Assembly (NCBI GenBank): GCA_010093995.1
Contig: ML992513.1
Location: forward strand, 431,203-495,202
DNA: 64,000 nucleotides
Origin: Elsinoe ampelina
Taxonomy: Eukaryota
Direction of reading: 5' to 3'
In this document: piece by piece, positions 1 through 64,000 of the stretch
Numbering within the stretch: position 1 is the first letter of the stretch
Layout of the letters: each line of letters starts with the position of its first letter
Notes under the pieces: generated by a model
What the model was told of the DNA's origin: nothing
The model's input: only the letters and a program-made list of their open reading frames with translations
Database searches by the model: none
Made by a program: the position numbers and the translations under genes

Positions 1-422
1 CTAATTATTAGTCCTTAGTAGAGGTGCTTCTTTACCTTATCTAGAGAGCTTAAGGAGAGGGTTAGTAACTATAACAATTACCTTACTAGTAGCGACAATA
101 GTAGTAACAACGCTAGAAGGCTAGAGCCTATCTCTATTGCCTCCTACGCCGCTCTAGAGAGTCTCTTTATATAGCTAGTATAATAGCTAGTCTATATAGT
201 AGTACGCTTACAAGCTATAACTACTAGCTTAATCTATACTAGTACTCTATTACACCTTATTTCAGCTTTAATTTTTACTTAATTTAGCGCTAATAACGAG
301 CAATTACTATCTATATTATCTCTAGACTTTTAGCTACTAAATTTTAGTAATATAAGGTTAGTATAAAATACTACTAAGCCTAGAGGTAGCTTGTTTAAAG
401 TAAATTTAACTATAAGTAGAGC

Positions 423-448
423 TAGTGTAACTATTAGAGTAGAGTTAG
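423..448 (+). repeat. Left terminal inverted repeat of hAT element (RIP-mutated)
   Basis: 26-bp inverted match to 8246-8271 with transition-only mismatches. Confidence 0.88.
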
Positions 449-829
449 CCCCTTTAGGTTTAGTACTATACTAGAGTTTAGGTTAGCCTCTAGCTAGCGT
501 AGTACTACTAAGGGCTTAGTAGTACTAGCACTAGCTCTATACTATAGCTATAATAGTACTATACTAGCACTAGATATAGGTCGAGTCGTATATATTCTAG
601 ACGTAGTATAGTACTAGGTTAGGTTAGTAGATAAGTAGTATAGTGCTATTAAGTCCTTAGTGTACTCTTACTAGTACTATACTAGAGTTACTATTCTTAT
701 AGTAAATTCTTATAGTAACTACTATATCCTATAACTCTTATTACTTTTCCGCTCTAAATACTTAAAGTTATAGTAGGTAAAGGATACTAGAGAGAAGTAA
801 AAGTTATTAATTATTAACCCTTATATATA

Positions 830-1265
830 ATTACGACCTAATAGTAATTTATAGAAGATTAACCTAATTAACATTATCTATATAACTCTTATAAGCCTAT
901 TTTACATACTTAGCTAGTAAGCCGTATACTACCTAGAACTAATACCTTATTATTTTATTATCTACTTTATCCGGAGAATATTTTATTCTTAGTAAGTTTA
1001 CTCTTATATAAATTATAACCCTTAACTAGTAAACTAGAGTACTAAAGCTATTAGACAGAGTCTAAGACTAGAATAATTAGTTCTAGGTAGTTTAGTCTTT
1101 CTACTAACTTATAGTATAGTTGCGAATTGCCTTAATGCTATTAGATTACTAGTTAATAGTAAGTATAAGGCTATCTAGAGCCTTAATTTCTGCCTAAAGG
1201 TTATTAATAAATTTATAGTAAGTAATATTAGCCTAACGAATAATAGAGGGGTAAGTAGTAGACAT
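830..1265 (-). pseudogene. RIP-mutated cargo ORF relic of unknown function
   Basis: ATG TCT ACT ACT at 1265 on the minus strand, followed by a codon-like frame (MSTTYPSIIR*ANITYYKFINNL*AEIKALDSL...) whose stops are TAG/TAA; end uncertain. Confidence 0.4.
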
Positions 1266-1529
1266 AGTAGTAGATTTGCTTAAATTCTAGCAACTATTAG
1301 TATAAGTTATACTATAGTAACGTAAAGGTATACTAGATAGTTATTTTAATATTTCTAAGGAGAGAAAGAAGTAACTTAGCTAATAATCTACTTATATCCC
1401 TTAGTATAACAATAGCTATTGTTTAATAATAGCTATTGTTAGTATTATTGTTTTTTTATAATAGATAATAGCTATTGTCTATATTATTGTTCTTATAATA
1501 GGTAATGCTAGATATATATACCTTTTAGT

Positions 1530-2540
1530 TACTATTTCTTCTTCTTTCTCTTAAACTTCTCTTTCTTGTTGTTTAATACTTCCTTCTATAATGCCTCCTT
1601 CTTACGCTTAACTCTACCTTAACCTAGTAGATTTAATTCTCTTTTAGCCTTGTAAGATAACTCCTAGTAACTACGCTAGGCTCTTATACCTATGTTAGTG
1701 TAAAGCCTATATCTACTATATAACTCTTATATATCTTAACTTTAATAACAACTACAAAATCTAAGCTAAATATATCTATAATAACTATAGAGGTTTAGTA
1801 CTTTGCTATAAAGCCTACTATACTTATAATACTCCTTATAACTTTATAGGTGTTTCTAATCTAATCTTTCTCTATAATCTAATAAATATTAGTATAATAT
1901 CTTATAGACTAATAACATCTTCGACCTAATTAATATATAGTATACTATTAATTGTCTTATTCTTAACAGAAGAGTAGATCTACTCTTACTCTTTACTATA
2001 TACTATAATATTAAACGTAAGTAGAAGAAGTTAGATTATATTAATAATAGTAATAATAGTATTTCTTCTAATAACTAATCTAATTAAGATAGTATAGTCG
2101 AAGCATTAGCGGGCTAATAGCTTTAGATAGTTATTAATAATATAGACTTATACTTTATAAAGACTTAATTACGTTACCTCTTCCTATAAGTAACTAAAAT
2201 TAACTATAACAACGGCGTATATAAGCTCTTAAAGTAGAAGTGTTTATATTACCTCTAGCTACACTAGTAGTTATATTACTACTCTAGGTAGCACTATTAG
2301 TACTAGTAGTAGAAGTACCTCCCTTGTTGTTCTCTTTACTATTAGTGTTATTCTAGAAAGTAACCTAACTATTATTAGGCTTAAACCTAGTAAGGAAGTC
2401 GGAAGTATAATAAGATAAATATTAGTAATAGTATAGAGAGTAGCGTTAGTAATAAGTTAGCTAAGGTTATAGGTGCTATAGTAGGAGTAGTTATCGAGGT
2501 TAATAATAAGGAGAGTAGCGCGGAGATTAGTTATAGCTTT
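1530..2540 (-). pseudogene. RIP-mutated cargo ORF relic of unknown function with basic C-terminus
   Basis: Minus-strand codon-like frame ending in a K/R-rich tail (KRKKEAL*KEVLNNKKEKFKRKKKK); boundaries approximate. Confidence 0.35.
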
Positions 2541-2869
2541 AGTCTTTATATTATAGTTAATCTATACGATTTTCTCGTTAACGTTTTTATAAGTAAATCT
2601 AGTATAACTAACATAGATACGAATATAGTTATATTAAAGATACTAGCGGGTAAGAGAATAAGCTTCCTTAGGGTAGCTAATAAAGGGAGACTATTAGCAT
2701 TAGTAGGTAGAATTATATATAGTAATAGAGAAGGTACGTATAGAAGTACTTTAGAGTAGGTATTAGTATAGATACTATAAGAGCATTATTGCTTAGAGGC
2801 TATTAACTAGATACGCTTAGAATACTAGCCTCTAACCTTAGTAATGTTATATAGTAGATCTTTGTCCTT

Positions 2870-5300
2870 ATTATACCCTTCTTCCTTATTAACCTCTTTG
2901 TCGCTTAAACTATAGATAGTAATATCTCTAAAGTTGTTACTTATACTATCTATCTCGCTATTAGTATTATTATTAGTAGTAGTAAAATTGTCTATCTTAG
3001 CTAATTAGATGTTTTAAAGATTGTTTTCTACTAGCTTAGAGACTATAATTTGTCGAATTGTCTATAGAAGTAGTCTATACCTTCGATTACTAATAATATT
3101 CTTCGCTATATTAAAAACACATTTAATACCTACGCTAGCGATTAGTATTATAAGAATATTATAAGTAACATAAGCTAGTTATAGGAATAAGTACTTATTT
3201 TCTTTCTACTAAGAAAGAATATTAAATTCTAATATTTTCTATATAGGTAAAGTTCTAAGGTAATTCTCCCCTTCTATTCTTATTATATAGATATTACTCT
3301 ACCCTTACGAAAGTATATTATCTTAGCTAGATACTAGAGGTGTAAAGCTACTCTCTATATTTGATAAGGAAGGCTTCTTAAACTAGTAAGTAATAGATAA
3401 GGCTAGTAGAGGAGGTAAGAGAGTAGTTTAAGAAGAGTAGTTATTATTATAGTAATTAAGGTAGTCGAGGAACTATTTATAGTAAAGCAATTTAAAATAT
3501 AGTTCCTACGAAGTATACTTATATATACTAAGTTTCTAAGTTAGATTTAAGATTATACTACAATTAAACAGGAAACCTTAACCTCTACTCGTTTACTTAT
3601 AATACTTAGAAAGCTTAGTATAACTAGCTTTTACTATATTTTATATAACTAATAGCTAGTCTAAGTTGTTATTCTCTTCCTAAGTAGACTTAACTACGTT
3701 AAGGAAGTTAAAAAGAGTATTATATATAAGCTATATATATTATACTAATAGTATATAAGACTAACTTAGCTAGTTAATTACATCCTTAAAATTCTCTAGT
3801 ATTTAGATAATAATCTTTAGATATGCCTATTTAGCGTAGCTAAGGTAAAGGTGTTTTATATCTACGTAATTAATAGATACTATGTCTTAATTAGCTAGCG
3901 CTTTATTAGTTTAGGGCTTATATACAATTACAATCTCCGCGTTAAGCTATTTATTAATAATTAGTTAAAGTTTAATAGCTCGCTTATATATATTATATGT
4001 TAAGTTCTAATAGGTATAAATATCCTAAATAACTAAGAGTCGTTTATAAGGAGGTAGATATGCTTAAAGGGATTTAAAGTGTTAGTAGCGTTAAGAGGAT
4101 TAGTTAATTATAATACAAATTGTATAGAGCTTTAAAATTAGTTAAAAAACTATAAAAAAGAACTATAAGAAATATAACTTACTTTATAGAGGGAATTCGG
4201 AACTAATAGAGTTATTTAGATATTATAGAGATACTACTTCTTAAGCTTATTAGCTTTCTTATTATCCTTAGTAGTTTCTAGCTATAGAGCTTAAATAATA
4301 TCTTATATAACAAGATTAATTACATAGGCTAGATATAGAATTATATTCTTAATAGAGAACTAGTATATATTCTTCTTCTTAAGACCTTATTATACTTTAG
4401 ATTATAGAGTGTTATTGTTACTTACATTGTCCGCTATAATAGTAAGAAGGTATATATTAATCTTTTTTTTATTTAGAACTCTTAGTAGTTCCGTGCTAAG
4501 TGTAACTCTAGTATACTATCTACTAATTAGTATAAAATCTAGTAGGCACTTACGTACTTACTAGTTATCGTTAATATAGTATACCTTTATAGCTATAAAA
4601 CTTAGATAGTTATTTATAGACTAGCTATCTAGCGCAATTAAAACTTTTATCTAACTACTAAGATTAGTAAGAAGATTAGACTAAATATCCTTATAGTGCT
4701 CTTTTAATAGCTCTAAGGCCCGTGTCTAACCTAGAATATTAGTATATAGCTAGAGGAAATATATAAATTAGAGAAAGAAGGAATTATTAACTGTTTAGAA
4801 TAACTAATTATAATTAATAAGGACCTTAATAAGCTCTTTTTTAAATTGTTCTAGGGAGAATTATAGTATATAGGATATAGTACTAGTAGTATTTGCTTTT
4901 AATTACGTTAGAGCTATCTAAGCTACTAATTGTTTATAGCTAGAAGATTTTATATTCTAGTAGCTTTAGTATCCGAGATGTTTTATTAGGTGTTTATTAC
5001 TAATCGAGTTTGTTATTAGGTGTTATAAAGCTCTACTATAGTAGAGACAATATATAAGAGGTATTCTATTAGTAAGCTTAGTACCTTTATTAAAGTTAGC
5101 CTAAATAACTCTATAGCGAGTTATAGAATTCTAGTTTAGTAGGTTTTATATTCCGCTAACTCTTAATTTACTACCTATTAATATTATAGGCTACTATATT
5201 TTCTAGGCTTATATAGCTAGCTATTCTTTAAGTAGTATATCTAGTTAGTAGGGTAGACAGCTAATAATTTTAATAGTTTTATAGAATTAAGTAGAGGATA
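2870..5300 (-). pseudogene. hAT transposase, RIP-inactivated
   Basis: Minus-strand relic motifs in the correct order: BED-finger-like YCLYY...KHLIKHL (~5050-4980), IALDS*S (ALDxWS, catalytic Asp, ~4630), IADNVSNN (~4420), YLAYVINL (CxAH), TY*NLTY (TRWNST, ~4010), and C-terminal dimerisation domain *KENKYLFL*LAYVTYNILIILIASVGIKCVFN (~3210-3110). Confidence 0.92.
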
Positions 5301-5589
5301 GATTATCCTAGCAATTAATATAGAACTCTTTAAGCTCGTAGGGGAGAGGTAGTAGTAGCGTAACAACTTCTAAAAGTATCTATAGTTAAGAATTAACCGA
5401 GTCTTTATTAAATACTAACATTTTAAAAATAGAAATATAGAATATTACTAGCTATATAATAAGGAGTAGAAGACTATAAGAATGCTCTATAAGAATCTAT
5501 TAGCTACTCTTAATTTATAGATTAAAAAAATTTTAATAGTATAGAACTAGAAAGCTACTAAAACTATAGTCTAATTTTCCTAACTTAAG

Positions 5590-6867
5590 GTTAATCTATT
5601 TATTCTTATCTATATCGTCCTTACTCTTACTCTTCTTATTATTATTATTACTCTTATCTATTACCTTATTATTATCTTTATTCTAATTCTCTTTATTAGA
5701 ATTATTAAAGTCCCTAGTAGTAACTACCTTATAGTATATTTTAGCTACTTTCTTAGTCTTATACTTGTTAGGTTTCTTATTAAGGAGGTTTTTAATCTTA
5801 GAGTTGTTCTTAACTTCTTCTTTAACCTTATTATTACTATACTTAACATAGTAATTGTTAAATTTAAGTAAAATATTATTATTCTTATACTTAAATTCTA
5901 GTTCGAGAGTAAGTTTATATTTACTTTAATAGATTAGTATATAACTATAAGAAACAACTATAAAAAATAACATATACCTAATTATTTACCTATACTACTT
6001 AGAGTTTAGTAGGTGTTATATTCTTAATAAACTTCTTAAACTTAGCTTAGTTATTATTATTATAGTTACTAGTATTATATAGCAAGTTAATACTATTATA
6101 GTAGATCTTATAGGTCTATTTCTTAAGAATTCTACTAGTGCTAAGAAGACATTTTACTTAGCAATTTAGAAATATATTTATCTTGTTATAGAGCGCCTTC
6201 TTTGTATAATTAGTAAGGAGTTACTTATAGTAAAGAAGAGTATTAGCTTTATAGATACTACTCTATTTTTAGTAGATAGATATAAACTTATCCTCTAACT
6301 ATTCCTCTATATAGAATTAGTAGATGTACTATAAGAATATACTATAAGAAATATACTACTCTACTAGGTATAATAGTAAGTCTCCGCTATCTTCTTATAT
6401 ACTATATTAAAGATAGCTTCTTTCTCCTTATTAAATATTACTTAGAATTCCTTAGAGTTCTTAAGTTTTGCCTTAAGTATATATTTTATAGAGCAATTAG
6501 TATTACTAGTAGTAGTAAGAGCTTTCTCCTCTATACTAGCTTATATAGTATAATCTCTTTACTAAATAGCTCGCTAGGTATTACTAAGCTATACTTTCTA
6601 CTATAGAATTCTAAGGAGGTAGCTATAGTAAGAAGTTCTAGTATTCTAAGAGCGATTTTTAATCTAGTATTTAATCTTATTAGCCTCGGAATTAAAACTC
6701 TATAGTCTAGTTAGTATTTAACTATAAGAAGCATCTATAAGAATTACTCCTATTATAGTAAGGATTACTTCCTCTTCCTTAGTTATTTCTTTAGTCTTAA
6801 TTACTAGAGTATTAGTTATCTCTTTCTCTTTACTAAAGGTTTACTAATCTATAGGATTAGTAGACAT
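5590..6867 (-). pseudogene. RIP-mutated cargo ORF relic (~400 codons), divergent from the H3-like gene
   Basis: ATG TCT ACT AAT at 6867 on the minus strand; long codon-like frame interrupted by RIP-type stops, with a charged low-complexity tail; no family recognised. Confidence 0.45.
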
Positions 6868-7243
6868 TATAGATTAAGAATTAGTAGTAATTTATAAGAG
6901 AAAGTAGAATATTAAGTATAATAGGAAGCGAGATATAAGATATAAGTTTTATAAGGAGAAGATAAGGAGAGAAGAATTTAGCATTTCTTATATATATAGT
7001 AAATAGAGTAGCTAGGAATATAAGTAATAATAGGTATTAATTCTATTGTTATACTAATATAAAGTTGTTAATATTGTTAATATAAAGTTATTATAGTAGA
7101 GAATAACAATACAAAATTTATATTCTATATACTATTATAAATTCCTTAATAAGGCTTAATATCTTACTCTTAGTATTTTCGCCTTACTCTTCTTTACCTT
7201 TATAAACAAATTTTAATAATTAATTTAATAAATTTACATAGCT

Positions 7244-7825
7244 ATAGCTCGTAAGAAGTAAGTAACACCTCTAAAAAGGGTAAAGCTAAGAAAGTAAGGC
7301 ACTAAGAAAACCACCGCTAAAAAGTCTACTATAGGTAGTTACGTAACAAAATTTAAACTAGTATTAACTAGACAAATTCGCTAGGTAAAGAGCTATAGGT
7401 TTAAGCTAGGTAGTTAGTTTCTTATAGTAAATTCTTATAGTCTTATATCTAATATAGTATAGCCGTTGCCCTCTAAGAGATTTATTACTACTAGAAGATA
7501 ACTAAACTTCTTATATATAAGCTTCTCTTCTCCTATATTGTTTATAATATTATATAAGATATTAAGTTAACACTTATAAGTAGAGATTTACGCTTTACGC
7601 TAGATACTATTAAGTGTCTCTAGGAAGTAAGTAAGGTAATACTAGTAGAATATTTCAAAGGTATATTAACTATGTATTTAGAATATATAATACCTTATAC
7701 TAATAACTATAGTAGACTATAATCTTAACGCTATCTATGCTAAGCGTTATACTATTATATAGAAAGACTCTTAGCTTGCTAGGAAATATTATAATAAGTA
7801 CTACTTACTTACTTTCTCTAATTAG
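7244..7825 (+). pseudogene. Histone H3-like variant gene (2 introns), RIP-inactivated, inside the hAT element
   Basis: Reads (M>I)ARKK*V...KKTTAKKST...VKSYRFKLG|TVAL*EIYYY*KITKLLIYKLLFSYIVYNII*D...DLRFTLDTIKCL*EVSKVILVEYFK|DYNLNAIYAKRYTII*KDS*LARK. Reversing C>T/G>A gives MARKKQ...[36 protein letters not shown]...DLRF...LQE...FED.NL.AIHAKR.TI..KD.QLAR, i.e. an H3 histone fold. GT-AG introns at ~7413-7462 and 7661-7715. Confidence 0.93.
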
Positions 7826-8245
7826 TAAGACCTTTCCTCTATAATGCTATAAGAATAAACTATAAGAAATAGATAGGTTTATTTTTATATAGACTAGACT
7901 ATTAAATTTCCTTTCTATAGACTTATTACAATACTAAAGTACAGTGTAGTAGCTATAGTTGCCTTAAAGCCTAACTAAGGCGTAGTGCTATAACGTAGTA
8001 TAATACTAGGATTTAACTCTAGTGCTAATTCGGTGTAGTGCTATTATAGTGTAGTGTAGCGCTATTATAGTGCAGTGCTATTCTTGCTTAACTACGGTGC
8101 GGTGCTAGTGCTAGTGTAGCTCGGCGCAGTACTAGTGCTAGTGCTAATGTAGTAGGGTGCGGAGCTGGTGCTATTTAGTTCAGCACCGGGTGCCGACCCG
8201 CTAAGAACAGCTCCGCACCAGCACCGGGGTCGGCCTTCGGCCGCC

Positions 8246-8271
8246 CCAACCCCGCCCCAACGGTCACACTA
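8246..8271 (-). repeat. Right terminal inverted repeat of hAT element (essentially unmutated)
   Basis: CCAACCCCGCCCCAACGGTCACACTA followed by TSD AGCGGGGC. Confidence 0.88.
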
Positions 8272-8312
8272 AGCGGGGCAGGCTTCAGCTCGATCAGTTC
8301 GTTGCATGATCA

Positions 8313-11300
8313 TCATCTACTGTACAATTCATCATCATCTGCGCTTTGCTCAGGCTGTGTGATCCTTTCCAACCTCGCTCCATGCGCCTCCAACAACTTG
8401 GCACACTCCCTCTGATCAGCATCGATGGCTGCACGGAGAGCCTCATCCAGCTGGTTCTCGGACCAGGCGAGTCCAAATCCTTCCTTGACGGGCATGTACG
8501 CCTCCAAAGCAGATGCCGGACCCTGCGCGCCCGAGTCTTGTCTTGCCTGCGCACCGGCCGCTACCAGGAGGTCTGCCGTATCTTGCCGCCCATACCGCCG
8601 GGCAACGTCCAGTGGTGTGTCACCATCCTTGTTCCTGTTATTGAGTGCAACGTCGGCCTGAAGCAGATATTGCAGAACTTCAGTGCTTTTGTTGAGTGCG
8701 GCGAGATGCAAGAGGTCGTTACCGTTCACGTCCAACGCAGATGGTTTGCCCCCGAAAGCGGACATCTGCTTGACAATATCAGGCGAAGGACTGTGCAACG
8801 CGGTGATATGCAGCACCGAGACAGGTCGTTGATTCCAGTTGAGCCTACGGTTGTGCATCAGTAAAGACTGAATTGCCGGCCAGGAGAAGTAGGCAGATGC
8901 TGCAAATAAGGAATCGCGATCCTCCGCCAAGTCGATGAAGCTATTGTTGTTGTGCGTCAGCCAGTATTGTAGTACATGCTGGAGACCTTGTCTTGCAGCG
9001 ACTACCAGGATCGAGTCACCGCCGCTGTCAGATCGTCTCAAGCGCCCTCCACGACCGAGCAGTATCAAGACGCAAGAAGTATTCTCCGCTTGCAAAGCTG
9101 ATGCAAGGGCCACATCTGGATCAAGCTCTGCTTTCTCGGCCATGTCCACGGAGGGAGACAGGTCGAAGGCATTGTTCCATCGGGCACCCGCTTCCAAGGC
9201 GACTTCACAATTGTCCCACTGCATAGCCCACTCGAGGGTACCATGTATGTTGGCCCCGAGTCGTGTAAGCATCTGTGCCACTTCGTCGTCTTGCTCGATG
9301 AGTGCAGCGCAGAGCGCCGCGCCCATCCTAAATCCGGTGCTTTCGATCTCAAAGAAGAGTGATAGAAATTCTTCCTCCGAGTACATCTTGCTCGCACGGC
9401 AAAGAGCATATAATGGCCAGTCTCGGAGCCGCACTAGCGCTATTCTGGTGGTACTCTTCTGCAAGAGAAGTCTGATAATGTCCGTCCATCCTTGCAAGCA
9501 AGCTTTTGACAGGAGGCTCTGATTTTGGGAATCATAAGACTGGTCGTCGAGAAGTGCGATGCCAGGATCTGCCCCACTCAATAGACAGAACACTATCAAG
9601 TCTAGACATTCATGGAGCGCAGCTAGCTGCAGAACCATGTTGATCCCATTCAGACCAGATACTGTCAATTTGTAGACAGCGTCATTGAGCACTTCCCAGG
9701 TGGGCACAAATGTGTCTCCGCTGAGTGATCTCGGAACGAATGGCTGAAGAACACGCTTTTCGACCGATCGAGGTCCTAGATCGTCACTGAGTACGATCTC
9801 ATGGTCGGCTTCGCGGGGATCGTGTATGAAGGAAGTCTTGCAGGCTTCAAGACCTGCCACTCTTCGGATGGATCCCTTATCATAGAGCCAGATCCTTTCT
9901 AGTAGGCGAATGGCTATGCGGCCTGCAGTCGCTCTGGTCTCGGGGTTGCGCAATCTGCGTAATGCTAAAGCCAAAGCTGTGGTCCTGAAGCCACCGCCTG
10001 AAACGACATCATCCTCGCCGGCATCGATGAGAAAGTCGACTAAAGCCTCATCGAGCTGGTAGGTAGCAGTCAGCAATGGGCTTCCGACAGTCGGACAAGG
10101 GAGTCTCGGGTCAAATGCGTGATTGTGCTCGCGGAGCAGCTTGTAGGCTTCCAGATTGCCACAGCTTACTGCCTCAGACAAAGCTGGACCATGTCCGGCC
10201 GTCACGATGTCGGCTCGAGCTCCAGCATCGAGCAAAAGCTGCAAGATTTTGAGCTTCTCTGCTTTGCGGAAGCCATCGCTGCAAATCGAGACAGCAGCAT
10301 TGACAGGGGATCCATAATTACCTGACACACTTGTGCTGATCCCGTAATTCGTTATGAGGTATCGTACCACATCAATCTCCCCCGAAGCTACTGCGGCAAT
10401 GAGTGGATCGGCGAAGTATCCAGTCAGACGCGAGGTGGAAGCACTGTTGGACAATAGAAATTTCACGATCGACAGATGACCACCCCATGCGGCAGCACAG
10501 AGGGGTGTTCCCAGAATGATTCCAGGTAAAGTGCACTCTCCACTATCGTTACGAAGGTCCTCAGGCGACAGCTCAAGCTTGAATCTGCCAGTGTACATGT
10601 TGTGTTCGATGAGCGACAACTTTGGCAATCCCCGCCAGCCTGTGCGCAGAGGAATGTAGCGACTGAAATCATCGAGCTTCTGTGTTTCTCGGTGGACAAC
10701 GGCAGATTTATCGACGTTCACCTGGTAAGAGCCTGGAAAGTATGTCATGACCGGTTGAACGGGGCTCCACGCTGGTACAAATGTTGTTACAGTGCGCACC
10801 GCGTCCGGATCGGCGCCCTTTCCAATCAGTAATTTGACGATGTGAAGATGTCCGTTAGCGGCAGCGGCACAGAGCGGGGTTCCATAGTACGTCTTTTGAT
10901 CGACATCGTAGCCTGCAGAGAGGAGTATCTCAACGACTTCCTTGTGACCACGAGCACAGGCAGCAACGAGAGGGCTGCCATACCAGCCGGATGGACTCGA
11001 AAATTGCACCTCTTTGGCCATTAGTATCTTGATGACTGGAGTTAATCCTGCAAGCGCAGCAAGATAGAGTGGATCTTGGGTGACACCTCGAAAAGAGGTG
11101 TTGACTCCGGCAGCTTGGCTGGAGGACTCCGCTGCATTGGACCTTTCTTGCGTGGAGTCGAGCAGGTGGGACAGAGGGTGCTGGACACCGTCAGGATTGG
11201 AGAAGTGTAGCCATGTTTGGTAAGCAACAGGACTGTCGGTGAAAAGCTCCTCCAACATGATGAGAACCTCTGGCGACGAAGCTGCAGCGTCCGCGGCGTG

Positions 11301-13766
11301 CTCAAACCAATTGCTTGAAGCCCAGTGCAAGAAAGGACGATCGACGTCATTCTGTTGTGCGATGTCTGTGGACTCGAGATCGAGCAGATACGTCAGACAT
11401 GTACCGACCAGGACGCCTTTCATGGTTGCTTTGTCAAATCCTACCAGGTCCTCTGCGTTACCTCGGTCGAAGAACTCCTTGATTGAGAGATGACCGAGCC
11501 GGATTGTTCGCTTGTCTGATGTGTGGTCTTTGATTACTGTCAAGAGGGCGGGACACATACTTTCGATGTCCGCATCTAGGAGTCTATCGTCGATATGGAA
11601 TCTCCGGCGATTATTTTGGTCCGTACAATGAGTAGCCAGAGCATCCCTGGCTTCATCAAAGGACATAGCCTTTCCGAAAGCGGCTAGAAGCTGGACAAGT
11701 TTGATCTCACGCGGAGAAGTCATCCGCTCCAATACACGTCGGTACAATTGAATCAGATCAAGCGGTACGGATCCGAGCTCTTTCTGTAGCTCTCGAACTG
11801 TGCGGCACTTCTCCAGTATCTTCAGATAGCTGACCACCCATTGGAACCTGTACTAGATCAGACATCGGTTTGAGTCATGGTACGTTTGTCGATCCATACA
11901 TATCTTCTGGGCCATTCTGTATGACTTCGACAATGAGTTGGAGATTCTCTTCGTTCCAGAGAGTATCATTGTTCCGACTCGAGAGTTGTTGCTCGCACCA
12001 CGTAGTCAGGAGAGACGACAGATCCGGTAGAAGCAATTTGGCTTTCATTTGTAATGTCTCGAACTCATCAACAACGTGCGTGAATGCTCTGGTTGCTTCA
12101 TATGGATCTCTACAAGTGACCAGGAGGTGCGCCCGAGGTTTTCGATGGGCAATGAATCCAGAAATCCACTGATCGATCTGATGCCTGGGGTCTTCGCTCG
12201 TCTCGTCAAGTGCGTCCAGAATGATGAAGACTTCCTCCGAAGACTCAAGCAGGTCATCAAGCAGTTTCACCAATGTGATGGTACTCGGCCGACGTATGCC
12301 TTCTGCATGCTGGCTATAAGCCTCGTGGACACTTGCAGGCGACTTGGTTGTCAGCGTGAAGAGCTGTGCACATAGGGATCGAAGCACATCGGAATACGCC
12401 CCTCTCTCAGATGCATCGCCGTGTCTGAAGTAGTGGTAGACAACTCTATTGCCTGTGCATGCTAGGTGATTGGTAATGTAGGAGACCAGTGTCGTCTTAC
12501 CACTACCGAGCCTACCAGAAAGCCATAGGAATGATCCTTGGGTCGTGATCCAACTGATGTAGCTTTCATGGTTGAAAATCCACTCGCCGGTACCAGGGTG
12601 GTGGGTCTCCAGTGCGTTGTTGTGGATGCCAGATGTATCAGAAGGGCACAGCCAGTCCAGGATACTCTTGCTTTCGTATTTCCGCTGACCAATTGCGACG
12701 GAGACTTTCAGCTCCTGCACGTGTGTAGACAGATCTTGCAGATCTATTTGCGAGTCAGCCACTGGAATTCATCGTAGGGTCGGGTGAAGCCCCAACCTGA
12801 CTGATATTGCTTCACAGAGTCGATAGGGAGCTTTCTGAGGACCTCACGAGCAAATGCGGCAGCATTGATGGAGGCAAATCCCTGCCATCGATCGTTTTTG
12901 TGCGAGTCGCAGTAATCAGATATACCCCTTACCACGAGACACTCAATGGACGTCAGTGCACCAGCAGCTTCCATTTCGAAACAGATGATGCCGTCGTTTC
13001 TGGACAGCGTGTCTCTCAGATAAGCGTCCTTGATCACCGCATTGCCAGTAGCTATGGTCCCCATGTGCAACACGAAAGCTCCGGAGGATCCAGCAGTTTT
13101 CGGGCGAGGTACATAAGTGCTGAGATCACAGCCCGCATCTTCGCACTCAAGCTGTTCCTTGACGTGTTGCACATTTGAAGGGAATAACCTGTCTTCATAG
13201 CCTCCGGGATATTCGAATTGCTTCCTGGCCTGGGGGTTGGGGATCTTCTTCACCAGCTTCACATTGTCAAGCAATGCATCTGGCCCTTCCCACTCAAGCA
13301 TCTCCTCGACTTTGTTGGCGGCATTCGTCAGTATCCTCGGGGGTGCAGGGATATAGCCGGTACGCTCGAACAGACCACGTTTAGCTTTGCCACTGTCGTA
13401 CTGGATGCATCCCGAGTGCGAACCAGTAGGTTTGCCGACCACAACATGTCCAAGCCGAATCTCCCCATTGCTTGTTATGGTTGGCACTCCGCCTCCAATG
13501 CCGACCAGCAAAGCGAATTTCAAATTTGGGAATGTCCTTCTCATGTGCGTCACTGAGCTTGCTGTAATTGTGTTGCCAGTCGTGGAGAGACGACACAGCA
13601 CGACATTATGCTTGTGGATCTCCCCAAGCTCGTAGACATTATGGTCTGATTCTGGTTGAGCAAATCCCTCGTGCAGCTCATCAAGCATGCATTTTGCAGC
13701 AAGATACTCGACCTTGAGAGGACACACCCACCCAATTTGGTAGTCCTCGGGACGCAGTTGCTTCAT
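8313..13766 (-). CDS. NLR-like protein: PNP_UDP (nucleoside phosphorylase-like) - NACHT - ankyrin repeats, ~1782 aa, 3 exons
   Basis: Three track ORFs join in frame via introns 12744-12796 and 11848-11899 (GT...branch-like CTGAC/CTGAT...AG). PNP motifs LVGIGGG, FEMEAAG, RGISDYCDSHKN; Walker A GRLGSGKT; Walker B FIILDALDE; MFQWV across the junction; many ankyrin repeats (TPLCAAA, GDTPLDVA). Confidence 0.93.
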
Positions 13767-14012
13767 GTTGGATCATCTCGGGTTTGGTCGCAAGGACACA
13801 TGTCCCGAGGTGTCGTTGAAACGGATTTGACGGGTCTTTACCAAAGGTGATAGCCAGTTGTAGGAATGACAAGTTCGTAGAAATTGGTGAGCTGCGGCTG
13901 AGAGCCATAGCCACGACCCGTCATGCCCGTGACTGTGCCGCATTCGACCTGCTGGCGAATCAGATGGCGTGTCGATCTGGCCAATGAGAATATTGGCTTG
14001 TCACAGTTGCCA

Positions 14013-15662
14013 CCTCCGAGAGTGCGAGTTTCTTCGGTCTTGGCGTTGTTTACCTCCTTATCCACTCCATCACACGTAACTCTATATAGTTATTACTCCA
14101 TCAATAACGTGTTATTGAAGCTTAAACGATTATAGGACGTGGCAAAGACCTCCCTTTATAGCTCTATTAAACTATAATTGCTTATTACTTTAATCTTAGC
14201 CTCTCTATCTTAGAGGTAGAGAAGCTCCTCGGAATCTATAAGAACATCCTCTAAAGCCTATTCTCTAAGGTTTTAAAGGCTGCTAAGAGTAGTAAATTAC
14301 ATAAATTAATAGAGTATATAAAGAATAAAGACCTATAAGGCCTAAAACTGCTTATTACACTAGGCTTGGCTAAGTCTTTTATAGTTTAAAATACTATCTA
14401 GCTAAATAGCAGCTAGGATCTAGTCATCTCCACTAACTAGACAAATAAGCATAAAGCACTCTAAGAACTCAATATAAACATTCTAAAGCTTTATAAGAAG
14501 TAGGTCTTTAATATTAAAGACTATCTAGATTATTACGCTAGCGACCTAGAGAGTAATAAGTCTATTAGTTGCAATTATAAGATTAGGAAGTCTAGTTAGT
14601 ATTCTCTAGAGTATTAACTCGAATATACTAAGGACAGTAGTAAGCTTTATAGATATATTAAAGAATAAGCTATTCTTATTATCTATAATAAAAAGAAGTA
14701 GACCTTTAGTGGCATAGCTAATAAACAAGTCTCTATACCTTAAGAAGTAACTCTAATTAGAATAGAGATCTTACTAAACTTTATGCGTAAGTAATAGACT
14801 ACTATAAGTACTTAAAATTGCTCTATACTATAGCCTTATATTGTGTAGAACTTTAACAATGTTAAGCAGTATAATCTAAAGAGCAAACTAGCCGTTATTA
14901 ATGCTATAAACCGCCGGCTTATAGATAAGAAGCGCTAGCGAGCTATCTATAATAAGGACTTAGAGGAGTACTAGTAGCTAGAGGCTCTTTAACGCTATAT
15001 CTATAAAGTTAATAAGAGTAATACTAAATCTAGTTTTAAGTACAAGACTTATAAGAAGGAGCTAGAATAGCTATTTAAATACAACAACTTTAAGGCTAAA
15101 GCACGTAAACTTAATAGCCTCTAGTATGCCTTTAAAGTCTATAATAAGCTACTCTTTCCTTATATAGAGTAGCTTAAAGGCTCTAACTCTAGCTGCCGCG
15201 TAGTAGTAATTAAAGACAATAGCACTATTTATTATAAGACTCGAAAGATTATAGCCTACTACATTAAGGAGCTTAGTATTAAATTTAGTAGTTATCTAGC
15301 CTTTTTACTAGATTTAAATCCTTGTAAAACACTCTACTATAAATAAAAGAAGCTTCTTAAAGCCTTTATGTTTGTAGTTCGTAATTAGAAGAAGGCTATA
15401 AGGTTAGAGGCTAATATAAGACTTAAGGCTGTCTAGGAAGTAAAGGAGTTTAACTAAAAGGTGAGGAAGTACTATAGTTTAGCAGCTTTTAAGAAGCTAA
15501 GAAAGAAGTATAGAGATGTATAAGGTTACAACAATTACTCTAAATAAGAATAACACCTTCAAGTTCAAAATTGATAGAATAATCAAGCCTTAAAGTAATG
15601 AGATAGTTAGTGATACAACTCCATGAAGCCGCCAAGACCGAAGAAACTCGCACTCTCGGAGG
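14013..15662 (+). mobile_element. Tc1/mariner-superfamily DNA transposon (1650 bp), RIP-inactivated
   Basis: Perfect 33-bp TIRs CCTCCGAGAGTGCGAGTTTCTTCGGTCTTGGCG (14013-14045 and 15630-15662); AT-rich RIP-type interior; flanked by CA on both sides. Confidence 0.92.
14132..15547 (+). pseudogene. Tc1-like DDE transposase relic (DD36E after de-RIP)
   Basis: N-terminal HTH-like (M>I)GRGKDLP...; VVVIKDNSTIY (EDN..VH) and YLAFLLDLNPCK (PAFSPDLNPCE) motifs; 36 codons between the second Asp and the inferred Glu. Confidence 0.85.
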
Positions 15663-16069
15663 CATATCGAGAGTACTCGTTAGAAGAGCCTCTGGGAGGA
15701 CGGCAAGAGATACTACATCGGACCGAGATTGATGTATAGGCACCTGAAACAAGCCTTTTGTCGCAGCATTGATGGTCATCATGCCCACGAGATCACGATG
15801 TAGATGCAAAATGGTGCCAAAGACAGCAGACCTCGGTGTTTCTGAGCCGTCCCGTGGCGTGGGGAACGGCAGCTTTCCTTCGATTTCACACCACACTGAA
15901 TGGCGGGGTAGATCCCTGTATAATTTCCTTATATTGCGCACAAAACTAGTCATGCCTCGGCACCGACACTAACATGTATATAGCAGGTTAGCTGCTTCGA
16001 AGGTAAGCGGGCTTTCCTCTATGTCACTGCTCTCTCATCGCCTTCTTCCTTCGCCACTCCTACCTGATC

Positions 16070-16986
16070 ATGAAGGTCACTTCTATCATTCTCACAGCTT
16101 TCGCTGTTGGCATCAATGCCCAGCGTAACATCACTCAGCCAGCAGGTTGTCCTGCCCTTCCCATCTCCAGCTTGGGTAATCCAATTCCCATCAAGCCGGA
16201 GAACATTCCCCGAGGATGCCGCGACTTTGAGATCCTCTTTGGTACGTCCACTTACCACTTGCAGTCTCTGCCACTATACCTCCCTTGCTACCGTGCCATC
16301 TCATCGCTCTTCCATCATCCTTCTTCTATGTTCACCTCAATCTCCTGCCCCACCATCTCCACAGTCTACTCCATCGCTCTCGTTCCCCCCCATCTCTCCC
16401 CCGCCCTCCATCCCCAACCTCAACGACTGACCACCTTCTAGCGCGCGGCACCTCCGAACCCGATTTCGCTCCCGACGGCCGCTACGGCGTCGTAGTAGGC
16501 GACCCAATCTACTCCAACCTCACGCGCGTCTTCCGCGACGTGCAAGGCTACCCCGTACAATACCCCGCCAGCTCCGCCAACGACTCGGCCCTCATGGGCG
16601 CGACCGACGTCATCCGGCGCCTCAACGCCCAATCCCGCGCCTGTCCCCGCCAACGCTTCGCCCTCGTCGGATACTCCCAAGGCGCAGGCGTCATCCGCCT
16701 CGCAGCCAACGCATTGAACGACACACGCATCGAGAACAAGATCGTGGCGTTTGTCGGGGTGGGGGATCCGGCGCGGCGGAGTGGGAGGGAACTGTTGTTG
16801 CCGCCTGCTGTGGGGAGGAGGCAGTATCAGATTTGTGCGGGGACGGGGACGCCGGACTCGGATCCCGTGTGTGATGGGTTTGGCAGGGGTTGTTTCTTTT
16901 TTCATTTGACGTATATTCAGCCGGCGAATGTGAAGTTGGCGGTGGACTTTTTGGTGCAGCAGTTTAGGGGGGCGGAGAGGAGGTAG
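16070..16986 (+). CDS. Secreted cutinase / CE5-family esterase (2 exons)
   Basis: Signal peptide MKVTSIILTAFAVGINA; intron 16242-16441 restores LFARGTSEP; nucleophile motif GYSQG, GDP, DPVC and a His in FHLTY. Confidence 0.9.
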
Positions 16987-17343
16987 AGAGGGGGGATGAG
17001 GTGATGGAAAGGGTGTTGTTGGAAATAGATGTGTGATCGTAGGGAGATCGGAAAAGATCTGGTTAAGTCTTTCTTACCTGTTTTGCGCCTCTCTGTCGTC
17101 CACCCTGCGATATGAAGCTGCCCGCACCAGCTCAATCGGACCCACGACCCGTCATGAATTGTCTGCTGGTAGCTTGCATACAGCCAAATGTTTTGCAATT
17201 GCCCAGTGAACTACTACACCGGTCTAGCCAGACCATTCCGCCCGAAAAAGCAGTCACTCACAGAACGCCATGCCAAATGCTTAAACGAGAGGACCCGTTC
17301 CCGGCGGACTACTGAGCTATGACTTCCAACGATCAGTCATCAC

Positions 17344-18193
17344 TCAGAAGAGATCTTGGATATGCTCAGCCAATCCCTCCAGGTCGGGACAGTCCTCGTC
17401 GTCATCCCTCACCATCAACCCCCGTCGACCAAACGAAGCCAATGGGGCATCACGACGAGCGACCGGTCTACGCCAGTAGTCTTCGTTGGGATTCTCGCCA
17501 TCTATGTCTATAGCGATCACCTATCGCCATAGTCAGCAAATGACAATGGGCCAACTCGCAGAGCGCGCAAGATCTGTACTCACATGGTTGATTTGGCCGC
17601 CCTTGTTGTCCGTCTTCTGGACAGCGGGGAATTCGACCTTCCCCCAGATCTTGTCCATGGGGACGTTCTGCGGGTCGGGAGCCATGACTTTCGCGTCTCC
17701 GTCGCAGAGCTCGGCGAATGCCTGCGACATGTGAGTGATGTACTCGTCGACCTGATCGCCGTCTTTTGCAATCTCGCACATGAGATCGTCGTCTTGCTCC
17801 TCGGATTTGAACTTGTACTTGTCGTCCAGGAGACCTTCCGTCTGTCAAGGATTAGTCATGGGCTCGCTGGGGGTAGGGTTGCGGTGTGCTAATGCTCACG
17901 AAGACGACGGTGAGACCCTTGTCCTTGGCGTATTTCTCGGCTTCTTTAAAGGTTCCGCCTCTGTAGAATAGACATGTACCCGTCTCTGGCTTTTTCATAT
18001 TTTCGAGGAACCACTGTTACAAAGGTCAGCGCGGCCCGTTAGGTCATTTGCTCTGAGAGCAGTAGTGAGCACTCACGTCGACGGTGAATATGTCAATCTT
18101 GTAAGGATCGTCACGCTTGGCGAGGCGAAATGGGTTGGCGCTGACCAGATGCGCTCCGGTAAGAGAGAGGAGAATAAAGTTCTGGTAGAACAT
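17344..18193 (-). CDS. Secreted 221-aa protein with ADP-ribosyl cyclase (CD38-like/Tox-ARC)-like motifs, 4 exons
   Basis: Exons 18193-18077, 18013-17900, 17841-17584 and 17520-17344, all phase-0 GTGAG...AG introns, give an open frame. Signal peptide plus KR Kex2 site; motifs CLFYRG, SQAFAELCDGDAKVM, IWGKVEFP. The gene model is solid; the family call is inference. Confidence 0.75.
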
Positions 18194-18971
18194 CTCGCTG
18201 CGTGGGATTGTGTTTGTTGAAGAGATGAAAGTATACTACCATCCTAGAACCGCAGCATGATGCGATCTTTTATGCCTTGAGTACTATCGAGAGACATACC
18301 GACTTGTGTCCTCAACATGAGAAGGATAACCCTCCTCACCGGATGATATGGGACACGTGGATTTAACAATACAGCTCTTCGCATTCTCAGTGCTAAATGC
18401 AAGGGTGACATTGTGCCCTTGTTGTAGCAAGCATGACCAATACCCCAAAGTGAGAATCAAGTAGTCCATAATTAGGACGTTGGGGATCAGGCAAGGATGC
18501 CAAGTAGGCCCCTTCGTTGACCGGTCGTCCAAGTCGGAGTTTGCTTGAGAATAGGCAACGTTGAAGTCAGCGACGACTCGTCACTTTAGTGCTTCTGCGT
18601 AGCTGAGCTATTGCGGTGTTCCCCGCGATGAAAGCGGTGTTTCATATGCCCGCCCTTATAGCTGAAAGTAGGCAGTGGTGGCGCAAGCTGAGCAGCTGAT
18701 GTAGATCACTTCCCAAAGAGTACCAGAGGTGCACAAGGATTGTGCGACTCACCTAAATGGTCCAGAACAATGGGAGCCCGAGACGTGTTCATACCGGAAG
18801 AGCTGAGAATATTCAGGCAAACGCTTCACTTCAGATATGTACATGTACAAATGCAGTCCAGAGTTGTAGAGTCGCTGATCTCAGCTTCAAACGCAGTCTC
18901 GCTTGCACCTTCCTTTCGGGTTCTATCGATTAGCGTGTTGCATGTCTTTGCCGTCGCGCCGCACGTTGAAC

Positions 18972-19962
18972 ATGGCGCACCTCAACACGTACCTGACAGA
19001 GGAAGCCATTGAATCCTGGTTGTCGCAGCTGAGCCATGACGAATCGCATGGAGGTCCCGATTTGCCTGCACGTCAGAGCAACCCGTCAGCGGCAAGTCTT
19101 CATAGACTCACATCATCCGCAAGGACCAGTTCGAAACAAGGTATTTAACCAGTTCCGGCCGCGTGGTCGCTTGCTAAGTCCCATAGATCTAGCAACGTAT
19201 GCAGAGCTTCTCCGAGATTGCGCGGACAGCCAGAATTCTTCTGCTGTTGCGGAGCGCATCATCAGTTGGGCTGGATCGGGCAGCATACCGGGATCTCTTC
19301 AACCTCTAGCCTGCCTGAGCGCTCAAACTGGCTCAACAGAAGCTCTTAGAGCTTGCCTCGATGCTGGGGCGGAAATAGATGATCTAGTCGACAAGGCGGC
19401 TTTCATCGGCCTCACCACGGTGCCAATGCTGGAGACTCTACGGTCCTACAATTGGCGTGACATCCAATCTCCTGAAGGCGCAACCAGGCTCCTCACAGTC
19501 TGCACAACCAAGCCCATAGAGATCATGCGGGCATTGATCGAGTCGGGTGCTCGAGCTTCGAAGTGGAACCTCAATGCCGCCATGACATCGAAGCAGCCAG
19601 TCGAGAAGATCCTTCTACTGCTACACGAGGGCGGAGCCAAAGAGAGTCTCAAGGAACCAGGTGTCCTACAGCTTGCGGCGAGGTACGGTCGTGCCGACCT
19701 TGTCGATGTGATCCTCGACGCCGGGGCAGAGATCGATGCAGTCCCTGCCCAAGGTGACTTCCGAGAGCCCGGGCCGCATCAGGCATTGTATGAAGCAGTC
19801 AAGCATGGGCATGTGGAGGTGGCGAAGTTCCTGATGGAAAGAGGTTCGGATCCGGATGTCGATAATGGGAAGTTCTATCTTGCTGAGCTGGGTACTGCCA
19901 GGGGTCTTGCTCGGAAGAAGGGAGACCCGGAGATGATGAGGATCGTGGGGTTCGTTGCATAG
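18972..19962 (+). CDS. Ankyrin-repeat protein (probably 2 exons)
   Basis: Likely ATG 18972 and intron 19141-19186 keep the frame; ankyrin motifs VLQLAARYGRADLVDVILDAGAEID and ALYEAVKHGHVEVAKFLMERGSDPD; no signal peptide. Confidence 0.8.
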
Positions 19963-20479
19963 TGATAGTCGAAGCCTCGGATAGACTTGCGATGAACTCA
20001 ACATGCATTTTCAATAGCGATTCGTAACCTATCTTGTGATGGCCTTCGTCGTGGAGTTCAAGGAAGGGAAGGCCGTAAACAGGCTGAATCAAAAAGTAAG
20101 ACCAAGTACGCGCCAAGGCATTTCATCATGCGGCTCATCAAATCCACGTGATCGTTGGAAGTCAGCTTCGAGCCCAAAACACTAAACAGGAGACGATGGA
20201 CGGACGGACATATAGGACATGTAACGTCAGAATGCCGTCTCATTTCCCTTCCCCCTATAAAGCGCTGTATGGTATCTAGCTTACTCGCCAAAGATAGTTT
20301 TATCGCGAACAGGAAAAAGCCAGGGCTTTCAATGACCCTCTCATGTTTCCCCAACTCCATCGTCCAAAGCACATATTTCTCGTTCCAAAAAAGCGAATCG
20401 GTACACGTATAACCATGTCGCTCTTCCTCATTCATGACCGGACCTTGAACCAAAAAACCCGTGAATCGTATCATATCTC

Positions 20480-23400
20480 TCATGCCTTGATCTCTTCCAT
20501 CTTGCCCTGGAGAGTGGACGACGTCTTCTCCTCCGCAACATTGCTCGATCCACTGCCGACCTCCTTCCTGGGGACTTCTTCGATCTTGCCTAATGCGCCG
20601 GCCTGGTGGTTGGACCAACCGCCGTTGCCGAAATCGACTTCAGTGCTTTCCCTCTCGAGACCGCGGCGCCATTCCGATAGGCCACCGGCGCTGGCTGGCT
20701 GACTCGTCACGCCACCGGAAATGGGCGTCTTCTCGAAATCGAATTTGCCGCTCAGTCTATAGCGTAGACCGTCTAACTCGTCTGCGAGACTGTTCAGGGC
20801 GAGACTGTTTCTTTCACGAGGGGTGATGCTCTCCTTTCCGTCGCGGGCGGTACCGCTGGCAGAGTTGAGCGAGTTGGCGTTGCTGTTTGCACGGTCTCTC
20901 GTGCCGGTGGATGACTCCGATGGCGCGACAGATTGGCTGTAGATGCTGTCAGCACCCATGCTCTCCCCACGGTTGTGTCCGCCGACGAATTGGGCAGTGG
21001 AGGCGGCGGAGACATTGCTCTGACCACGTAGGTGGTTCGGCACGAGACCGTTTGGCTCGGCGGTTTGGCGACGATAGTTGTCCACGCTGTGCTCGACTTG
21101 ATCGAGGAGCATTTGCACCTTTGCCTCTGCATCCCGGGCACGTTCTTCCAGAGCCTTGTTCTCCTTCGTCAAACGATCAAGATCGGCGCGGCTCGCGTCG
21201 TGGCTGGTCCGGATCTTGTCGAGATCTGTCCTAGAGCTGTCACGGAGTGATGAGATGTCCTTGTCACGAGACTCAAGGTCCTTCTGTAGTGCGGTGATCT
21301 TCTGCTCCAGAGGAGCAAGAGAAGACGTAAGACTTGTCTTGGTCTCCTCGATTTCCTTGTGCAAGTTGGCACGCTCACTTTCCCACTCGGCTTGATTTGC
21401 GCGCGGCGTCGATTCAAGCTCGGCAGCACGGTCCTTCTCCTTGTTGCGAAGAGCCTCAAGCTCTTCAAGATAGTCGGCGGATTGTGTCTTGACGCGCTGT
21501 AGCTCGCTCTTCATCTTGGATAGCATCTTCTCGGTACCGCGAAGATACTTAGCAGCCGCTTGGTGATCGCTGTCCAGAGCAGTAAGCTTCTCCTCATATT
21601 CATGGCGTGTCTTCTCATCGCGGTCCTGCATCTCGTCCAGACGTTGGCGCAGATCATCAGACGCTTTGTGAGCAGCGTCAAGCTGGTGCTCCAATTCACG
21701 GAGTCGAGGAGTGTCTGGTGTAGCAGCACCGTGACGATTGAGTGATGAAGGCGAATCGACAAGGCGATTCTTGCGCAGCTCGCTAGGGTTGATCCCGCGC
21801 TCGGTAAGGATATCCTTGAGAGCGCTGTGTTGTACGTGTATCGCATTCGCTTCGAGTTGGTGCGACTGCAGTTGTTGCTGAAGACGAGCCTTCTCCTCTG
21901 ATAGAGCACGCACCTCCTTCATGGCATGTTGCATTTGCTTGCGGATGCTGAGGCCCTCGCGGCTGGTCTGCTCCTGGTAGGCCTCGAGTCCGGCGATGCG
22001 TTCTTCGGCACGGCGTAGTTTCTCGGCAGCCGTGTCGGCCGCTGCCTGATTTTTGCGGACCATAGCGTTGGCTGTTTCGACTTGCTGCTGCAGAATCTTC
22101 ACGCGCTCATCGTTCAAGCCGCGGTCACTTTCGGTCGTCGCCCGAACCTTGCTCAGTCCTTCAATGACAGCGATACGGTGAGTCTTTGCCTCGTGTGCGT
22201 GCTTCTCAGCAAGTTCCTCGGCATCGCGGAGCTGTCGAGATGTTTGCTCGAGCTCAGCTGTCCGTTCCTCGTGTTGAGACTTTAGCTGAGTGAGCTTGGA
22301 CTCAATCTGACTTCTGAATCCACGCTCCTGTTCTAGCTTCCTTTCCAGGTGTGCTGCTTTGTCGGCTGACGCATTGACAGCTTCTTGCAAGGTCGCCAAA
22401 ATACCATGGTGGTTCTTGCTTTGTGCGAGAGCATTCTCCAGCTTCGTGCTCATCTCGTTCTTGTCGACTGAAAGAAGCTTGTGTGCAGAGCTAGCCTCTG
22501 CTGCATTGGCAGCTTCTTCTCGAGCGATGCGTTGTGCCTCGTGTAGCTCGGCGCGTAGAGATTCGAGCTCGCCAGCTGTCCGTTGACGCTCCCGTTCCAA
22601 ATCAGAGAAGCGCTTATGAGCTGTTTCCGCCCCTTCCTCGGCGATTTGACGAGCCCGCTTCTCTGAGTCGCGTTCTCTTGTGATTGAGTCTAGTTTCTTG
22701 TTCAGCTCAGCCTGAGACGCAATTGTCAACGCAAGTCGCCTATTCAATTCGTTACTGCGGTCGTTATCGCCGTTATTGTCGTAGCCGCCGTCGGAATTGT
22801 TGCCACCTTGCGCAGCCAGTCTCGCTTTTGCAAACGTCGCCTCATTGACAGCCATGTCACGTTGACGTTCCATCTGAGCTATCCGCTCGGCAGTTGTTTG
22901 CGCTTTTGCTTCCATGGCAGATGACATCTTGACAAGTTCTTGACGCATCTTCAGCAAGGCTTCGATGAGAGGTTTCTCTTCGTCGCCAACACTGTTAGAC
23001 CGGCTCTCATCCATGGCAGTCGCATTCGTCGAAGGCGTGTAGCCAGCTTTTCGTGCAAGGGCAAGCTCGGAAGTCATCCAGGCATTCTTGCTCTTCTCGG
23101 CCTCTAGCTGCTTCAACAAGCTGTCATTCTGGCTGAGAGAGGGAGATGATCCAAGTCCACTGTCGACTTGCTCAAGAGGTCGTTTCTCGACGACTTCACC
23201 ATCTCTCGACTCTGCCCTGCGACCATTGGGTGTGCTTCGGTCTAGCGAAGGACGGGGTGTCTCTTGATCTGCCTGTGGGTATCGCTTTTGCCGCGATGAC
23301 GTTCTTGGTGGTGGCTGTTCAGTAGAGTCCGTGGAGGACTTCTGCATATGCTGAGGAATCAGTGGCTTCTGCACTGGGGGAGACTCCGTTCTGGATTGGT

Positions 23401-25472
23401 TCAGGTTGGGATCTTCTGTGAAGGGTACAGTTGTGACACGATTCCTCATAGTAGCAGGATCGTTGGCCGTCCTCGGCTGTTGCAGAGCTCTTGCTTGAGG
23501 CTCGTTGGCACTTGTCAGATCGCGGAGCGGACTTTGCGATCGATCTGTGCTATTCTTTTGACGATGCACACCATTTGTCGTTGGTGGAGGAGAGGCACTC
23601 TGTCCACCTTGCTGCTGGGGCTGGATTCGCGGTAGGCGAGATCCAGAACCAGCTGTCTCGCCATTTCGCGGATTATCTCGTGCATCAGATTCTTTCCTCT
23701 GCACGCCTTGCACAGGTTGCACACCTGGCTCGATTTGCTTGGGTGTAATGTTTCTGCTCTGGGGGATTTGCGATTTCTCGCCACTGGGCCGCCGGTGTCC
23801 TGGTATGCGGTCTGATTGTGCAGCTGGTAGAGCTACCGATTGGGCAGTCTGCTGCGATGCAGGCTGAGATGCAGCCTGACTTGATGAGTCTGCAGGATAG
23901 CGGATCTTGGTGGTATCCAGAAAGTATGCGAGACTTAGCTCGCCGGCGTCTCTGGGTGCCGAGCTGGGTTCACCGGCAAGTACGACGATCGTCTTTCCTA
24001 CAGCTGTCATGCTGTGGCCCGAGCGAGGTGACGGTGAAGGTCCCATGTTCTGGAAGGTATACCATCGCCGTGATGTGATTCGGAACGCAGCGAGGTCCCC
24101 AAGGTCGTTACCCTCTTCTGTCCGTCCACCAAACACGTACATTACGTCGCCTATGAGTGCTGCGGCGTGACCTTCTCGTGCGGTCGGGATATAGCCGATA
24201 CAATCGAGCTGAGTCCAAGCGTTAGTTCGTGCGTCGTACGACCACACGTCGTTGAACCAAGTAATGCCATCGGTGCCGCCAAAACTGGACACATGTTAGC
24301 GGGTCTTCGCTTTTGGTATGTCAGCGATGGCGACGTACAGGATGAGCTTGTCGTTCCAAGTGATCATGCTGTGATTCGTACGCGCTGGGGGTATTTGTCC
24401 ATGTGGTGGTCCGCCGTCGATCGTGTTTTGGACGAGGACTTCCCACTGATTGTTGGATTGCTGCAGAGCATTCAGGTCGAATGCGACTAGATCGTTAAAG
24501 AAGAAGCCTTCCACCTGACCTCCAAAAATGAAGATCTTGGATCCAAGTATGTTGAGGGTGTGGCCATATCTGCCAGGTGGACGTGGACCGGCTGGTGCTG
24601 CTCTCGACCATTGCTTCGTCGCTGTTCGCTGTCAGATGTGTAATAAAAGGCCGGTTTTTGCCACTTACATGTGTTGAGTAGATACAAGGTATCGTCCAGC
24701 AGGTCGCTCTCTTCTGTCTTGGTATCTCCGCCGAAGACGATAAAGGCATTGCCCACGAGCAGACTCGCGTGTCCGACTCTTGGCCCTGGCCCTTCTGACG
24801 TTGTTTGTACCGGGTAAGTGGCAAGATTACCTGAGCCAGCCTCTATCATCCACAAGTCGCCCTTGACGGTTGCGCCTTCTATGAGACCGCCCATGATGTA
24901 GATTGTGCCATCTCTTGATGCTACCGAGTTGATCGCAGGACCGTATCGTGGGAAGGGGTACGCATGCGGGACGCTGTAGGTAAGTTGACGTTGGGACCAA
25001 GGATACGGTGAAGGGTCGGGAGCAGGTCGCGAAGGCGGTGGCTGCGCTATCCGTGTCTATATGCGATGTCAGTGGCTTTCTGTCGGAACGTGGGATTGGT
25101 ACCCACAGGAGGAGGAGGCGCTCTCGGTTCAGAGTCGGCACGCTCTCGTTGTGGCTTGTGGTCCGGACTCGGTGTCTTTGAAATCTTCTCGAAACTGCCC
25201 TCCCTGCTCTCCTGCACGCGCGAAACGGACTTGTCCACAGGCCGCTCACCCATTGTGTTCGCAATGGAGCCATTCTGCTGTTGTACAGGTCCGCCAGAAG
25301 AGGTCGGAGATCGCGGTCGGACATTGAAGGTGGAACGCGGAGGTTCAGTGTTCAATGTTGAGAATGACGACGTGGGCGCCGAGGAGCCATCTGAAGATTT
25401 GATATTTCTCGTCGCTTGAGGCAGAGCGCTCGGTGTCGCTGCCTTCTTGGACGACTTGAAGAAGAAGGACAT
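20480..25472 (-). CDS. teaA: Kelch-repeat / coiled-coil cell-end marker (Tea1/TeaA/Kel1 family), multi-exon
   Basis: Kelch repeats (PRVGHASLLVGNAFIVFGGD, REGHAAALIGDVMYVFGG, PSPRSGHSM) across adjacent ORFs separated by introns, then a long coiled-coil C-terminus; starts MSFFFKSSKK. Confidence 0.9.
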
Positions 25473-27005
25473 TGTGAGGTTAGATAGAGGTGCGCGCGCG
25501 TCTATGAACGCTCGTCAAGCCCGGAGCCGCCAGCGGACGGACTGAGCATTCAGTCGGCAATTGTAGAGTCGATTTCGATGCGCGATGGCAGATATGATTA
25601 CAGCGGCGTCTGCGATAGACGTCCGATGCCGTCGTCCAGGTGTTTCTGTGAAGTTGCGAGTAGAGGAAGAATGTCTCGAAGTGCAGCGCGGCTGGGAATA
25701 ATCAGGCTAGTGTGGAAGCACGATCCGGGTCCCAAAAACTGGAAGAGGCGCGCCGGTACACCAATCGACGGGAGCTTCGAGTTCCCCGTCGGCTTCGATT
25801 ATTGAATGTATGGGGGATGGCCTTGTGTGACAGTCGCACCCGATATGCTCGAATTGGCTCGCTCGACAAATGAACAAAAGGTCACGAAGATCAGATCAGA
25901 GAATGCGGGAGAGATTGGATTGAGATGCGACGGCGCGAAATAAAGAATGGGCTGCAAGTGCTCAATCCTGCTGATTGGCCGACCAAAGACACTTGCACGC
26001 AACGGCCTGCGAACAGCACAACGGCTGGAGAGCTAGAAGGCACGCGTTGGCTACACTGATGAGGTGATCGCTTCCTGCTGTCGCTTTGACGCGATCAAGC
26101 GACTTTTTTGCCCCTCGAAATGAGGAATTGAGTGCAGCCATCAGCGTCAAGGGCATCAGAATGATCCGTCCCCCTGGAATCCTGGATAAGTGGACCTGCA
26201 GCTAAAGGTTCCCTTTACTTTTTGGCGCTGTTTAGCTGCACTAGTTTCAGACAGAGACCCTTGCTAACAGCACTGGAGTGGAGGTGCCCAAAAAAGATGG
26301 CTGCCAGATGCACACTCTTCCGTGGCGGATCTACGGTCCGTCACACCGATCTTGTGGGTCTGCTGCATGCCTCCTCCACCACTTTTGATCTCATTGCACC
26401 ATGCAAAGAGATTCGTTGGTAAGTGAGGACTGTGCTCTTATGATTGCATGGATCTTTGTATGTGTCGTAAGATAGTAATACGCAGAGGTGACATTGACGG
26501 ACGACCGTCTGCCTGTGCCTTTGTGCTGCACTAGATGCAAGGCTATCATGTTTGATTGTACATGGTATGAGTATCTGACAGTTCGCAAGTACTTGAATCA
26601 TAACTTCCAATCTTCTTTGTCGGTCCAAGCACATGTCAATACATTGACGAAGTAGTTATGGAGTGGAGATTCCACATGCTCTCGCCAAGCATTTCGCCCA
26701 CCATTAAGCGTCGGATCTCGGAGCTTGTCCCGCAATTTGGACACCTCCAGCCATGATCTGCCTTTGCCTACTTTACACATTACACATCTCTGCCTTGATG
26801 CAATTATAACGGTAGACACAATTATCTGAACCTCTGAGGACTCGGCAGCCCTACTCCAGTCACCCACCCGAAGCTCGACCTACAGGCGCGCGCCTGCCCA
26901 AACCGTGCTCAGTCGCACAAGACAATGCAACATGCGATCAGGATCCAGAATATTATAGAGCTCCAATGAGAGCTGTACAGCAATTAGGAACCTCGTCAGA
27001 CCGCC

Positions 27006-30000
27006 ATGGAGCTAGCTATCAGCTCAAACAATCGCAGAACTCGTCACGCGCGTTTTCACAGCGAGATCAACCATCTTGATCGAGACCAAGATCCCGAGGA
27101 TTCCGACTCGAGAGACCGGCCCAACAGTGCTCATTCGGGACCGGAGATTGGCCAAAATGGAGGAGATCAGGGCAAGAGATCGAATAATTGGCCAGGAAGG
27201 CGAGCTCCACCACCGGTGTTGAGGACCAAGAGCGACTTTGGGCCGCGGCATGACCCGGACAAGGACAACAGTAAGCATAGCCAGAGTGACGATGGCGATG
27301 AGGATGGGCCAAACATGCGACACGGCTGGGAGACACAGCTCACTAGTGAGGAGCAGGCTACTGCGCTGTCCCAGAATTTCTTCATGTACTGGACCGACAA
27401 GAGACATGATAATTTTCACAAAAAGCAGGAAGAGAATGTGGCCGAAGAATGGCGAATGAGAGATCGATTAAAGACGATCGGCGCTCTGCTCGCCGTATGT
27501 CTTAACATTGGGGTCGATCCTCCAGACATTGTCAAGACTGACCCTTGCGCGCGCCTCGAGTGCTGGATCGATCCGGTCCAGGATGTGCCGCAAGGGCAGG
27601 GCTCCGCTGGCGTAAACACCGCCATTGGCAAAGCTCTCCAATCCCAATTCGAAAATCTCAGCATGCGAACAAGATATAAGATGGTCATGGATCCCAGTGT
27701 CGATGATATGAAGAAATTCTGCACGACCTTACGGCGAACCTCCAAGGACGAACGAGTCCTGTTCCACTACAATGGTCATGGTGTACCCCGCCCGACCCCC
27801 GCAGGTGAGATCTGGGTCTTCAACCGCCACTTCACTCAGTATATTCCTATCTCTCTCTATGATCTCCAGACCTGGCTAGGTGCCCCTGGGCTCTATCTCT
27901 ATGACTGTTCGGCGGCCGGGCTCATCATCAAGAACTTCGACACGATGGCCATCAAGCATGACAAGGAGCAGCAAGAAGCTCGACGAAACGACCCATCGCT
28001 TCCCTACATCAACTTCCACGACAGTATCCACCTTGCCGCATGCCGGGAGAAGGAGATACTCCCGACTAATCCTGATCTGCCTGCCGATCTCTTCACCTCG
28101 TGCTTGACGACACCCATCGATATGGCTGTTCGCTTCTTCATCCTACAGAACCCTCTACCAGGAGGTCTGACTCTCGAGGAAGGTCGAAACATCCCCGGTA
28201 AAATATCTGAAAGGCGAACACCACTTGGTGAGCTGAATTGGATCTTCACAGCCATCACTGACACCATCGCCTGGAACTCACTGCCCAAACCTCTATTCAA
28301 GAAGCTGTTCCGCCAAGATCTAATGGTCGCTGCACTCTTCAGGAACTTCCTACTCGCACAACGCGTCATGCGTGCCTATCACTGCCATCCACAAAGTCAA
28401 CCAGAGATACCGGACACGCATGACAATCCGTTGTGGAGCAGCTGGGATTATGCTGTTGAAATGATTCTGAAGCAGTTGCCCGGACTAGTCGCTCAAACTC
28501 GAGACGGTAACGTCAATGATTTACAGTACAACCACTCCGACTTCTTTGCCGACCAACTAAGCGCTTTCGATGTGTACCTGACTCAGGGCGCCTTGGAGCA
28601 GAAGATGCCTGAGCAATTACCAATCGTGCTCCAAGTGCTCCTTAGTCAGGTGCATCGACTGCGGGCTCTGGTCCTCCTCAGCAAGTTCCTCGATCTAGGT
28701 CCTTGGGCTGTCAATCTTGCCTTGAGCATTGGTATATTCCCATACGTACTGAAGTTACTGCAGTCCCAAGCCCAAGAGCTTAAGTCGGTCATGGTCTTTA
28801 TCTGGGCTCGCATTCTCGCCATCGATCAGACTTGTCAAGCGGATCTTCTCAAAGACAATGGCTATCAATATTTTGTCAACCTTGTCAATCCCAGCTTTGT
28901 TCTTCCAAATTGTCCTAACATCGCCGAACACCGGGCCATGTGTGCCTTCATCATCGCGATCTTCTGCAAAGACTATCGACAGGGCCAAGCAGCATGCCTG
29001 AACACCAACCCGGAGATTATAGAATTCATGCTTTTCCACGCAGGCGAACGAGACGAACCGCTCCTTCGTCAATACGCTTGCCTTTGTTTAAGCATGCTTT
29101 GGAAGGATCATACCGAGGCCAAGTGGGCAGGTATTCGCGCTCAAGCGAATCAAGCCCTGGCTCGTCTTTGCTACGACCCGGTACCTGAAGTTCGTACGGC
29201 AATGGTCAACGCCATGACAAACTTTATCGGCATTCCGGATTTGACTGACCAGGTCGCTGAAGTTGAAGCGGCTGTGGCTGAAAGTCTTGTGCCAATGGCC
29301 GACGATGGCAATGTCATGGTTCGTCGAGAGTACGTGGTCTTCTTGTCGACTTTTGTATTTCGATACCGGGACAGAATGGTCGTCGCAACCTGGGAGGAGC
29401 TTGTGAATGAAAGAAAACGCCAGAGGAAGACGGAGGACGAAGCTCGTGAGACCGTTCCTGAGAGGAAGCCGTCTCATTCAAGTTCCGAGTCACATGATCA
29501 TCGCACCAACGGCTCACACATTCCACCCGTGATGCCGAAGCAGAACATTTACCTGACCATCTGGCGTCAAGCACTTGTTCTCAGTGCGGATCCGCATCCC
29601 GACATCGCGCAAGATGCATCTGTCATAGTTGATTTTGTGCTCGATGCGTTGTTCAATGGACCACTGGGGAAGACCGCACTCCAAATTGTACGCGTCATTG
29701 CCGAGAAGGAGAAGCTGGCTCGAGAAGAGAACGAAGCCGCAATGCAGAGACAGCTTGAGAATAGTAGACTGGCGACTACTCCTGCTGCATCCTCGCCATT
29801 GGCATCATCACCCAACAACAAGAACGACGGATATTTCGCAGCAGGCTTACGTCGCACTGCTTCTGTGGCCGCCTCGATCAGCAACCTTGCCAAATTCGGG
29901 TCTATGAAGGAGAAAGGACAACCAACCTCGCCAACACCCTCAAATCGCTCACCACCAAAGCGGCCGAATCCTCGCGCACCAGTACCACACGAATGGACCG

Positions 30001-31427
30001 TGCCATCTACTATGCTTGATCCTACTCCATCGGCCATGGCGTATCCGGAGGCAAGACCTGCGATCACTCCGGGCTTCATCCCCCGCGATCTGTCTGCCAC
30101 ACCAATGATGCCTCTAGCAAGCAATTTCCTCTCTTTCTCCCTGGCATACTTCCGGGAACCACAGATGCGGCCGGCCGAGGCAGATGAACCAGGTTCCACA
30201 GACTTCAATGAACGCATCTGGCGCCGCTCTCGCAATGATCGCATTATCGCTTCTACCCAGCCCCTCAAAGATATGGCTGCAACTGGTCGATGGAGTGCGC
30301 CATCTGCGGTCTTGTCGAACAACGCGCCAATTTCCAAAATTGTCTTTCACCAGTTCGAGCCTCATGTTCTCCTTTCTGACGATCGAGAGACAATCACAGT
30401 CTGGGACTGGGAAGCAAACAGGCGTGTGTCGAGATGGAGGAACGAGAATCCCAAAGGAAGCAGAATCAGCGATCTTCGTTTTGTCAACGAGGACGACGTA
30501 GCTCTTGTGCTTGCGGGAAGCAGTGACGGCGTTGTTCGGATTTACAAGGACTACGACAATCGCAAGGTCGAACTCGCCGCTAGCTTCAGAGCCTTGACAG
30601 ACCTGGTACCAAGCACTATCAACAGTGGATGTGTCTGTGAATGGCAACAAGGACAAGGTAGACTACTTGTTGCTGGGGATGTAAAGATGATCAGAGTTTG
30701 GAGTGCTGCCACAGAGTTGTGCGTCACTGACATTCCGGCACGAAGCGGCAGCAATATTACAAGCTTGACGAGTGATCAAGTTGAAGGGAACATCTTCGCT
30801 GCAGGATTCGGCGATGGAGCTATACGAATTTTTGATGCGAGATGCAAGCCTGGTGAGAGCATGGTCAGAGTGTACAAAGACCACAGAGGTTGGATCGTTG
30901 GATGTCATCTGCAAAGAGGCGGGATGCGAGAGCTAATCAGTGCTGAGAGAGCTGGACCGGTCAGACTCTGGGATATCAGGATGGACAAGCATGTCGGTCT
31001 CGTGAACGGAAAGGGAGGAGGAGGTGCCGGTACCTTGAGAAGCCTGAGCGTGCATGAGCATGCTCCTGTCTTCGCAACGTGAGTATGTCGAAGGCGTCCA
31101 CTGATCAAGATGCTGACAAATTGCAGCGGCACATCGCACAATGCCTTGCGCGTCTTCTCAACGACCAACATTGGGTCGGATATCAAAGAGTCTTCGAAGC
31201 CCATTACCACAATTGAGCCTGGTGCATCGAATCTCTTGAGCGGCTCAACCCACAATCGCGCTACGCCCATTACGGCTACAGCTTTCCATCCACACCGCAT
31301 GATGCTTGCGTGCTCAGTTCTCGGCGAAGGTCAGGTCAATATCTTCAAGTGCGTCAGTCGAGATGGCCGGTCTACCGAATTGAGACCCAAGGCCTCTACG
31401 AACTACGTCCGCGAATGGGATTCTTAG
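27006..31427 (+). CDS. KOG1: TORC1 subunit Raptor
   Basis: Raptor N-terminal domain (WRMRDRLKT...CLNIGVDPPD, LFHYNGHGVP, PADLFTSCLTTP), HEAT region (LPIVLQVLLSQVHRLRAL), C-terminal WD40; last intron at ~31079-31126 leads to the AFHPHRMMLA exon. Confidence 0.96.
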
Positions 31428-31863
31428 GCAGCATCCCTTCCTACGGCTCTTACGGAGGAGAAAGCAGAGAAGAAGAGAGGAGGTTTGACCAGGAGCTACT
31501 CGACCCCAATTTGGAGGGGCGAAAGGCTTGCAACTCTCGTTGAGAGTCCTTTGGAGCTGTACTCGGCCTCAGGGTAGCATGGCGTTTTGGCCTGACATTC
31601 ACTTGGAGCGGCATGTCCCTGCATGGAGGCGATAGTACGCTGCTTTTCGCTTGCTGTCCTCAAACATCTTTTTCATAGCGATGGCGTAAGGGGAGCCAAG
31701 TGGGCCAGTCAACATGGCAGTAATTTTCGGTATAGCAGTCACATAATGCGTAGTCAACGAATCTTCTTAATCAGTCTTTACCGCCCTTTCGCATGGTATC
31801 ATTAAACGCCTGCCCAACAACTCCCATCTAACACTGCCAAACCCATCGACCTCACACAGTCTC

Positions 31864-32592
31864 TCAACACACAGCCCTCAACACCCCCTCAGCAGCCCTA
31901 TTCCACCTCCCCTTCGCCTCCACCTCATCCATCACCACCTCCCCACTCCCCCTCCGTCTCCTCATCTCCCCCACCTCCCTGACCAGCACCCTCTTCCTCT
32001 CCTCCACCCCCTCCATCTCCCTCTTCAACCGCTCCACATCCCCCCTCCTCCTCTCCAATTCGACCCTACACTCCTGCACCCTCCTCGCCACCTCCTCCCC
32101 TTCCGCTTCCCTCTCCCTAACCACCTCCCTCGTCTCCTTCAACCCCATCCTCATCTCCACATCCCCTTCCTCCTCCGGCCGCAGCGCAAGCAACTCCTCC
32201 TTCCTCCCTAGCAACCTCTTCACCTCTCCTTCCACCCCTCGCACCCCCCGCCTCCTCCCCTCCTGCCCCAACCACCGTTCCGCGACCCCTCTACTCCTCT
32301 CTTCCAGCCCGCACAGCATGGTGGCAATATCCCTCTTCTTGCCCTTGAGCCGCGCCTTGTCCCCGACGAGCTTGGTCTCGAGCGCGAGGAGCTCCCCGCC
32401 GGCGACGAAGAGAGGTGGGTCCGAGGACGCGGCTTTCAGGAGGCGTTCTTTGGTCACGGATTCGGTGTAGGAGAAGCGGAGTTTGGTGAAGAGGTCCCGG
32501 TGGTGTTGGAGGTTGGCGGTGAGGTCGGTTGGGGTGTCGGTTTGGGAGGGGAGGTGGGTGATGGAGAGGGGAGGGGGGGCGAGGGAGGTCAT
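31864..32592 (-). CDS. sos7: Kinetochore protein Sos7/Kre28-like
   Basis: HRDLFTKLRFSYTESVTKERLL motif followed by a coiled coil. Confidence 0.8.
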   Translation of the reverse strand: MTSLAPPPLSITHLPSQTDTPTDLTANLQHHRDLFTKLRFSYTESVTKERLLKAASSDPPLFVAGGELLALETKLVGDKARLKGKKRDIATMLCGLEERSRGVAERWLGQEGRRRGVRGVEGEVKRLLGRKEELLALRPEEEGDVEMRMGLKETREVVREREAEGEEVARRVQECRVELERRRGDVERLKREMEGVEERKRVLVREVGEMRRRRGSGEVVMDEVEAKGRWNRAAEGVLRAVC

Positions 32593-33484
32593 GATTCGGG
32601 AGTGAGGGGAGGTTGGTTTGTGGTGAGAGGGGGAATGAGAGTGGTGATAGTTGTGGTGTTGGTCGTTTAATTGGGTGTGGAATTGAAGAGGTCGTGTGGT
32701 GATGTTGCTGTTGGAGAGCTTAAGTTGTTTACTTTTGTTGACATGTGACGTCAGGGAATGGCCGCATCCGCATCCGGAACGGACTACTGGCCCCGGGCCG
32801 GCGCCTAGCTCTACATAAACAATTTACGCCTCCCAGCGGCTAGAGTTGAATAGAATGAATGTTGATCGTGGGCGGTTAACCAGATTAAGGGTGCTGTGTG
32901 TGCCAATTTGCATTCCGCGCCCAATCAGAGGGACAGAATACCCGCCGGTGCATGTGTTGGGCGTCTAGATACGTTCGGTCACAGGAGGAGAGGGTCGCGG
33001 TACGTCGAAAACACTTGGTTCGCGACACGACTCCATCTGCTCTGAGCGCTTTGCGACACACTGACGTCCCTTGTTCCAGCACTACTCTTCGTCAGGATGT
33101 AAGTCTCAACGACAGATGGCAGAACGAATGCTTGCGATGTCGCAGGTGCACCTATATCACCACGATCAAAGTCACCATCGGACCCAATGGCGAACAACGA
33201 ATCCAGAGAATCAGAGAGCTTCGAGATTGTCACAGCTCATCATGCGAGACCTCTGCCTCATACTCGGGTACCAGAAGTGCTGATTGGGAGCTTGTCTGTT
33301 CCTTTGGCATGAGTAGAACGTATTTTGATCAGAAAGGTGTCCATGGACAAGAATGATCACAAGAAATGTGTCAACATGGCATCCACGCGCATATGAGATT
33401 GATTCGGGGGGATCAAGGCAGCTCTTGGGAGGGTTCGTGACAGATGTTCGATTCTGTGTATCAAATCTCATCTTTTGATACATT

Positions 33485-34328
33485 CTATTGAAGCGGGACT
33501 ATCCGATCTACATTTCCCTTATTTGATGCTCGGGAGTTCTGCTGTTTCAGCCAGCCATGAATCTTGTCTAGCGCGATCATATCGTGTTGTGGATGTGAGG
33601 TAGTGAAGTCTTCGTCAATCCAGCCCCTAGTGCCTGCTGTGATGAGCTGTTGGCCCACTTCTCGACAAGAGCCAAAATCGATGACGTAGACTTTGTCGTC
33701 GTCGTCGACCATGATATTTGCAGGGTTAAGATCGTTATGTGCCAGGTTAAGAGAATGTAAATGCCGTACCACAGACGTAACGCTATCCATGCATTTATCG
33801 ACATCGAAAGGCCTGTTGGCGACTCCCATTCGTTGATATAGAGTCTCAGACAGTCGCTTGAAAGCAAGACATACGATGCGGTCCCGCCTGATCACACAGC
33901 CGTAGTAAGGCACGATATTACCATGGGGACAACTCTGGAGTACCTCGAGAATTCTGACTTCGTTTAACGTCAACTTCGGCAGAAGACCAGTATTTTTGAA
34001 GGCGACATTGAGCATTGGCCCTTTCAAATAGAGGCCGTCGCTGGCTAGATCAGTGATCGTCGTGATGTCCATTGGTGCAGATGGATAGACATCGTCATCA
34101 GACAACAACTCTAGACTCCGGCTGATGTCTTCTGAGCATAATTGCTGTTTCCGCAGATTGCATTGACCGAAATACGCTTCGTAGTTATGAGTAATGTAGC
34201 CAAATGACGAGAAGAGGAAAATGGGATTGCCGTTCTCATCGTCTTCCTCCGAGAATGCTTCGTAAAGCGGGCGTAGATCTCTCGCTGTTAATGTGAGTGG
34301 TAGTTGGCGGTTCATCTTTGTCGACATT
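33485..34328 (-). CDS. Short fungal protein kinase-like protein
   Basis: LYLK, alphaC Glu (NEVRIL), HGNIV, HNDLNPANIM, IDFGS, GTRGW; no Gly-rich loop and a truncated C-lobe; start uncertain. Confidence 0.8.
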
Positions 34329-34369
34329 TGCAGTCGGGACACCAGCAGTGTGAGCGAGAAATAAGAAAA

Positions 34370-34630
34370 CGTACTTAGTTGCGGCAGGTTCTGCTTAACC
34401 TAATCTGGCTTAGGTAAAAGGTATGGAATGTCTAATAAGATATGTAAGAGAGAGGATTAGTAGATATGTATATAAGTCCTCTCGCCTAGGAGAAGACAAC
34501 TTAATAGTAGAAATAGACTTACTAGAAGAGAGGCCCTAGATATAGAGCTATAATTTATAGGCGACCTTATCTTAGCCTTAGCGTAGGGAAGCGGACCAGG
34601 CTAAAGTATTAGATCTCCGGAAGGTCTAAG
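34370..34630. repeat. Small RIP-mutated repeat relic
   Basis: Local TpA-rich, CpA/TpG-poor patch within GC-balanced DNA; no termini recognised. Confidence 0.55.
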
Positions 34631-34827
34631 CGGGTGAATTACGCCCGAGTCGGGCGGCAATTGTTGCCTGTTCTGGCAACAGACTCCTTGTAAAGTCATA
34701 GGATTGGAGAATTGGCCTCTTTGCGGAGGATGCGACTTCTTCGTCCATTGTTTGCTGATGGTAGGAACGCGTCTTTTGGGGAATTCAGATTTAAGAACCA
34801 GTTGTCGATCATCATGCGACTACTGTC

Positions 34828-35960
34828 ATGCCGGAAGATACTCCTTGGACCGACGATTACGTCGCCGCTTTGCTCACGCAAGATGCAAAGGATGTCTCCT
34901 CGCGCACCGCCACGGGGTCCCGTGGGGGAGTGAGCAAAAGGTCGGTGGATGCAACGCGATCCAGCTGACGGAGATCATCGTGCTTGCGAAGAATTGTTAA
35001 ACGGACGCTGACCGCGACAGGCCAGCGAGCACCGCCAAACCCAACACCCGATTCCTGCGAAACATCCTACGGGACACGGACGCGCACAATGCAGCACTTC
35101 TGGCACGGGAAGAGGAGGAGTCGAAAGCGAGACTGAGGGCTTTGGACCCTAAAAGGAAGCGGAGGGCGGAACAACAGGTCTACTCCGTCTGGGCGAGAAG
35201 AGAGGGTGGTGAGAGTTTCAAGCGTCGAAAAGTGGACGATGAAAAGGAGCATCATGACGAGTCGAGGAAGCGGCGAGACGATCACAAGGAGGGGCGATCA
35301 GCAGATGTGAGGAGAGTCACGGACGGCAGAGACAAGCGTTCCAGCGTCAGTAAGGGCCACTCAAACAACACGGAGCGAACGAGCAAGAGCAAGCGCAGCA
35401 GAGGGCAAAGTCCTCTCCAGGAACGAGAAGGTATGAAGGAGGCACGCAACCGACAACGCTGTAGACCCAGGTCGAGGGATACGAGTCACAGGACGAGTAG
35501 GAAGCAGCGGTCTCGGTCACGGTCACCTGCTCGAAACACGCATACAGAAGACAGACTCTCACAGAGGCGGAGCAGGAAGCGTGAGCGATCCGTTTCTTCG
35601 GCTTCGGAGACATCCTTGGGCCCTCGTCGGGCATCACAGTCGCCTCCTCTGCGATCTCGAGGTCGCGGCGTCAGCACGCCGGTCAGGACTATAGACGCTC
35701 ATTTTGAAGAGGGCTACGACCCATCAGCAGATGTGCAGCCAGATGAGGACGCTGATGATTGGGACCAAGCACTCGAGGCTCTGAAAGATAGACAAAGGTG
35801 GAAGCAGAAGGGTGCTGATCGATTGAAGGCTGCTGGCTTCTCCGAGGCAGAGGTCAAGAAATGGAGAGGAGGAGAATCCGAGTTGTTGGATGACTTCCGA
35901 TGGGCAAAGAAGGGAGAAAGCAGAGAATGGGACAAGGGGAAAGAGCTTGATGTGGACTGA
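34828..35960 (+). CDS. Conserved fungal RS/charged protein (often annotated PRP38B-like), 2 exons
   Basis: MPEDTPWTDDYVAALL...; intron 34941-35020; KPNTRFLRNILRDTDAHNAALL; RS-rich middle; C-terminal DWDQALEALKDR...RWAKKGESREWDKGK. Confidence 0.75.
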
Positions 35961-36059
35961 ATGAGGGCAAAGTCCAAACGCACCGGTGGCTCAATGCAAT
36001 TTTCGCTTGAGCAATGTGACTGCCCTGACATGCGTGCTTGTACTAAGATGTGGAGGTAG

Positions 36060-36909
<850 letters not shown>

Positions 36910-37446
36910 AGGACGACCTGCGTACGACATCGCCGAAGCATGACAATTGAGTGATGGGCATGGCGCATTGGGAGGAGGCATGTGGGATGGTAGGAAGCAT
37001 GTGATTGAGGATGGTTGCGGTAGAGAAGGGAGATGAAGACCCAGTGATCGATGGCGGATCATGGGTGCTCAAAAGCTGCTCATGGGAGATAAACCAGAGT
37101 CGGCAGTCATGTCATGGCGTTCGTCATGGGAAATGCAAGTTTCATTTCAAGCCATGCAGTCTTGGTGATTGGAAGGCATGTCGTCGCGGGCCGGTTGCCT
37201 TTCGTGCACATTTTTATGTCTGCTCTATGATGATGCCGGAATGATCATGAAAAACAACATCAGCGTTGTAAGATACGTGCAACGTAGAGAATCAGGCTTG
37301 GCGGCTCGGCGGGGCAGGCAACCGCGTAACGTGGTTGCCACGACTACTGTTGCCTTTCGAGATGAGAACACTTCCCATTACAGCTTCCATTCTGCCATAT
37401 ACCGATCACTTGGTGCGTCAAAGTAAATGGACACTGGCTCACTGCA

Positions 37447-38658
37447 ATGATACCACCTCCAAGTGAGATCACGCCGCCTGTGTCTCGCAACAGCTCCCCA
37501 TTGACGCCTCCTGGCTCCAACGAGAAATCAGCAGCACAAATCCATTCAGCCATCGCCTGCATCAAAACAATAAAGCGCGGTATACTCGAGGAACTGTCAA
37601 CATCACCGAATCATTCTTTCTCTCTGTCCCCGGCCCAGTTCAATCACCTCTTGCAAATAGCGAAGCAGGATCAAGATCTGATCGGGTATATCGAGGACAA
37701 ACTGCGGTGTGTAGATAGGATGATAACGTACGCCATGTCCTCGCTGATGACGTCGTTCAGTTATGACTACGATCCTGTCAGGCAGCGACTAACTCTGCGC
37801 ATGCCTTCATCGCCGCACGATAGCCTGGCTAGACGGCTGGGCTATTTAATATACGATCAATTGAAGGACGTCGCCGCAGGTGACGATAAAGCATCCGAGT
37901 TCGCCAGAAATGTGCACCTGGTAGGTTCTGCGGACATTACATACGAGATCTCAGGAGCCAGGAAGATTACCCAACCAGACGAGTCTTTCAAGCATGATGA
38001 GATGGCGTTTCCCGGCGTGATTCTAGAAATGGCATTCTCACAGACATTGAAAGATTTGCGTCGTAAGGCAAAGGACCACATCTACGACTCAGACGGCAAT
38101 ATCCGCGCAGTCGTCGGCCTCAAGCTGCCATACGGTGTCGATGCCTCGCAAAAGATTGCGACCTTACATGTCTGGCGTCCGGAAGTCTCAGCAACTGGAC
38201 CCACTGGGCAACTCGAGTTCCATACAAGTGAAACGGCGGCGATTGAGTTCCATTACGCAACAGACTCTGGCGATCTCGACTCCAACCAGCAGACACTCAG
38301 CGGCACACCGTCCGGACAGCAATCGCAAGCCGACCTCATTCTTCGCCTGAGCGAATTCGCCAGCGAAAGTTTCGCTGCGGACAAGTTGAGCGACAAAGAC
38401 CGAGACATTGTGATACCGCACCAGGAAATTTTGCAGGCCATCCGCTGGGTTCTGCAAGACGGGCAGGGCAATGATCATGCCGGCTACAGGGACATTCTTG
38501 ACGTGGGCATTGCCAAGCGGAAGCGAACAGAGACTCCTGATGACGACGACGACGACGCCGCGGTCGAGACGGGCAGCAGCGAGCATACCGGAGACGACCC
38601 AGATTATGAACCCCCGCAAGGAAGAACATATCGTAGGAGGCTCAATCCATCCGTTTGA
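37447..38658 (+). CDS. Fungal hypothetical protein with Uma2 / PD-(D/E)xK-like motifs
   Basis: RMPSSPHD, GSADI, QPDESF, PGVILEMAFSQ; probable in-frame intron 37707-37760. Confidence 0.65.
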   Translation: MIPPPSEITPPVSRNSSPLTPPGSNEKSAAQIHSAIACIKTIKRGILEELSTSPNHSFSLSPAQFNHLLQIAKQDQDLIGYIEDKLRCVDRMITYAMSSLMTSFSYDYDPVRQRLTLRMPSSPHDSLARRLGYLIYDQLKDVAAGDDKASEFARNVHLVGSADITYEISGARKITQPDESFKHDEMAFPGVILEMAFSQTLKDLRRKAKDHIYDSDGNIRAVVGLKLPYGVDASQKIATLHVWRPEVSATGPTGQLEFHTSETAAIEFHYATDSGDLDSNQQTLSGTPSGQQSQADLILRLSEFASESFAADKLSDKDRDIVIPHQEILQAIRWVLQDGQGNDHAGYRDILDVGIAKRKRTETPDDDDDDAAVETGSSEHTGDDPDYEPPQGRTYRRRLNPSV

Positions 38659-39134
38659 CGACTACCTTGACCACGATGAGTCGAAGAAACCCCCGTCGTG
38701 GCAGTGATTGGGTCCTTTATCATACTTGTGTTAGAGCATACCTAGCGTTTATATTGATTAATGCAGCTTATGATTGCGTTTGTGGTCAATTCTACTAGTC
38801 AATTGTACTGTGGCGTCTCGAGCCGGCTAGCCCAAACCGCGATGGGTGTAGCCTCCTGACACAGCCCTCTTCTCATTTGATTTGCCGGTTCCGGGAGACA
38901 ATACACTCTAATCCAATTCGCATCGCACCTTTATCCACGACCGTTGGACTTTTCGAGGGGTCACACACGCAGTTGCGTACACAACTCGCGTCCATCTGCC
39001 TTGTTACTGCGTGCTTGTTATTCATTGTTAATCCACGACGTACACCAGACGCTCACGACAGGGCACTCTGCCCAATGATTCAGTAACACAGCGACATCTA
39101 ACACGGCTTGAACAAGTCGACGACTATCACAATC

Positions 39135-41536
39135 ATGCTTCGACCGGCCACTCCTCTCTCGATTCTATTCTTCGTCGCCTTTGTGCTGCTACTCCTCAGT
39201 ACACTTTCGACTCCAATCATCCGCGCTATCCCCCTCGGAAGCTATCAAGGAGTTGATTATGGCGTCTTCGGGGCGTGTTCGCAGACAGAATGCACGGGAA
39301 TAGAAGTTGGATACAACCCGGACCAGTTCGCGACTGATCAGAGTGGTGGAGACTTTACGTTGCCAGGGAGCGCGCGTGCCTCACTCTCGACTATCTTAAT
39401 TGTACACCCGGTTGCGGCACTGTTGACGCTGATCTGCTTTGGCCTGTCCTTTGCTGCCCACTTCCATGGACCCGCGCATTCCCCACGGTATCTGCTGGCC
39501 TTGCTCATCCTCTCCTTTCCGACGCTACTGGTCTCGCTCCTGGCTTTCCTGGTCGATATTCTACTCTTTGTACCACACATGCAATGGGGAGGATGGATTG
39601 TACTGGCAGCCACTGTTCTGATCGTCGCGTCGGGGATCGTAACATGTGCTATGAGGAGGACACTAGTATCCCGAAAAGCGCGCAAGAAGAGGATCGCCGA
39701 AAACGCGGAAATGAACGGAGCGAACTTCTTCCAGAGCCGGATGGAGGAGCGAGAACGTGCTGCAGTGGCCCCCAATTTCGACCGCGCAGACAGTCCCCCG
39801 CCTCTTTCGAGCGATCCAAAGTACGCTTCTCAATTCGCTTCTTTCGAGACCAAGAACCCAGAATTTACAAAGGACAGCGATACCGATCCGCTTAATGGTC
39901 GTACTCCATCTCTTCGAAGCAATGGTACCAATGGCGCAAGAGGACCACCAGGAACGTACGATCAGCCCCCGATGCCGAATGCACTTGGCCGAAGACCTTC
40001 GAGAGACGAGTATGGCAATCCGCTTCCGCCTGACGCCGTAGCTGCCGCCGAAGGACTCCCACCTCCCGGATTGCGGTCACAAGGCTCAAGGGGTTCGATG
40101 AACTCAAACGGCTCTGGCAGATCATACAACTCGAGAGGATCGAGAGGTCCACCGCCAGGCTACGGTGGACGTGGTAGAGGTGGAATGATGGGTCCTCCGA
40201 GAGGCGGCTTCGGACCCCCACGAGGAGGCTATGGACCGAGAGGGGGCCCAAGAGGGGGCTATGGAGGTCCTCCACCTCGTGGCGGATATGGCCCTCCCAG
40301 AGGTGGCATGGGCCCGTACAGAGGAGGCCCAGATGGCATGAGAGGTCCCCCACCTCCAGGCTGGACTGGGCCTCACGGGAGACAGGGTAGTCCAGGTCCA
40401 GGTGGAAATGGCATGATGATGGCTGGCGGTGCCATGGCTGCTGGTGCTATGGCTGGTGGCGCTATGGCTAGAGGTCCAGGAGCGCGTTCCCCGCCTGCGC
40501 ACGACGGTCAGTACTATGACGGCCAGCCAATCGCCCCTCCAGGATCGTCATCGAGACACGGCACTCCGGGTCCTGGTATCGGCCAGGCTATCGAAATGGA
40601 CGAGCGTGGCGGCAACCCTACTTCAGATCAAGGCATGTACAACATCCGCGACAGTGACAGCGATGTCGCCGGCATGCTAGCACTTCAGCAAGGTCGTTCC
40701 AGTCCCATGCGCGTCGAGAGCGGCACATCCAGCAGTCAGTACTCGGATCCTCGGAACTCCGACCAAGCAGGCTACGTCCCTCCTCGAGCACAATGGGCCG
40801 CACCATCTCCTCTTTCAAATGCCCAATCAGCCAACCACGGTCACGTCTCACCTCCAGCCCTCCGCACCATCTCCGCTTCCCCTCACGGCCACTCCCGTCA
40901 AGCCTCCGGCTCAGACGTCTACTATGAAGACGTCGATCCCCGCTTCGCCACCGACGACCCGAATCCATCCCGCCACGGACCGCCCTCGCCTGTACCACAT
41001 GCCCTAATGCCAGGCATGAACAACAACAGGTAAGCTCATATCACTCTTCCGCGCTTCTTCCCTTGAATCCGCGATCTACTACTTTCTTGCGTCGTCCAAC
41101 CCAACCAACAAAAGTAACAGGTTGTAGCGCACCTCCACCTCATCGCCACCACCAACAAACCCTCGCCATTCCCCCCTCCCACTCCGCCGAAACCCTCCCC
41201 TCCCGCCCTCCCTCCGACATCGCAGACGGCGCCCGCTCCCCCACCGGCTCGGAAAACAGCCACTTCACATCCGTCAGCCAGCGGGGTATCAACCCGCAAT
41301 GGCGCCCGCCGCCGGGACCGAACCTAATGCCGCCCCCTTCGGGCAGGAAAAGGAATGAGGATCTGGTCTTGGCTGCGAATCCGGATTTTGCGATTCCAGG
41401 GGTGGGGTTGGGGAGGCCGCAGGGGAGAGGTAGGGGTGGGGTTGGGGGAGGGAGAGGGGGGATGAGAGGGGGCCCGATTGGGGGTGTCGGAGGGATGGGC
41501 ATGTTGCCCGAGGGGAGGTATCCTAGTCCGATTTGA
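39135..41536 (+). CDS. palI: pH-response regulator PalI/Rim9 (SUR7/PalI family)
   Basis: MLRPATPL start, YGVFGAC...C motif, hydrophobic transmembrane helices, long Gly/Pro/Arg-rich tail; intron near 41030-41120; ends GRYPSPI. Confidence 0.88.
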
Positions 41537-42126
41537 GGACCTCCGCCGCTCGTGAGGGAAGGGCAAAGGGGTGCAGGGGCTTGAGAGGACTTATGAGAGG
41601 GGAGGAAGTGAGGGGGACTAAGTGCGCGGGTTGAACATCTTGGATGAGTAGGAGAGCGAGAGAGGAGAGAGGAAGGGTAGATGGCTTCTTTGCATAAAAG
41701 TGTACATATTTAGCTCTTTCTCGGTTTTTTTCGGTGGAGCAAAGCGACTCCCGCCCGCGGTATAGCGTGCCGGCGGTGATGATTGGTAGTGTTTATATCA
41801 TGATGAAGGGATGGATTATTGATCGTGTTTGTGTGTTTGAGTCTTTAGTGAAGGTCGATGGGCGAGGGGGACGGGAGGGGAGGGGAGTGGGTGGAGAGGG
41901 GAGTGGGTGGGGTGAGGGCTGATGTGAGTCGTGAGGAGAGACAGGTGCTGTACAAGTACGTACGCTAGGTACGCATGTGCTGGGTGTTCTTGGCTGCTGC
42001 ACTGCCGAAGGTGGGTCGTGCGGGTTGAAGTGCTTGGTTTGTTCGCCGGGATCGAGTGGGAATGTACAATGGTTTGCTCAGTGGGAGGTTTGAGATGGTG
42101 TAGTGTTGATCTAGGTAAGCTATATA

Positions 42127-42176
42127 TGTGTGTGTGCGTGTGCGTGTGCGTGTGCGTGGATGTGAGCGTGTGTGGA
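42127..42176. repeat. (GT)n/(GTGCGT)n microsatellite
   Basis: tgtgtgtgtgcgtgtgcgtgtgcgtgtgcgtg visible in the sequence. Confidence 0.8.
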
Positions 42177-42549
42177 TGTAGATGTGTGCCGTGGAAGGAC
42201 AGCCCATCGACGAAGCTGGACCTGGACACCTTGCCCCTTTTGAACGAGCGGAGACTGCGACAAGATGATAGTCCGGCTGCGCAAGCGGAGCCAGTGTGCA
42301 AAGGTGAGGGGGACAAGGGTTCATGCCTCGTCTCTCAACACGTCTTGGCCGTGAAGGAGAGTCGTGGGTGTGGGGAGGAGGTTCTTAGTAGCCGGATGAG
42401 GTCGTCGAAGGGGGCCGATGTGAGTAAGGGCAGGTGATAGCGATATGTAAGGGACGTGGGAAACTTGTGTTCAGGTGATATGGGTGGGAAAAGGAGACAA
42501 TAATCAGTGAGGACGCTTGGGAGCACCAGTGTCGATGTCAATGCGGAAA

Positions 42550-42598
<49 letters not shown>
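42550..42598 (+). repeat. 49-nt poly(G) homopolymer
   Basis: Uninterrupted G run. Confidence 0.9.
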
Positions 42599-42599
<1 letters not shown>

Positions 42600-42761
42600 A
42601 GTGGACGATCCGAATGTGGTGTCTGAAGATCACCACTCCAGAGGGTCCAAGTCATCGATGAGTCGAGCTAGTGATCGGCAAAGCGAATGATTGAGATCTC
42701 GAGCTTGCAAGGTCGCTGGAGTGGATAGTCAAGATCAGCTGATGTCGGTCGAGAGGCCAGC

Positions 42762-43829
42762 TCAGAGAATCCAGCGAGGACCCGCACCAAGTTCAACCCC
42801 GACTGTCCTCCCAAGAGAGTCCACGATGTCGCAGTCCATGCCTGTCTCCACACTCCCAAGCAAGACTGCTTTGCCTTTCCCAGCTATAGTCCCACCGTGG
42901 GGCCTGGAAGCAGCAGCAGCAGCGCCAGCCCCTTCCTTTTCGGCACGCTTCTGTGTGACCTCACTAACCTTGGGGTTTATAGAAGATGGTCGGAGAGCGA
43001 GACTAGGAATGTGATGTCCATTGCTTGGGCCTCCGGCAGAGACAGGAGAAGTGGTAGCCTTCATGGACGCAGCAGGCGCATTGGAAGCGGTAGAGGCCGC
43101 ACTTGGAGGTGCCGCATCGGATGAGTCCACGTGAACCCATTGATCTGCGTCCTCCATATCAGCATCCTTTGTTGGAGAGGGTGCCTTTTCGATCGTCAAG
43201 GTCTCTTCGCCCGCAGGAGTGGGAGCCAATAGGTCCCCAGGGAAAGCAGCTTCAGGGAGTTGATAATGGTGATCCCATCGGCTGTTGTAGTCTGCAGGAG
43301 CCATGAAGAAATCGGAGGGTTCGTGCTCGCCGCCTGGGTCCTGGTAGATGTCAAGATCCGGCGATGGTGGGTTGGCATTGTGGGGATACCCGATGTCTGC
43401 GACAAAGTCTGAAGAGGAGTCGCGTTGTGATGCTGCGAAGGCGTATTCGCCGTGCGTGAAAGGTACTGGCTGGAGAAGCTTGGATGGTATATTCGGTCTC
43501 TTGGGAAGAGAGGCTGTTGGCGATGGTCTGTATGATGCAGCAGATGGGAGAGGATCCGTTCGAACCGCCGGAGAAGAAGTCGAATGATTGGGCTCTTGAT
43601 GGACAAATGTAAATGGTGCTCCTGCAAGCTTCGAAGCATCGGGACGTGGACCCTTTCTAATTTTTGCCAACGCCTCTTCGAAGTCGGCGAAGACAGACTG
43701 GTCCGATCTCTCGAGAGGATCTTCTTTGATATTCGACGAAGTCATTGACTCGTCGTCGATGCCCAACTCGAGACTAGGCCCAGAGACGGCAAAGTCGACG
43801 GCACATCGATGGACGAGTACCCTTTGCAT
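42762..43829 (-). CDS. Hypothetical low-complexity Ser/Pro/Ala-rich protein; exon structure unclear
   Basis: 355-codon ORF with plausible composition; no recognisable motif. Confidence 0.4.
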   Translation of the reverse strand: MQRVLVHRCAVDFAVSGPSLELGIDDESMTSSNIKEDPLERSDQSVFADFEEALAKIRKGPRPDASKLAGAPFTFVHQEPNHSTSSPAVRTDPLPSAASYRPSPTASLPKRPNIPSKLLQPVPFTHGEYAFAASQRDSSSDFVADIGYPHNANPPSPDLDIYQDPGGEHEPSDFFMAPADYNSRWDHHYQLPEAAFPGDLLAPTPAGEETLTIEKAPSPTKDADMEDADQWVHVDSSDAAPPSAASTASNAPAASMKATTSPVSAGGPSNGHHIPSLALRPSSINPKVSEVTQKRAEKEGAGAAAAASRPHGGTIAGKGKAVLLGSVETGMDCDIVDSLGRTVGVELGAGPRWIL

Positions 43830-45050
43830 GCTTGTTGCACTGGTAGGAATGATATCTTTTCGTTGTCGACGGAGGATCTCCTTGGTCCCGTGTACAGCGA
43901 CGCAAGATGGTGCATGGTGGGTAAGACACCAGTCGAAGTGTCCCTCTTGAAAGCAGAGAGTAAGGGCAGGGTGCTCGATGCACCATCTGTCGGGGCTGTC
44001 ATGTTCAGCTTGTGCACGGACAGTATTGGGATTTGATTATCATAATTTGAGAATAAGAGAGTGCGTAATTCTAGAGCTAAAGAAGGCTGTGGTCGGAGCC
44101 GCAGAACCATGACGGGATGGGAACTTGACCAGACGGTCGCCAGAACCAGAAGTCGAGAGGCAACAACAAGATGAGGATACAGATCCACTTACCAAGAATG
44201 ATTCTGCCAAGGATGACTGATCTCCTTCAACGCCATCTCAACCCGCTCCCTCCGCCAATGCTCTTCTGTTGTTTCTGTATCCTTACGAGTCTGCATGCTC
44301 ACTTGCTTAGGCACAGCGAAATCGTAATCCAAGAGCGAGAGCGAACTTACGTTCAATTTATAGCTCTTACCATGTCCGTGGATCGACCTCTCGTTGAGGG
44401 GCATTCGGCATCTCTGTGCTCCCAAAGGTAGTACAGGATGCACACGGGGAAACTTGGTCCAACCATTCTACGCGCCAGCGATTCGGAAAGAGAATTGACT
44501 GGATGCTGAGAATCTCATCGTCATGTAGGATGAGGTGATGGTGGTCGTCAGCAGTGACCTCAGAGAATCTCGTCTGGTGGTGTGAATGGCCTGATTGTCA
44601 AGTCACGTGATATGAGTACCTAGCTTGCTTGTAAGCCTGCTGCGATCGCCAATCGTCTTGTGCGTTTGTTCCAGTGCTGCAAACACAGAAGACCCATCTT
44701 TGAGGAATTGGCACCGGTCAGGTAGGTTGTGAAAGAGATACTGTCGTTGTCATTGTCGCAGCTGAAGGAGCCGTCGACATGGCGGCCGCCAGAGGTCGAT
44801 TGGTGCGGTTTCGCACGAACCACAATGGTCCTTGCATACCATGATCGTGAAAGTGATCACTCACCAATGTTTGTCTCTGCTGCAACAACCCTGCTTTCAC
44901 CACGAGTGCTTGTGATGTTTCTCATCACCAGGCAGCAAGCTCCCTACCAGCAATCACGAAGCTGCTTGCTGTCCGTATCGTCCCTATAAAGCGCATCCAT
45001 ACTCCTATATCCATTCACTCCTCCAGACACACAGCACCACTCACAACAAG

Positions 45051-46760
45051 ATGGCCGCCGGCGTTCCCTTTCCCTGCCTTAACAGCCTCTTCCGCATCGT
45101 CAACATATACACCGCAATCTGCATCCTCCAATTCTCACCACCGACCACGGATATCTTCAACGCTAAGCTTCTACTCGCTCTCACCATCGTCCTCGATGTC
45201 CTGCAGGTCAACGACATCGACTTTTCCGGTACCCATGTTGTGGTCTATGCCTTGTCCGGGTGGGTCCTGGACAAGATCCATTGCACAGAAGCCAATCACC
45301 AAGCCATGCGCAACATGCTCCAGGAGTGTGTCCAGGCTGTGAGCGTCTTGATCAACTTGATGATCCTCATTGCGAAGCGTACTGCCGTCCGCCTCGGAGA
45401 TTACTACCAGGAAGGTCGCCAGACCTGGTATCAGCATTACCCGCCTGGACTTGAAGACGGACCGCCGGCCAACGATCAAGCTCCAGAAGAACACCCAGTT
45501 CTACCCACTCAGTCTACTCAACGTCTCATCTCGAGCGACCCGGCCCAGTGCACACAGCTCCTTGCTGGCAGGAGATTGACCCTGAACAACGGAGACATCA
45601 TCAGCAACGACCTCGACCCCTACAAGTCCCGAGCCATAACAAACGAGCGCCTCGTCACAGCCTTCGGGATCGGCAACTGCTTCGTAGTCGACCAGAAGAA
45701 GGTATGCGAGGAGTTCCGCAAGAAGGCAAATACCGCAGTGAAGAAGACCGACGCCGAGTGGGCAACGCTGAGTGAGACGCTCAAGGAGAGTCTGGCTGCC
45801 TTCATCCAAGCTGGTAGAAATGAGGCTGGCGAAGGTAGCGGCCCTCTGAAGCTCAAGCTGGTTCCCAAGGTCCAGGCTCTGTGCCTCAAGATCGTCCTCG
45901 TTGCTTTCAAGGGTGTGATGAGTCTTGCGTCTGTCGACATGGATGATGCCTTTTTCTACGACCTCGCGGAAGAGATCAATGAGGTGTGGATCGCCAGCAA
46001 GAACGCCGAGATTGTCGACTACTGGTGCTACGACTCCAACGAACGCCTACGCGGCTTGATGGATAGGCTGATGCCGAGCTCGGACAGTGACGGGACCACG
46101 CCTCAGACGACACCACTCAATTACATTCTCCCCGGCTACGAGACCTTGTGGCGTGTGGTGCTCCGCTGCTTCCTGGAGGTGTGCTTTCGTCCGACCTACG
46201 CTGCCGACGACAAAGCACTGTGGCGTCAAGTCCTGGTGGCCTTCGCGAACGATCCTTCCACTGCTCTGCTGGACGATAACAGCGCTGGCGTCTCAGCTGC
46301 CTGGATCTCGAAGGAAGCATTGCGACTCTACCCGCCTACCAGAAGGATCTACCGCCACTTCCAGACCGAGGAGCACAACATCGAGGCAGCTGCAGACATC
46401 GAAGCCATTCATCGCCAGGTCGTACTCCAGGATGATGGTCATGTCTCTTCAGTCTGGGGAACAGATCCGAGCGTCTTCAGGCCTGGTCGCTGGGCAGACA
46501 TCACTGCCCAGGTTGAGAATGAGAATTTCCTGGCATTCGGAACCAAACCGTTCATCTGTGTGGCGAGGAAGGGGAGCAGGGAGAGGATGTCGTTCGGCGT
46601 CGCTATGGTGGGTTTGGTGGTTGGTGTCTTGATTGGAGAGATGGGTCCTGATACCTGGTTGCTGGAGCTGCATGATGACGAGCTGAGAGCGTGGCAGGCT
46701 GGAGAGTTGATGGGAACGGGGAGGGAAGACTATGGCTCTGCGTGCGTGGTGGGGAAGTGA
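45051..46760 (+). CDS. Divergent cytochrome P450-like protein
   Basis: I-helix-like LPGYETLW, ExxR (EALRLYPP), PERF-like FRPGRW, heme-ligand-like FGTKPFICVA; hydrophobic N-terminus. Confidence 0.82.
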   Translation: MAAGVPFPCLNSLFRIVNIYTAICILQFSPPTTDIFNAKLLLALTIVLDVLQVNDIDFSGTHVVVYALSGWVLDKIHCTEANHQAMRNMLQECVQAVSVLINLMILIAKRTAVRLGDYYQEGRQTWYQHYPPGLEDGPPANDQAPEEHPVLPTQSTQRLISSDPAQCTQLLAGRRLTLNNGDIISNDLDPYKSRAITNERLVTAFGIGNCFVVDQKKVCEEFRKKANTAVKKTDAEWATLSETLKESLAAFIQAGRNEAGEGSGPLKLKLVPKVQALCLKIVLVAFKGVMSLASVDMDDAFFYDLAEEINEVWIASKNAEIVDYWCYDSNERLRGLMDRLMPSSDSDGTTPQTTPLNYILPGYETLWRVVLRCFLEVCFRPTYAADDKALWRQVLVAFANDPSTALLDDNSAGVSAAWISKEALRLYPPTRRIYRHFQTEEHNIEAAADIEAIHRQVVLQDDGHVSSVWGTDPSVFRPGRWADITAQVENENFLAFGTKPFICVARKGSRERMSFGVAMVGLVVGVLIGEMGPDTWLLELHDDELRAWQAGELMGTGREDYGSACVVGK

Positions 46761-47941
46761 CTTGAGACAGTACTCGTCGACGTTCCTGACGTCGTTCTTG
46801 AATGAATGGATCAACCTTCATCTCCGACCGGTCACTGTTCGCTCGTCTGAGCCATGTAGAAGACCTCTTTAGTCCACTTGAACTGGGAGCGTGCAACGCA
46901 TGCGAACTTGGTAGGTTTGCCTGAAGACATGCCACTCTAGCGCGTCCACAGTGGCGGTATTGCCTGGGTGGAACGCCGCTAGTCGGCAAGGCACGAAGGT
47001 AGCTAGTGCCTGCTGGCCAGCAGATAGATACGTGCTAAGCGCTTGCTTAGACTGGTGCTGTGCCGCAGCTGGAGCGCTCTTGCTCAAGGCAGCCATAGAG
47101 TCTCATTTGGCACGACGACCTCTTGTGTGCAAGACACCGTGGTTGCATACTCTTGATTACAGACGGATCTCTTACGAAATAGGTATCGTGTAGGGTCATC
47201 CGAAGGACAATTGCAATTTGCTGACCTTGTCAAGCCGGACAGATGTCAGACCCGGGAAAGAGCCGTTCGAGCAGTGGGAGCAGTGGGAGCAGTTCGAGCA
47301 GTGCTCGCAGCGAATTCAGCCTCAAACACCGGCAGAAAACCGCCGACCCCACGTGCGAGCTATGCCATGGCACGGGAAAATATCGAAAACAAGACTTCCG
47401 CTTCGAGCAGCGGAGGTGCGGTCCCTGTGAAGGGACAGGCCGAGTTCGGTACACAGGTCGGGTCGGAGAGACGAGGGGAAATCAGGGATCTGTTTTGCGG
47501 GTATTGCAGAGGCCATGGAGCACGACAAATGCGAGTCTTCTTCACGGTCACGAAGGATTGTGCTTGCAAAAATTGAGGGGATGGGAGAATGGAACAGTAG
47601 TAGAGTAGAACAAGGCGCGGCACTGCAAAAGGTCGTGGTGCTTTGGGACTTGGTTAGAACTACCAGCAAACACGCCTAGTATGCGGAGCCTCTCGATATT
47701 GAAGAAGAGTACCTGGTGATTAGCATCCGAGTCATATGGAATTCATGGTCAATGTGCCATAGACTTTATTTATATCCGAGTGGCTCGGCTCGTTGCTTCA
47801 TGCCTTTCCACTGAACCATCGCTTGATTCACTCTTCTCCCAACGCATCAACTTCATCGATCTAGTCCACTTCACCGAAACACTCCATCATCGGCCACACG
47901 AACCGAACAAGCTCAACTTCTCTATCCACTGATGGTCCAGA

Positions 47942-48850
47942 ATGGCACGGGTCCTGCGGACGGACGCGACGACCGAGGACACCAAATCTGCTGCCACAGA
48001 CCCCCAACCACCAACGCGAGTATTGGTACAGACACTGCCTCGTCTCCTTCCCGAGGGGAAATACAGTTTCGAACGAAAAGATGCAATGTTAGATCAGATA
48101 TGCCTCTTCTACTGGAATCGAACATCCAAATACCCAAGGTTTCGCTTGTACATGCACAAGGTTGAGTTTGCATACCCGAATCGCAAGTGCTTCTTCCTGG
48201 TTGATCATGGGGAGTGCGCAGACGGCGATCACGTACCAGTCGTGTCCTACGAATGGACCGGAGACGCCTTGTGAGTAGCGGCCCGAATACCTGTACAGCT
48301 ACCAGTCTCACACCGATTTTCTAGTGTCTCAAGACCACAACTTGCTGCGCATCCCAAAGTACAAAAGGTGCTTTCAAGCAAAATACCTTTCAACCCCCAG
48401 CCAAGGGGAAGCGAACCCGAACGACTCCCGGTCCGTAAGGCAGTAAGAAGAATGCTACGCAACCTTGACCGCATTCCCTTGGAAGACCTGGAGTACATGA
48501 GGGCACACGAGGAAGATCAAGAGTGGCTCAGGACACATGTGAGGCCAAGATTGTGGGAGAATTTTGTTTACCAACGCGACCACTGCTTCGCATACAACGA
48601 AGGAGACGAATTCGATGCGTTTGAAGTGGACGGCGTTGTTATCGAGAAAGAAGACATGACACCGGACCTGTTGGCCCTGTTTTCGCTGAAACCACCAGAC
48701 AAGCAAACATGGCTCAAGTACGTCAACACCCAAAATCGTCGCCGTTACAAGCTGACGAGTATAGTGAGGACCTCAAGGACGAATCAAATGGCCTATGAAA
48801 CCCATCACGGCAGCATGGTATCCCGACCAGAAACCTTGATGACGCGAGAT
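47942..48850 (+). CDS. Hypothetical protein, at least 2 exons; 3' end uncertain
   Basis: ORF 47942-48270 splices in frame (GTGAGT...TAG, 48271-48324) into the 48368 ORF. Confidence 0.5.
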
Positions 48851-49039
48851 GCCCATCACTCGCGTCTGGAATGCAACAAGCACTGCACTAGTCTACTACA
48901 CCTGGGAGAGTACCACCAGAGAGCGCCTCCCGCCATCCCACACTTGTCGACAGACAGAAGTTCCCGCTTAATGGACCCCTTCCTGGGCACGTCTCCATCC
49001 ACACCAGTCGCGGCCGCTCCACCTATCCCCCGTCTACTC

Positions 49040-50191
49040 TTACCTCCCACCGGACGCCAGTCTCCACTCCTTCATCGTCGTCTTCACGCTCCTTCCAACC
49101 AACTCCCCCAGCTCACCCCACGGCTCCTCAGAAAACCTCCTCTCCTCCTCGTCCATTCCCTCCCACGCCTCCTCCTTCTCGCTTCCCCTCACTGCCACCG
49201 CCAAATACCTTTCCCTCTCCTCTTCTGTCCCTCCAAGCACAGCCCCAAGCAGGCCATACCGCATCAATACCCCGTTCAGCAGAATCCTCGTCATGCGTCC
49301 GTTGCCGTCGAGGAATGGGTGGATGTTGACGAAGGAGTGGCTTAGTCTCGCTGCTAGGTCTAGGGGATCTACCTCATCGTCCTCATTAGGGTTAAATCCT
49401 GATCCTGATGCTGGTTCGGAAGTTGGGAGGAGGGCGTTGATACTCCTCACGAGGGAGGACATGCGTCGGGGTACCTGCTCTGGGGCAGGGAACTCAGTGA
49501 AGCCGGCGAAGATCCGGCAGGTCCTGTAGGTCCCGCCGTAGGAAGTGGATGGGATGCCGTCGCTTGCTGGGACGTGATCGGTAAGGATGCGGTGGGTGGC
49601 GAGGATCAGAGACTCGGTGAGTGGTGCCCGGGAGATGGAGAAGGTGTGGATGAAGTATACCAGGGCAAGTGCGTGGGAAGTGATTTCGTGGTAGGTCTGG
49701 AGGGGGAGCTTTGAGGGTATGGGGGCGTCGAGAGGGATGTTGTAGGTAGACAGCTGGGCTGGAGAGGAGAGGAAGGCGGTTGTGAGGTCATGCTGGAGAG
49801 CCGGATATGAGGGAGGCGATTTGCCCTGGAAGATTGGGCCCGCTATTTGGGCTGTCAGGGCGAGACTGGAGCCGGCTCGTTCGATGTGATTTGAGCCGTG
49901 GAGGAGGGCGATGAGATGCTTGGTGATGTACGTCCTGAGGTCAGAGTGCTCCTCGGGAGAACCAGAACATGGTTTGGTCGGAGGTGACAAGGTACCAGTC
50001 TCAATGTAGTCGTCATCTTCGTCATGGACGTCTCTGTGAGAGCCGGCATCCTCGTTATCCGTATCACTGTCGTAGCCGTCAAGAGTCTTGACCGAGGTCG
50101 ACTTTGACAGATGCTGGACTAGAGCATCGACCAGGTTGAAGTGAAATTCTGACATCTCGAGCTGCGAAATCGACGGCGAGGCTGCTGTCAT
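49040..50191 (-). CDS. Fic/Doc-domain protein (putative AMPylase)
   Basis: Canonical HPFLDGNGRMTR motif; upstream H..L...GGTYRT; N-terminal SNHIE resembling the inhibitory (S/T)xxxE helix. Confidence 0.9.
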   Translation of the reverse strand: MTAASPSISQLEMSEFHFNLVDALVQHLSKSTSVKTLDGYDSDTDNEDAGSHRDVHDEDDDYIETGTLSPPTKPCSGSPEEHSDLRTYITKHLIALLHGSNHIERAGSSLALTAQIAGPIFQGKSPPSYPALQHDLTTAFLSSPAQLSTYNIPLDAPIPSKLPLQTYHEITSHALALVYFIHTFSISRAPLTESLILATHRILTDHVPASDGIPSTSYGGTYRTCRIFAGFTEFPAPEQVPRRMSSLVRSINALLPTSEPASGSGFNPNEDDEVDPLDLAARLSHSFVNIHPFLDGNGRMTRILLNGVLMRYGLLGAVLGGTEEERERYLAVAVRGSEKEEAWEGMDEEERRFSEEPWGELGELVGRSVKTTMKEWRLASGGR

Positions 50192-50402
50192 ATTGAGAAC
50201 TCGTGTCGCAGATTTTAACGACGACCATAGATGGCAGTGTTGTGATAGGACGATCACATTGTGTCGAAATTCTTTTCTTGTTTCTTCTTTCTCTATTGAC
50301 TATGAATCAGATTATACTCCAAACTCAAATGTCAGAGACATCAAACCTTATATCCCTCATCAATCTGTAATACTTTCCTGCCTTCTACCACCCTCCTCTT
50401 AC

Positions 50403-51656
50403 TCATGACCTCCCGTTCCTCTCCATCCCTTTTATGAACTCTCCATGCAGCCTCGCAATCTCCGGCACCATCAAGCTTTCAATCTCCACACTCGGCTCCC
50501 CCGACACCTCCGCCTCCTGCTTCTCACTCCCCCCACCAATAGCCTGCCCCCTCCTCCCCCTCTCCACCCGGATCCATTCCTCCCTCACCCCCTCCCCCTC
50601 CTCCCCCCTCGCCTTACTAACAAACACAACCTCCCACTTCCTCGTACTCAACAAATTCCCGACCACAAGATGATGCCCATATTTCCCCAACGCCCACTTC
50701 GCCTTTGTGACCAAAATCCCCGGATCCGTCTCCAGTTTGAAACTAACAATCATGCCCCTGGGACTCCAGTCATCCACCAGCTGATGCAGAAACTTGGGCA
50801 CCGGATCCAGGTTGACGATGAGTTTCTTGTCGGAAATAGTAGCGGCGACTTCCTCCCCTTCATCGTCGAGGTGGCTATCCCCCTGCCCAGGGCCAGGACT
50901 CTCGACGCCCCTGTCGCGATCCCGGTCCGCGCGGTTCCTGGCGTCAGAAGAAGCAGCCATGTCGGCGCGGGCTCTGGCGGACGAGGGACGCGCGGGGCCG
51001 GGACGCGGCGGGCGCTGGAATTCCTCGCCGGATTGGATCTTGTGCTCGACCATTTTGCCGCGGGGGATGAAGAAGTCGCTCACCGCGGCGGCGAGGTAGA
51101 AGAGGGCGTTGGACGACAGCGGGGTCATGAGTTGGGCGATGGCGCGTAGGGACCAGAGGTAGTCGTTTACGGTGGTGAAGGGGAGGAGGAGGAGGAGGTT
51201 GCGCGCTCGGGCGGATTTGTATTGCGCGAGGACCGAGGAGAGGTGGGGGGTGTAGGAGTCTTTGATTTTGACGCCGGGGGTGTCGGAATGCGAGGGGGAG
51301 GGGGACAGGTCGAGGTAGTCGAGGAAGCAGTTGGCCGAGGAATGGGAGTAGTGGCGGGCGAAGGGGAGGAGGGAGAATTCCCGGTGGAGGAAGATTACTG
51401 CGTAGCCTTGTCGTAGGAACCATTCGGCGGAGGTGGCTCCTCGTGTTCCGGCGGAGAAATTGTCGACGAAGCGCACCATGTTGGTCTCGAGCGGGACGGT
51501 GGTGCCTCCGGATGTGACGAGGACGACCCGCTGGGAGGGGGTGGCGGCGTGGTGGGTTATGAAATTGCGGGCGAGGGTGGTGTGGGATTGCAGGAATGGT
51601 GGTGGAGGATTGTTGCGGAAGTACTCATGCTCGGGCTCGGGTACGCTGGGTGCCAT
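50403..51656 (-). CDS. CAB2: Phosphopantothenate-cysteine ligase
   Basis: [13 protein letters not shown]...[35 protein letters not shown]. Confidence 0.94.
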
Positions 51657-52426
51657 CGCGTGATCAGAGCAGTACGCTCGAGACCGCAATCTGTCTGGTG
51701 TGGTGATATGCGCTCACCTGTTGCGAGCTGCCATCGTTTTGCTGCGGGGAGCCGTCAACCTCTGATATGAGTAGAAGGGAGCTTTCTTCCTACCAGTACT
51801 AGTCTTGAAAGTATCTCAAATTATTCCAAGAGATCAAATCATTCAGCTCCCTTGATTTTGAGTATCAGCTATGTAGATTGTGGCGACAATGTAAAGGAGG
51901 TCTTTTGCTGACTCACGATCTCGGCTGAATGGATGTCGGGGAACGTGAAGCTTTGGGACGTCTCGTTGTAATTGTCATCAAAAGTATCACACGCACCCAA
52001 TTACTCGTACGAGATGCTTGGACGCTGCAGATAATGACATTGGGATGGTCTCACGAGGTATAGAGAAAATGTTCTTGAACACGTATATTACAGTCGCTAC
52101 CAACTTCCGCCACTATTACCACCACCTCTCCTCTCATTTCATTAGCGATCGCAATATGCCAGGCGGTGAACCAAGGCCAATAGAAGGATCGAGGTACTAT
52201 CTCACAAAGACGAGGATAAATCATCATGAGCGTGGGTATATTTTGGTATCATCCGCAGGCAGGCCACAAACAGAAAAGATTAATTCTCCGGCGCCATGTT
52301 GGGGTTTGTCAAATTAGGTCGATTGTTGACGAATCAATCGCGGTCGGTTCTATGCCATGTCTGGTCCACCGGGGCAAGACATTGCTTCGAGTCGTCCAGC
52401 GACTATCGTCGTGGTGAACTAGCACC

Positions 52427-53394
52427 TTAGACGGTCTGGTTAGCAGTGCCGTTGGTGACGCCGCCGGTGTTACCGCTGTTGGGGGCGAAGTTGCTGCCGG
52501 TCTCCTCCTTGGGGTTCTTGATGAAGGCATCCTTCTCGGAGTAGTCGTGGATGTGGAGACCAAGGCGGGCAGGGTCGATGTTGCGGTGGCCCCAGATGAG
52601 GAGAGCACCAAAGACTGGCTTAGCGAGGAAGTCGAGAACGCCATAGAAGAAGGCCTCCGAGTTGGCATTGATGACATTGCCACCCTCAGAAAGACCCCAG
52701 GCGATCGGGTACAGAGTCCACAAGAACGAGGTAAGAGCACCGCAGATCAAGAAAGTGCGACCAACATCCTTGCCCATGGCGTTGGCGTGGCGACGTCCCT
52801 CCCAGACCAGAGCATAGAGGACGTAGAAAAGCGCGGCGCAGCCAAAGGCAAAGTATCCCCACTTGTAGGACGAAGCGGTGAGCGCACCAACAAGACCAGT
52901 AACAATCATCACCTCATCGACAAGAATGACGTAAAGAATCGTCGGCGTCGGCAGGGCCGCGGTGAGGAGCAAATCCAACAACAACAGCGGAGTGGTGATG
53001 ACCCAATCGATATAACGTACGTAGAAGATCTCGCGGGTGGCGCCTGGGAGAGAGTCGCGCTGGAACTCAATGTTGATGGGGACGCGGCCGAGCGAGGCAC
53101 CCATGGAGTAGTAGGCGATGCAGGCGACCATGGTCACTGCCGCGGTGATGTAGTGGAAGATGCGTTCCTGGCGGGGCTTGGTGCGGGAGAGGACGACGAA
53201 GACGACGGTCGCGGCGCCCATGAGCGCGCAGATGGCGAAGTACCATGAGGAACCAACGGGGCCGATTTGGACGTCGGCGGCTCCACCGTTGGTGCCGGCT
53301 GGAGGAGGGGTTAGTATGTGAAGGTGAAGGGGAGGTGAGAGTAGGTGAGAGGAGGTGGGAGCTTACCATTGGCATCGATGGATGTTTGAGGCAT
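52427..53394 (-). CDS. carO: Fungal rhodopsin (CarO-type opsin), 2 exons
   Basis: Seven-TM opsin; helix C RYIDWVITTPLLLLD (DTD motif); helix G DFLAK with the retinal-binding Lys; intron 53299-53366; clustered with carX and carRA. Confidence 0.9.
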
Positions 53395-56039
53395 GTCGTC
53401 GGTGGTGATGGGTTGAGGTGGAAGGGGTGTCCTTGGCCTTGGTCACTTTTGATGATGAATGATGCTTGACTGATGATGGGAAGTGAGGAATGCGACAAGG
53501 GGACCTTTTTGTGTGTTGACAGAAGTGGTGGAATGCGTGCCTGGCGTCATGGGCGAAACGAGCATGTGGTCACCACCAAAGGAAATTTCCAGAGAGAATG
53601 ACGTCGCTGGAGGTTTACCTGACGGGCTAAACAGTGAGGGGCGGGCGTCCGGCACCACTGACTTCTGCATGTCCGGGCTACAGCTGCACTGTGTATAGAT
53701 CGGAAGACTCGGTAGTGGCTTTCGGGTGAGTCAGTTCGTTGGCTTTACGGGTGTGGGCCAAAACTCTGTCGATTGATGATCATGCATGCAGCCATCGATC
53801 TCACGATGGGAGAAGTGGGGATGTGGTTTTGTGGTTGCTTTCATGCATGTATGTGTATCAGCTATCTCACATTATTCTTCACGTACGTAGTTGTTACGAA
53901 ACAGAAAATCGTGTGGAGATAAGATGCAACTGTGTATGGCATCGTAGGCAGGACAACGTCTGTATTCATGCCAATTTCCAACTTATGATTACTCGTGGGA
54001 CACATGCTATGGCAGACCTTGAATTGGTCGCCCAAAGCACAGGGCTGTCAGATGTCGAGGACTAGGAAATGACATCAGCCACATCGTCCTCTTGCAATCT
54101 CGCCAGCCACGAATCACAAAAAGTCTCACCGTCAAGCACAGTCCTCAGAGTTCTCTCGACAACGACGGATGATGTCCAGCGCCAACAAAAGCTTGATCGT
54201 GCTTGTCTCGACATCACACGGTCTGTGGGCCAACGTGCATCTGGGTTGTGGATCGGTGGCTGCCACGACAATCTTGACGAGCGATGAGATCACAGCGCGA
54301 CATGCGCTATCTTTTTCCCTCCCCACCTGCATATCGCTGGTCTTAGTTCTTACCAAGACGTCTCGCGCTTCTTGGGAGTTCGCCCGTCGTGCTTGTCCTG
54401 CTTCATCGATTCCCGTCGTTGCTCGCACGACAAATGCTCCGACCGACGTGATGTCCTTGGCCCACTTGGACGCAGATTTTCCTGCCCTCAGCCTCCAAAA
54501 TCCGGGGAAATCGTGCGAGGACCCACTGTGCAAATCGCGATCCGATTGTTCGTGGCTTGAAAAGTTCAGATCTGGACAGACCCGGAAATATTTGTGTCTC
54601 CGTCCTGTTTTGCTTGGCCCAGGTGCCCACTGATCAACGCAGTTCATGGCTCCTGCCCGTGTCTCCACGACTTTCAATGACCAATGAGAATACTGTTTCG
54701 TCCTAAATTGGTCTGGTGACTGTTTCCCAAACTCTGCAACTCCGCTGCAATTTGGCGAATGGTATAGCGCCAACGCAGGCCAGGTCAATGACAGCGACAT
54801 GGGGGTTAGCAATCTTGCTGAGATCGCACTGTTTCAGCCGATGCTCGACTCATGAAATCCCTGCTCTTGGCCGAGTGTCTTTTGTAAGTAGCAATCTATT
54901 ATTCTATGACACTTTTCACTACAGTAAATTACTGTGCTGTACAGAAATGTCATGACATTCCCTCGGCACGTCTTGACTATCATAAAGATCGTCCTTCCGG
55001 AAACAACGCCCGGATGTGTCGCAAGCTGATCAGTGGGTCTCTCAGGAACATGATCGCGTCGCTGTCTTCTGTTTTTTTTTTTTTCGTTCTCTGCCTGAAG
55101 ATCTCTGAGCTTCTGCCGTGTAGAGGAAACATGCGGGCCGTGGACATCCGCCTGTCAACCTCATTCTCTGAGGCAGCTTTGCCTTCTGGTGTAGGTAAGA
55201 GATGGTCTGACGTGCGGTGCGCATGACCATGGCCCTGCGAAAAACTCTGCATGCTTGATGAAAGGCAAGGAGGGGTAAAGCTATATCGAGTAGCTCGTGG
55301 CGAGGGATACATCGTCGCTCTCGCACTCGCACTCGCTCCCTCGCATACTTCCGTCCGAGAACAGATCGATGCCTAGTCTTATGGATGCGCCATGAGACCA
55401 TCACGCTCATCTCACGGCGCCGGTATCGCCAAGGCTGAGATCCTTAGGCCGGTATTGTGCACCGTGCATTCAATCACTGTCTGCAGCCTGAGATTGCTGA
55501 CCGACATCGAAGCCCCAGCTGCGGGGTCCATCGTTGGTGAACATCTTGAACCTTCTGAGCTATTCCCGTCGTTATGCACGACTCTGTTACACTACCGTAG
55601 TCCATCCTGTAATACACCATTGGCATCGGTATCGACATGTCCATGCACACTGACGCCGTGGTCGTAGCTCCAAGACGTGGGGACTTCTTTTAGGCGGCTT
55701 GACTGGCTGGGCAGACTGGGGTGGATGCGGGGGAGGGGCAGGGTATGTGTCAGGGGTGAGCTCGAAGTCGAACGTGGCCGCAGGGGTAAGGCTGTCGATA
55801 GCCTGGTTGTTGGAGATTGTCGAGGCGTGAGATAAGCATGTGGTATCGAGGGGGTTGTTATGTGGATTCACAACTTCAGATGTGCATGTTAAGCAGGAGA
55901 AGTGTTAGCGATTGCACGACAGTGGTTTGCGGCTATGGGACGGAGGAGTGAATGATTAGATTATGTTCGTCTCTCATTATGTACTGTGATTCACTGAGCG
56001 TAGCAACCACTGGGTATAGCTCGTGTGCCTGACCATTGC

Positions 56040-58314
56040 CTATCCAAGCACTCTTTCTACCCTGTCCCTGATGTTCGCCCACAACCCGTGCCTTTCCTGT
56101 TTGCTCAATGCTTGTGCTGTACTCCTGACTGTTTCCACAGCCCTTTGCCCCTGGATCTCCTCTTCCGAGAACCAAGTCCCATGCAAGCCGTAAGGCACCC
56201 GCTGGGGCAATTGTACCTTGCCGATGATGGTTGTCATATCCTTGGCGTCGATAATCCAGAGCTCACTCTTAGCGCGCAGTGCCACGTTGTCGTCCGGAGG
56301 GACCTCGCCTTCAATGGTGAGTTGCTCCTCGTTGAAGGCGTAGGTTAGGAGGTAGCCGTCGTCTTCGCTGGTGCTATTCGCGCGAGGAACAAAGCGCGGC
56401 TCTTGTGCGAACCAACCGTGTGGCATATGGAATGCCTGAATTGTGTCTTCTGGATCGTTGCTGTCCAGTATTTGTGTCAAAGACCGCTTATCAACACAAT
56501 CTGTAATTGGCTGCAAAAGACCAGCTGCGAGCTGCCTTTCGCCTTCGGTAATGAGTCGGTCTGCATCGATCTTGACCAGAATGTCAATCTTGGCCGACTT
56601 GCCCAGCGCAGCGCCGAAAGAAGCACACGATGTGCTGCAACCGAAGACGTAGCGTGCTTGCTTCATCTCGAACGCGGGATGTACCGAAGGGAACTCGAAC
56701 GGTATCCGAGCTAGAGCATATTCTGAAGTGATTCGGCCAGTTTCCAGTGAGAAGTTGTAATGGTAGAGGCGGCATTGATCTTCGTCCGAGTCAGTCCACT
56801 CCTCCCAGATCTCCTCAGGCAGCTCAAAGACCTCGCTGCCAGGAGTGTGTACCGGCACCGGATCGCCTGTGTAGCGCCCTCTCTGTGCAGGCTCATTGAT
56901 CAATGTCCTCGCCTCGATATCATCAGAGTACGCTGCGGAGGGGTCGTCAAAGTAAGACTGCTGCTCTTCGCCAGGTCGACTACTTTGTCGCTGGAAGTCG
57001 TTATCGTACTTGGAAAAGAATGGCATGCCCTTCTTCTTCTCCTGTACAGCACTGTTGCGTGGCACAGGACCGGCGATATTCCCAGCACTGAAGACTGTGC
57101 TTCCTGATGTCAACCTGCAGGCCAAAAGCTTTACAGATTTGACTTGACCTTGCTTGTCGATACCATCCCATGTGTTTGCAGTATGGAAGATGCAGCATGC
57201 TTTCGTTTCGAACCAGCGGACTTGATCTGGGCTGTGACGAGGGAAGACGCCGAAGCGAGAAGGTTTTGTTGGGTCGTACTCGACCACGGGTCTGCCCTTC
57301 ATCATGTTGAGAGGATCCAGTGAAAGTGGTAAATCCATGATGACAGAGTGGGTTGACGAGACGCCAAAGTCATGCATCATCTTTGCGCTGGACACTCCCG
57401 GCAACGGCAGATTGACATACTTCTTGAGCGGCAAACGATCTAGCTTCTCAGCCTGAGACGGTGTCTGCTGCTCAGGAATAACCGAGTACTGTACGTATGG
57501 CGGGGCGAACGACGAGTGGAACAGTAACATCTCCTTTGTCTCCGGGTCAACCTTTGGATGTGCGGTCGTCCATTCCCGCATCCAGCCCATGAGTCCTTCA
57601 CCACCGATTGTCTGGCCGTCTTGGGCGAATTCGTCCTTTGGTTCATTCTCTGCACCACATCCATTATACCAGCCAACAGTGTCCAGTCCTGGTAGGCTGA
57701 TGCGCATGGGTGGGCCAGATTCGCACCCGGCGAGTGCTCGGCCATCGTGGAACCATACTGAAGTGTTTGCAACGCTGATCTTCTTGATTGCTTGTTTCGA
57801 GCCGGACATGAAAGATAGGATGACCAGAAAGATGGTTCTCATGACTCGCCATGTGATCCAGAAGAAGGAGGCTAGAGGATTTACCAGAGTGGCTATACTT
57901 GGAAGGATAGGTGTCTTGTTGTGCGGTGAGGATATGGTCGACAAGTATACGTCTGTGAGGACGTATTGGTTCACGAACTGAGGCTGTACTTTGCCATCCT
58001 CCTCTTTTGTAAAAGCAACACCAGCGAGCATGCCGTCGCCGTCGAACCAGTGTGCATCCCGTCCGAGGTCCTCATTTGAGACTGGATTGCCGCCATTTCT
58101 CACGTATTCACCGCCAGCGAGCTCATCGGGAATCCTGCCCTCGAACGTACAAGGTGTGAGAGGAACCACTGATTGGATTGGTGCAAAGTTGCCAGCGAGG
58201 TAGCTGGGAAGGTCAGCAAGTCGTCCATATCGATTCATGGTAGTTGTCGAGCTCAACATACGGGTGCTTTGCAGATGCTTGACCCCTCTTTCGCTTTTGT
58301 CCTGCTAGAGTCAT
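56040..58314 (-). CDS. carX: Carotenoid cleavage oxygenase (CarX-like, retinal-forming)
   Basis: Spliced start MTLAGQKRKR...KHP|YLAGNFAP; HWFDGDGM, TAHPKVDP, MMHDFG, IFHTAN, EPRFVPR, RVPYGLHG (four Fe-binding His). Confidence 0.92.
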
Positions 58315-59163
58315 GACGGCTGTGGGAAAACAAACAGTCGACAGGGAACAGCAGCGGCAAGTCAAGGTGACATGGACGTGGTTATGATGGTCGAAAACGT
58401 CGACCGAAAAGGATTAGAAGAGAATGGCCCATGAACCGCCAGAGTCTGCCGAACGAAGCATGTGAAGAAGCCTACCTCGCGAGTGTTTCGGTGGACCGAG
58501 CAGACCAACCTGAACCTGACATTGGATGGAGATGGGCGCGACGAGTAGAGCTGCGGCATGACGAAATTTGGCTGGGAGCTTGGACTGCGAATCTCGATCT
58601 GGAGAGGTCTGATCTGAAAAGCGCCGCAGCGGGGAGAGACAGGAACCTTCGGAACCTCGAGGATGTTCGCGGATGGGCCATGGCGATCACCGTCAAAATC
58701 TCGACCGGCTCTGCTGCCGTCCAGCCGAGCATTTGACGTTGTCTCTGTGCGTCATGCAGAGCAAAAAAACCTCCGAAAAGTCACGCCGTTGTCGTGCAGC
58801 AAAGAATAGACGAAAATTCGCCGACAACCGACATGTGTCAATAATGCGTAGCAAAATTGCAGGAAGCCGTGGTTGAGATTCAAGCAGAAAGCAAGCCTCG
58901 CGTTGAGCGGGCAGCGCAGCGCAGCGCAGCATCACGTTCCCAATTGCCTTGTGAACGGAAATCTGCCTTCGCTGACCGGAGCCTTCGGGATTGAATTCGT
59001 CGCCTTTGTCTCTGCTTCTAAAGCTTCTGCCTTTTCCTCAACACTGGGTAAATGTCTTCGTAGCACCCCCCATCTTGCATCTTCATTGCTTTTACTGCGC
59101 GGACATACCCGATGTGGACCATGGCTGTTTGGTAGTTCCGATCTGTCTCGCAATCCGCTCATC

Positions 59164-61134
59164 ATGGGCTACGATTATGCATGGGTGTAAGTATGATGGC
59201 ATACTACTAGGTAGCCTTTCACATGTCAAATACGCTAATGCACTCCAACACAGGCACCTCAAGTTCAACATTCCGCCTGCACTCGTGCTCACTTTCCTAT
59301 ATCGGCCATTGTTGACGCGACTAGATGTCTACCGCATTCTCTTTCTCATCACTGTAGGTTGCCGACTGTGCTGACCCGAGTATCAATCTCATGCCCTGAC
59401 ACGCCCAAGATCGCCGTAGTATACACAACTCCATGGGATTCCTACTTGATCCGCAATACAATATGGAGCTACCCGCGAGACGTGATTGTCGGTCCAAAGC
59501 TCTTCGACATCCCACTAGAAGAGGTCTTTTTCTTTGTCATACAGACATACAACACATCCCTACTCTACCTGATCCTTAGCAAGGCGCCTTTTCACCCAAC
59601 ATATCTCCGTCGCGAAGGCAAGAAGGACCTCATCAAAGTATGGAAGACGGGCGTTCAGATCGCATTGGCGTTGATTATGAAGAGAGGGATTGCCATGGTG
59701 AATAAGGGGCAAGATGGAACATACATGGGCTTGATCCTGGTGTGGGCGATACCTATCATGTTCTTCCTCTGGGTCCTGGCATACCAATTCATCACCAACT
59801 TGCCGCTCACCAACACGGTTCTGCCAATCGTCTTGCCTACATTGTATCTCTGGATAGTCGATACGTTGGCACTCCGACGGGGCACATGGGTCATTGAGTC
59901 GGGAACCAAACTCGGCATTCACGTCTGGCCCCATCTGGAGATTGAGGAAGCTGTATTCTTCCTGCTCACAAATGTTCTGATCGTGTGGGGACTGATTGCA
60001 TTTGACAATGCTGTCGCGGTGCTGGACGCCTTTCCCCTTCACTTCCCGACTGCATCGAATCTACCTTCGCCAGTCATGATGATCAAAGCCCTCTGTCTGT
60101 CCTCCTCTGCGTATGACGAGGAACGGATCAATGGCCTCAAAGAAGCCGTCACTCGCCTCTCCAAGAAGAGCAGGAGTTTCTACCTGGCCAGTGGTGTCTT
60201 CGAAGGCCGTCTCCGCGTCGACCTCATCCTCCTATACTCGTACTGCCGTGTCGCTGATGATCTAATCGACAATGCTGCCACCATTCAAGAGTCGAAGCAG
60301 TGGATCAAGAAGCTTACCAAGTTCCTCGACCTCTCCTACACGTCGAAAGACCCAATGGCACGCGATGCAAACAATGGACCAATTGTCCGCTACGTCGTCC
60401 AGAACTTCCCCCGCGACACTCACTCGGCACTGCTACAACTCCAAACCGACAGACTCTCTTCAGAGCCTCTCTATGATCTCCTCAAAGGCTTCGAAATGGA
60501 CCTCGAATTCCAACTCCTCAAGAACAATCCCACCACAGCCTCAGACGTCAAATACCCCATCAAATCCACCTCCGACCTCGACCTCTACGCGCAATACGTA
60601 GCCGGCACCGTAGCCGAGCTCTGCCTAGACCACTGCTTCTTCCACTTCCCCGGCGGTAGGTCCGAAGCAGAAAGGAAATACTTCATCTCCGCAGGCGGCA
60701 AGATGGGACAAGCACTACAATACACCAACATCGCACGCGACATTGAAGTCGACGCCGAGATGGAGCGCATCTACATCCCGACTTCGTGGCTGAAAAAAGA
60801 GAAGCTCACTCCCTCCGAGACCATCAAGACTATTCGCTCGGGAGCACTGCGCAGAGAAGGACAGGGCGAGAAGGACAACGACGTCTTCTTCCGGGAGAAG
60901 ATCGAGCGGCTGAGGGGCAAACTCCTCGACCGTGCCTTTGAGCTGTACGAAGACAGCAGAGGTGCCATCGAAGCTTTGCCGGCGGAAGTGCGAGGCAGCA
61001 TGCGCGTGGCGGTGGAGAGCTACATGGAGATCGGCCGCACCCTGCGGGAAGAGGGCTACGTGGTACGCAGAGGACGAGCCACGGTGCCGAAATGGCGACG
61101 GATAGTGGTGGCGTGGAAAGCGCTGAACCAGTGA
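59164..61134 (+). CDS. carRA: Bifunctional lycopene cyclase / phytoene synthase (al-2)
   Basis: [37 protein letters not shown]; phytoene synthase motifs [24 protein letters not shown]; two 5' introns. Confidence 0.95.
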
Positions 61135-61198
61135 CGCTTGGTCTATACACGCTCTACAAGATAGGAATGTACATAACCCCCTCTAAGCCTTCATCCGT

Positions 61199-62488
61199 CT
61201 ACACCTTCTTCCCGCATCGTATGATACTGACCCCCTTCAACCCCTCATACCCCACCACCTCCCTCACCTCCAACCCCGCCTCCCGCACCAACCCCTCCCA
61301 CTGCCCCCTCGTCCTCTCCCTCCCGGCCAACGCGCTCATCATGACCAAATCATACGTAGTGGCGTACACATGCGCCCCTTGCTCGGGCAGCACCACCTCG
61401 TCTATCAAAACCTCACTGTCCTCCCCCATAGCAGCCGCGATCTGCTTGAGTATCACCCCGCACTTGTCATCGGGCCAATCATGCAGCACGGTACGCAGGT
61501 AGTAGAACCTTGCCCCTTGGGAAGTCGCAGGTTGAGGGGTGAAGAAGTCGTGCGCTTCTCCCTTGATCCCGGTGGTGTCGGCCAGCATGCCTTGCGCTTC
61601 GGCGATGGCGATGGTGGGCGGGAGGTCCTGCAGGACTACCCTACCCTTCAGGCCGAGGTCAGGAAAGGCGTCGATGAGGGCCGCGCATTGGTGGCCTATA
61701 CCGCCGCCTACGTCGACGAAGACGGGGGAGTCAGGGTGGGAGCTGGCGAAAGAGCCCAGGGAGGTGGTGAAGGGGAAGACGGCGTGCCACGGGGGTTGGT
61801 TTATGGATTGGACTGTCATGGCGGCTTGGAAGGAGGCGAAACGCTCGGGGAATTGGGTTATCCAGTGGAAGACGGGGAGGGGGGTGGAGTAGGCTGCGTT
61901 GAAGGCTGTGTTTGTGAGGGAGGGAGGGGGGGCGTAGGAGGTTTCGGCGAGGAAGGAGGGGAGGCGTTGGAAGATTGGACCGCAGTTGTCGAAGCTGAAA
62001 GGGTTAACAAGGGGGATGGGGAGGGGGGGGAGGGGAGCGTACGCATGGATGAGCCCGCCTTCGATGCCGGGGAGGGCCAGGTGGTGGGTGATGTTGCTGG
62101 AGGTGTAGCTGCCTGGACCAGATTCGGAGATGATGTGTAGTGCGGAGAGGTGGCGGAGGATGCGTACTGGAATTGTGGTCAGACTTCAGTGGTTTAGGGT
62201 CCGGATTGACCTACCTAGAGTTGCTTCAGGAGCTTTCGTCTGTTCGGCGAGCGCTGCAAGACTGAGAGGCTCTTTGGATGCGGATAGCGTTTTGTAAAGA
62301 CCAAGGTCTGATCCCACCTTGGCAATAGCGAGGTCCAAATGCAAGCTATGGAGACGGTGAAAGGTGTCGTACGGCGTTTCAAGTTCTGTGATCAGCTTTC
62401 TGGTCGCCTCCAGCGCCAACTTTCGTGCCTGCTCACCGCCAGTGGCGACGAGGGTCTTGATCTGTTCTACAGCAGTAGCAGTCTCCAT
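61199..62488 (-). CDS. SAM-dependent O-methyltransferase (Methyltransf_2 family), multi-exon
   Basis: VDVGGGIG, LQDLP, HDFFTPQP, YYLRTVLHDWPD, RERT..QW; N-terminal dimerisation region in upstream exons. Confidence 0.9.
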
Positions 62489-63531
62489 GATTGAGATTGA
62501 TCGGTGTCTGAACCGAGACGGACGACAGTGATGTATATTTATGACAGCAGGGTCGTGGCTTCCGCTGAGGCTGACCCGCAGAATAGTGCTTACCTAAATT
62601 GAAGCCATTGGCTAGACTGCGCATGACACAACATGTAAGAAATGAGATGGGACAGGAACGTCTCGTGGTTATGCCAGCATATGCATAAGGCTGAGCTCGC
62701 ACAGGGCGTGCCTGAGGAGGTCGCAGCGAATGAAGATTCAAGGGTGGTGATTTAATGGCCCATGAAGTTGGGAGGCTGCCCAGTGAACCCTGTTTTGTCA
62801 GCAGCCACAATCACACTCTTGACCTTGTCGTTACAGTAACCGATCTTCGTTGAGGCCCACGACCTGTCATTAGAGTTTTTGGAGCAAGTTAGTGGATCCA
62901 TGTCATTGAATATACCTCGCGTGGCCACAAGCTTCAATGCAATAAAAGAAAGCTTCGACTATTGCTTTGACAGAGCGACAACCCGTCGGATGCTGACCTT
63001 GCACACCGGCCAGGCTATAGCAGCCATTCGTCCTTGAGACTGTCGGTGGGTAGAGTCTTGTTTCCGCTGCAAGACCCGGTCAGGCTCTGCTTTGACAAGC
63101 ACAACAGATGATCCGAGGTGCAGGATATGGCCAAAAGAAGGCACGAGCAGCAGTAGTGGCCGACCACACTGCGCAGAGTTCATCCAACACCACCGCACCT
63201 CCTACAGTCCGCCTCATGGCCAAGAAAACACACTCTTCAACGCCTTGACACCTCCACAGTATTGCCGATATATCCTCCTGGCATGTACTATGTAGCGAGG
63301 ATGACAACTTTCCGTCGAGAGCCCATGCAGTCGCTGCCATGAATACCCGCAATCCTTTGGCCTGGATGGGCAGGTGGCAAGTCTGGTAGACGGCTGCTTG
63401 GTAGCTGATGCTCCCAGTGGCTTCGGCTGAATGTGAAGTGTCGAACGAGAGGTAAGTGATGAGTATATATTACTCGCTAGGAATGGCTTGGAGACTGCCA
63501 ACTTGCTCAAACTTGCTCTGATGCGAACGAT

Positions 63532-64000
63532 ATGGTTCGCTTCAACCCAATCATCCTCGCAGCCCTGACGGGTATCGTCACCGCCTCACTCAAGTCACAT
63601 GGAGCTGCCACGGCAAACTCGTGGAGGCCAAAGAGACCGATTGGAAAGAGGCAGCCGAGAAGGCCGTCTTCACTGCTTCAAAGTTCCCATCCAAGATCAC
63701 GCAGTTCAGCCCTTGCATCAATGGCAAAGCTGGCCGCGGCGTGAACAGCACCTACTCATGTAACAACGTCAATCTGCACGGATTCATCAGCCACGATGAC
63801 CTTGGCATCTCTGCCAACTCTTTTGTCGCCATCAGGGGCAACGACGTCTGGGGTTAGACCTCACCAGATGGTCGCGAGTTCGGTCTCGTCGGCCAGATTG
63901 ACGGCAGCGCCTTCGTGAAGCTGAACACCTTGGCTGGCACTATGGGCTACCTCGGACGCCTCAACACCTAGCCAGTCAGCGCCTCGTGGAGAGATATCAA
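63532..64000 (+). pseudogene. Disrupted secreted protein (choice-of-anchor-B/LVIVD-like N-terminus); runs off the window
   Basis: Signal peptide MVRFNPIILAALTGIVTA, frameshift near 63615, then C..G.AG...YSCNNVNL...GNDVWG*TSPDGREFGLVG..DGSAFV...YLGRLNT*...SWRDI with in-frame TAG at 63855 and 63969. Confidence 0.7.

What the first reader, a model, noticed from the sequence alone, without database searches (positions are those of the whole stretch)
423..8271. Complete multi-gene hAT transposon carrying its own histone H3 variant
Seen: TIRs, an 8-bp TSD, a transposase relic and an intron-containing H3-like gene all lie inside one 7.85-kb unit, with about three more cargo ORFs. None of this appears in the ORF track because RIP destroyed the frames. 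Known (from memory): H3-like genes transduplicated by hAT elements have been reported in Pyrenophora tritici-repentis. Inference: this is a cargo-bearing element whose histone, and perhaps the other ORFs, could alter host chromatin (silencing evasion or target-site choice). Retained introns imply DNA-level capture, not retroposition.
Basis: partly seen in the sequence, partly recalled or inferred. Interest (0 to 1): 0.9.

Follow-up and report, generated by a model that had tools for sequence, protein, structure and literature searches.

The report
Dead hAT transposon carrying histone H3-like gene
This is a complete but mutation-riddled copy of a fungal "cut-and-paste" transposon that carries its own histone H3-like gene, a kind of element already described in Pyrenophora tritici-repentis and in banana and maize leaf-spot fungi, so it is a new member of a known family rather than a new kind of thing.

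Summary
Window 423-8271 is one 7,849-bp hAT DNA transposon. It has 25-nt terminal inverted repeats, an 8-bp target-site duplication, a transposase relic and an H3-like gene relic with two introns. [quoted passage not shown]

The sample's own read contigs show a multi-copy family. Its copies part from this locus exactly at 423 and cover the H3-like part about as deeply as the rest.

By-eye comparison with the published un-RIPped P. tritici-repentis (Ptr) consensus shows the same layout: transposase, a "central ORF", then a divergent H3-like gene. H3L intron positions, central-ORF exon lengths and derived H3L residues also match. Both elements carry a tandem 9-mer pair in short introns of all three genes.

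It is therefore a dead relative of the Ptr "H3L-hAT" (Manning 2013; Dhillon 2019), with different termini and about 2 kb of extra, unexplained left-arm DNA.

Of the "about three more cargo ORFs", only the central ORF is supported. A present chromatin function is excluded for this copy: the start codon is lost and 9 stops interrupt H3L.

Possibly new are the intron-borne motif and the hint that H3L is an old resident gene of this transposon lineage, not a repeated capture.

Interest is modest.

The parts
415..422 (.). Left copy of the 8-bp target-site duplication (AGTAGAGC, RIP-changed)
   Evidence: 18 of 8,142 8-mers RIP-compatible with the right copy
423..447 (+). Left terminal inverted repeat, starts TAGTG, heavily RIPped
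   Evidence: 25 of 25 positions identical or transition against the right end. Contigs of other copies diverge exactly at 423 (table 7).
423..730 (.). Left subterminal region, inverted likeness to the right subterminal region
   Evidence: Purine/pyrimidine local alignment score 352, against 252-258 +/- 17-18 (maximum 303) for interior chunks
694..715 (+). Tandem 9-mer pair TTCTTATAG-N4-TTCTTATAG, 271 nt from the left end
   Evidence: The Ptr consensus has a like pair at a like distance (by eye).
760..2824 (.). Left arm of unknown content, absent from the 5.6-kb Ptr element
   Evidence: No Pfam hit in six frames. No internal duplication. Family depth as high as elsewhere.
2825..5421 (-). hAT transposase relic. 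Exon 1 is 5421-4183, a 53-nt intron is 4182-4130, exon 2 is 4129-2825. BED-like part about 5175-4975, core 4710-4246, dimerisation domain 3274-3038.
   Evidence: The intron joins the two frames that carry the homology exactly, in phase 0.
5452..5507 (-). 56-nt motif-bearing intron-like segment upstream of the transposase ATG (5421)
   Evidence: inferred from GT..AG and the motif
5596..6867 (-). Central ORF relic. Exons 6867-6769, 6699-6360, 6306-5976 and 5923-5596; three motif-bearing introns of 69, 53 and 52 nt; K/N-rich tail.
   Evidence: Model joins in frame: 1,098 nt, 25 internal stops. Likeness to the Ptr central ORF is by eye only. No database homologue found.
6868..7243 (.). Intergenic region between the divergent central ORF and H3L (presumed shared promoter)
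   Evidence: Position only; inferred
7244..7825 (+). Histone H3-like gene relic. Exons 7244-7412, 7463-7660 and 7716-7825; introns 7413-7462 (50 nt, with motif pair) and 7661-7715 (55 nt). Start ATG>ATA; 9 internal stops.
7847..7868 (-). Tandem 9-mer pair downstream of H3L, 403 nt from the right end, inverted relative to the left-end pair
8151..8271 (.). Right terminal stretch that escaped RIP (GC 66%), ending in the right TIR 8247-8271
8272..8279 (.). Right copy of the target-site duplication (AGCGGGGC)

Best explanation
A full-length but dead copy of a three-gene hAT DNA transposon of the 'H3L-hAT' kind first described in Pyrenophora tritici-repentis.

**History proposed.**
- An active ancestor inserted by hAT cut-and-paste transposition. 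It duplicated 8 bp of target about 40 bp beyond the 3' end of an NLR-like gene, at the edge of a repeat block (inferred).
- The family multiplied to tens of copies. That made it a target of repeat-induced point mutation.
- RIP turned C:G into T:A throughout all but the last ~120 bp and destroyed all three genes: transposase, central ORF and H3-like histone.
- The copy now has no coding function and is simply part of an AT-rich block.

**Shown:** termini, TSD, hAT domains, H3 homology, the RIP signature, multi-copy status, and the family boundary at 423.

**Inferred:** the order of events, the gene models, and homology to the Ptr element gene by gene (by eye only).
For: - Termini and TSD.
- hAT dimerisation domain above the Pfam cut-off.
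- Core similar to a hAT-type protein. A Pfam scan of that protein gave only a weak hAT-like RNase-H match (E 0.007, 17 bits against a cut-off of 27).
- A 53-nt GT..AG intron (4182-4130) joins the two homology-bearing frames exactly.
- H3 match of exon 2. A three-exon model gives 158 codons ending in an old stop codon.
- RIP indices.
- Family evidence from the sample's own contigs:
  - Summed word depth is 8,900-16,500 across 669-8016 against 162 in the unique flank (run X1), and 5,200-9,900 against 151 (run X2).
  - The differences are 364 transitions against 3 transversions (X1).
  - 4-5 contigs have loose ends exactly at 423.
  - The H3L bins are at 9,400-10,400 (X1). No bin falls to single-copy depth, so no private nested insertion longer than a bin.
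- Ptr consensus read by eye:
  - Same gene order and orientation.
  - H3L introns in the codons equivalent to T45 and D106, both phase 1.
  - Shared H3L peculiarities: N for C110, KDSQLAR, a C-terminal extension, a long N-tail.
  - The same transposase intron site after VPNSL[R/Y]K.
  - Central ORF exons of 340 and 328-331 nt in both.
Against: - No formal alignment to the Ptr element could be run. Its sequence is only in a paper supplement, so all gene-by-gene likeness is by eye.
- The termini differ from Ptr (TAGTGTGACC... against TACGCTGGCA...). The element is 2.2 kb longer.
- The central ORF found no homologue among 1.84 billion representatives. That query had its third exon out of frame and introns read through.
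- The H3L exon found no word-sharing relative.
- Pfam Histone is below its curated cut-off (19.4 against 26.4 bits).
- The left flank is itself repetitive and RIPped, so the TSD rests on 5 identities plus 3 transitions.
- Summed contig depth is not a copy number.
Confidence: 0.85

Rival explanations
1. The H3-like gene was captured recently and independently from this host's own genomic H3 gene (transduplication with introns).
For: The H3L has two introns. Both papers treat H3 in hAT elements as capture events, and Dhillon 2019 calls the Ptr case independent.
Against: - H3L differs from canonical H3 in the same ways as the Ptr H3L: N at the C110 position, S in KDSQLAR, a C-terminal extension (by eye).
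- Its intron 1 carries the element's own tandem motif, as in Ptr.
- That motif is absent from the 56 kb of host DNA in the window.
Confidence: 0.1
2. The 7.85-kb stretch is a composite. A shorter hAT element received an unrelated insertion of about 2 kb in its left arm (760-2824), so it is not one original unit.
For: The Ptr element has nothing between its left motif pair and the transposase stop (by eye). No gene is recognisable in 760-2824.
Against: Depth in 669-3006 is as high as in the rest, 8,900-16,500 in X1, so the segment is shared by the family. No internal repeat or second terminus was found.
Confidence: 0.25
3. The element, or its family, is still functional. It supplies a variant histone that changes chromatin at its own copies or in the host.
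For: In Ptr the H3L is transcribed (ESTs; PMC3538342, section 20).
Against: - Here the start codon is lost and there are 9 stops in H3L, 76 in the transposase model and 25 internal stops in the central ORF model.
- The other copies differ mainly by further transitions.
- No RNA run holds the stretch: the kind was 'dna' and no holder on record is RNA.
Confidence: 0.04

Closest known systems
H3L-carrying hAT element of Pyrenophora tritici-repentis (Manning et al. 2013, PMC3538342; consensus in Dhillon et al. 2019, additional file 2)
   Same: - hAT transposase, central ORF and divergent H3-like gene between the TIRs, in the same order and orientation.
- H3L with a long N-tail and two introns at the same codons.
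- The same transposase intron site.
- Central ORF with three short introns and an acidic tail (here K/N-rich after G>A changes).
- A tandem 9-mer pair in the introns and near both ends. It is 8 of 9 alike once two RIP changes are allowed.
- G-rich GGGTTGGGG-type subterminal DNA.

All comparisons are by eye.
   Different: - 7.85 kb against 5.6 kb, with about 2 kb of extra left arm.
- Different TIR sequence.
- A 5-residue insertion in H3L loop L1.
- Heavily RIPped and dead, whereas the Ptr copies are nearly identical and expressed.
hAT elements with H3-like sequences of Mycosphaerellaceae (Pseudocercospora fijiensis, Cercospora zeae-maydis and others; Dhillon et al. 2019, PMC6710886)
   Same: - hAT with an 8-bp TSD and short TIRs.
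- H3-like sequence near the right end.
- All copies RIP-inactivated and confined to AT-rich blocks.
- Tens to hundreds of copies.
- A dispersed short tandem motif: TAGTCGGCA/TGCCGACTA occurs 30 times in the 45 kb of consensus sequences.
   Different: - No exact word of 9-18 nt from this element's termini or H3L region occurs in their consensus sequences. That is 0 of 5 terms and 0 of 6 terms.
- A 12-mer at the intron-1 donor is shared with the C. zeae-maydis consensus.
- The TIRs differ.
- Their elements are about 9.5 kb with one or two H3-like copies, described by the authors as intron-less retrocopies.
Introner-like elements of Dothideomycetes (recalled: van der Burgt et al. 2012; not read here)
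   Same: Several short introns in different genes share a common sequence.
   Different: Here the shared part is a 22-nt tandem motif. It is confined to one transposon and also stands outside introns near both ends. No genome-wide spread was seen.

Membership tests
hAT superfamily of DNA transposons | 8-bp target-site duplication | tested here: met
   5 identities plus 3 RIP-direction transitions; chance about 18 in 8,142
hAT superfamily of DNA transposons | Short terminal inverted repeats beginning YARNG (consensus recalled, from no call) | tested here: met
   25-nt TIR beginning TAGTG
hAT superfamily of DNA transposons | Transposase with the C-terminal hAT dimerisation domain | tested here: met
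   PF05699 at 29 bits against a cut-off of 21.4
hAT superfamily of DNA transposons | RNase-H-like catalytic core with DDE residues and a CxxH motif | tested here: inconclusive
   Core aligns over 155 residues (29% identity, E 2e-11) with a hAT-type protein, including DN.SNN and the LA[HY]V.NL region. Catalytic residues were not assigned in the RIPped sequence.
hAT superfamily of DNA transposons | N-terminal BED-type zinc finger | tested here: inconclusive
   No Pfam hit. A C..C...H....H-like pattern with C>Y changes is seen by eye only, at about 5175-4975.
Ptr-type H3L-hAT (Manning 2013) | Transposase, central ORF and H3-like gene between one pair of TIRs | tested here: met
   Relics at 5421-2825 (-), 6867-5596 (-) and 7244-7825 (+). 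The identity of the central ORF is by eye only.
Ptr-type H3L-hAT (Manning 2013) | H3L that is neither canonical H3 nor CenH3, with insertions in the N-terminal tail | tested here: met
   57 residues up to the T45 equivalent, against 45 in H3. The comparison with CenH3 was not made.
Ptr-type H3L-hAT (Manning 2013) | Same termini and DNA-level identity with the Ptr element | tested here: not met
   The TIRs differ. Length is 7.85 kb against 5.6 kb. A formal DNA alignment was not possible.
Mycosphaerellaceae H3-hAT families (Dhillon 2019) | DNA likeness to one of the six published consensus sequences | tested here: not met
   0 of 11 exact words of 9-18 nt from this element's termini and H3L region were found. 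One 12-mer at the intron-1 donor is shared with Czm. This is a crude test, since line breaks and RIP can hide matches.
Repeat-induced point mutation (RIP) | C:G to T:A transitions with CpA>TpA bias, confined to repeated DNA | tested here: met
   Indices. Differences between copies are 364 transitions against 3 transversions in X1. The unique flank is unaffected.
Transduplication (capture of a host gene by a DNA transposon) | The cargo derives from a host gene of the same genome | not testable with these tools
   No genome is held and the host H3 was not seen.

The most novel reading that the evidence does not exclude
The H3-like gene is not casual cargo. It is an old, resident gene of one hAT lineage that spans Pleosporales-type (Ptr) elements, this element and perhaps the Mycosphaerellaceae elements. 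It would have been inherited together with the central ORF, whose acidic tail might suit a histone partner.

The lineage is also marked by a family of about 50-nt introns in all three genes. Each is filled with a lineage-specific tandem 9-mer pair that also stands, inverted, near both ends. That motif would be a cis site read by an element-encoded protein, for example the transposase BED finger. It could act in synapsis, in self-regulation of transcription, or in splicing.

This would overturn the published view of independent, retrocopy-type captures.
Probability: 0.3. Interest if true: 0.55.

Novelty: new member of a known kind. Interest (0 to 1): 0.35.

Why it matters
As a locus it is an ordinary fossil repeat that helps build an AT-rich block next to an NLR-like gene.

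Its value is comparative. It is a third, diverged and RIPped, relative of the histone-carrying hAT elements. It shares intron positions, derived histone residues and an intron-borne tandem motif with the active Ptr element. That would mean a transposon lineage has kept its own histone variant over long periods.

This makes one question testable: does a mobile element use a private histone, and a private DNA or RNA motif, for its own chromatin or regulation?

Tried and rejected
- **Whole genome:** none is held, so no copy census, no de-RIPed consensus and no host H3.
- **Pfam on raw six-frame translations:** Repeated with stops read as X.
- **First word-indexed protein search of the transposase:** no hit. 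I had chosen the frame of exon 2 for the whole stretch, so the words came mostly from out-of-frame sequence. It was not a fair test.
- **Second search, exon 1 frame:** 1 hit among 5,186 candidates.
- **H3L exon 2 word search:** 2 candidates, none scored.
- **Central ORF against 1.84 billion representatives:** 0 hits. The query read three introns through, and I later found its third exon to be in another frame, so the blank means little.
- **ESM Atlas:** Not pursued.
- **tblastn of P0001 on the window:** failed because of stops. Replaced by BLASTP on the X reading.
- **Stop-density map of the six frames:** did not separate coding from antisense frames. Dropped.
- **Second H3-like copy in the element:** none found.
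- **Other copies or termini in the window:** none.
- **Left flank 1-422 as part of the same family:** only a chance-level alignment.
- **Left arm as an internal duplication:** none.
- **Earlier notes of this scan:** nothing.
- **Sequencing runs:** only two, both from one sample that may be the source of the assembly. There is no independent isolate and no empty site.
- **Papers:** PMC4994206 and the 2025 HTT preprint only cite or brush the topic.


Full report
**What is there**

The first 8.15 kb of the window is AT-rich (GC about 26%), against about 53% in the rest. It carries a strong RIP signature. TA/AT is 1.83 and (CA+TG)/(AC+GT) is 0.21 in 423-8150. In 8272-14000 the values are 0.50 and 1.40.

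The claimed termini are real.
- The left end from 423 and the reverse complement of the right end up to 8271 agree at 25 of 25 positions if C>T and G>A transitions are allowed.
- The right copy is the un-mutated one (TAGTGTGACCGTTGG...) and the left copy is the RIPped one.
- In purine/pyrimidine space the 25-mer and the 18-mer each occur once per strand in the whole window, at 423 and 8271.
- The flanking 8-mers are AGTAGAGC (left) and AGCGGGGC (right). That is five identities and three differences, all in the RIP direction. Only 18 of 8,142 8-mers of the RIPped block would fit as well.
- The subterminal ~300 nt of the two ends are more alike, in inverted orientation, than either is to interior chunks. 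The score is 352 against 252-258 with SD 17-18 and a maximum of 303.
- The last ~120 nt at the right end escaped RIP (GC 66%).

**Family evidence**

No genome is held for this window. Two sequencing runs of one sample hold the stretch. They may be the source of the assembly, so they are not independent.

Laying their contigs on 1-10000 shows the following.
- Summed word depth is 8,900-16,500 (X1) and 5,200-9,900 (X2) in every bin from 669 to 8016. In the unique flank 8351-10000 it is 162 and 151.
- The tool warns that this is not a copy number. I read it only as 'many copies'.
- Differences to this copy are 364 transitions against 3 transversions in X1, and 375 against 1 in X2. This is as expected of RIP among copies.
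- Four to five contigs match from 423 onward and carry other sequence before it. The family boundary therefore lies exactly at the proposed left end.
- The bins that hold the H3-like gene (7015-7682) stand at 9,400-10,400 in X1. Most copies therefore keep it.
- No bin drops to single-copy depth. This argues against a private nested insertion.
- Two deletion derivatives are seen at about single-copy depth: 4965>6576 and 6519>7704, each with a few filler letters.
- The left flank 1-334 is itself repetitive (depth 4,101 and 3,544). It is not alignable to the element beyond chance.

**The genes**

*Transposase relic.* Pfam on stop-as-X translations of all six frames finds only the hAT dimerisation domain, on the minus strand at about 3038-3274 (29 bits, cut-off 21.4).
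- A second frame upstream carries the catalytic core. Window 4246-4710 aligns with a 450-residue protein of Rhizophagus irregularis (P0001) that has the classic hAT core motifs. The E-value is 7.9e-7 database-wide and 2e-11 pairwise with 29% identity.
- P0001 itself has only a weak Pfam hAT-like RNase-H match.
- The two frames are joined exactly, in phase 0, by a 53-nt GT..AG segment at 4182-4130.
- With an ATG kept at 5421, the relic is 848 codons with 76 stops, terminal stop included.

*H3-like relic, plus strand.*
- Exon 2 (7463-7660) matches histone H3 residues 46-105 at E 2e-5. All 60 listed PDB hits, of 157 at E up to 1, are histone H3 or H3-like.
- Pfam Histone gives E 0.0013, below its cut-off.
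- A three-exon model runs 7244-7412, 7463-7660 and 7716-7825, with introns of 50 and 55 nt (GTTAGT..TAG and GTATAT..TAG). It gives 158 codons with the start changed to ATA and nine internal stops.
- Relative to canonical H3 it has a longer N-tail, five extra residues in loop L1 and a C-terminal extension.
- There is no second H3-like copy in the element.

*Central ORF relic.* Between transposase and H3L, on the minus strand, a four-exon model joins in frame over 1,098 nt with 25 internal stops.
- The exons are 6867-6769, 6699-6360, 6306-5976 and 5923-5596.
- The donor of the third intron reads AT, a G>A change from GT.
- The last 110 residues are dominated by K (29) and N (24). That is what G>A changes make of E and D.
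- This gene has no database support: phmmer found 0 hits among 1.84 billion representatives. That query read the introns through and, as I later found, had exon 3 in the wrong frame.

**An unexpected shared motif**

- The 9-mer CTATAAGAA (or its complement) occurs 14 times in the element, against 0.9 expected (maximum 4 in 300 simulations).
- It always stands in tandem pairs with a 13-nt period, at eight sites.
- It occurs nowhere else in the window, even in purine/pyrimidine space.
- Six pairs lie in short GT..AG segments (50-69 nt) between the donor and a CTAAY-like branch site, and all six are sense-oriented:
  - H3L intron 1;
  - the transposase intron;
  - three central-ORF introns;
  - one segment upstream of the transposase ATG.
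- The other two pairs lie 271 nt from the left end and 403 nt from the right end, inverted relative to each other.

**Comparison with what is known**

Two papers describe hAT elements that carry H3-like genes.

*Manning et al. 2013* (PMC3538342; passages and part 1 of section 20 read).
[quoted passage not shown] It also has a 2.3-kb derivative.
- The copies are nearly identical and transcribed.

*Dhillon et al. 2019* (PMC6710886; abstract, Results and Discussion part 1 read).
- They describe about 9.5-kb hAT elements with a 20-bp TIR, an 8-bp TSD and one or two H3-like copies in P. fijiensis.
- All copies are RIPped. Relatives occur in five more Mycosphaerellaceae.
- They interpret the copies as captured, intron-less retrocopies and the Ptr case as independent.

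Their additional file 2 holds the consensus sequences. I read parts 1, 4 and 5 and searched the whole file by words. I could not load these sequences into any aligner, so what follows is by eye.

Likeness to the un-RIPped Ptr consensus:
- The gene order and orientations are the same as here.
- Its H3L has introns in the same two codons. ...[10 protein letters not shown] corresponds to ...KLG|T-VAL*EI here, and ...YFE|D-CNINAIHAKR corresponds to ...YFK|D-YNLNAIYAKR here.
- It shares N at the C110 position, KDSQLAR and a ...LL[A/T]F... extension.
- Its transposase has an intron right after VPNSLRK (here VPNSLYK), followed by a well-matching stretch.
- Its central ORF has three introns, exons 2 and 3 of 340 and 328 nt (here 340 and 331), and an acidic tail.
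- Its introns hold TTATCACAG-N4-TTATCACAG. That 9-mer and its complement occur 11 times in the file, and all passages shown lie in the Ptr consensus.
- Allowing two TpG>TpA changes, this is 8 of 9 identical to the motif here.
- Like pairs stand at like places near both ends of the Ptr element.

Differences and further points:
- The TIRs differ: Ptr TACGCTGGCA..., Czm TAGAGGTTAG..., Pfi and Peu TAGACCCC....
- None of 11 exact words from this element's termini and H3L region occurs in any consensus.
- In the Czm and Pfi consensus sequences an intron-like interruption sits at the same H3 codon. It is filled with those lineages' own tandem motif. TAGTCGGCA/TGCCGACTA occurs 30 times in the file.
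- Neither paper's main text mentions such a motif. A library search for introner + hAT + Dothideomycetes gave nothing relevant.

**Verdict**

The finding is real and well described structurally. It is a RIP-killed member of a known kind of element.

The functional speculation (chromatin effects) cannot apply to this copy.

Two things remain unexplained:
- the ~2-kb left arm (760-2824), which is absent from Ptr and has no Pfam hit and no internal duplication;
- the role of the tandem motif.

The most interesting reading is that the H3-like gene and the motif-bearing introns are ancestral to a widespread hAT lineage, rather than repeated captures. It needs formal alignments and trees that I could not make here.

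**Surroundings**

The right end lies about 40 bp from the 3' end of an intact NLR-like gene on the minus strand, about 13772-8313. It combines a weak, sub-cut-off PNP_UDP match with NACHT and ankyrin domains. RIP did not spread into it.

Noticed in passing
window 8313-13772 (minus strand): Large open frames that together look like a fungal NLR-type gene. There is a weak phosphorylase-superfamily (PNP_UDP) N-terminal match (22.9 bits, below the 25.1 cut-off), a NACHT/NPHP3_N NTPase, and many ankyrin repeats. Its 3' end is about 40 bp from the transposon's right end and is untouched by RIP.
   Followed up: partly
window about 14100-15600: A second AT-rich patch (GC 23-41% per 100 nt). Its RIP signature is milder: TA/AT 1.71 and (CA+TG)/(AC+GT) 0.65. 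It is not related to the hAT element.
   Followed up: no
window 16231-16983 (+): Open frame with a cutinase domain (Pfam E 1.8e-20).
   Followed up: no
window 1-422: The left flank is another RIPped repeat. Summed contig depth is 4,101 and 3,544 against about 160 for unique DNA. The AT-rich block runs off the window's start.
   Followed up: partly
window 1395-1500 and 7040-7110: A 12-mer, AATAGCTATTGT, occurs 4 times, all as near-palindromic copies seen by eye at 1395-1500. ATTGTT/AACAAT words also cluster in the intergenic region between the central ORF and H3L. They may be promoter elements; this was not tested.
   Followed up: no
Dhillon 2019 additional file 2 (Pfi_cons, Czm_cons): By eye, one H3-like copy in each published consensus is interrupted at the T45 codon by an intron-like segment (GTAAGT...TAG). 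It is filled with a tandem motif. This is at odds with the paper's conclusion that the copies are intron-less retrocopies. The '16-residue insertion' of the second P. fijiensis copy may be this segment read through.
   Followed up: partly
Dhillon 2019 additional file 2, Czm_cons: By eye, a stretch of the C. zeae-maydis consensus translates to a GGIL.D..DLGKT-like helicase motif I, as in SNF2-type ATPases. The larger Mycosphaerellaceae elements may therefore carry further chromatin-related cargo. Nothing like it was found in this window's element.
   Followed up: no
window 4965-6576 and 6519-7704: Contigs of the same sample join across these stretches with 17 and 22 filler letters. The depths are 311 and 216 in X1, and 232 and 120 in X2 (X1 about one to two times, X2 roughly 0.8 to 1.5 times the unique-flank depth of 162 and 151). 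These are internal-deletion derivatives of the family, one of them lacking most of H3L (table 5c).
   Followed up: no

What the first reader, a model, noticed from the sequence alone, without database searches (positions are those of the whole stretch)
7244..7825. Transposon-borne histone has CenH3-like rather than canonical H3 features
Several differences from canonical H3 cannot be produced by RIP transitions. The Q68 position is TCC (LPF-S-R); loop 1 is about 4 residues longer (DIKLTLISRDLRF vs DFKSDLRF); the T107 position is TAT (not derivable from ACN); and the N-tail is longer and divergent, while keeping ARxK4Q, one KKST motif and a K36-like VK. F84 is retained. Loss of Q68/T107 and a long loop 1 are standard CenH3 diagnostics. 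Inference: this is a divergent H3 variant or CenH3 mimic that could steer the element toward centromeric chromatin or act as a methylation decoy.
Basis: partly seen in the sequence, partly recalled or inferred. Interest (0 to 1): 0.82.

Follow-up and report, generated by a model that had tools for sequence, protein, structure and literature searches.

The report
RIP-killed histone H3-like gene in hAT transposon
This is a mutation-riddled, dead copy of a histone H3-like gene that belongs to a known kind of fungal hAT transposon; its odd residues are inherited marks of that transposon gene lineage and do not show a centromeric histone.

Summary
Window 7244-7825 (+) is a three-exon, 158-codon H3-like gene: start ATG>ATA, 9 in-frame TAA/TAG, Ser (TCC) at Q68, Tyr (TAT) at T107, F84 kept, and an N-tail 12 residues longer. 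Loop 1 is 5 residues longer, not about 4.

The gene lies inside a 7,849-bp hAT element (423-8271). The element has 26-nt terminal inverted repeats, an 8-bp target-site duplication, a hAT dimerisation domain, and dozens of RIP-diverged copies in the same organism. A flanking gene is identical to an Elsinoe ampelina protein.

Transposon-borne H3-like genes are published: Pyrenophora tritici-repentis (Manning 2013) and Mycosphaerellaceae (Dhillon 2019). Read by eye from Dhillon's supplement, the intact Pyrenophora H3L shares both intron positions, S68, Y103, C107-compatible, N110, S124, Y130 and the C-terminal extension. The "CenH3-like" residues are therefore lineage characters of this transposon gene.

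CenH3 membership fails on F84, the H3-like tail and sequence ranking. The long loop 1 is absent from the Pyrenophora H3L.

Verdict: a new, dead member of a known kind. Modest novelty lies in the first case in this order, cross-order conservation, and a doublet motif embedded in the element's introns.

The parts
415..422 (.). Left copy of the 8-bp target-site duplication (RIP-mutated)
Evidence: It reads AGTAGAGC, against AGCGGGGC at 8272-8279. Five of 8 bases are identical and the other 3 are C>T/G>A transitions on the left copy. Strings printed.
423..448 (+). Left terminal inverted repeat (RIP-mutated), begins TAG
   Evidence: Longest purine/pyrimidine-matching inverted run between 1-3000 and 7826-8400 is 27 nt (422-448 against 8246-8272). 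In 40 shuffles the maximum was 24 and the mean 20.2. First seen.
423..8271 (.). Whole hAT element, 7,849 bp, heavily RIP-mutated except for its last ~200 nt
   Evidence: TIRs plus TSD. GC 0.24-0.31 in 1-8000. RIP indices. In DNA run X1, 3,760 short contigs lie on 1-~8100, with summed word depth 3,555-9,857 in the 24 bins up to 8016. The 5 bins from 8351 on have depth 150.7.
3038..3274 (-). hAT C-terminal dimerisation domain of the RIP-damaged transposase
   Evidence: PF05699, E 3.5e-6, 27.2 bits against a cut-off of 21.4, profile positions 1-80 of 84.
7244..7412 (+). H3L exon 1: N-terminal tail, start codon now ATA
   Evidence: Translation. It ends R-F-K-L-G, then the first base of the T45 codon.
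7413..7462 (+). H3L intron 1 (50 nt, phase 1): GTTAGT, doublet motif, CTAAT, TAG
   Evidence: H3 homology continues across it at canonical spacing, G44 | T45 V46 A47 L48. It holds the doublet at 7419-7441. By eye, Ptr_cons has an intron at the same place and phase.
7463..7660 (+). H3L exon 2: alpha-N end, alpha-1, loop 1, alpha-2
   Evidence: The S68 codon TCC is at 7531-7533. The 15-nt loop-1 insertion is at 7567-7581.
7661..7715 (+). H3L intron 2 (55 nt, phase 1 in the D106 codon)
   Evidence: GTATAT ... TACTAAT ... TAG. Removing it gives F-K-D-Y-N-L in frame. By eye, Ptr_cons and Czm_cons have an intron at the same place and phase.
7716..7825 (+). H3L exon 3: end of alpha-2, alpha-3, and a C-terminal extension beyond H3; stop TAG
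   Evidence: The Y107 codon TAT is at 7718-7720, N110 at 7727-7729, S124 at 7769-7771.
694..716 (+). Doublet motif (TTCTTATAGT twice, 13-nt period), 271 nt inside the left end
4149..4171 (-). Doublet motif in an intron-like context (GTAAGT ... ACTAAT ... AAG); second unit degenerate
5473..5495 (-). Doublet motif
5944..5966 (-). Doublet motif, one unit degenerate, in an intron-like context
6328..6350 (-). Doublet motif in an intron-like context (... TACTAAT ... TATAG)
6721..6743 (-). Doublet motif in an intron-like context (GTAATT ... TACTAAC ... CTATAG)
7846..7868 (-). Doublet motif just downstream of the H3L stop
   Evidence: By eye, Ptr_cons has an inverted doublet in the same relative place.
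8246..8271 (-). Right terminal inverted repeat, not RIP-mutated
   Evidence: GC rises from 0.44 to 0.70 between 8051 and 8250.
8272..8279 (.). Right copy of the 8-bp target-site duplication (unmutated)
   Evidence: The string printed for 8245-8290 gives AGCGGGGC at 8272-8279.

Best explanation
What it is. [quoted passage not shown] H3L is an intron-containing histone H3-like gene that is part of a hAT DNA transposon, here a 7.85-kb element at 423-8271 in Elsinoe ampelina. The transposase lies on the minus strand and H3L lies near the right end on the plus strand. This is the same layout as the 5.6-kb H3L-carrying hAT element of Pyrenophora tritici-repentis.

How it got this way. The element multiplied by cut-and-paste transposition. 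RIP then hit all copies with C>T/G>A changes. In this copy the start codon is lost and nine codons are now stops.

Where the odd residues come from. The non-canonical residues were already present in the active ancestor: S68, a non-Thr 107, N110, S124, Y103, Y130, F41, the long tail and the C-terminal extension. Most are shared with the intact, expressed Pyrenophora H3L. They are inherited characters of a transposon-borne H3 variant lineage. They are neither RIP artefacts nor signs of CenH3 ancestry. The 5-residue loop-1 insertion is private to the Elsinoe lineage.

Shown here: the gene model, the RIP damage, the hAT membership, the multi-copy state, and the fact that copies differ only by transitions.

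Shown only by eye from a published supplement: the shared residues and shared introns with Pyrenophora.

Inferred: in active elements H3L was spliced, translated and assembled into nucleosomes as an H3 variant that served the element. My guess for that service is weakening of heterochromatic silencing around new insertions. This copy does nothing today beyond adding to an AT-rich block.
For: Gene model and damage.

H3 likeness. One search gave 16 hits at E<=1e-3, all H3-type among the 8 I read.

hAT membership:
- PF05699 above its cut-off.
- 26-nt TIR and an 8-bp TSD whose two copies differ only by 3 RIP-type transitions.

Multi-copy, RIP-only divergence (run X1):
- 3,760 contigs laid at 80% likeness or more.
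- Depth about 3,600-9,900 against 150.7 in the unique flank.
- 341 of 342 variant places are transitions, and no indels are listed.

Literature:
- Manning 2013 (passages) describes a hAT with transposase, central ORF and H3L, tail insertions, 'belong to neither group', and ESTs for H3L.
- Dhillon 2019 (Results and Discussion sections) describes hAT-borne, RIP-killed H3-like copies in six Mycosphaerellaceae.

By-eye translation of Ptr_cons in Dhillon's Additional file 2:
- Introns at the same two codons and phases.
- TCC at 68.
- Of the window's 19 non-transition differences, 8 equal the Ptr residue or are one RIP transition from it: S68, V70, E90, Y103, C107, N110, S124, Y130.
- F41 is shared, as is a similar C-terminal extension.
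- Many third-codon-position differences lie between the two genes, while the protein stays alignable.

Species: the flanking ORF is 100% identical to an NCBI protein labelled Elsinoe ampelina.
Against: - The comparison with the Pyrenophora, Cercospora, Pseudocercospora and Sphaerulina consensus sequences was done by eye on supplement text. It could not be put through an aligner or a tree.
- Only 40 of 343 variant places from the read-laying were printed, and none lies inside 7244-7825. 'No reversion to canonical H3' therefore rests on the global tally (one transversion, no indels), not on the H3L columns themselves.
- Apart from the dimerisation domain, no transposase domain (DUF659, BED, catalytic core) was detected in the RIP-damaged frames.
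- No central-ORF homology was tested.
- Eleven of the 19 non-transition differences are not shared with the Ptr H3L. Some drift after loss of constraint cannot be excluded.
- The functional part (a nucleosomal variant that helps the element) has no direct evidence here.
Confidence: 0.88

Rival explanations
1. CenH3 mimic. The element encoded a centromeric-type H3 that steered the element to centromeric chromatin, or acted as a decoy for histone methylation.
For: - Three classical CenH3 diagnostics are met: extended loop 1 (+5), no Gln at 68, no Thr at 107. The diagnostics are as listed in the passage of Drinnenberg 2014 seen.
- Non-transition changes cluster at the start of alpha-2: positions 85, 86, 87, 90, 91.
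- The K9 context of the tail is not recognisable, while an A-K-K-S-T motif remains.
Against: - F84 is kept. T118, the threonine position as numbered in the eLife passage, is kept too.
- The tail keeps the H3-type motifs A-R-x-K-Q, R-K-Q, A-K-K-S-T and V-K.
- After reversing transitions, up to 72 of 91 fold positions can equal H3.
- The 60 best of 157 PDB matches are all H3.
- The long loop 1 is absent from the closest intact relative, while S68 is present there (by eye). The features do not travel together as a CenH3 module.
- Manning 2013 compared the Ptr H3L with fungal CenH3 and placed it in neither group.
- Nothing about localisation was testable.
Confidence: 0.06
2. A recently captured copy or retrocopy of the host's canonical H3 that looks odd only because of RIP and neutral decay. 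This is the reading Dhillon 2019 gave for the Mycosphaerellaceae copies.
For: - 27 of the 46 differences from H3 over positions 44-134 are explained by transitions.
- The copy is clearly dead.
- Dhillon 2019 report intronless copies in P. fijiensis. By eye, one intronless copy each is seen in Pmu_cons and Smu_cons.
Against: - The gene has two introns with intact GT..AG ends, so it is not a retrocopy.
- 19 non-transition differences and an in-frame 15-nt insertion are present.
- No frameshift occurs in 477 nt.
- Copies differ from each other by transitions only, so the other differences predate amplification.
- Eight of the 19 are shared or transition-compatible with the Ptr H3L of another order (by eye).
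Confidence: 0.04
3. A host H3-variant gene (not a transposon gene) that happens to lie in a RIP-affected AT-rich block.
For: [quoted passage not shown]
Against: - It lies between TIRs with a TSD, next to a hAT transposase remnant.
- The whole stretch, H3L included, is present at about 40-60 times the k-mer depth of the flank.
- Contigs with internal deletions of the element exist (joints 4965>6576 and 6519>7704).
Confidence: 0.02

Closest known systems
H3L gene of the ~5.6-kb hAT 'transduplication' element of Pyrenophora tritici-repentis (Manning et al. 2013, G3, PMC3538342; consensus Ptr_cons in Additional file 2 of Dhillon et al. 2019)
   Same: - The layout matches: minus-strand hAT transposase with a dimerisation domain, then plus-strand H3L a few hundred nt inside the right TIR, and a TIR that begins TA with G-rich subterminal repeats.
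- H3L has an elongated N-tail that starts M-A-R-x-K.
- The two phase-1 introns sit at the same two codons (T45, D106).
- The shared residues are TCC (Ser) at 68, Y103, Cys-compatible 107, N110, S124, Y130 and F41, plus a C-terminal extension ending L-L-x-F.
- Intron 1 carries a 13-nt-period doublet of the element's own short motif (TTATCACAG in Ptr, TTCTTATAG here). That motif recurs about 11 times in each element.
- All Ptr states were read by eye.
   Different: - Ptr copies are intact, nearly identical and expressed (26 copies, ESTs). The Elsinoe copy is RIP-dead.
- The Elsinoe element is 7.85 kb against 5.6 kb.
- The Elsinoe H3L has a 5-residue loop-1 insertion and 11 further non-transition differences that Ptr lacks.
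- The tails are not alignable in their middle parts.
- The hosts belong to different orders (Myriangiales against Pleosporales).
hAT-borne, RIP-inactivated H3-like copies of Mycosphaerellaceae (Dhillon et al. 2019, Mob DNA, PMC6710886)
   Same: - These are also hAT elements with an 8-bp TSD and TAG-initial TIRs, confined to AT-rich blocks, with all copies killed by RIP.
- By eye, Czm_cons and the second H3-like copies of Pmu_cons and Smu_cons carry an intron at the same T45 position, holding each family's own short repeat.
- Czm_cons also has the D106 intron.
- Smu copy 1 has a loop 1 five residues longer.
   Different: - Those elements are ~9.5 kb, often with two H3-like copies, and were described as intronless retrocopies of host H3.
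- Residue 68 differs there: Tyr in Czm, Leu in Smu copy 1, Gln kept in Pmu copy 1 (by eye).
- The window's motifs are absent from all six consensus sequences. Five motifs had 0 hits, and the 9-mer had 1 hit and four other motifs had 0.
- The authors found no nucleotide similarity between their elements and the Ptr element.
CenH3 (CENP-A/Cse4 family)
   Same: It has a histone fold with an extended loop 1, no Gln68 and no Thr107 (criteria from the passage).
   Different: - F84 is kept and H3-type tail motifs are kept.
- It ranks with H3, not with solved CenH3s.
- It is multi-copy and transposon-borne.
- Localisation is untested.

Membership tests
hAT superfamily DNA transposon | 8-bp target-site duplication | tested here: met
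   415-422 against 8272-8279: 5 of 8 identical, and the 3 differences are RIP-type transitions on the RIP-mutated side.
hAT superfamily DNA transposon | Short terminal inverted repeats | tested here: met
   423-448 against 8246-8271 match in every purine/pyrimidine class. The run is 27 nt, against a maximum of 24 in 40 shuffles.
hAT superfamily DNA transposon | Transposase with the hAT C-terminal dimerisation domain | tested here: met
   PF05699: 27.2 bits against a cut-off of 21.4, E 3.5e-6, at 3038-3274 (-).
hAT superfamily DNA transposon | Other transposase domains (catalytic core, BED finger, DUF659) | tested here: inconclusive
   None was detected in any of the stop-read-through frames (6 frames, 12 sub-frames). 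RIP damage and introns make a miss likely.
hAT superfamily DNA transposon | Repeated in the genome | tested here: met
   3,760 contigs of run X1 lie on the element. Summed depth is 3,555-9,857 against 150.7 in the flank. This depth is not an exact copy number.
H3L-carrying hAT lineage (Pyrenophora type, Manning 2013) | H3-like gene between the TIRs of a hAT element | tested here: met
   H3L at 7244-7825 lies inside 423-8271.
H3L-carrying hAT lineage (Pyrenophora type, Manning 2013) | Insertions in the N-terminal tail and variable residues in fold helices, matching neither H3 nor CenH3 | tested here: met
   The tail is 12 residues longer, and 19 of 91 fold positions differ by non-transition changes. 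The ranking is with H3. The definition comes from the passage.
H3L-carrying hAT lineage (Pyrenophora type, Manning 2013) | Shared derived residues and intron positions with the Ptr H3L | tested here: met
   By-eye translation of Ptr_cons. Both introns have the same codon and phase. S68, Y103, N110, S124, Y130 and F41 are identical. Positions 70, 90 and 107 are one RIP transition away. This was not run through an aligner.
H3L-carrying hAT lineage (Pyrenophora type, Manning 2013) | Central ORF of unknown function between transposase and H3L | not tested
   Minus-strand Lys-rich frame remnants lie at about 5590-6800 (translations). No comparison with the Ptr central ORF was possible.
CenH3 | Extended loop 1 | tested here: met
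   +5 residues.
CenH3 | Gln68 absent | tested here: met
   TCC = Ser. The only residues it could derive from by transitions are Ser or Pro.
CenH3 | Phe84 absent | tested here: not met
   D-L-R-F is kept.
CenH3 | Conserved Thr of alpha-2/alpha-3 absent | tested here: inconclusive
   T107 is replaced (TAT). T118, the position number printed in the eLife passage, is kept. Which numbering the original criterion uses I know only from recall.
CenH3 | N-terminal tail unrelated to H3 | tested here: not met
   A-R-K-K-Q, R-K-Q, A-K-K-S-T and V-K are retained.
CenH3 | Groups with CenH3 rather than H3 by sequence | tested here: not met
   The best 60 of 157 PDB sequences are all H3, and none is named CENP-A or Cse4.
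CenH3 | Centromeric localisation and dependence on the Scm3/HJURP chaperone | not testable with these tools
   This needs experiment.
Retrocopy of host canonical H3 (Dhillon 2019 model) | No introns; exon-exon junctions fused | tested here: not met
   Two introns are present, 50 and 55 nt.
Retrocopy of host canonical H3 (Dhillon 2019 model) | Differences from H3 attributable to RIP | tested here: not met
   19 of 91 positions plus a 15-nt insertion are not attributable to transitions.

The most novel reading that the evidence does not exclude
One hAT transposon lineage has carried its own intron-bearing histone H3 variant, kept under purifying selection, across at least two and probably three orders of Dothideomycetes. 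The orders are Pleosporales, Myriangiales and Mycosphaerellales. The variant is marked by S68, Y103, C107, N110, S124, a long tail and a C-terminal extension. In this reading H3L is a working transposon gene, a nucleosomal variant that alters chromatin or silencing at or around the element. It is not a passively captured housekeeping gene.

The element's ~50-nt introns are a paralogous family, each built around a 13-nt-period doublet of an element-specific motif oriented with the gene's sense strand. That orientation points to self-derived introns or splicing-level self-regulation.
Probability: 0.3. Interest if true: 0.7.

Novelty: new member of a known kind. Interest (0 to 1): 0.4.

Why it matters
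Transposon-borne H3-like genes in Dothideomycetes are in print. This copy is dead, so the locus itself has no live biology.

Three things add something:
- It places the H3L-hAT lineage in Elsinoe (Myriangiales). My searches of the held library found no report of that.
- The RIP-aware reading shows H3L-specific residues, an H3L-specific intron and a C-terminal extension shared with the intact Pyrenophora gene. This argues that H3L is an old, maintained transposon gene. Both papers instead treat it as independent recent captures of host H3. It also suggests that the published 'retrocopy' and '16-aa insertion' descriptions partly reflect unrecognised introns.
- The motif-bearing introns may say something about how such elements regulate themselves or gain introns.

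If H3L really is a functional histone variant encoded by a transposon, it would be a rare case of a mobile element bringing its own nucleosome component. The intact Pyrenophora copies make that testable.

Tried and rejected
Searches that gave nothing usable:
- Whole-genome search: no genome is held for this window. Copies elsewhere could be seen only through read-laying.
- The search for homologous proteins with exon 2 ('longer' lengths): 26 candidates, none at E<=0.01. RIP leaves no shared 5-mers.
- The search of protein representatives with exon 2: 16 hits at E<=1e-3. Of the 8 I read, 7 are tandem or fused H3 repeats whose scores add up, and 1 (P0021) is an unnamed 145-aa H3 variant no closer than canonical H3 (37% against 43%). 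No intact close relative surfaced.
- ESM Atlas: it does not take a protein read with stops as X. I did not pursue this by other means.
- Metagenome scan with the un-mutated 22-nt right TIR: 0 matches.
- The search of earlier findings: nothing by place, by words or by sequence.
- No other copy and no host H3 gene in the window.

RNA evidence:
- No RNA holder was listed.
- The two runs guessed to be RNA that I laid (X3, X6) cover only the flanking gene from 8367 on. This says nothing about expression of the element.

Analyses that fell short:
- Pfam on read-through frames of 1-8100 and sub-ranges: only PF05699 is significant. DUF7891 at E 0.23 was disregarded.
- Gapped purine/pyrimidine alignment of the two element ends beyond the TIR: score 95 against a shuffle maximum of 87, so not convincing. 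Only the ungapped terminal run and the TSD are used.

Errors I corrected:
- The first RIP-aware script was misaligned by one residue. It was redone.
- The script label for the right TSD, and my note, are off by one. 8272-8279 is correct.

- A phylogeny with fungal H3, CenH3 and hH3v. No fungal CenH3 or H3L sequence could be brought in as a stored protein, and supplement sequences were not typed into tools.
- Part 4 of Additional file 2 (most of Pfi_cons and the left half of Ptr_cons) was not read.
- Figures 5B and S4 of Manning 2013 and Figures 6-8 and 10 of Dhillon 2019 are not held. They may already show some of the residues and introns discussed here.
Full report
**1. What is in the sequence**

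Window 1-~8100 is an AT-rich block (GC 0.24-0.31) next to GC 0.50-0.63 gene-bearing DNA. It has strong RIP indices. TpA/ApT is 1.85 and (CpA+TpG)/(ApC+GpT) is 0.19, against 0.51 and 1.39 in 8201-14000.

Within the block, 7244-7825 (+) reads as a three-exon histone H3-like gene:
- exon 1: 7244-7412
- intron 1: 7413-7462
- exon 2: 7463-7660
- intron 2: 7661-7715
- exon 3: 7716-7825

Both introns are phase 1, in the T45 and D106 codons. Both have GT..AG ends and CTAAT/TACTAAT branch-like sites. Spliced, the gene is 477 nt = 158 codons plus stop. It has no frameshift, ATA in place of ATG, and nine internal TAA/TAG.

The H3 likeness is real:
- tblastn of an H3 against the whole window hits only here (E 4e-6).
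- phmmer against PDB gives E 5e-5 with a 5-residue gap in loop 1.
- Pfam Histone on exon 2 alone gives E 0.0019, below its cut-off.

**2.

All are present: TCC at Q68, TAT at T107, F84 kept, and a tail that keeps A-R-K-K-Q, A-K-K-S-T and V-K and is 12 residues longer. Loop 1 is longer by 5 residues, not about 4.

I made the claim 'cannot be produced by RIP' explicit. For each codon I listed the residues reachable by turning T back to C and A back to G. Over the 91 aligned H3 positions 44-134:
- 45 are identical.
- 27 are reachable (22 in strict CpA/TpG context).
- The 15-nt loop insertion comes on top.

The reference was an animal-type H3, so a few of the 19 may be animal/fungal differences.

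**3. It is inside a hAT transposon**

- A hAT C-terminal dimerisation domain lies on the minus strand at 3038-3274 (PF05699, 27.2 bits against a cut-off of 21.4).
- The ends are a 26-nt inverted repeat, 423-448 against 8246-8271. It matches at every purine/pyrimidine class; the run is 27 nt against a maximum of 24 in 40 shuffles.
- The ends are flanked by an 8-bp duplication, AGTAGAGC against AGCGGGGC. Its three differences are C>T/G>A on the mutated side.
- The element is 7,849 bp. RIP fades over its last ~200 nt, so the right TIR and TSD are unmutated.

**4. It is multi-copy, and copies differ by RIP only**

Contigs of a DNA run of the same organism (X1) were laid on 1-10000 at 80% likeness or more.
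- 3,760 short contigs fall on 1-~8100.
- Summed depth is 3,555-9,857 there, against 150.7 on the unique flank.
- Of 342 variant places, 341 are transitions (A>G 95, T>C 94, G>A 77, C>T 75, T>G 1).
- No indels are listed.
- Two contig joints (4965>6576 and 6519>7704) show internally deleted derivatives.

Caveat: only 40 of 343 rows were printed and none lies in H3L. 'The consensus does not revert to canonical H3' therefore rests on the global absence of transversions and indels.

**5. Species**

The ORF 34 nt beyond the right TSD (8313-11852, minus strand) is 100% identical to an NCBI NACHT/ankyrin protein labelled Elsinoe ampelina. That species is a Dothideomycete of the order Myriangiales.

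**6. What is known**

Two papers in the held library describe this kind of thing.

Manning et al. 2013 (passages read):
- P. tritici-repentis has a ~5.6-kb hAT element with transposase, a central ORF and 'H3L'.
- There are 26 nearly identical copies, and ESTs exist.
- They report insertions in the N-tail and variable helix residues.

Dhillon et al. 2019 (Results and Discussion read):
- Six Mycosphaerellaceae carry hundreds of RIP-killed H3-like copies in ~9.5-kb hAT elements.
- The authors interpret them as intronless retrocopies of host H3.
- They treat the Pyrenophora case as independent.

A search for Elsinoe with these terms found nothing relevant.

**7. Comparison with the published consensus elements**

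This comparison was made by eye. Additional file 2 of Dhillon 2019 holds seven consensus elements. I read parts 1, 2, 3 and 5, and a text search showed the header Ptr_cons. I did not type these sequences into tools, so what follows is my own reading of the text.

The un-mutated Ptr_cons H3L:
- It has introns in the same two codons and phases as the window (A|CT and G|AC).
- It has TCC at 68.
- It reads ...L-P-F-S-R-V-V..., ...G-Y-F-E-D-C-N-I-N-A-I-H-A-K-R..., ...K-D-S-Q-L-A-R-R-Y-F... and ends in an extension ...L-L-A-F-L.
- Of the window's 19 non-transition differences, 8 equal the Ptr residue or are one RIP transition from it: S68, V70, E90, Y103, C107, N110, S124, Y130.
- F41 is also shared, and the C-terminal extension is similar.
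- The two genes differ at many third codon positions, including by transversions, while the protein stays alignable.
- Ptr has no loop-1 insertion.

Other consensus elements:
- Czm_cons has both introns at the same places.
- The second H3-like copies of Pmu_cons and Smu_cons have the T45 intron.
- The first copies of Pmu and Smu are intronless.
- Smu copy 1 has a 5-residue longer loop 1.
- The window's own motifs do not occur in the six Mycosphaerellaceae consensus sequences.

My reading is that the window holds a RIP-killed member of the Pyrenophora-type H3L-hAT lineage. H3L looks like an old gene of these elements, not a set of repeated fresh captures.

The paper states that most P. fijiensis H3-like hits match 'only the third exon' at 71-100 aa. 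I infer from this that host H3 has no intron at D106. If so, that intron is H3L-specific. This is inference only and was not tested.

**8. CenH3?**

The criteria come from the passage of Drinnenberg et al. 2014 that cites Malik and Henikoff 2003: an extended loop 1, and absence of a particular Gln, Phe and Thr.
- Met: loop 1, Gln68, Thr107.
- Not met: Phe84. The threonine at the position number printed there (118) is also kept.
- The tail is H3-like.
- Up to 72 of 91 fold positions can be H3 once transitions are reversed.
- The 60 best of 157 PDB matches are all H3.

The loop insertion and S68 do not travel together across the family. I put the CenH3-mimic reading at about 0.06.

**9. How it works**

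Shown: a hAT element with an H3-like passenger or core gene multiplied and was then inactivated by RIP. This copy is a pseudogene.

Inferred: the ancestor encoded an intact 158-residue H3 variant, for three reasons.
- There are no frameshifts.
- All nine stops are TAA/TAG, reachable from Gln, Arg or Trp codons by transitions.
- The splice signals are kept.

I infer from the residues and introns conserved across orders that this variant was under selection in the element. Its role is unknown. My best guess is a nucleosomal variant that blunts heterochromatic silencing of the element. The K9 context is lost while a K27-like A-K-K-S-T remains. I give that guess low confidence.

**10. Seen in passing: a doublet motif in the introns**

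The 10-mer TTCTTATAGT occurs 11 times in the window, all inside the element. About 0.37 occurrences are expected in the AT block by a first-order model, with a maximum of 4 in 300 simulations.

The 11 occurrences form 8 doublets with a 13-nt period. Six of the 8 lie in intron-like contexts (5' GT..., doublet, CTAAT/CTAAC, YAG) and are oriented with the presumed sense strand. One of these six fills most of H3L intron 1.

By eye, Ptr_cons shows the same design with TTATCACAG. That motif has 5 forward and 6 reverse text matches, including one in H3L intron 1 and several in ~50-nt introns of the minus-strand genes. The Mycosphaerellaceae H3L introns hold those families' own motifs.

**11. Verdict**

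The transposon-borne divergent H3 variant is confirmed but already known as a kind. The CenH3 mimicry is not supported. This is a new, dead member of the lineage in a new order, with two modest additions: conserved H3L characters across orders, and motif-bearing introns.

Noticed in passing
window 694-716, 4149-4171, 5473-5495, 5944-5966, 6328-6350, 6721-6743, 7419-7441, 7846-7868: Eight doublets of TTCTTATAG(T) with a 13-nt period lie in the window, all inside the element. They comprise 11 exact 10-mers, against about 0.37 expected in the AT block. Six sit in ~50-nt intron-like segments and follow the sense strand of the gene they lie in, including H3L intron 1. By eye, the Pyrenophora consensus has the same design with TTATCACAG. 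The element's introns look like one paralogous family, or they carry a binding or splicing signal.
   Followed up: partly
Dhillon 2019 Additional file 2 (Czm_cons, Pmu_cons, Smu_cons), read: By eye, at least one H3-like copy per consensus has an intron after the P-G codons (T45, phase 1). Czm_cons also has one at D106. [quoted passage not shown] In this window tblastn likewise returns only the 65-aa exon 2.
   Followed up: partly
window 8272-8313 and 8313-11852 (-): The element's right end sits 34 nt from the end of the long minus-strand reading frame (8313-11852) of a NACHT/ankyrin (NLR-like) gene. RIP fades inside the last ~200 nt of the element and does not reach the gene. GC rises from 0.44 at 8051-8100 to 0.70 at 8201-8250.
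   Followed up: partly
window 4965>6576 and 6519>7704: Contigs of run X1 join these points with 17 and 22 other letters between them. These are internally deleted derivatives of the element. The second one lacks most of H3L.
   Followed up: no
window 1-422: Left of the element's TSD lies another RIP-mutated repeat, with depth about 3,500-3,900 in run X1, roughly half that of the element. The hAT element is therefore nested in, or abuts, an older repeat that runs off the window.
   Followed up: no
window 14001-16000: A second, smaller AT-rich island has GC 0.35, TpA/ApT 1.71 and (CpA+TpG)/(ApC+GpT) 0.65. It is probably another RIP-affected fragment. It shows no similarity to 1-8150.
   Followed up: no
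window 547-567, 8030-8050, 8052-8071: A subterminal ~20-nt repeat (ACTATAATAGCRCTACAC-like) is present twice near the right end and once, inverted, near the left end. G-rich GGGGTTGGGG-type repeats lie next to the right TIR. By eye, the Pyrenophora consensus has similar repeats at its ends.
   Followed up: no
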